From: Mycobacterium leprae TN
GTDB taxonomy: Bacteria; Actinomycetota; Actinomycetes; Mycobacteriales; Mycobacteriaceae
Assembly: GCF_000195855.1 (NCBI RefSeq)
Contig: NC_002677.1
Coordinates: 1-32,000 of the forward strand
Direction: 5' to 3'
Length of the DNA: 32,000 nucleotides
The notes beneath the pieces are model-generated. The model ran no database searches. It had not been told where the DNA came from and saw only the letters and a list, made by a program, of their open reading frames with translations. Shown here piece after piece: positions 1-32,000 of this stretch. The position numbers and the translations under genes were made by a program. The number at the start of each line of letters is the position of its first letter. Within the stretch, counting starts at the first letter, position 1.

Positions 1-1566
1 ATGTTTGTACCGCACGCCAAAAAGCCCGAAATTTACGAGAACCAGAGAGATACGTCGTTGGCCGATGACCTTAGTCTAGGTTTCACCACGGTTTGGAACG
101 CAGTCGTCTCCGAACTCAACGGCGAATCCAACACAGACGACGAAGCCACCAACGACAGCACCCTAGTCACTCCGCTAACTCCTCAGCAAAGAGCATGGCT
201 AAATCTGGTTCAACCACTCACCATCATCGAGGGATTTGCTCTTTTATCGGTGCCCAGCAGCTTTGTCCAAAATGAAATTGAACGTCATCTACGAACGCCA
301 ATCACCGATGCACTCAGCCGTCGACTCGGACAACAGATACAGCTCGGAGTCCGTATCGCACCGCCCTCTACCGACCATATTGACGACAATTCCTCGTCAG
401 CCGACGTCCTTCTAACCGACGATTGCGGCACAGATACAGACGAAAATTACGGGGAGCCTCTTACAGGCGAGTACCAGGGTTTGCCAACCTACTTCACCGA
501 ACGTCCGCACCATACCGAATCAACCGTCACGGGAGGTACCAGCCTTAATCGCCGTTACACCTTCGAAACGTTCGTTATTGGCGCGTCGAATCGGTTCGCG
601 CATGCTGCCGCGCTAGCGATAGCCGAAGCACCGGCCCGAGCCTACAACCCCCTTTTCATTTGGGGCGAGTCAGGTCTTGGCAAAACCCACCTATTGCACG
701 CCGCCGGGAACTACGCACAACGACTGTTTCCCGGCATGCGGGTCAAATATGTCTCCACAGAAGAATTCACCAACGACTTCATCAACTCGCTCCGTGACGA
801 CCGCAAAGTAGCGTTCAAACGCAGCTACCGCGACGTCGATGTGCTACTGGTCGATGACATCCAATTCATCGAAGGAAAAGAAGGTATACAAGAAGAGTTC
901 TTCCATACCTTTAATACCTTACATAACGCCAACAAGCAAATCGTCATCTCTTCTGACCGCCCACCGAAACAACTCGCCACCCTCGAAGACCGACTAAGGA
1001 CCCGGTTCGAGTGGGGGCTTATTACCGACGTACAACCCCCTGAACTAGAAACCCGCATCGCCATCTTGCGTAAGAAAGCCCAGATGGAACGCCTAGCGGT
1101 GCCTGGCGATGTCCTCGAACTCATCGCCAGCAGTATCGAACGTAACATCCGTGAACTCGAGGGAGCTCTCATCAGAGTCACCGCGTTTGCTTCGCTCAAC
1201 AAGACTGCAATCGACAAAGCATTAGCGGAAATCGTACTGCGTGACCTGATCGCAGACGCCAGCACGATGCAAATCAGTGCGGCAACCATAATGACAGCCA
1301 CCGCCGAATACTTCGATACCACCATCGAAGAACTCCGTGGGCCAGGCAAAACCCGAGCACTGGCCCAGTCACGCCAGATCGCGATGTATTTGTGTCGTGA
1401 ACTCACCGACCTCTCGCTACCCAAGATCGGCCAAGCATTCGGCCGTGACCACACCACGGTTATGTACGCACAACGAAAAATCTTGTCCGAGATGGCTGAA
1501 CGTCGCGAAGTGTTCGACCACGTCAAGGAACTCACCACTCGCATCCGGCAACGGTCTAAGCGCTGA
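1..1566 (+). CDS. dnaA: Chromosomal replication initiator protein DnaA
   Basis: Full-length ORF. It has the N-terminal motif [18 protein letters not shown]+ Walker [12 protein letters not shown], Walker [10 protein letters not shown], and the C-terminal DnaA-box-binding HTH (RDHTTVMYA). The window starts on the ATG. An in-frame TTG at 58-60 ([14 protein letters not shown]) aligns better with the N-termini of other mycobacterial DnaA proteins as I recall them. Confidence 0.97.
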
Positions 1567-1651
1567 CTTTCGATGCGCAACACATACTTTCTCCAGAAAA
1601 ACTTCTTGCACTTAAGTCACATCAGTCACATTTCCAAAGTGTGTATATTTC

Positions 1652-1660
1652 TGTGGACAA
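1652..1660 (-). promoter_or_regulatory. DnaA box, perfect TTGTCCACA
   Basis: The + strand reads TGTGGACAA, the reverse complement of the mycobacterial-type DnaA box TTGTCCACA. Confidence 0.7.
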
Positions 1661-1710
1661 ACTAAGTATACTGACATGCAACAATCCTTGATTTCATGCA
1701 CACCCATAGT

Positions 1711-1813
1711 CGATCCACAACGGCGAATCGCAGATTCTTTATTATCAACACTGACATCCACACCTCAACAGCTCATCTAGCTCAACAAAATCCGGTTATC
1801 CACAAGATCCACA
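1711..1813 (+). promoter_or_regulatory. Cluster of four co-oriented DnaA-box-like 9-mers
   Basis: CGATCCACA 1711-1719, ACATCCACA 1754-1762, TTATCCACA 1796-1804 (identical to the E. coli consensus box) and AGATCCACA 1805-1813. The last two abut each other. Confidence 0.7.
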
Positions 1814-1816
1814 CCC

Positions 1817-1865
1817 TTTAATACTGATACTAAGATTTCTTCGTGTTCTTATTTAAAAAATGATG
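1817..1865. promoter_or_regulatory. AT-rich tract, candidate DNA unwinding element
   Basis: tttaatactgatactaagatttcttcgtgttcttatttaaaaaatgatg lies immediately after the DnaA-box cluster and is much more AT-rich than its surroundings. Confidence 0.45.
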
Positions 1866-2080
1866 CTGGGGATACAGCATGCCACGATGTGACGGCAACC
1901 TCAGCCGTCACCGTTGACGCTACTTTCAAGGTGGCACTCGAAGATCTACGTTTGCTCTTCGACTACTGTTAGGGACGTCGTGGTGCACTATGTGTCACCG
2001 ACGTTCGTTACAGTGGGCTCACGCTAGCGGGGGCGGAGGCTAGCCGTTGGATTTCAACGATTTTTAGGTGAAGGGGCGCC

Positions 2081-3280
2081 ATGGACCTGGCCAAAACCAA
2101 TGTTGGTTGCAGCGATTTAAAATTTTGTTTAGCACGTGAGTCGTTCGCCAGCGCGGTGTCATGGGTAGCGAAGTATCTCCCCACTAGACCAACGGTACCG
2201 GTGCTATCCGGCGTGCTGCTGACCGGTTCAGATAGCGGCCTAACGATCTCCGGATTCGATTACGAAGTTTCCGCAGAGGTGCAGGTTGCTGCCGAGATAG
2301 CTTCTTCTGGAAGCGTTTTGGTATCTGGGAGGTTGTTGTCAGATATTACTCGGGCGCTTCCGAACAAACCTGTTCACTTTTATGTGGACGGTAATCGGGT
2401 TGCATTGACTTGCGGAAGTGCGAGGTTCTCGTTGCCGACGATGGCGGTTGAAGACTACCCTACACTGCCTACTTTGCCGGATGAAACTGGCACGTTGCCA
2501 TCGGATGTGTTCGCTGAGGCGATAGGTCAGGTTGCTATTGCGGCCGGTCGTGACTATACCTTGCCCATGCTTACCGGGATCCGGATCGAGATCTCGGGTG
2601 ACACGGTAGTCTTGGCCGCCACCGATAGGTTCCGTTTGGCGGTCCGCGAGTTAAAATGGTCGGTGTTGTCATCGGATTTCGAGGCATCGGTGCTGGTGCC
2701 GGCCAAAACTTTGGTGGAAGTTGCTAAAGCCGGTACCGACGGCTCTGGTGTTTGTCTGTCATTGGGCGCTGGAGTCGGCGTTGGAAAAGATGGGCTTTTC
2801 GGCATTAGCGGTGGCGGGAAGCGCAGTACTACTCGACTTCTTGACGCTGAGTTTCCGAAATTCAGGCAGTTATTGCCGGCTGAGCACACCGCAGTGGCCA
2901 CCATCGACGTGGCTGAGTTGACCGAGGCGATCAAACTGGTGGCGTTGGTAGCTGACCGTGGCGCGCAAGTGCGCATGGAATTCGGTGACGGTATATTACG
3001 GCTTTCCGCCGGCGCCGATGATGTGGGCCGAGCCGAAGAAGATCTTGCTGTTGCTTTTACTGGTGAACCGTTGACTATAGCGTTTAACCCGAATTATCTG
3101 ACTGATGGACTTGCATCGGTGCATTCAGAGCGGGTGTCATTTGGTTTCACGACACCGAGTAAGCCAGCATTGCTGCGTCCAACGTCTAATGATGATGTCC
3201 ATCCGACGCATGATGGCCCCTTTCCCGCACTGCCAACTGACTATGTGTATTTACTGATGCCAGTTCGGTTGCCTGGATAA
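2081..3280 (+). CDS. dnaN: DNA polymerase III beta sliding clamp
   Basis: 399-aa ORF in the canonical position after oriC. The length fits the usual three-domain clamp, and the C-terminal end reads [12 protein letters not shown]. Confidence 0.96.
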
Positions 3281-4438
3281 GTGTACGTCCGGCATTTTGG
3301 ACTGCGTGACTTTCGGTCCTGGGACCACGTTGACCTTGAGTTAAATCCAGGACGGACAGTGTTTTTCGGTCCCAATGGTAACGGTAAAACAAATCTGATT
3401 GAGGCACTATGGTATTCCACCACTTTAAGTTCGCATCGGGTGGGGACCGATATACCGTTAATCAGAGCGGGAACAATCCGAGCTATAGTTTCAACGATCG
3501 TGGTCAATGAAGGTAGGGAATGTGCGATTGATTTGGAGATTGCTGCGGGGCGGGCAAACAGGGCGCGATTGAATCGTTCACTTGTGCGCGGTATGCGTGA
3601 GGTAGTTGGGGTATTGCGAGCGGTGCTGTTTGCCCCCGAAGATTTAGCGTTAGTTTGCGGAGATCCTGCCAATCGGCGTCGTTACTTGGATGATTTGGCG
3701 ACTGTGCGTCAGCCGGTGATTGCTGCCGTGCGCGCAGACTACGACAAGGTGCTGCGGCAACGCACTGCATTACTGAAGTCTTTAGCAGCTGCGCGGTATC
3801 GAAGTGACCAAGGTGTACTGGACACACTTGATGTATGGGATACTCGATTGGCTGAACATGGCGCCGAATTGATGGCTGCGCGTATCGATTTGGTAAATCA
3901 GTTGGCGCCAGAAGTGGAAAAGGCGTATCAGTTGTTGGCACCGGGATCGCGCACTGCGTCGATCAGCTATCGTGCCAGTTTAGATATTGGAGGCATCGCA
4001 GGTGTTGGGAGCAGTGACCGTGCCTTACTGCAAGCCGATCTGTTAGCTGGATTGTCGACGCGTCGGAACGTTGAGTTGGAACGCGGCATATGCTTAGTCG
4101 GTCCGCATCGCGATGAACTCGAGTTGCGACTTGGCGACCAACCTGCGAAAGGCTTTGCCAGCCATGGGGAATCATGGTCGCTGGCGATAGCGTTGCGGTT
4201 GGCTGCCTATGAGTTGTTGCGTGCCGACGGTAACGAACCAGTATTGTTGCTTGACGACGTATTTGCCGAACTCGATGCTGCCCGTTGTAGAGCATTGGCG
4301 ACAGTGGCGGAATCAGCAGAGCAGGTATTGGTAACCTCTGCGGCGCAGGAGGATATTCCGGTGGGTTGGGATGCTAAGTGGGTGACTGTCGATTTGCGTG
4401 ACAGTGATTCGGGACGGGTATCGGTGGTGTATCCGTGA
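3281..4438 (+). CDS. recF: DNA replication and repair protein RecF
   Basis: GTG start directly abuts the dnaN stop. It has Walker [15 protein letters not shown], an SMC-like signature region and Walker [12 protein letters not shown]. Confidence 0.95.
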
Positions 4439-5004
4439 TTGAATCCAATGAGTCATATAGCTACGGTGGCGATACCATCGAACCACTAGGCACGTTATCG
4501 GGCTTCGATTTGGTTAGGCGCGCTCTTGAAGAAGCCCGTGCTGCAGCCTGTGCGCAGGGAAAAGATGCTGGTCGTGGACATGTGGTACCCCCAGTTCCGT
4601 TTCGTGTTACGGATCGACGTCGTAACTGGTCGGGTCCAGGGCCTGATGTCCGTGATCCGCAACCTCTCGGCAAGGTGGCACATGATCTGGCGAAAAAGCG
4701 CGGTTGGTCGGCGCAAGTTGCCGAGGGTAGGGTGTTTGGTCAATGGGCGTCGATGGTGGGCGGACAAATTGCCGACCATGCATTCCCTGTTGGACTCAAC
4801 AATGGTGTACTCAGCGTGACTGCCGAATCGACTGCTTGGGCTACCCAGCTGCGTATAATGCAGGCACAGTTGCTGGCCAAGATTGCTGCGGCCGTTGGTA
4901 ATGGTGTGGTGACTTCACTGAAAATTACAGGCCCGACCGCGCCATCATGGCGAAAGGGGCCGTGGCACATTGCTGGCAGAGGGCCACGCGACACCTACGG
5001 CTAG
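4435..5004 (+). CDS. DUF721-type protein (Rv0004-like) downstream of recF
   Basis: 189-aa ORF. Its GTG start overlaps the recF stop (GTGA). This position between recF and gyrB is conserved in actinobacteria. Confidence 0.85.
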
Positions 5005-5132
5005 CCGACACGCCGGTTCAGAGTTGTCAAGATGAAATGGACTTGTATCGTTAATACGAGGAGAAGGGGATGCTCCGTAAATAGAAATATCGCCTTTATG
5101 ACGTGATCAGGTAAGTAGAAACAGCCTTATAA

Positions 5133-7265
<2,133 letters not shown>

Positions 7266-7317
7266 TTAAATAAAACATTTTTCGACGTGCGATGCAAATG
7301 ATGCAAATGAGGAATAA

Positions 7318-10300
7318 ATGACTGATATCACGCTGCCACCAGGTGACGGTTCTATACAGCGGGTTGAGCCGGTCGACATTCAGCAGGAAATGCAGCGCAG
7401 CTATATTGATTACGCGATGAGTGTGATTGTGGGCCGGGCGTTGCCTGAAGTCCGCGATGGTCTCAAACCGGTACATCGTCGGGTCTTGTACGCGATGTTA
7501 GACTCCGGTTTCCGCCCGGACCGTAGCCACGCTAAGTCAGCACGGTCAGTCGCTGAGACGATGGGCAATTACCATCCGCACGGCGACGCATCGATTTATG
7601 ACACGTTAGTGCGCATGGCGCAGCCGTGGTCGCTGCGGTATCCCTTGGTTGATGGGCAAGGCAATTTCGGTTCGCCGGGTAATGACCCACCGGCAGCGAT
7701 GCGTTATTGTGTGTCAGGAAATTCCTTGGTGAGGTTGCTATTTGGGAAATCAATACGAATCGGTGATATCGTTACTGGAGCTCAGTTCAATTCGGACAAT
7801 CCGATCGACTTGAAGGTTCTTGATCGGCATGGTAATCCGGTTGTAGCCGATTATTTATTCCATTCAGGAGAGCACCAAACCTATACAGTGCGCACCACTG
7901 AAGGCTATGAGATCACCGGGACGTCGAACCATCCCTTGTTGTGTTTAGTGAATGTCGGCGGTATACCCACCTTGTTGTGGAAGCTGATTGGAGAAATTCG
8001 ATCAGGAGACTACGTTGTTTTACAGCGGATCCCACCAGTGGAATTTGGTCCGGCGGACTGGTATTCTACGATGGAAGCATTGTTATTCGGAGCCTTTATT
8101 AGTGGGGGCTTCGTTTTTCAGGACCATGCTGGATTTAACAGCCTTGACCGTGACTATTTCACCATGGTTGTTAATGCTTATGATACGGTTGTGGGTGGCC
8201 TGCGTTGCATATCTTCTCGAATCACCGTATCGGGGTCGACGCTACTCGAACTTGATGTTTATAACCTCATCGAGTTTAAGAAGACAAGACTTAGCGGTTT
8301 ATGCGGGCAACGGTCTGCGGACAAGTTGGTACCTGACTGGTTGTGGCACTCACCTTCCACCGTCAAACGAGCATTCCTTCAGGCATTGTTTGAAGGTGAA
8401 GGATTTTCTTCGATATTGTCGCGAAATATAATTGAGATTTCCTACTCGACACTTAGTGAGCGACTGGCCGCCGACGTCCAGCAGATGCTGCTTGAATTCG
8501 GAGTCGTGTCTGAGCGCTATTGCCATACTGTCAATGAGTACAAGGTTGTCATAGCTAACCGCGCTCAAGTAGAAATGTTTTTCACCCAAGTCGGTTTCGG
8601 TGTTACTAAACAAGCTAAGCTTATCCGGGACGTGGTATCTATGTCTCCATGCGTTGGCATGGATATCAACTGCGTACCAGGTTTGGCCACTTTCATTCGT
8701 AAGCATTGTGATAACCGCTGGGTCGAGGAAGACTCATTTAATCAGCATAATGTTGATTGCGTCCAACATTGGCACCATCATAGCGCGGAAATCGTCGGCC
8801 ACATCGCCGATCCCGATATTCGTGCCATCGTGACTGACCTTACTGATGGCCGGTTCTACTACGCGCGCGTCGCGTCCGTGACTGATACCGGTATTCAACC
8901 TGTGTTCAGTCTACATGTGGACACCGAGGATCATTCGTTTTTGACTAATGGATTCATCAGCCATAACACCGAGGCTCGGCTTACTCCATTGGCGATGGAA
9001 ATGTTGCGCGAGATCGACGAGGAGACAGTTGATTTCATATCTAACTACGATGGCCGGGTGCAGGAACCGATGGTGTTGCCTAGCCGTTTTCCCAACCTGT
9101 TGGCTAATGGTTCTGGCGGTATCGCGGTCGGCATGGCTACCAATATCCCGCCGCACAACCTGTATGAGCTCGCCGACGCTGTGTTTTGGTGCCTAGAGAA
9201 CCATGACGCTGACGAAGAGACGATGCTGGTCGCTGTTATGGAACGGGTCAAAGGTCCTGATTTCCCTACCGCCGGGTTGATTGTCGGTTCGCAAGGCATT
9301 GCCGATGCTTACAAGACTGGCCGTGGTTCCATTCGGATACGCGGAGTTGTTGAGGTTGAAGAAGATTCACGCGGAAGGACGTCATTGGTCATCACTGAGC
9401 TACCGTATCAGGTCAACCACGACAACTTCATCACTTCTATCGCTGAGCAAGTCCGCACTGGCCGGCTAGCCGGCATCTCCAATGTAGAAGACCAAGGCAG
9501 CGACCGGGTTGGTGTACGTATCGTCATCGAGATCAAGCGTGACGCGGTGGCCAAAGTGGTGCTCAATAACCTGTACAAGCATACTCAGCTGCAAACTAGT
9601 TTCGGAGCCAACATGTTGTCAATCGTTGACGGCGTGCCGCGCACTTTGCGGTTGGATCAGATGATTTGTTATTATGTCGAACATCAACTGGACGTCATTG
9701 TCCGGCGCACTACCTACCGATTGCGTAAAGCCAACGAGCGGGCTCATATTTTGCGTGGATTGGTCAAAGCGCTCGATGCGTTAGATGAGGTTATTACGTT
9801 GATTCGGGCATCGCAGACCGTGGATATTGCTCGTGTTGGGGTGGTCGAGTTACTCGATATCGACGACATTCAGGCTCAAGCTATCCTGGACATGCAGCTG
9901 CGGCGTTTGGCGGCTTTGGAGCGTCAACGCATTATTGATGATCTCGCTAAGATTGAGGTCGAGATCGCTGATCTGGGAGATATTCTGGCTAAGCCGGAGC
10001 GTCGGCGTGGTATCATTCGTAATGAACTGACTGAGATCGCAGAGAAGTACGGTGATGACCGTCGTACTCGGATAATAGCGGTTGATGGTGATGTCAACGA
10101 CGAGGATTTGATTGCTCGTGAAGAGGTCGTTGTCACGATAACTGAAACTGGATATGCTAAACGTACTAAAACTGACCTGTATCGCAGCCAGAAACGCGGC
10201 GGGAAAGGTGTTCAAGGCGCCGGTTTGAAGCAGGACGACATCGTCCGGCATTTCTTCGTGTGTTCAACTCACGATTGGATCCTGTTTTTCACCACCCAAG

Positions 10301-11067
10301 GCCGCGTATACCGGGCCAAGGCCTATGAATTGCCAGAGGCTTCTCGAACGGCACGCGGGCAACACGTGGCCAATTTGCTTGCATTCCAGCCTGAAGAGCG
10401 CATCGCTCAGGTAATTCAGATCCGTAGCTATGAAGACGCTCCATACTTGGTCCTTGCCACGCGCGCCGGTCTGGTTAAGAAGTCAAAGTTGACCGATTTT
10501 GACTCTAATCGTTCGGGTGGGATCGTGGCAATTAATTTACGTGACAACGATGAGTTGGTCGGTGCAGTGTTGTGCGCGGCCGACGGCGACTTGCTTCTGG
10601 TATCGGCTAACGGCCAGTCTATCCGGTTCTCAGCGACTGACGAGGCCTTGCGTCCGATGGGGCGGGCTACCTCTGGTGTGCAGGGCATGCGGTTTAACGC
10701 CGATGATCGACTGTTGTCGTTGAATGTGGTTCGCGAAGATACTTACCTGCTTGTCGCAACGTCTGGGGGTTACGCTAAACGCACCTCGATTGAGGAGTAC
10801 CCGATGCAGGGCCGTGGCGGAAAGGGTGTTCTAACGGTCATGTACGATCGTCGGCGCGGTAGCTTGGTTGGGGCCATCGTGGTTGATGAAGACAGCGAGT
10901 TGTACGCGATCACCTCAGGGGGTGGGGTAATTCGTACAACGGCACGCCAGGTTCGCCAGGCAGGACGCCAGACCAAGGGTGTTCGGTTGATGAACTTAGG
11001 TGAGGGCGACACGCTGTTAGCCATCGCACGTAATGCCGAAGAAAGCGCCGACGGCGGTGTCGGTTAA
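7318..11067 (+). CDS. gyrA: DNA gyrase subunit A precursor (intein-containing)
   Basis: 1249-aa ORF. The N-extein ends at the AAMRY active-site Tyr130. The C-extein resumes at TEARLTPLAMEML and continues through the GyrA core and the C-terminal beta-pinwheel repeats. GAGGA at 7309-7313 precedes the ATG. Confidence 0.96.
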   Translation: MTDITLPPGDGSIQRVEPVDIQQEMQRSYIDYAMSVIVGRALPEVRDGLKPVHRRVLYAMLDSGFRPDRSHAKSARSVAETMGNYHPHGDASIYDTLVRMAQPWSLRYPLVDGQGNFGSPGNDPPAAMRYCVSGNSLVRLLFGKSIRIGDIVTGAQFNSDNPIDLKVLDRHGNPVVADYLFHSGEHQTYTVRTTEGYEITGTSNHPLLCLVNVGGIPTLLWKLIGEIRSGDYVVLQRIPPVEFGPADWYSTMEALLFGAFISGGFVFQDHAGFNSLDRDYFTMVVNAYDTVVGGLRCISSRITVSGSTLLELDVYNLIEFKKTRLSGLCGQRSADKLVPDWLWHSPSTVKRAFLQALFEGEGFSSILSRNIIEISYSTLSERLAADVQQMLLEFGVVSERYCHTVNEYKVVIANRAQVEMFFTQVGFGVTKQAKLIRDVVSMSPCVGMDINCVPGLATFIRKHCDNRWVEEDSFNQHNVDCVQHWHHHSAEIVGHIADPDIRAIVTDLTDGRFYYARVASVTDTGIQPVFSLHVDTEDHSFLTNGFISHNTEARLTPLAMEMLREIDEETVDFISNYDGRVQEPMVLPSRFPNLLANGSGGIAVGMATNIPPHNLYELADAVFWCLENHDADEETMLVAVMERVKGPDFPTAGLIVGSQGIADAYKTGRGSIRIRGVVEVEEDSRGRTSLVITELPYQVNHDNFITSIAEQVRTGRLAGISNVEDQGSDRVGVRIVIEIKRDAVAKVVLNNLYKHTQLQTSFGANMLSIVDGVPRTLRLDQMICYYVEHQLDVIVRRTTYRLRKANERAHILRGLVKALDALDEVITLIRASQTVDIARVGVVELLDIDDIQAQAILDMQLRRLAALERQRIIDDLAKIEVEIADLGDILAKPERRRGIIRNELTEIAEKYGDDRRTRIIAVDGDVNDEDLIAREEVVVTITETGYAKRTKTDLYRSQKRGGKGVQGAGLKQDDIVRHFFVCSTHDWILFFTTQGRVYRAKAYELPEASRTARGQHVANLLAFQPEERIAQVIQIRSYEDAPYLVLATRAGLVKKSKLTDFDSNRSGGIVAINLRDNDELVGAVLCAADGDLLLVSANGQSIRFSATDEALRPMGRATSGVQGMRFNADDRLLSLNVVREDTYLLVATSGGYAKRTSIEEYPMQGRGGKGVLTVMYDRRRGSLVGAIVVDEDSELYAITSGGGVIRTTARQVRQAGRQTKGVRLMNLGEGDTLLAIARNAEESADGGVG
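7708..8967 (+). mobile_element. GyrA intein with LAGLIDADG homing-endonuclease domain
   Basis: 420 codons are inserted directly after Tyr130. The first residue is Cys (CVSGNSLV), the last two are His-Asn (FISHN), and the next extein residue is Thr. These are canonical class 1 splice junctions. Two LAGLIDADG-like blocks are present (LLFGAFISGGFVF and FLQALFEGEGFSS). The reading frame is uninterrupted. Confidence 0.92.
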
Positions 11068-11194
11068 AGTGATGATCTCAAGGAGTCGTGTACTTAGCTT
11101 TTTTGGTTCCGATAGCAATACTTCGCCCGACCGGACATGATTGTGACTGGCTACATACTCGGGCAGATTGATACACATGTTTTAAGGAGTCGGG

Positions 11195-12106
11195 GTGACG
11201 TCACCGAACGAATCGAGGGCCTTCAACGCGGCCGACGACCTGATTGGGGATGGTTCGGTCGAGCGTGCCGGTCTACATCGCGCAACGTCTGTACCGGGAG
11301 AGTCATCGGAGGGTCTCCAAAGGGGCCACAGCCCGGAACCCAACGATTCACCGCCCTGGCAGCGTGGGTCCGCCCGAGCTTCCCAGTCCGGTTATCGCCC
11401 GTCAGATCCGCTCACCACTACACGGCAGTCGAATCCAGCACCAGGTGCAAACGTCCGGTCGAACCGCTTTATCTCCGGCATGACTGCACCGGCGCTGAGC
11501 GGACAGCTGCCCAAGAAGAATAACTCAACACAGGCATTGGAACCTGTTCTGATGTCTAACGAGGTTCCATTCACTGAATCGTACGCTAGCGAGTTACCAG
11601 ATTTGTCCGGACCAGTCCAGAGGACCGTACCGTGCAAGCCCTCGCCCGATCGTGGTTCCAGCACACCGCGGATGGGACGTCTAGAGATTACCAAAGTGCG
11701 AGGAACCGGTGAAATCCGGTCCCAAATATCGCGCCGAAGCCATGGACCGGTTCGGGCTAGCATGCAGATCCGGCGGATTGATCCATGGAGCATGTTGAAG
11801 GTGTCCCTGTTGCTCTCGGTTGCGTTGTTCTTTGTCTGGATGATCGCGGTGGCGTTCCTATACTTATTGCTCGGCGGTATGGGGGTGTGGGCAAAGCTCA
11901 ACAGTAACGTTGGTGATCTTCTAAACAACACCGGCGGAAATAGCGGAGAACTTGTCTCCAACAGCACCATCTTCGGTTGTGCCGTCTTGGTCGGCTTAGT
12001 CAACATTGTGTTGATGACTACGATGGCCGCTATCGCTGCGTTTGTCTACAATTTGTCCTCCGATTTGGTCGGCGGTGTTGAAGTCACTCTCGCAGATTTA
12101 GATTAG
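11195..12106 (+). CDS. Conserved membrane protein (Rv0007-like)
   Basis: GTG start preceded by AAGGAG (11184-11189). The N-terminal half is Pro/Ser-rich and probably disordered. Two hydrophobic helices lie near the C-terminus ([26 protein letters not shown] and [27 protein letters not shown]). The gene is syntenic after gyrA. Confidence 0.85.
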
Positions 12107-12193
12107 GTTGTGGCGATGTTGTTTGAGGGTTCGTTTTTTGGGGTGAGGTTCTAATAACTGCGGTAATCTCGTTGCTCGGTTATACGCAAGTAA

Positions 12194-12267
12194 GGGCCTA
12201 TAGCTCAGGCGGTTAGAGCACTTCGCTGATAACGAAGAGGTCGGAGGTTCGAGTCCTCCTAGGCCCA
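12194..12267 (+). tRNA. ileT: tRNA-Ile (anticodon GAT)
   Basis: GGGCCTATAGCTCAGGCGGTTAGAGCACTTCGCTGATAACGAAGAGGTCGGAGGTTCGAGTCCTCCTAGGCCCA folds as a cloverleaf. The acceptor stem is GGGCCTA/TAGGCCC, the anticodon stem is CTTCG/CGAAG with loop CTGATAA, and the T loop is GGTTCGAGTCC. No CCA is encoded. Confidence 0.95.
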
Positions 12268-12403
12268 CAACTATGTGTACGTCAAGATGTTGTGTGAAAT
12301 TTGCGTTCTTGCTGGTCTCGGTCGCTGTGGTGGTAGTAGTGCAGTCACGACACGGCGTTGGAGTTTGGAACGTGGCGGCATTTGGCATACTCGATAATGA
12401 CGG

Positions 12404-12476
12404 GGGGCCTTAGCTCAGTCGGTAGAGCACTGCCTTTGCAAGGCAGATGTCAGGGGTTCGATTCCCCTAGGCTCCA
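12404..12476 (+). tRNA. alaT: tRNA-Ala (anticodon TGC)
   Basis: GGGGCCTTAGCTCAGTCGGTAGAGCACTGCCTTTGCAAGGCAGATGTCAGGGGTTCGATTCCCCTAGGCTCCA. It has the G3:U70 alanine identity pair, anticodon stem CTGCC/GGCAG with loop TTTGCAA, and T arm AGGGG-TTCGATT-CCCCT. Confidence 0.95.
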
Positions 12477-12509
12477 CAAACACAACCACAGCTAGACAGT
12501 GGTCTGCAA

Positions 12510-12530
12510 CTTCGGAATTTCCGAGGTTTT
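12510..12530 (+). terminator. Small hairpin plus T-run downstream of tRNA-Ala
   Basis: CTTCGG-aattt-CCGAGG is a 6-bp stem (one G:U pair) followed by TTTT, 34 nt after the tRNA end. Confidence 0.4.
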
Positions 12531-14039
12531 GAGGGGTCAGGCGTGATTACATTTTAACCACAATCGCGAGTTAACAGCGCATTGATGGCCATCTAGACCG
12601 CCTCGATATTCCGTCCGTATAGAAGTTATAAGTTGATTCAACATCAGCTCAGCAGGATCCAGGGAAAGCTGCTACGCTCGGACCGCCCGGCACCAGGAGC
12701 TCGTCGACAAACGTTGGCGAGCTGATCGTGTTCGCCTTGCTGCTCTTCAGTGACCTCACCACAAACACGTCGTCTACCAGTGTCAGTCGACCTCGGCATC
12801 CACACCTGCCGATTGTCGGTGACTGCTATTGCGAGCAACTGCCTAATAGTACCAACTATTTTGTGTATCGAAGACAGTTGCCCGATCTACATTCAGACCC
12901 GTAACTTACTCGCGAACAAATCGCTGACCGAGATAGCCCAACACCGTATTCAGTATTATCTGATATTGGGCGCGAATAGACTTCTTCATCAGTTTGTGCT
13001 TGGAGTCGAGCTATATCTGTGTTTACTCCTTCAGCTTTACTGGACTGGTGGCCGGCGTTATAGGCCAACGCGGCGCTGTTTACCTCAAGCTGATTCGCCC
13101 ACGTTCTGATAAGAACGCTTGGTCGGAAAGCCTTGCTTCGTTGTTTGACGACGACCGTCAGGAGTCTTGTACTGTGGTCTGATATTGGATTGCATAACTT
13201 GAGGTTTCTTACCGTTCTAATTGTTGCCATAAGTGTTTTGTCGGACTGATCTCAACTGGATGGTCTTGACCGATACTCTAGGCAAAAGTGTTTCGTCCTG
13301 TAACTTATCCCTGACGAACTGTTTTCTGCAGTTCGGATAGCTCGGTCGCCTTACCTTCTTGACCTTTCTGCCATGATCTGAGGCTAATATCACTGCTTGA
13401 TTTACGAAAGATTGTTGTTAAGATATACTAGTTAATAAGTGCGGCTGACCTCGGTGCTGTGGCAGTGGTCCTTGATGTTTGGCCTGTTGGGAAAATGTTA
13501 ATGGATATACGTGCTGTTTACGCTTCGTTACTGTAGGGCTGAATGCCGTACAAAATCAAAAAATGTATTGGCGAACAACTTATTTAGGTTTAGTAGGTTG
13601 TTTATAGTTAATAATATGCTACAAGCACGGTTGTACTACTAGTGGTGTTTAGTCACCCTACTTGACTGGACAAGGAGAATTTTTTAGCAGGGAAATATAT
13701 TCTTTGTGCAAATTTTCGTTCTGGATGAACTTTTGCCGTAGATAGATCTATTTTAATCTGCTGGAGAGCTTCTCATGAGATTATGTGTGTTCACCGGTAC
13801 CGTAGACGCTGGTGGCGACCATTATATGTTGGTGGTAATGTTGGTCATTATTGTTACGTCTGCCGTTACGACGGCGATATGCGACTTGCTTGGCAGTTTT
13901 TATTACCCACTTAAGCATGTTTTTGCCACGAAATGCGGACGCTTCGTAATTATTTATTTGTCCTAACGGGACACCACCTCGTGATTTGTCTTACCGACAA
14001 TAGTCATTAATCCTCCGTCACGGGTTTGTCGTCACAGAT

Positions 14040-15280
14040 CAACTCTTGTCCGACCCTATCGATCTATGGCTTCCGGTTGCTTACTCATCTATACCAGTAT
14101 TTCCTAATTTTCTTTGGGATTAATTGCAAGATTTCGATCAGGTTATTTGGTATGTGCTAGCAGATTAATTCGTAATTCCGGATATGCATCTTTTGAGCTA
14201 GACTAGGAGAATATATACATACATACATATATATATATATAGATGTAAATCTTCGAACTTGTAATTTAGAGCCGATAAAGTACGGGTCATCTGGCGCAGA
14301 TAGACAGTTGAGTATGCGTGTTGATTGATTTTTTACAACATGAAGTAAGCTGAGGTTAATTTCTGAACCTGATCGGTATTTCTGGTATAAAATTCTTTTT
14401 TACACACGTCTATCACCTAAAAATGCTCTTCTAGTGTGGATGAGTTTCATGTTTGTAAATGGGTCAGTGGATAGCTTGGTTGGGTAATTTCCAGGTCTTG
14501 TGCGGATAAAATTCCTGCGGCACCTGAAATGGAATGCTGGTGAGAGCTTCACGCGGCGTATAGCGACCAGATCCCCCATCTGAGTGAAGTACGAATTCGT
14601 TGAACAGTCTCGTAACCGTGTTTTCGACGAAGTACTTTATTGTGTTAACAACGCTGCCGGTCTTCTAATGGAGACCTGAGAATAGACTTTTCCAAGCCTT
14701 CATTAAGGCTAGCATGCATTGTTTATTACCACTTTATTCATATATAATTATGATTTCATCTGGCTGCTTAATGGAAGCCTGGAATAAATGTTGAAATATT
14801 GTGATTTAAGCCATGTCGAAGGTGTCCTGGGAAGACCTCCACGTGGGTTTTTGTTGGTTGATTATAATTCGAAAGTCCCGTACTCCAATATGGTTCTCAT
14901 CTGTGCAGGAATCGAAAGAAAATCCAGTAACTAATATGTTGATAGTTCGGTTTGAAAAAATTCAGTGTTCGGAGGTGAAATTACACATATAAGAAGGCTA
15001 ATCTTAATTTATTTCCAGACATCGATGCCGTATTTTACCCGGATTTTTCACTGTAGATCTAAAATCATAGCGAAGGGATCTGGTCATTTATCATTTTCAA
15101 CAAAAAGCATCCTAAACCACAACAGTTGGATGATTTAACAAAAGCTGGATCACCAGTTTTTTAGGTCTCATCGATATACACAAGAATCACATTTCTGAAG
15201 GTTATGACCAGACAAGTGCGAAAGTAGCCACTTTCCGTACACAGTTAAAAATTTGTTAACCACAGTTGTTTTTCACATTT
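14040..15280 (-). mobile_element. IS3-family insertion sequence relic (orfA/orfB pseudogenes)
   Basis: Minus-strand translation with one frameshift and several in-frame stops gives NTVTRLFNEFVL, then LPNQ (14476-14487), then TDPFTNMKLIHTRRAFLGD (AFLGD at 14412-14426), then RRV*KRILYQKYRS, then FIGSKLQVRRF (14247-14279), then IRNYEL. These line up in order and spacing with IS3-family OrfB motifs, using IS6110 as recalled: TVERLM, PNRLW, DLTYV...AFVTD, ARRILGWRVAS, DRGSQYTSIRF, YDNALAE. The first-D to second-D spacing is 45 versus 47 residues. Upstream, SGHNLQKCDSCVYR followed by TGA resembles the OrfA HTH that ends in YRW. Confidence 0.5.
14211..14241. repeat. Compound microsatellite (AT)3A-(CATA)3-(TA)7
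   Basis: atatatacatacatacatatatatatatata, read directly from the sequence. It lies inside the transposase relic. Confidence 0.9.
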
Positions 15281-15318
15281 GATCCTAGATATAATTTTTC
15301 ACTTTATAGTATAATTAA

Positions 15319-15366
15319 CCTTTGCAAGACAGGTGTCAAAGATGCGATTTCCTTAGGTTCTACAAA
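15319..15366 (+). repeat. Degenerate direct repeat of the tRNA-Ala 3' half (anticodon loop to 3' end): att-type pseudo-tRNA fragment
   Basis: Ungapped alignment of 15319-15366 (cctttgcaagacaggtgtcaaagatgcgatttccttaggttctacaaa) with 12433-12480 (cctttgcaaggcagatgtcaggggttcgattcccctaggctccacaaa) gives 38/48 identities. Eight of the 10 mismatches are G-to-A or C-to-T in the distal copy. Confidence 0.8.
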
Positions 15367-15422
15367 ATCTTGAAACCTGCTACGGACGCTTGACAAGAAC
15401 GAATGTTCACTTACAGCCATAG

Positions 15423-15831
15423 CTATACGTCGAAGCTGGCTGGGCGAGGTGACAGCTCCGAACGCAATGAGCACCAGATAGTGCTAAAAACCATTTCAAC
15501 ACCGGCCAGGACTGACTATGCTGATCGTACCGATCATACAAGGGTAGCTTGGTGTTGCGGTCGGTGTTCTTGTCGCAACACCTGCGGCAGGTTTGCGACT
15601 ACTGCCTGCGCGGCTGCCAGCTCCTAGGTGACTGTTTCCTGGATGGAAGCAAAGTATGGAAGCAAAGTTTGGAAGCTAGTCCGCCTTCCTTGAGCTTGAG
15701 GCGGTCGACCGCAAGGTAATGAGACTTAAAGTCCAACAGTGCCTTGTGTGACATCTACCAGTCCCAGTGGCCGAGTAGGTCAGGCCTTGGGTCAGTAGTT
15801 CTCGAGAGGTTAGCCGCGTTTCCGTCTACAC
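15423..15831 (-). pseudogene. cwsA: cwsA (Rv0008c-like) pseudogene
   Basis: Minus-strand translation gives V*TETRLTSRELLTQGLTYSATG, then a frameshift, then LVDVTQGTVGL*, then LAVDRLKLKEGGLA, then IQETVT*ELAAAQAVVANLPQVLRQEH..TLV*, and finally VLAG..SPRPASFDV*. This follows M. tuberculosis CwsA as I recall it (VETRLTPRERLTRGLAYSAVGPVDVTRGLLELG...QETLAQELTAAQDVVANLPQALQDAR...SPRPPSVEV). It contains at least four in-frame stops and at least one frameshift. Confidence 0.7.
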
Positions 15832-15992
15832 GTTTATCCACCGCTTTTCTTTGCCTCTTACGAATCGATACCTCTCCCAGCCTGCCATCACCTAAAAACG
15901 CCCATAGTTCTATTACATGCACACTGGTCGTATAGCGCTGCGACAATAGCTAGGTTTCATGTGACACCGGATGTGAACGTACTGGTGAGTTA

Positions 15993-16541
15993 ATGGCACA
16001 CTGTGATTTTGTGACCAACAGCCTTATTCAGAATGCCACTGCCACGTTACACACCAACCGCGGCGACATCAAAGTCGCCCTGTTCGGAAACCACGTGCCC
16101 AAGACTGTCGCCAACTTCGTTGGGCTGGCGCAAGGCACCAAGGAGTACTCGACGCAAAACGCGTCAGGTGGTCCTTCCGGCCCGTTCTACGATGGGGCGG
16201 TTTTTCATCGGGTGATTCAAGGCTTCATGATTCAGGGTGGGGATCCAACCGGGACAGGTCGTGGCGGCCCAGGCTATAAGTTCGCCGATGAATTCCACCC
16301 TGAGCTTCAGTTCGACAAACCCTACCTGCTAGCGATGGCCAATGCGGGCCCGGGTACTAACGGTTCTCAGTTCTTCATCACCGTAGGCGAGACTCCACAC
16401 CTGAATCGGCGACACACGATCTTTGGCGAAGTGACCGACCCTGACTCGCAGAAGGTCGTCGATGCGATTTCGACGACAGCTACCGATGGCAACGACCGGC
16501 CTACCGAACCGGTTGTGATTGACTCGATCACAATTTCTTAG
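15993..16541 (+). CDS. ppiA: Peptidyl-prolyl cis-trans isomerase A (cyclophilin)
   Basis: 182-aa ORF with cyclophilin signatures [33 protein letters not shown] and HTIFGEV. Confidence 0.95.
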
Positions 16542-16565
16542 GTGCTGCGTGTCGCTTAACGTTTT

Positions 16566-16979
16566 TCAGCCAGCGTAGCCGGCGGTGATGAGCGCGTCGA
16601 GCACCTCCAGTGGCCCGGTTCCGAGGTCCCAACGGGACAAGATCACTAAGTCTCCGTTGATGGCTTCGATCTCGAGTAATCGGACTTTGCGGCCAAACCG
16701 GCGGAATTCAGTGATCCGAATGATCTTGATGTCAGCGGGTCCGAATAACCGTGTTCGAAACCAGCCCTGGACTGCTAGACCGTCGGGGTTAATTGCCAAC
16801 TTTGGGCGTGCACGCCACGACAATCCCGCAAACAAGATCAGACCCAGTGCAGCAATCCCGGTCAGCATGAACCCTGGCGTATCTATGTCTAACGTCGAAC
16901 ATGCAATAGCTATCACAATGCCGGCACCACCACAACCAGCGATTCTCGCTGTGCGCGGTCCCCATGCTGTTTGCTGCAT
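16566..16979 (-). CDS. Conserved membrane protein (Rv0010c-like, PH-domain type)
   Basis: 137-aa ORF starting MQQTAWGPRTARIAGCG. It has two hydrophobic helices followed by a RWDLGTGPLEVLDALITAGYAG tail. It is convergent with ppiA, as in other mycobacteria. Confidence 0.85.
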   Translation of the reverse strand: MQQTAWGPRTARIAGCGGAGIVIAIACSTLDIDTPGFMLTGIAALGLILFAGLSWRARPKLAINPDGLAVQGWFRTRLFGPADIKIIRITEFRRFGRKVRLLEIEAINGDLVILSRWDLGTGPLEVLDALITAGYAG

Positions 16980-17133
16980 ACGGTATTCAGCCCCTCACCA
17001 CTGCCGATGCAGTTATCCACAAACTTTATCAACAGTGGGGATAAATCACACGAGTGTGATTGAGTAATCGCAAAGTTGTTGACTTAATCAAAGGTTGACG
17101 GCAACATAAATTCATCACGTCTGGCAGGGTTTG

Positions 17134-17415
17134 CTAATGCCAACGCATCGTGAGCAGCAAACCGGTGATCATGAACGCGAACGCGATCGCATAGTTCCAT
17201 GGGCCGAGTTGGGCCATCCAGTGTAACGCTGTCGGGGCCTGGGTGCCCAGCGCTGCCAACTGAAACACCATTAGCCAGACGAGGCCGATCAGCATCAGGC
17301 CGACGAACAATGTAACGAACCACACACTGGACGGTCCGACCTTCACCTTGACCGGTGTGCGGCTCACCGAGGTGATGGTGAAATCGTTCTTCTTGCGGAC
17401 CTTGGACTTAGGCAT
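17134..17415 (-). CDS. crgA: Cell division protein CrgA
   Basis: [34 protein letters not shown]... with two TM helices, ending LLLTMRWH. I chose the ATG at 17413-17415 (GAGG lies 5 nt upstream) rather than the longest ORF start at 17448, because it gives the conserved 93-aa CrgA. Confidence 0.92.
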
Positions 17416-17521
17416 CTTTACCTCGGGGTTAACGGGGTGCAACGACAACGATGGCAGCTTTGACGCGTAGTTTGCTACGAGCCTAACTCACTTGTTGCTA
17501 TGACCAAGCAACGGAGAGTAG

Positions 17522-18286
17522 ATGCTTGATAAGCATCGCTTACCGTGGCGTTTCGGTGTTCCATTGGTCTGCGTGCTGGCCAGATTGCTGCTAGCCGCGA
17601 CGCACAGAGTTTTGGGGGCGCCGATATCCGCCACAGCGATGCCCCGCGTCTGGGTATGGATCTTGGTCCGTGCAGCGCAGTCGTCAGTGAGCCGCCTGAG
17701 CAGCGAACGGGATGCGTTGGCTAGCAAGATCGACGGGGTGCACAATCGGGACTTCCGATGCTGCATTTAGCGGCGATGCTACGACGGTCGAGTGAGCTGG
17801 CCGGGGAGGCGAGTATAGATCCGGGCGCACAGGCCGGGTCTGGTGGTCACCCTCGAGGACGCGTAACGTTGACGCCAACGACCGCTTACCACGCGGATGC
17901 TTCTCCTGATGACTTTGGTGGTGTATTGGTGGTGTATTAGCAGGATGTCCGGATCGTACTGAACGCTATGTGGAGTACAGGAGCGGAAGCGATCTAGATA
18001 GCAGACCAGCGCCTCATCGCGACCTCGGTGGTAAGGTTCCGTCGGAAACACCTTGCTGATCAACTGGCGTACTCACAGCCCGCCCTATATGGTCACCGCG
18101 ATCGATAATACCGCAGCGATACAAGCGGCCCTAGCCGCTGTTACCCTAGTGACCCTCTACGAACAGTATGTTGTCCGATTCGGACTCGACTATCGCGAGG
18201 AGATCGAGCCGAACGTGCAGATCAGCGGCTATTCCGATCCGGCCGGGACGCACTTTGCACAACTCATAGCACCACTTGGGCACTGA
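17522..18286 (+). pseudogene. DUF881 membrane protein (Rv0012-like) pseudogene
   Basis: Three frame-shifted pieces read in order. Piece 1 is RLPWRFGVPLVCVLARLLLAATH...SSERDALASKIDGVH (frame of 17522). Piece 2 is LAAMLRRSSELAG...DASPDDF (frame of 17758). Piece 3 is QDVRIVLNAMWSTGAEAI*IADQRLIA, followed by HSPPYMVTAIDNTAAIQAALAAVTLVTLYEQYVVRFGL (frame of 18053). At least two frameshifts and one in-frame TAG are present. Confidence 0.75.
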
Positions 18287-18324
18287 GCCGGATCCCAAAC
18301 TGAGTCGGACGGTAGCCTGACACA

Positions 18325-19023
18325 ATGCGGATCTTGGTCATTGACAACTATGACAGCTTTGTGTTCAACCTGGTACAGTATCTCGGGCAGCTCGGAGTAG
18401 ACGCTGAGGTGTGGCGCAACGACGATACCCGATTATCCGACGAATCCACTATCGCTGCACAGTTCGACGGTATCCTGCTTAGTCCAGGTCCTGGCACTCC
18501 GGAACGTGCGGGGGCGTCGATCAATCTGGTCCGGGTGTGCGCCGCGGCGCACACCCCATTGCTAGGAGTCTGCCTGGGCCACCAGGCTATTGGCGTATCG
18601 TTCGGCGCCACCGTGGACCGCGCTCCCGAGTTGTTACACGGCAAGACCAGCAGTGTATTTCATACGAATAACGGTGTGCTACAAGGACTTCCAAATCCAT
18701 TCACGGCTACCCGATATCATTCATTAACTATCTTGCCGGAGTCACTTCCGCCGGTATTGGAGGTCGTCGCGCGCACACGTAGCGGTGTGATCATGGCGGT
18801 GCGTCACACCGAGTTGCCGATCCACGGTGTCCAGTTCCACCCGGAGTCGATCTTGACCGAGGGTGGGCATAGACTGTTGGCTAATTGGCTGACCTATTGC
18901 GGATGGTTGTGTGACGACGCACTGATCCGCCGACTTGAGAATGAGGTCGATGCTGCGGTCCATCCGCGTCTACCGGTGGCCGCGGAGCGCACCGCTGCTG
19001 CTATTGCCCGAACTTTAGCGTGA
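18325..19023 (+). CDS. trpG: Glutamine amidotransferase, anthranilate/para-aminobenzoate synthase component II
   Basis: 232-aa class I GATase. It has MRILVIDNYDSFVFNLVQYLG, the nucleophile motif LGVCLGHQAIG, and the catalytic HPES. Confidence 0.93.
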   Translation: MRILVIDNYDSFVFNLVQYLGQLGVDAEVWRNDDTRLSDESTIAAQFDGILLSPGPGTPERAGASINLVRVCAAAHTPLLGVCLGHQAIGVSFGATVDRAPELLHGKTSSVFHTNNGVLQGLPNPFTATRYHSLTILPESLPPVLEVVARTRSGVIMAVRHTELPIHGVQFHPESILTEGGHRLLANWLTYCGWLCDDALIRRLENEVDAAVHPRLPVAAERTAAAIARTLA

Positions 19024-20869
19024 TGATTCCGTCCCGGTTTACTCCGGCACCTGCTGGCGGGTTTTGATATGCCACCCGGTTGTGCTGGGAGCCACCAGCA
19101 TCCACATCGGGGCCTTTATCCAGCACCCCGGTCCAGCCTAATGCGCGTAACCGCGGCTCGGCGTCGGCCCAGAACATACCGGACAAGTCAGGCATCACGA
19201 ATTGGTTGCCCTTGGACACCTGCAATTCAATGACCGAGTCCACTGGAACCGTCGCGTCCTTGGGCGGATTGGTACCAATCACCTCACCGGTTGGGCGGGG
19301 ACTATCCACCGACGCTTGGCTGAACTTAGTGAAGCCGTAGACGTTCAGATTTTTCTGCGCAATTTCGACGATCTGACCAGTGACGTCAGGGATTTGCTTA
19401 GTCTCTGGTCCGGAGCCGACGATGATGGTGATGACGTTGGTGATCGCCGAGGTCTGGTTGGCTGATGGGTTCGTACCGATAACCTTGCCCAATAATTCCG
19501 GCGTCGACGGTGAGTTTGCCTGCTTAAAGCTTTTGAATCCGGAGGAAGTCAGCTTCTTAACCGCGTCGGTGTAATTGAGCGAGGAGACGTCTGGCACTTC
19601 GCGTTGCTCAGGTCCGGTAGAGACGTTAATCGTGATTTCGTCGCCCGCACCCACCGAGGCGTTGGCCCCGGGTTCGGTACTGATGACATGGTCAGGCGGG
19701 ATCGTCGAGTCCGGTTTTTGCAGGGTGCGGGTTTTGAAGCCCCGGTTTTGCAGTGCGGAGATAGCATCGGCGGATACTTGGCCGCGTACGTCAGGCACCT
19801 GGACGTCGCGGGTATTGCCACCGAATGTATTGAAAGCAGCGACGATGGCGATCGTCAGGACTGCCAACACGGCGACTACGGCAACCCAGCGTCCAATCGA
19901 ACCATCGCTCTCGGTTTCATCTAGAGACTGGCGAGATAGCGCGTCGGTACGCGGAACGCCAAAGTTGCCAGCCCCGGACGACAGCAGACAGCTTCGATCG
20001 GCGTCAGTGAGCACCTTGGGCGCCTCAGGTGGTTGACCACTGTGCACCCGGATCAAATCGGCGCGCATCTCCGCCGCTGTCTGATAGCGGTTTTCCGGAT
20101 TCTTGGCCAGCGCTTTAAGAACGACGGCATCGAGGTCGACGGAGATGCCCTCATGCCGCTGCGACGGTGGAATTGGGTCCTCGCGAACATGCTGGTAGGC
20201 CACCGAGACCGGCGAGTCACCGATGAAAGGTGGTTCACCAGTGAGGATTTCGTAAAGCACACAACCTAACGAATAGACATCTGACCGAGCGTCGACGGAA
20301 TCGCCACGGGCCTGTTCGGGAGACAGATATTGGGCGGTGCCGATCACGGCTGCGGTCTGGGTGACGCTGGTACTGTCGGCAATCGCGCGTGCGATACCGA
20401 AGTCCATCACCTTTACCGCATTGGTGGCGCTGATCATGATGTTGGCTGGTTTGACGTCGCGATGAATGATGCCGTTCTGGTGGCTGAAGTTCAGTGCTTG
20501 GCACGCATCGGCGACAATCTCGATTGCTTGTTGGGGTGGCATCGGGCCATCCGTGTGCACGATATCGCGTAACGTTGCGCCGTCGACGTACTCCATGACG
20601 ATGTAGGGCAGCGGACCAGCGGACGTTTCTGCCTCGCCGGTGTCGTAGACCGCCACAATGGACGGGTGGTTTAGCGCCGCGGCATTTTGGGCCTCCCGTC
20701 GGAAGCGCAGGTAGAAACTAGGGTCGCGGGCCAGATCAGCACGCAGCACCTTGACTGCGACGTCGCGGTGCAAGCGAATGTCGCGGGCCAGGTGAACTTC
20801 GGACATGCCTCCAAAACCGAGGATGTCGCCCAGCTCGTAGCGATCAGACAAATGTGGTGGGGTGGTCAT
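19001..20869 (-). CDS. pknB: Ser/Thr protein kinase PknB with four PASTA repeats
   Basis: 622-aa ORF. The Hanks kinase domain shows GFGGMSEVHLA, HRDVKPANI, DFGIA and SPEQA. A TM segment (WVAVVAVLAVLTIAIVAAF) follows, then four repeats of PDVxG...(PASTA). Confidence 0.96.
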   Translation of the reverse strand: MTTPPHLSDRYELGDILGFGGMSEVHLARDIRLHRDVAVKVLRADLARDPSFYLRFRREAQNAAALNHPSIVAVYDTGEAETSAGPLPYIVMEYVDGATLRDIVHTDGPMPPQQAIEIVADACQALNFSHQNGIIHRDVKPANIMISATNAVKVMDFGIARAIADSTSVTQTAAVIGTAQYLSPEQARGDSVDARSDVYSLGCVLYEILTGEPPFIGDSPVSVAYQHVREDPIPPSQRHEGISVDLDAVVLKALAKNPENRYQTAAEMRADLIRVHSGQPPEAPKVLTDADRSCLLSSGAGNFGVPRTDALSRQSLDETESDGSIGRWVAVVAVLAVLTIAIVAAFNTFGGNTRDVQVPDVRGQVSADAISALQNRGFKTRTLQKPDSTIPPDHVISTEPGANASVGAGDEITINVSTGPEQREVPDVSSLNYTDAVKKLTSSGFKSFKQANSPSTPELLGKVIGTNPSANQTSAITNVITIIVGSGPETKQIPDVTGQIVEIAQKNLNVYGFTKFSQASVDSPRPTGEVIGTNPPKDATVPVDSVIELQVSKGNQFVMPDLSGMFWADAEPRLRALGWTGVLDKGPDVDAGGSQHNRVAYQNPPAGAGVNRDGIITLKFGQ

Positions 20870-20878
20870 TGTGGTGTC

Positions 20879-22192
20879 TCATGTTTGGCCGGCGACGGGC
20901 GAGATGTCAGTGGCACCGGCCAGTTGAGCTCGAGCGGCCTGCTTTGGAAGTCCAGAATTACTTATTTCTTTGTGATTCGTCCAGTTGACTCGGTATTCGC
21001 AATATGCAGCCGGAAAACCGCTGAGGGTTTTGGTAGCTGGTGGCGTACCGGTGTCAGTAACGGTTGGAGTAGGCGGTTGATGCTGTTCGTTTCCAGCGTA
21101 GGAGTTGATCACGATCAGCACCGCGATGATGATCGCCAGCGCTCCGAGCATCCCGGCGGCCCAGAGCAACGCGCGTTGTCCAGACGAGAACGTGTTTCGC
21201 GCCGGCGGCGGGCGATTTCCGCTTGTTGACGGTCGGGATCGGCGAGGTGCCGGAGTCTTGGTGCCGCAAGCAACAGCTGCTCGGGCCTGTGTGCTTGACG
21301 GGATGGTCGTTGGAGAGGCCCGGCCGGAAGATGGTGTTTGGTTGGGCCGCGGGGGCCGATGGCCGGCCCGTACCGCGGCGACGGCTTCGGCGAACAATCC
21401 TCCACTAGGATAGCGCATGCCCGGGTTTTTCACCAATGTGATCTCGATGAGTTCTCGTACATTAGGCGGTAAGTCCGCGGGCAACGGCGGCGGGGGTTCC
21501 TTGATGTGCTTCATCGCTACCGTTAGGGCGCCGTCACCGGTGAACGGCCGCTTACCCGAAACCACTTCATACCCAATAACTCCCAACGAGTAGACATCGC
21601 TAGCAGGAGTCGCGTCGTGACCTAAGGCCTGTTCGGGCGCGATGTATTGCGCGGTGCCCATAACCATGCCGGTTTGGGTCACTGGTGCAGCGTCGACTGC
21701 CTTGGCGATACCGAAGTCAGTGATTTTCACCTGGCCGGTGGGGGTGATTAAGATGTTTCCCGGTTTGACGTCGCGGTGTACCAGGCCAGCGGCATGAGCA
21801 ATTTGCAGGGCACGGCCAGTCTGCTCCAGCATGTCCAGCGCATGCCGCAACGACAGCCGGCCGGTGCGTTTAAGCACCGAATTCAGTGGTTCGCCGTTGA
21901 CCAGTTCCATCACCAAGTAGGCTGTGCGGCCCTCCCCGTCCATATGGCTTTCGCCGTAGTCATGGACGCTGGCGATTCCGGGGTGGTTGAGCATCGCGGT
22001 GGTTCGTGCCTCAGCGCGGAACCGCTCAATGAACTCCGGGTCCGAGGAGAACTCTCCCTTGAGCACCTTGACCGCAACGCGGCGACCCAGCCGACTGTCC
22101 ACCGCTTCCCATACTTGGCCCATGCCACCGGTGGCGATGAGCCGATGCAGGCGGTATCTACCAGACAGCATCACACCAATTCGCGGACTCAT
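20879..22192 (-). CDS. pknA: Ser/Thr protein kinase PknA
   Basis: The kinase domain shows [23 protein letters not shown] and APEQA, followed by a Pro-rich linker and one TM. I chose the ATG at 22190-22192 ([15 protein letters not shown]), which overlaps the pbpA stop as ATGA. The 50-codon upstream extension of the longest ORF lies inside pbpA. Confidence 0.93.
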
Positions 22193-23667
22193 GCCCCCCC
22201 CTGCAGCGCTGCCTCGATCACGGCCCGTCCGATCGGTGCGGCTAACGCACCTCCCGTAGCAAACAGGCTGTCGGCGCCCTTCTCTACCAGCACCGCTACG
22301 GCAACCTTCGGGGCTTGTACGGGTGCGAAGGCGATGTACCACGCGTGCGGCGGTGTATGACGCGGGTCGGTGCCATGCTCTGCGGTACCAGTCTTGGAAG
22401 CAATCTGCACGCCGGGAATGGCCCCTTTCTGTTGTGTGACCTTTTCGGCGCCGACCATCAGCTCTGTTAGCGTAGCGGCGATCTGTGGTGATACTGCGCG
22501 GTGCTGCTGATATGAGGTAGTGGTGCGGATGTTGGCCAGATCTGGCCCTTTGAGGTTGTCGATCAGGTAGGGCTGCATCGTCACCCCGGCATTGGCGATG
22601 GTCGCGGCGATTTGAGCGTTTTGCAGAGGAGTCAGCGCAACATCCCTCTGGCCGATACTTGACATCCCCAGCGCGGCGGCGTCTGGGATTACCCCAACAG
22701 TCGATTCGGCGACCTGCAGCGGAATTACGTTGGGGTTACTGTCCAGGCCGAAGGAATGTGCCATGCTCCGCAACGCGTCGGCGCCAATGAGCAGGCCCAG
22801 CTGGACGAACGCGGTGTTACACGACATGGCGAATGCCTGGCTCAATGATACCGTCGGACCGGGGCCGCAGGAAACGCCGCCGTAGTTCTCTAACGTGGCC
22901 GTGCTGCCGGGTAGTGGGATTGTGGGCTCTGCGGTCAACTGGTCACTCGTAGTGGCGCCGGCCTGCAGCGCCGCAGTGGTGGTGATCACCTTAAATGTGG
23001 AACCAGGAGGATAGGTTTCGGAAATGGCACGGTTGATTAGGGGCGAGTTAGGGTCGTCGTGCAAGCGCCGCCAGGCCTGTGCTTGTTCTTCCGGATTGTG
23101 AGACGCCAGCAGGTTGGGGTCATACGATGGTGTCGAGACCATAGCCAGGATCTTGCCGGTGGACGGTTCTAGGGCGACTACAGCTCCCTTACACGGCGAT
23201 CCTCCGCAACCCTGCTGCATCGCGTCCCATCCAGTCTGCTGGACGCGTGGGTTGATCGTGGTATCGACATTGCCGCCGCGTGGATCGCGGCCGGTGAAGA
23301 AGTCGGCCAACCGGCGCCCGAACAGCCGCTCGTCGGATCCATTCAACAGCGCGTCCTCGGCTTGCTCAAGGCCTGTGCTGGAATATCGCAGTGAATAGAA
23401 GCCAGTAATCGGCGCGTACACCGCAGGGTTGGGGTATACCCGGAGGAAACGGAAGCGGTTGTCAGTGGCCACCGAATAGGCTAGTAGCTGGCCACTTGCG
23501 GTGATCTGGCCACGTTGACGTGAATATTCATCGAGTAAGACCCGCTGGTTCCGGGGGTCGGCACGCAGTCCGTCGGCGGTGAACACCTGCGTTACCGTGG
23601 CGTTGAGCAGCAGCAGCACGATCAACGCCATCACGGTCACCGAGATTCGGCGGAGAGAGGTGTTCAT
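22189..23667 (-). CDS. pbpA: Penicillin-binding protein A (class B transpeptidase)
   Basis: 492-aa ORF with an N-terminal TM anchor, the STFK active-site motif ([10 protein letters not shown]), the SxN-type motif SCN, and KTG (ASKTGTAE). Confidence 0.94.
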
Positions 23668-25061
23668 ACCCTTTCGATCACTTCGGTACTTGCCACCGCG
23701 ATCGGGGACGTGTTGTGTGGGCGGCTGCGTAACGGATGTCGAGCGCTATGCGAGATGCGTGCCAGGATGGCCAGCAGCACATAGTTCGCCAGCAATGACG
23801 ATCCACCGTAAGACATCCACGGTGTGGTCAAGCCGGTCAGCGGAATGAGCGTGGTAACGCCACCGCTGACGATGAACAGTTGGATGGCCAGCGTCGATGC
23901 CAGACCTGCGGCCAACAGTTTACCGAAACTGTCGCGTGTGGCGATAGCCGTGCGCAGGCCGCGGACGATGACAATCGTGTAGAGCATGAGAAGGGCAGCT
24001 AGGCCCACCAATCCAAGCTCTTCGCCGAATACGGCGATAATGAAATCAGTTGAGGCCGCAGGTATGGCATCGGGTTGACCGTTACCCAGGCCGGTGCCGA
24101 AAATACCTCCGGTAGCGAAGCTAAAAAGCGATTGCACAATCTGATAGCCACCGACATCGAGATTGGTGAAGGGATCCCACCACACTTGCATGCGAACCCG
24201 GATGTGTTCGAAAGTGAAGTATGCTATAGTGCTTCCCGCAGTGAACAACACCAGGCCGATGATGACCCAACTGAGACGCTGAGTGGCGAGGTAAACCACC
24301 ACCAGAAACGATGCGTAGAGCAGCAGCGAAGTGCCGAGGTCCTTTTCGAAGACCATCACACTTACCGAGATCACCCAGGCAGCCAGTAACGGCGCGAGGT
24401 CTCGCGGCCGGGGCAGGGTCATACCTATTAAATGCTTACCGGCGCTGGTGAACAGGCTGCGTTTAGCGACTAGCACTGCTGCGAAGAAGATCAGCAACAG
24501 AATCTTCGAAAATTCGGCGGGCTGAATCGAAAAACCCGGAAAGCGGATCCAAATCTTAGCACCGTTTTGTTCGGGCAGCGGTGCGGGAATTGCCAAGAAA
24601 ACCAGACCCGTCAATCCGGATATGTAGCCATAGCGTGCGAGCTGGCGATGGTCTTTTAACACGGTCATCACCAGCACAAATGCGGCCACCCCGACCAGGG
24701 TCCACAGCATCTGTTGGGCCGCACTGGTGTGATGGTGACCGGTGACGTCGTTATCAACAAGGTCGAGTCGGTGGATCATCACCAGGCCCAGTCCGTTGAG
24801 CAAGGCCACTATTGGTAGTAGTAGCGGGTCGGTGTAGGGAGCGAAACGTCTTATAGCTAGATGGGCGGATGCGAACAATGACCAGAAGATCAGCCCGTAG
24901 CCGGCCAGGTACCAACGAAAGTTTCTCTCTTGGTTGGCTTCCACGATGGCCAGTGCGGCGACGGTGATCACGGCGGCGAAGCCAAGTAGCAGCAGCTCAG
25001 CGTTACGTCGCGTGGGCAACGGAGGTGTCACTGTGACCACCGGCTGAAGTTGCGTTGTCAT
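23664..25061 (-). CDS. rodA: SEDS-family peptidoglycan glycosyltransferase RodA/FtsW-like
   Basis: 465-aa polytopic membrane protein with typical SEDS motifs (QPAEFSKI, STDFIIAVFGEELG, PLTGLTTPWMSYGGSS). Its start overlaps the pstP stop (ATGA). Confidence 0.93.
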   Translation of the reverse strand: MTTQLQPVVTVTPPLPTRRNAELLLLGFAAVITVAALAIVEANQERNFRWYLAGYGLIFWSLFASAHLAIRRFAPYTDPLLLPIVALLNGLGLVMIHRLDLVDNDVTGHHHTSAAQQMLWTLVGVAAFVLVMTVLKDHRQLARYGYISGLTGLVFLAIPAPLPEQNGAKIWIRFPGFSIQPAEFSKILLLIFFAAVLVAKRSLFTSAGKHLIGMTLPRPRDLAPLLAAWVISVSVMVFEKDLGTSLLLYASFLVVVYLATQRLSWVIIGLVLFTAGSTIAYFTFEHIRVRMQVWWDPFTNLDVGGYQIVQSLFSFATGGIFGTGLGNGQPDAIPAASTDFIIAVFGEELGLVGLAALLMLYTIVIVRGLRTAIATRDSFGKLLAAGLASTLAIQLFIVSGGVTTLIPLTGLTTPWMSYGGSSLLANYVLLAILARISHSARHPLRSRPHNTSPIAVASTEVIERV

Positions 25062-26587
25062 GCCACCGCCCGGCAGTCGATGCCCGGTTGGGGTGGGGGT
25101 GGTGGAAGGATGGTGACCGTCTGCGAGGTGCCCACCGGCGTTGTCGGCGCGGTACTTGCGGGGCTGCTAGTGGGACTTATGTTGGTGGGTGCGGTGCCGC
25201 TGGAAGAGGTGATCGTGGGTGGTGTGGTGGACGTTGGCGACGCTGTATTAGTTGGTTGGGGTGTCCCGCTGTCTGTGGGCATGGTAAAGGGCCCCGGCGG
25301 CGATGTCGCGCGGGGTGGCGGACAGGTTGGTAGTAGGGAGTCGGCCAACAATTTTCGTAGCTGCGATTCGGCCTGATCTAGGTTACCTCCGGGCAGTCCA
25401 GCCTGGACTTGCGCCCCTCCAGAGGGACGTAAGTCCCGCAGAGTCATTACCTGGCAATTGAGGTGACCTCCGGATTGTCCGTAACTAATCAGGGATAGCT
25501 CGTTGCGGGTGTTCAGACAGCCCACCAAATAGGGTTCGTGCAAAGGCATTCCGAGCAGCGAGCCTTGAATGCCTCGCACGATGGACACCTTGCCACTGTA
25601 TTCGGCAATGTAGTAGTTGTCCCGGATGACCCATCGCCCAATGGCCACTCCGGCGAGGACAAGTAGCACTAACAGTGTGAGTGTGATGCCTGTTTGGCGT
25701 TGCGACCACCGCTGTTGATGTACTTTATCGACTTGTGGCGCCATACTTTTGGCTATCTCTTTGCGTGGGACAATAGCTGAGGCGCGGCTAGCGGCGGTGT
25801 TGGGCAGGGCCATCTGCTGGCTTTCTTCGCCCGACACCGCGCCGGCGAGAATCGGTTGGGTCTGGCCGTAGTCGTAGTCGATGACGTCAGCGACTACAAC
25901 CGTTACATTGTCGGGTCCGCCACCGCGCAGCGCTAATTCAATAAGCCGATAGGCACTCTCGGCGACGTCGGGGATCTGCAGGGCCTCGAGGATGGTCTCG
26001 TCACTCACCGGATCGGATAATCCGTCCGAACACAGCAGATAACGATCACCAGCGCGGGCTTCTCTCATGGTGAGAGTGGGATCCACTTCGTGGCCGGTCA
26101 ATGCTCGCATGATCAATGAGCGCTGTGGGTGGCTGTGTGCTTCTTCCGCGGTGATCCGACCTTCGTCGACCAGGGTTTGGACAAAGGTGTCGTCTTTGGT
26201 GATCTGGGTCAGCTCGCCGTCTCGCAGTAGGTAGCCGCGTGAGTCACCGATGTGCACCAGGCCGAGACGGTTGCCTGCGAACAGGATTGCGGTGAGCGTG
26301 GTTCCCATGCCCTCGAAATCGGGTTCCATCTCGACTTGTGCGGCGATTGCCAAGTTTCCGGCACGCACCGCCGTCTCGAGCTTGCCAAGCAGGTCGCCCC
26401 CGGGTTCGTCGTCATCGAGATGGGCCAGTGCGGCGATCACCAATTGGGACGCCACTTCGCCAGCGGCGTGACCACCCATGCCGTCGGCGAGGGCGAGTAG
26501 GCGTGCACCGGCGTAAACCGAGTCTTCATTATTGGCGCGCACCAGGCCGCGATCGCTGCGGGCCGCATATCGGAGGACCAGGGTCAC
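25058..26587 (-). CDS. pstP: PP2C-family Ser/Thr phosphatase PstP
   Basis: 509-aa ORF. The N-terminal PP2C domain shows RANNEDS, ADGMGGHAAGEVAS, DGLSD and GGPDNVT. One TM follows (ITLTLLVLLVLAGVAIG), then an extracytoplasmic domain ending in a Pro/Thr/Ser-rich tail. The GTG start overlaps the fhaB stop. Confidence 0.94.
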   Translation of the reverse strand: MTLVLRYAARSDRGLVRANNEDSVYAGARLLALADGMGGHAAGEVASQLVIAALAHLDDDEPGGDLLGKLETAVRAGNLAIAAQVEMEPDFEGMGTTLTAILFAGNRLGLVHIGDSRGYLLRDGELTQITKDDTFVQTLVDEGRITAEEAHSHPQRSLIMRALTGHEVDPTLTMREARAGDRYLLCSDGLSDPVSDETILEALQIPDVAESAYRLIELALRGGGPDNVTVVVADVIDYDYGQTQPILAGAVSGEESQQMALPNTAASRASAIVPRKEIAKSMAPQVDKVHQQRWSQRQTGITLTLLVLLVLAGVAIGRWVIRDNYYIAEYSGKVSIVRGIQGSLLGMPLHEPYLVGCLNTRNELSLISYGQSGGHLNCQVMTLRDLRPSGGAQVQAGLPGGNLDQAESQLRKLLADSLLPTCPPPRATSPPGPFTMPTDSGTPQPTNTASPTSTTPPTITSSSGTAPTNISPTSSPASTAPTTPVGTSQTVTILPPPPPQPGIDCRAVA

Positions 26588-27051
26588 GGGCGCAACTCGA
26601 TTGCCGTTTTGCCGATTCGAACCGGTGTTCCTAATGGAACTCGTACCGCAGTTGTCACCTTCGCCCTGTCAAGATATGTACCGTTGGTCGATCCTAGATC
26701 CTCCACATACCATTCCGAACCGCGTTGAGACAGCCGAGCGTGCCGATTTGACGCATAGTCGTCGGTAAGTACCAAGGTGGAGTCGTCAGCGCGGCCGATC
26801 AACACCGGCTGCCCGCTGAGGGTAATGCGGGCGCCGGTCAGCGACCCTTCAGTCACCATCAGGTAGCGTGCAGCGTGCCGGCGTTGGCGCGATAGCAGAA
26901 GCGTGTTGCGCAACGTTAAGCTCCGCCGGACCATGACTGCCCCGGTCGGCGCGTAGATATCAGTCTTCAAGATCTGCAGGACAGACCAGATAAATACCCA
27001 TAGCAACATCAAAAATCCGGCACGCGCCAGTTGCAGTACTAGTCCCTGCAT
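26584..27051 (-). CDS. fhaB: FHA-domain membrane protein FhaB/FipA
   Basis: MQGLVLQLARAGFLMLLWVFIWSVL is the TM segment, followed by a C-terminal FHA domain (GRADDSTLVLTDDYASNRHARL...STNGTYLD). I chose the ATG at 27049-27051 for the 155-aa conserved form. The longest ORF starts 21 codons upstream. Confidence 0.92.
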   Translation of the reverse strand: MQGLVLQLARAGFLMLLWVFIWSVLQILKTDIYAPTGAVMVRRSLTLRNTLLLSRQRRHAARYLMVTEGSLTGARITLSGQPVLIGRADDSTLVLTDDYASNRHARLSQRGSEWYVEDLGSTNGTYLDRAKVTTAVRVPLGTPVRIGKTAIELRP

Positions 27052-27172
27052 CTGGCGTCCTTTCTGTCCTGTTGCTGTACGCGCCCCTGTGAGCCGAACA
27101 CACAGCAACGTCACGATACTTGGACGGTGGTCGACGTGTGGTAAAGCACGGCAATATTGCAGCCCAGTGGGC

Positions 27173-28639
27173 TCAGTGAATGCGAACGATGATCTCTGAG
27201 TGGCCTAAACGGATCACGTCCCCATCGGCCAATTGCCATTCTTGTACCGGAGCATTGTTGACGGTGGTGCCGTTCGTCGAGTTGAGGTCGGAGAGCAGTG
27301 CTACCTGTCCATCCCAGCGGATTTCCAGGTGTCGGCGAGACACACCGGTGTCGGGCAACCGGAACTGGGCGTCCTGTCCCCGGCCCACGATGTTGGAGCC
27401 TTCACGCAGCTGGTAGGTCCGGCCGCTGCCGTCGTCGAGCTGCAGGATGACCGCGCTTCCCAGTGCTCCGTAGCCTCCGTATCCACCGATCACCGGTTGG
27501 CTATAGTCATTAGCGGCTCCTGGCTGACCGTAGTCGTAGTCGCGGCCGGCTGGCTCGGCGTACCCACCGCTGGAAGGCGCATACACTCCGCCCGGCAGGT
27601 TTTCGGCGTATTGGGTGTATTCCTGTCGTCCGTAGTCCTCCCTGCCGTATCCGAGTCCACTGTGCTGATACCCCTGGTCGTAGCCGCCTCCTTGGTCGGG
27701 GTAGGCCACACGTTGTTCAGGCGGAGCGGGAAAACCCGATGGAGTATAGCTACCCTCATCCGGGCGAGCTGGCCCGCGGCCATAATCCCCGTACCCGCCG
27801 TAGCCTGGCTGGCCACCGCTGGGAGGGCCGTAGCTGCCTGGACGATAGCCTTGGTCGTGACCTTGGCTGCCGTAACCACCAGGAGTTGCCGGACGCTGTT
27901 CATAGGGCGACGGGTAGCCACCTTGCCCCTGGTCGTGGTAGGCGCGTTGGTCTTCGTACCCGCCTTGGCCCGGGTAGCCACCCTGATCCGGGCGGTGGAG
28001 TGGCGGATGTCCGGCCTGTTGTGGGTAGCTTCCTGGTTTCGGTGGATAGCAGCCTCGGGGGTCCTGTCCGCCTTGGGGGTCCGCGCCGCGTGGATCGTCT
28101 TGCGGTCGACCGTAGTAGTCATCGCTAGGGCGGCCCTGCCCTTGACCTCCGCGGTAGCTCGAGTTATCAGTCATCGGTGGTACTCCTGGTTCTGCGCTGA
28201 ACGCTTGATTAGATTGTGTCCGGACGGGATCGTTAACCGTCGGGCGGGGCTCGACATCGGGGTTGACAACACTGCGGGCGCGGATCTGCCCGGTATGCAG
28301 ACTCGATGACTGGTCGAATCGGACGACTACATCACCATACGTTTGCCACCCCTGTTCATGGATATAGTCAGCCAAGTCGCTAGCGAAAGCGCTTGACGTG
28401 AGGTCTGGGTCGGCTTTCATCTTCTCAAGGTCGTGCACACCGAGGGTAATGATGTATTCGTTGGGCGCCAGAAGGCGATTTCCCTGCAGCGATCGGACGC
28501 CGTCGGAGGCTTCACGCCGCAATAGGGCTTCAACCTCTTGCGGAACTATCGATCCCCCGAACATCCGGGCAAACGCATCGTCTATGCTCGACTCGAGTTT
28601 GCGCTCGATGCGCTGTATTAATTCTTTTTGGTTATCCAT
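27173..28639 (-). CDS. fhaA: FHA-domain protein FhaA
   Basis: 488-aa ORF. It has an N-terminal FhaA-type domain (FARMFGGSIVPQEVEALLRREA), a long Gly/Tyr/Pro/Gln-rich linker, and a C-terminal FHA domain (GRGQDAQFRLPDTGVSRRHLEI...STNGTTVN). Confidence 0.94.
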   Translation of the reverse strand: MDNQKELIQRIERKLESSIDDAFARMFGGSIVPQEVEALLRREASDGVRSLQGNRLLAPNEYIITLGVHDLEKMKADPDLTSSAFASDLADYIHEQGWQTYGDVVVRFDQSSSLHTGQIRARSVVNPDVEPRPTVNDPVRTQSNQAFSAEPGVPPMTDNSSYRGGQGQGRPSDDYYGRPQDDPRGADPQGGQDPRGCYPPKPGSYPQQAGHPPLHRPDQGGYPGQGGYEDQRAYHDQGQGGYPSPYEQRPATPGGYGSQGHDQGYRPGSYGPPSGGQPGYGGYGDYGRGPARPDEGSYTPSGFPAPPEQRVAYPDQGGGYDQGYQHSGLGYGREDYGRQEYTQYAENLPGGVYAPSSGGYAEPAGRDYDYGQPGAANDYSQPVIGGYGGYGALGSAVILQLDDGSGRTYQLREGSNIVGRGQDAQFRLPDTGVSRRHLEIRWDGQVALLSDLNSTNGTTVNNAPVQEWQLADGDVIRLGHSEIIVRIH

Positions 28640-28889
28640 TGTTTAGCGTTCGCCTGCATTTGTTCTGGAATATCGCCCACAAGGCAAACGCCTTGTTTGC
28701 ATGTCGTATCACCCAAGCATGGTATCGGTACACTGCAACGTTGGGGCACCGTGGTAATTTTGAGAATTGTATTAGGCAGTTCAGAAGCGCCTGGTCGACA
28801 GAGGCCATGATGGGGAAGTTCTTGGCAGATGCACGAAGACTAGTTGGGTGCGCGGCTACTACGATGATATGGTCCACCGGTTGTCTTTC

Positions 28890-28972
28890 GGGCGAGTGGC
28901 GGAATGGCAGACGCGCTGGCTTCAGGTGCCAGTGTCCCTCGGGACGTGGGGGTTCAAGTCCCCCTTCGCCCA
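28890..28972 (+). tRNA. leuT: tRNA-Leu (anticodon CAG)
   Basis: GGGCGAGTGGCGGAATGGCAGACGCGCTGGCTTCAGGTGCCAGTGTCCCTCGGGACGTGGGGGTTCAAGTCCCCCTTCGCCCA is a class II tRNA with a long variable arm. The anticodon stem is CTGGC/GCCAG with loop TTCAGGT, and the T arm is GGGGG-TTCAAGT-CCCCC. Confidence 0.95.
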
Positions 28973-29000
28973 CTCTCGTGATGAGTCGAGTCATGGGTTA

Positions 29001-29036
29001 CAAAATTCCCCGGCCATCGGCCGGGGAATTTTGTTT
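29001..29036. terminator. Strong intrinsic terminator hairpin (potentially bidirectional)
   Basis: CAAAATTCCCCGGCC-atc-GGCCGGGGAATTTTG forms a perfect 15-bp stem with a 3-nt loop. It is followed by TTT on the + strand and has an A-tract on the 5' side. It starts 29 nt after tRNA-Leu. Confidence 0.85.
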
Positions 29037-29039
29037 GGT

Positions 29040-29620
29040 TGGGCCAGTAGTTGTGGTCGAAGTTGATACACTGGCTGGCGATGAGGTGATGGCCCGTTTT
29101 GCTGATGATGGTGACGATGTTGGTTGTGACCGGCATTAGTACGGGGGTGTGGGTGTGAGTGCGACCGATGCCGAGGTGGTGTAGAAGGCTGCCGTGGCAC
29201 AGGGTCCTTTTGCTGAATTGGTTGACGGTGTCGTGTTGGATGCGGAAATGGGGTTGGGTCGGCAAGGTAGGCCTATTGGGATGTGAGTCAGCCGGAGTGA
29301 GCTTTTGCAGCGCATCAATCGCCGTTTCCGTGATCTGCTCGACATTCCGCTAGCCTTGGTAGCTACTCACCGGTTACCGAATATATGTGACCACGACTCT
29401 AAAGTAAGCGTGAATTGTGGTCTTGAGCGCCAAACAGCACTAAAGATCCACTAAGAGAGCGGGGTTACGATGCCTGAGTTCTTCGAAGATTAGCGTCCGG
29501 GCAGCACCTGGGTGTGACGTCAAGGATTTTGGTAGCAGATTCCTCTATTCGCCGCGGCTGTTCGTTCATACGGTTATCGCTTTTCCGTCCGTACTGAGGT
29601 TATTTTTCGCATCCTTACCC
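29040..29620 (-). pseudogene. Tyrosine recombinase (phage-type integrase) catalytic-domain relic
   Basis: Minus-strand frame reads ...LLHHLGIGRTHTHTPVLMPVTTNIVTIISKTGHHLIASQCINFDHNY. R (29161-29163) followed by T-H-T fits the HxLRHT box. GH (from 29092-29094) lies 23 residues later, and the GH-x9-F-x-H spacing is identical to the GH-x9-Y-x-H of L5-type integrases. The catalytic Tyr codon now reads Phe (TTC, 29059-29061). An upstream, stop-interrupted PGAARTLIFEEL..LVDL and LALKTT..FRVVV resemble box I (TGxRxxE) and the following KT..R.vpl strand. The 3' end points at tRNA-Leu. Confidence 0.55.
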
Positions 29621-30292
29621 ATCTCTGTGTAGTTGTCGCCATATCGTCAGATGCGTTTTCCGGAGGCCCTATCAGGTACTAGAAGATATCCTGCAGTGCA
29701 CTGTTGTTAAGTCTCGTCCTTGAGGGTCTTTAAATATAAATTATGCAGACGGGTATCGGAACGAAGTATATACCGTGCCTTTCGATTACCACGTCGCCGC
29801 TGAACCACAATACTTTGCTGGACAGCATGTTGTCTTGACTGCGGTGCACGATCACGATGGTGTCGATTCCCTGGCAGATGCTTTCGACGACAAACCGGAG
29901 CTTGGGAATACACTGCAACACATAGGGTCCAGTCGTGCCGCAATTCGGGGTGCAGGAGATGATTGTGGCCGTTTCCGGAAAAAGTTTTTGGAGGCTACAG
30001 GTTACGTGAACACCAAGTCTTCATGAAAATGCTGAATAAAATGACTCTACGTCGTGGGAATTCCCCTCTCCTAACCTATGATTGCCATAAAGCAACCGGA
30101 TCAACGTTCATGGGGCCACTGTAATGGCTACAACGCTAGCGATCCATTTTAAATGCTCATACCGTGGATATTTCCTTTCACATTCGATTGAACACAATGC
30201 GAAGTAAACAAAGTCCTGGAGAGAATCTCGATGGGGATCGAAAATGTAACGGCCGGGACAATTTTATTTTTGGCGGACTAACGTTTCAGCCA

Positions 30293-30790
30293 TTAGACGA
30301 TCCAACCACAACGTGTTGGCGTGGCTAGCTGTGCCCGACCAGTCAGACGGCATGAGAGCTCACAGAGGAAGCAGATGCTCCGCTCGGCGAATTCCTTCTC
30401 GGTACGGATTCCCACATAGCGTAGGAAGGCCAGTTCACGTAGCTCTCGGCGATACCTGTTATCGGACGGCCTGGCGCAGTCTAAGGTGGTTCTGCCGGCT
30501 CCAGCTTCGTCCCCCGATCCGCTCTCGGATTCGTCCAGGTTGTCCGGGCCACTGGCATCGGCAGTGCCAGTGGTGTCGGTCATTGACTGCCAGGGTCATC
30601 TAACTGAATAGGTTTTGACACCGCCTGCAGAGGTTTCTGTGGCTACGTCCAGGCTGGTGGTCGGCAGTGGCTACCGCGAACGAACGTGCCTCCGGGAGGC
30701 TGTCGTAACCTAACTGGTCGGCACGGACAGTTCCCCTGATGGAGTGGTTGAGCCCGCTTTCGCCCATGGCCGCGGTAGTCAATGAGCCAG
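30293..30790 (-). pseudogene. ECF-type sigma-70 factor relic (region 4 recognisable)
   Basis: The C-terminal half of ORF 30293-30583 reads RYRRELRELAFLRYVGIRTEKEFAERSICFLCELSCRLTGRAQL. This matches the sigma-70 region 4 pattern LRY.eG....EiAe........v.SRl.RgR..L, with the same G-to-S (19 residues) and S-to-L spacing. The ORF's N-terminal 35 residues are acidic and not sigma-like. Upstream, a different frame gives a weak region-2-like string (RADQLGYDSLPEARSF). I read this as frameshifted. Confidence 0.35.
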
Positions 30791-30957
30791 GGTTCGTGGT
30801 TACCGGGAACAGCGTTGGGGGCTAGAGTGCTGTGCCCGGGCAGTTCTGTAGCCTTGCCTAGCCACTAGCGATGTCTATTAGGTGTGGGCTGGAATGTCAT
30901 AACCGCGAAGGTTGTAGGCAAAAGCTGCTACCTTTGAGCTGTCCATTCATTGGTGCC

Positions 30958-31648
30958 TCAAAAAGGATTATGACTAGGTTCCCCATCAGCTCCAGCACGT
31001 CCGGCGGTGTTACCAGCGGGTAGTACTTGTTTTACCAGCTCCTGAAGCGCGTTGGGCACCGCGGCCGACGCTTATGGAATACTTGCCACGATGTTCTGCG
31101 CGTTGCCGGCGGAGGTGCCCGAGGGCTTGGGTGACCGTGGTGGTTTCGCCCGCCTGGGTTGGTACTGGACGTCAGCGATGCAATCGACGGCGACGCGGTT
31201 GCATAGCTGGACATGGCGTCTGTGTTGTGGTTTCAAATCTTGGTTGCCGCTATCAACAGGGCTTTCTGGCTAAAGAAGTTCGTCGCTACCAAGCACCATC
31301 AGCAGGCTGCTGTCGGCTGCCACCATCGGTGGCAGCACTATTTTCGAGAACGTTACCTGTAAGCAGAGGCCGTTGGGATGGCCTGGTTGGCTGTCTGTTC
31401 GGTCAGTGCAGCGGTCATTCTCAGCCACGCCACTATACGGTGTGAGTGCGACAGCTATTGCCGCTGCTGTCGGGCCCAGCCAGGGGTCCAATGGTCAGTC
31501 CGCCAATTTGCCCGCCTGATACGAGCGCGCGGTCTATTGCGGTTCAGCGGCCAGCTCTTCCCAGGCCATCGGCCAATATTGGTCTCGTTCCAGAGATGGC
31601 ATACATCCCGGCGGAGTGGATATCCGGCGGTAGTGAGGTGAAATCCAT
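30958..31648 (-). pseudogene. PPE-family protein pseudogene
   Basis: The minus strand starts MDFTSLPPDIHSAGMYAISG (ATG 31646-31648), the hallmark PPE N-terminus. After a frameshift it reads TPYSGVAEN...VLPPMVAADSSLLMVLG (compare PYVAWL...VPPPVIAANRALLMALV). After another frameshift it reads SAAVPNALQELVKQ (31033-31059; compare SAVPQALQQLAQP). A stop follows at 30958-30960. Confidence 0.7.
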
Positions 31649-31689
31649 CGCCCAGCCTCTCATCGGTGAGCCGGGCAGTCTATCCGCTG

Positions 31690-31912
31690 GCGGCGTGGGT
31701 GAAGGCAAACGGGACAACACTAACGTCGGAACCGCGATTCTGCGCGCTGAAATTTTGTTAGTGACACTGGTGGCTGAGTCGACGGCCAAAAATCCAGCTG
31801 TCCCTAGAGCGCATGTTAATCCAGGTTTAGACTCAGACGGTGACGCTCACCAAAGGACTTGTGTAAGAAGAACTGGGCTTTTGCAGGTGTACTGATATCG
31901 GTCAGCGCTCAT
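31690..31912 (-). pseudogene. Possible PE-family gene relic upstream of the PPE relic
   Basis: Minus-strand fragments in shifting frames read MSA.., ALTDIST (compare AATDLAGIGS), SWIFGRR (compare AALFGAH) and QNFSAQNRGSDVSVVPFAFTHAASG (compare QALSAQAAAFHDQFVQALTAGAGS). The position directly upstream of a PPE gene is typical of PE/PPE pairs. The match is weak. Confidence 0.3.
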
Positions 31913-32000
31913 GCTGACGAGTTGCTGGAAAGAGCGACGATGTGTTTTGGTAACCTGAGCTGGCTATCGCAACGATCCTGACTATATGGGTGCCCAGTCA

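Follow-up and report, generated by a model that had tools for sequence, protein, structure and literature searches.

A probable relic of a phage-like integrative element at the tRNA-Ala gene of Mycobacterium leprae

The 2.9 kb that follow the tRNA-Ala gene of Mycobacterium leprae TN are very probably the decayed remnant of a phage-like integrative element that inserted in this gene (alaT). The locus and its counterparts in other mycobacteria display a direct repeat of the tRNA 3′ part, an integrase relic, orthologous relics in a sister species, an empty site in a close relative and a family of intact, repeat-bounded elements with the same junction. The initial annotation of the window (that is, the whole stretch of 32,000 nucleotides that was analysed) had described a relic element with attL and attR at tRNA-Ala, an ancient island or prophage that was captured and then eroded. 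The integrase pseudogene, the empty site, the intact family and an orthologous attR in Mycobacterium lepromatosis support the first part of this description, and a phage-like relic inserted before the divergence of M. leprae and M. lepromatosis agrees with the second. The features of the locus are as follows.

12404..12477, + strand: functional tRNA-Ala(UGC) gene alaT, the 3′ part of which is the attL side (ARAGORN, Rfam)
12432..12479, + strand: 48-bp att identity block, from the anticodon stem/loop to 2–3 nt past the discriminator base (M. haemophilum and L097 repeats)
12503..13195, − strand: tyrosine-integrase pseudogene, previously unannotated, with its 3′ end facing the tRNA (blastn, tblastn)
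12856..13230, − strand: CDS ML0008c, 124 aa (coordinates from Benjak et al. 2018, Supplementary Data 2)
13597..13947, − strand: probable DUF4238 gene relic, as in the M. haemophilum element (three collinear tblastn pieces)
13775..13966, + strand: CDS ML0009, 63 aa, overlying the DUF4238 relic on the opposite strand (coordinates from the same data set as for ML0008c)
13948..15268, no strand: AT-rich remainder, 36–43% GC, with an AT/ATAC microsatellite at 14211–14241 (composition, TRF; no detectable homologue)
15269..15317, + strand: element-side arm adjoining attR, with homology to the right-hand terminus of the element in M. haemophilum (blastn, tblastx)
15318..15366, + strand: decayed attR, displaced copy of the tRNA-Ala 3′ part (38/48 to 12433–12480)
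15426..15834, − strand: cwsA pseudogene (ML0010c), chromosomal DNA that flanks the insertion distally (tblastn with M. haemophilum CwsA; annotation)

The direct repeat and the DNA between its arms

Pairwise alignment reproduced the reported repeat: 15319–15366 matches 12433–12480, the 3′ part of tRNA-Ala(UGC), at 38 of 48 positions without gaps, against a chance expectation of approximately 1e-11 (binomial, over 3.5 kb downstream) and a top match of 28/48 in 100 shuffled controls. Within the 32-kb window, the block is not a dispersed repeat, given that a search of both strands returned no further match of at least 30/48 except one of 30/48 in the neighbouring tRNA-Ile. The tRNA gene itself spans 12404–12477 according to ARAGORN (anticodon tgc) and 12404–12476 according to Rfam (74 bits). 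The initial annotation placed the repeat between the anticodon loop and 4 nt past the tRNA 3′ end; its far end holds (3–4 nt beyond the gene), but it begins in the anticodon stem, 2 nt ahead of the loop. Likewise, the count of eight G>A or C>T changes among the ten differences of the distal copy was confirmed, but the A/G difference at 12447 did not arise by decay there, since the distal copy retains a G that also occurs in the two M. haemophilum copies and the tRNA gene of the close relative with the empty site (L085). Nor can this difference be taken as evidence that the element donated the tRNA 3′ half, because both variants are common in mycobacterial tRNA-Ala genes. In the register of the intact repeats described below, the block begins one base earlier (12432/15318), which adds one further G>A change, and attR (15318..15366) is approximately 80% identical to the tRNA-Ala 3′ halves of many mycobacteria.

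Adjoining the tRNA gene is the relic of a tyrosine recombinase, with homology to the PF00589 integrases that M. haemophilum and IMG/VR proviruses encode. Three collinear pieces align with the M. haemophilum integrase gene at 85%, 72% and 70% identity (blastn), and amino acids 3–70, 72–98, 168–225 and 295–321 of its product match the relic by tblastn; intact IMG/VR integrases as queries extend the matches to 13189 and 12503. The homology is spread over three reading frames, with 40–75% identity per fragment to the IMG/VR–M. haemophilum family, and reads out as LDSKHKL...RFVRE together with an arm-binding-like IRPQYKTPDGRR motif. Two large deletions removed most of the catalytic domain. The closest integrases in a collection of sequenced phages (Gordonia and Mycobacterium phages) are at most 37% identical, so that no named phage can be assigned as the source.

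Further from the tRNA, 13597–13947 is probably the relic of a DUF4238 gene; the match is weak (three tblastn pieces with their spacing kept, sum E 1.5e-5 in a small database), and the orthologous stretch of M. lepromatosis matches DUF4238 across 259 aa (E 1.5e-7). The order of integrase and DUF4238 gene is the same as in M. haemophilum. The initial annotation had noted almost no open reading frames (ORFs) in the interval, which is correct for the sequence as such, although two short ORFs are annotated as CDSs. ML0008c lies almost wholly within the integrase pseudogene, in the one frame of that strand without integrase homology, and the M. lepromatosis segment aligned to it has no open frame, with stops in all three; ML0009 is interrupted by stop codons in M. 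lepromatosis. As neither is an ORF in that species, both are probably non-genes within relic DNA.

For the approximately 1.3 kb between 13948 and 15268 (nearly half of the relic), no homologue is detectable and identity to M. lepromatosis is 65–74% with no conserved island; this segment is therefore assigned to the element solely by its position between attL and attR. Six-frame translations of 12480–15320 contained no Pfam domain (one sub-threshold Collagen_bind match), and Rfam recovered two tRNAs in the region with no other family within the relic. A Plastid-ycf2 match antisense to tRNA-Ile was below threshold and spurious. Given that there is no block conserved between M. leprae and M. lepromatosis, no Rfam family and no Pfam domain, nothing points to constraint inside the relic. 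Relics in M. leprae are detectable against close homologues only. At the distal end, similarity to the M. haemophilum element resumes, now with its right-hand terminus, 15308–15371 matching 18708–18771 of that locus (L084) by blastn and 15269–15370 matching 18669–18770 by tblastx. The pseudogene ML0010c begins at 15426, 60 bp beyond the repeat, as expected from the earlier remark that a cwsA relic adjoins it.

The alaT site in other mycobacteria

We compared the alaT interval across relatives, as proposed in the initial annotation; loci of the M. leprae clade were reached through ML0007 homologues and exact-protein look-ups, and 80 further mycobacterial loci came from a PpiA scan of genome contigs that does not include M. 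leprae, M. lepromatosis or M. haemophilum. In M. lepromatosis, the entire interval is collinear with that of M. leprae at 65–80% identity, the integrase relic is more complete and an orthologous decayed attR is present (14807–14854 of its locus, L081). The two decayed attR copies have five derived substitutions in common, which, together with the shared relic, indicates that the insertion is older than the split of the two species. In M. uberis, a C-terminal integrase fragment adjoins alaT and is followed by 1.5 kb at 33–38% GC, in which no decayed attR is recognisable (best match 26/48). M. haemophilum DSM 44634 has a defective but recognisable element at alaT, in the order alaT, IS481-family insertion, integrase gene (PF00589), primase fragment, capsid-like gene, DUF4238 gene, HTH_17/excisionase-like gene, PIN gene and attR, bounded by a perfect 48/48 direct repeat of the alaT 3′ part (L084 11239 and 18718). 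Its capsid-like protein matches nothing in the phage collection or IMG/VR, and its HTH_17 and PIN proteins have no match in the three relic-bearing species. The M. haemophilum integrase lacks the N terminus that the leprae-lineage relic retains; owing to this and to the perfect repeat, the element may have arrived independently and at a later time, as a relative of the leprae-lineage copy and not its ortholog. In the close relative L085, the site is empty, with cwsA 360 bp after alaT and no integrase homology, an arrangement equivalent to the gene order that the initial annotation gives for M. tuberculosis. In non-degraded relatives, the 2.9 kb are not ordinary core DNA without flanking repeats.

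The interval could alternatively combine the remains of at least two successive insertions at a hot spot. Among the 80 mycobacteria, alaT and ppiA can be as close as 49 bp or over 10 kb apart (many have only 500–900 bp), several alaT loci show partial tRNA repeats and differ in what they contain, and M. haemophilum has an extra 1.46 kb with DprA fragments between attR and cwsA, genes that lie inside the repeats in L021. The M. leprae interval itself, however, contains a single decayed tRNA copy, both of its ends match one element family and its integrase–DUF4238 order is that of M. haemophilum; we therefore regard such accretion as rather unlikely and a single element as the better account.

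Intact members of this family are found among IMG/VR proviruses of Mycobacterium and Mycolicibacterium, ten of which (L088–L097) encode integrases that are 72–80% identical to that of M. haemophilum. The end of the integrase gene is located approximately 55 bp from alaT in L090, L096 and L097, and in L097 the 48-bp block occurs at both ends, 10.74 kb apart. These elements are approximately 10.7 kb long and encode (L097) an integrase with an arm-binding domain, primase/helicase, HNH, TerL, portal, scaffold and HK97 major capsid proteins, with no tail genes. The closest capsid homologues are mycobacterial ‘phage major capsid protein’ entries, and the best 120 include no M. tuberculosis protein; the capsid gene also occurs on several Logan contigs of 10.6–11.4 kb. 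The intact elements break alaT at the same nucleotide as the M. leprae relic, with the junction motif TGATTCG/CCTTTGCAAGG throughout (the stroke marks the junction), and M. leprae and M. lepromatosis have decayed versions of this motif. The M. leprae relic thus resembles the proviruses and the M. haemophilum element in integrase family, attB, junction nucleotide and integrase orientation. It differs from the proviruses in that no primase, terminase, portal or capsid relic is detectable in it (tblastn with the intact primase, TerL, portal and major capsid proteins gave nothing credible, with two marginal matches at 14502–14612), and the DUF4238 relic of M. leprae and M. lepromatosis is shared with the M. 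haemophilum variant, unlike the intact members.

These comparisons also bear on whether the distal copy could be a tRNA pseudogene left by local duplication, the integrase fragment having arrived separately. A precedent of sorts exists in M. parascrofulaceum (L019), where a second complete tRNA-Ala gene lies 6.7 kb from the first at this locus. Nevertheless, the similarity ends abruptly at the anticodon stem with no trace of a 5′ half in M. leprae, M. lepromatosis, M. haemophilum or the intact elements, the breakpoint nucleotide is that of the intact elements with the element-specific TGATTCG ahead of it, and the integrase relic is in the canonical position and orientation, all of which makes a duplication highly improbable.

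K.P. Williams reportedly described, in Nucleic Acids Research in 2002, an anticodon-loop sublocation class of elements, the attP of which repeats the tRNA sequence between the anticodon loop and the 3′ end. The M. leprae relic is similar to such elements in that its repeat runs from the anticodon stem/loop to past the 3′ end, its integrase adjoins the tRNA, the tRNA gene is restored, empty sites occur in relatives and the alaT site has been reused repeatedly across the genus. Unlike active elements that target tRNA genes, the M. leprae copy is dead, with a frameshifted integrase stub, an attR that is 79% identical to attL and a cargo that has been deleted or is unrecognisable. The phiRv1 and phiRv2 elements of M. 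tuberculosis and the capsid-forming phage-inducible chromosomal islands (cfPICI) are small, head-gene-only prophage-like elements or satellites, which the intact relatives resemble in size and gene content (approximately 10–11 kb, integrase, replication gene, head and packaging genes, no tail).

Decay and proposed history

In agreement with the reported AT-richness, GC content is 36–45% over 13250–15500, compared with 50–60% in the flanks. This composition could be original, that is, the interior could be low-GC donor DNA (another island or cargo that was AT-rich from the outset): no part of the window is poorer in GC than the interior (36–43%), GC-rich relatives offer no homologue of the distal 1.3 kb and M. 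uberis is also at 33–38% GC at the site. Where the relic has homologues, however, these are GC-rich. The M. haemophilum integrase gene is at 65–70% GC compared with 48–52% for its M. leprae counterpart, the DUF4238 gene is at 58–59% compared with 36–44% and the intact elements are at 64–65%. The adjoining chromosomal cwsA pseudogene has also fallen by approximately 16 points (from 65–70% to 50–54%). Taking the intact repeat as the ancestor, we infer 14 independent changes for the two decayed attR copies, 12 of them G>A or C>T, and present-day strain SNPs at the locus are mostly GC>AT. An AT-rich donor is consequently quite unlikely, and the composition seems better explained by GC-to-AT decay in place.

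As to which genes the leprae-lineage copy first carried, where the crossover lay and when it took place, we infer the following sequence of events. A phage-like element of the approximately 10.7-kb mycobacterial kind would have entered alaT through site-specific recombination, in which its integrase joined attP to the 48-bp stretch of the tRNA 3′ part that begins in the anticodon stem/loop and stops just beyond the gene. Under the standard integration model, the element’s own copy of this stretch would have rebuilt the tRNA gene at one end (attL, 12432–12479), and the displaced chromosomal copy would have been left at the other end as a non-functional second tRNA 3′ part (attR, 15318–15366). 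The insertion would have preceded the divergence of M. leprae and M. lepromatosis, and probably also the branching of M. uberis. During reductive evolution, the function of the element would then have been lost, deletions cutting it to 2.84 kb and reducing the integrase to a frameshifted stub while the unselected attR and interior drifted under a strong GC-to-AT mutation bias.

A tentative extension of this scenario, which we consider possible but somewhat doubtful, is that the relic lies in a long-lived local mutational hot spot near the replication origin and ileT–alaT. Among 154 M. leprae genomes, the relic has approximately 11 mutations per kb, compared with 1.07 per kb in intergenic and pseudogene DNA genome-wide, and its identity to M. 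lepromatosis is 65–77%, compared with 75–77% for neighbouring pseudogenes. If this were true, the locus would report a region-specific GC>AT process (for example, read-through transcription of the tRNAs or origin-proximal single-stranded DNA) and would naturally reveal the mutational equilibrium of the leprosy bacilli, and the signal of positive selection at ML0009 would be an artefact of neutral hypermutable DNA.

Significance of the relic

A tRNA-gene insertion of this kind is an ordinary event, and the relic belongs to a known class of elements; in the literature searched, the coverage of which was limited, we found no earlier description of it. The status of the two annotated CDSs as probable non-genes would alter the reading of their immunology and polymorphism. 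The ML0008c peptide TRLLTVVVKQRSKAF was ranked top among ‘M. leprae-specific’ T-cell epitopes (PMC3335884), and ML0009, with six non-synonymous changes and one synonymous change, was listed among highly polymorphic genes that are possibly under positive selection (PMC5783932).

For the genus, alaT, near the origin, is a recurrent integration hot spot that is used by a widespread, approximately 10.7-kb, head-gene-only family, and the alaT attB and the family integrase, as a pair predicted from sequence, could serve integrating vectors. M. leprae is regarded as a genome without horizontal gene transfer (PMC5783932); the relic documents an ancient phage-like integration in its lineage, relatively dated to before the leprae/lepromatosis split, and its attR, the ancestral sequence of which is known, serves as a neutral reference in which the GC>AT bias of mutation in the leprosy bacilli can be read cleanly.

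The direct repeat and its intact relatives

By gene order and coordinates, the window corresponds to the opening 32 kb of the M. leprae TN chromosome. The following features frame the decayed element that lies between alaT and the cwsA pseudogene (the relic).

1–1566: dnaA, followed in order by dnaN, recF and gyrB
7318–11067: gyrA, intein-containing
11195–12106: DUF3566 gene, followed by tRNA-Ile and tRNA-Ala (alaT)
15993–16541: ppiA; beyond it, pknB/pknA up to tRNA-Leu

The direct repeat of the 3′ part of tRNA-Ala that the initial annotation had claimed was confirmed by ungapped alignment: 15319–15366 and 12433–12480 are identical at 38 of 48 positions, a match for which the chance expectation over the 3.5 kb that follow the tRNA is ~1e-11 (best match in 100 shuffles, 28/48). 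The block is not a dispersed repeat within the window, in which no other stretch on either strand attains even 31/48. With tRNA-Ala(UGC) at 12404–12476/7 (ARAGORN, Rfam), the block starts inside the anticodon stem, 2 nt ahead of the loop in which it had been thought to begin, and ends 3–4 nt beyond the gene. The count of eight G>A or C>T changes in the distal copy among ten mismatches also held; however, at 12447 the A/G difference does not reflect decay in the distal copy, since the distal copies and the tRNAs of M. haemophilum and L085 (a close relative with an empty site) carry G at this position.

Homologues of the DUF3566 protein encoded upstream, together with exact-protein look-ups, led to the close relatives. 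The alaT–cwsA interval of M. haemophilum (L084) spans ~9 kb and carries a PF00589 tyrosine integrase gene (int) on the minus strand on the tRNA side, along with capsid-like, DUF4238, HTH_17/excisionase-like and PIN genes; the element ends in an exact 48-bp copy of the 3′ part of alaT (GCCTTTGCAAGG...GGCTCCACAA; L084 11239 and 18718). Ten IMG/VR proviruses encode integrases 72–80% identical to that of M. haemophilum. In three of the ten (L090, L096 and L097), int ends ~55 bp from the tRNA-Ala gene and is convergent with it, as in M. leprae, and in L097 the 48-bp block is present at both ends, 10.74 kb apart. The motif TGATTCG precedes the distal copy in M. haemophilum and the intact proviruses, with tRNA similarity starting at the identical nucleotide, and decayed forms of this junction occur in M. 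lepromatosis (CGATTCAT followed by CTTTGC) and M. leprae (TAATTAA followed by CCTTTGC). The distal repeat is attR. The L097 element encodes an integrase (with Arm-DNA-bind_4), an AAA_25 primase/helicase, an HNH endonuclease, a large terminase and head proteins (SPP1-type portal, scaffold-like protein and HK97-type major capsid protein), and its gene content includes no tail genes. Separately, the element capsid gene occurs in many Logan assemblies on contigs of 10.6–11.4 kb, which is the full element size (proteins P0128, P0148, P0153, P0163, P0184, P0187, P0188, P0204 and P0207); these contigs may represent the element in an excised circular or a multicopy state.

The element is defective in M. 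haemophilum as well: an IS481-family insertion separates alaT from int, and a deletion has fused int at codon ~104 with the central part of the primase gene.

L084 11376–12560: IS481-family transposase
L084 13625–14261: int–primase deletion fusion

This element may descend from one ancestral insertion or may be a later independent one, given that the leprae-lineage relic keeps the integrase N terminus that M. haemophilum is without, and that the M. haemophilum 48-bp repeats are perfect despite the defects of the element, though neutral DNA would be expected to diverge over such time. The DUF4238 gene common to both variants favours a close relationship of the two.

Decay of the element and its distribution

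M. leprae 12542–13061 is collinear with the M. haemophilum integrase gene (blastn and tblastn), in DNA pieces of 85%, 72% and 70% identity that correspond to amino acids 3–70, 72–98, 168–225 and 295–321 (protein identity up to 74%). With full-length integrases from intact relatives as queries, homology reaches 12503–13189 and takes in the N-terminal arm-binding region. As this homology is scattered across the three minus-strand frames and ~70 codons are missing in each of two places, the M. leprae integrase is a dead gene. A weaker relic follows, whose M. lepromatosis counterpart matches the M. haemophilum DUF4238 protein over 259 residues (E 1.5e-7).

13597–13947, minus strand: probable DUF4238 relic; three collinear pieces against the M. 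haemophilum DUF4238 protein, spacing kept
L081 (M. lepromatosis) 11310–12287: integrase relic, fuller than in M. leprae
L081 14807–14854: decayed attR

The orthologous M. lepromatosis interval is collinear end to end (81% identity near the tRNA, 65–79% inside). With the intact 48-mer taken as the ancestor, attR has undergone ten changes in M. leprae and nine in M. lepromatosis, five of them identical (G>A at 1 and 22; C>T at 36, 41 and 44), which indicates that the copy was already decaying in the common ancestor; 12 of 14 inferred independent events are GC>AT transitions. In M. uberis, an int C-terminal fragment adjoins alaT and is followed by 1.5 kb at 33–38% GC, with no recognisable attR. 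The GC content of this alaT–cwsA interval (L087 11300–12800) is below that of M. leprae, and cwsA is intact in M. uberis, with a product 81% identical to M. haemophilum CwsA. L085 (ENA ERZ1079237) has an empty site, consisting of alaT, 360 bp without int homology, and cwsA. The gyrA intein of M. leprae is also present in M. lepromatosis, M. haemophilum and M. uberis (1245–1259 aa) and absent from L085 (839 aa).

Among 80 other mycobacteria, the alaT–ppiA distance ranges from 49 bp to >10 kb, partial tRNA-Ala repeats occur at five loci (L009, L012, L019, L021 and L029), and int C-terminal fragments lie by alaT or within the interval at five (L006, L013, L019, L021 and L029). Given these variable sizes and recurrent repeats and fragments, alaT is an integration hot spot in mycobacteria. 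In L019 (M. parascrofulaceum), 6.7 kb separates two complete tRNA-Ala genes, and the L006 interval holds Fic, PE and PPE genes. A small ORF and two DprA-domain fragments also recur by alaT across several species (L084 18767–20228; L021 5110–7652; L068 6422–8967), outside the repeat in M. haemophilum and inside it in L021, which suggests that the DprA-bearing DNA is a second, separate island at this hot spot.

The interval is strongly AT-rich, as had been claimed (36–45% GC over 13250–15500; flanks 50–60%). An interior acquired from a low-GC donor could be envisioned to explain this, yet every available homologue is GC-rich (M. haemophilum int 65–70% and DUF4238 gene 58–59%; intact elements 64–65%), and the M. 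leprae counterparts (int 48–52%, DUF4238 36–44%) have dropped by ~17 points. The cwsA pseudogene, a chromosomal neighbour, shows a comparable drop (65–70% to 50–54%) and the attR changes are polarised GC>AT. Together, these observations support decay in place from an interior starting at 52–60% GC. Within the relic, M. leprae and M. lepromatosis share no stretch of heightened conservation, and the relic contains no Rfam family or Pfam domain; nothing indicates surviving function.

Present-day polymorphism and annotated genes

12856–13230, minus strand: ML0008c, annotated CDS
13775–13966, plus strand: ML0009, annotated CDS, lying over the DUF4238 relic in antisense

Benjak et al. 2018 (Suppl. 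Data 2) list SNPs in AL450380.1 coordinates, which fit window positions exactly: the alaT–ML0008c spacer (376 bp), ML0008c (375 nt) and ML0009 (192 nt) agree in length, and the spacer from ML0009 to ML0010c (the cwsA pseudogene) is 1459 bp. By their per-feature counts across 154 M. leprae genomes, 12480–15425 holds 32 SNPs and one indel (~11 per kb), against a genome-wide intergenic and pseudogene density of 1.07 per kb (Benjak et al. 2018); 10 of the 18 SNPs listed over 12492–13937 are GC>AT transitions. The density of ~11 per kb holds for 12480–15992, where most SNPs are singleton GC>AT changes in differing strains. Coding DNA of the first 12 kb is also ~3-fold enriched in SNPs, and the authors remark that polymorphisms cluster near the origin (Benjak et al. 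2018).

Directly after the tRNA/attL block, a 13-bp insertion polymorphism at 12484 (A > AACCACAGCTAGAC; lineage 3K1) duplicates adjacent sequence (Benjak et al. 2018, Suppl. Data 2). An AT/ATAC microsatellite at 14211–14241 is apparently ‘TA11CA3’, a short tandem repeat located between ML0009 and ML0010 that has served in strain typing (PMC6449029), and the cwsA pseudogene contains 2.6 copies of a 13-bp tandem repeat (ATGGAAGCAAAGT) at 15643–15676.

ML0008c lies almost entirely inside the integrase pseudogene, and its frame is the sole minus-strand frame without integrase homology. It has no open frame in M. lepromatosis, in which the aligned DNA has stops in every frame. Its T-cell peptide p38 was ranked first among ‘M. 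leprae-specific’ peptides (PMC3335884). The ML0009 frame is broken in M. lepromatosis. The gene has been listed as highly polymorphic, with six non-synonymous changes and one synonymous change (Benjak et al. 2018; PMC5783932), a signal that we interpret as neutral change, in DNA of unusual mutability, and not as selection.

In summary, the integrase pseudogene beside the tRNA, the attR junction common to intact relatives and the empty site in L085 support the original reading of the locus as an integrative element, that is, a decayed tyrosine-integrase element of the well-known kind that targets a tRNA gene, and its family can now be named through intact relatives. Neither the relic nor its integrase pseudogene or age appears to have been annotated so far, and we found no earlier description of the relic in the literature searched. 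The significance is modest and lies mainly in the re-reading of ML0008c and ML0009; also of note are the alaT hot spot, with its ~10.7-kb head-gene-only elements, and the locus itself, which marks strong GC>AT decay that may be accelerated locally.
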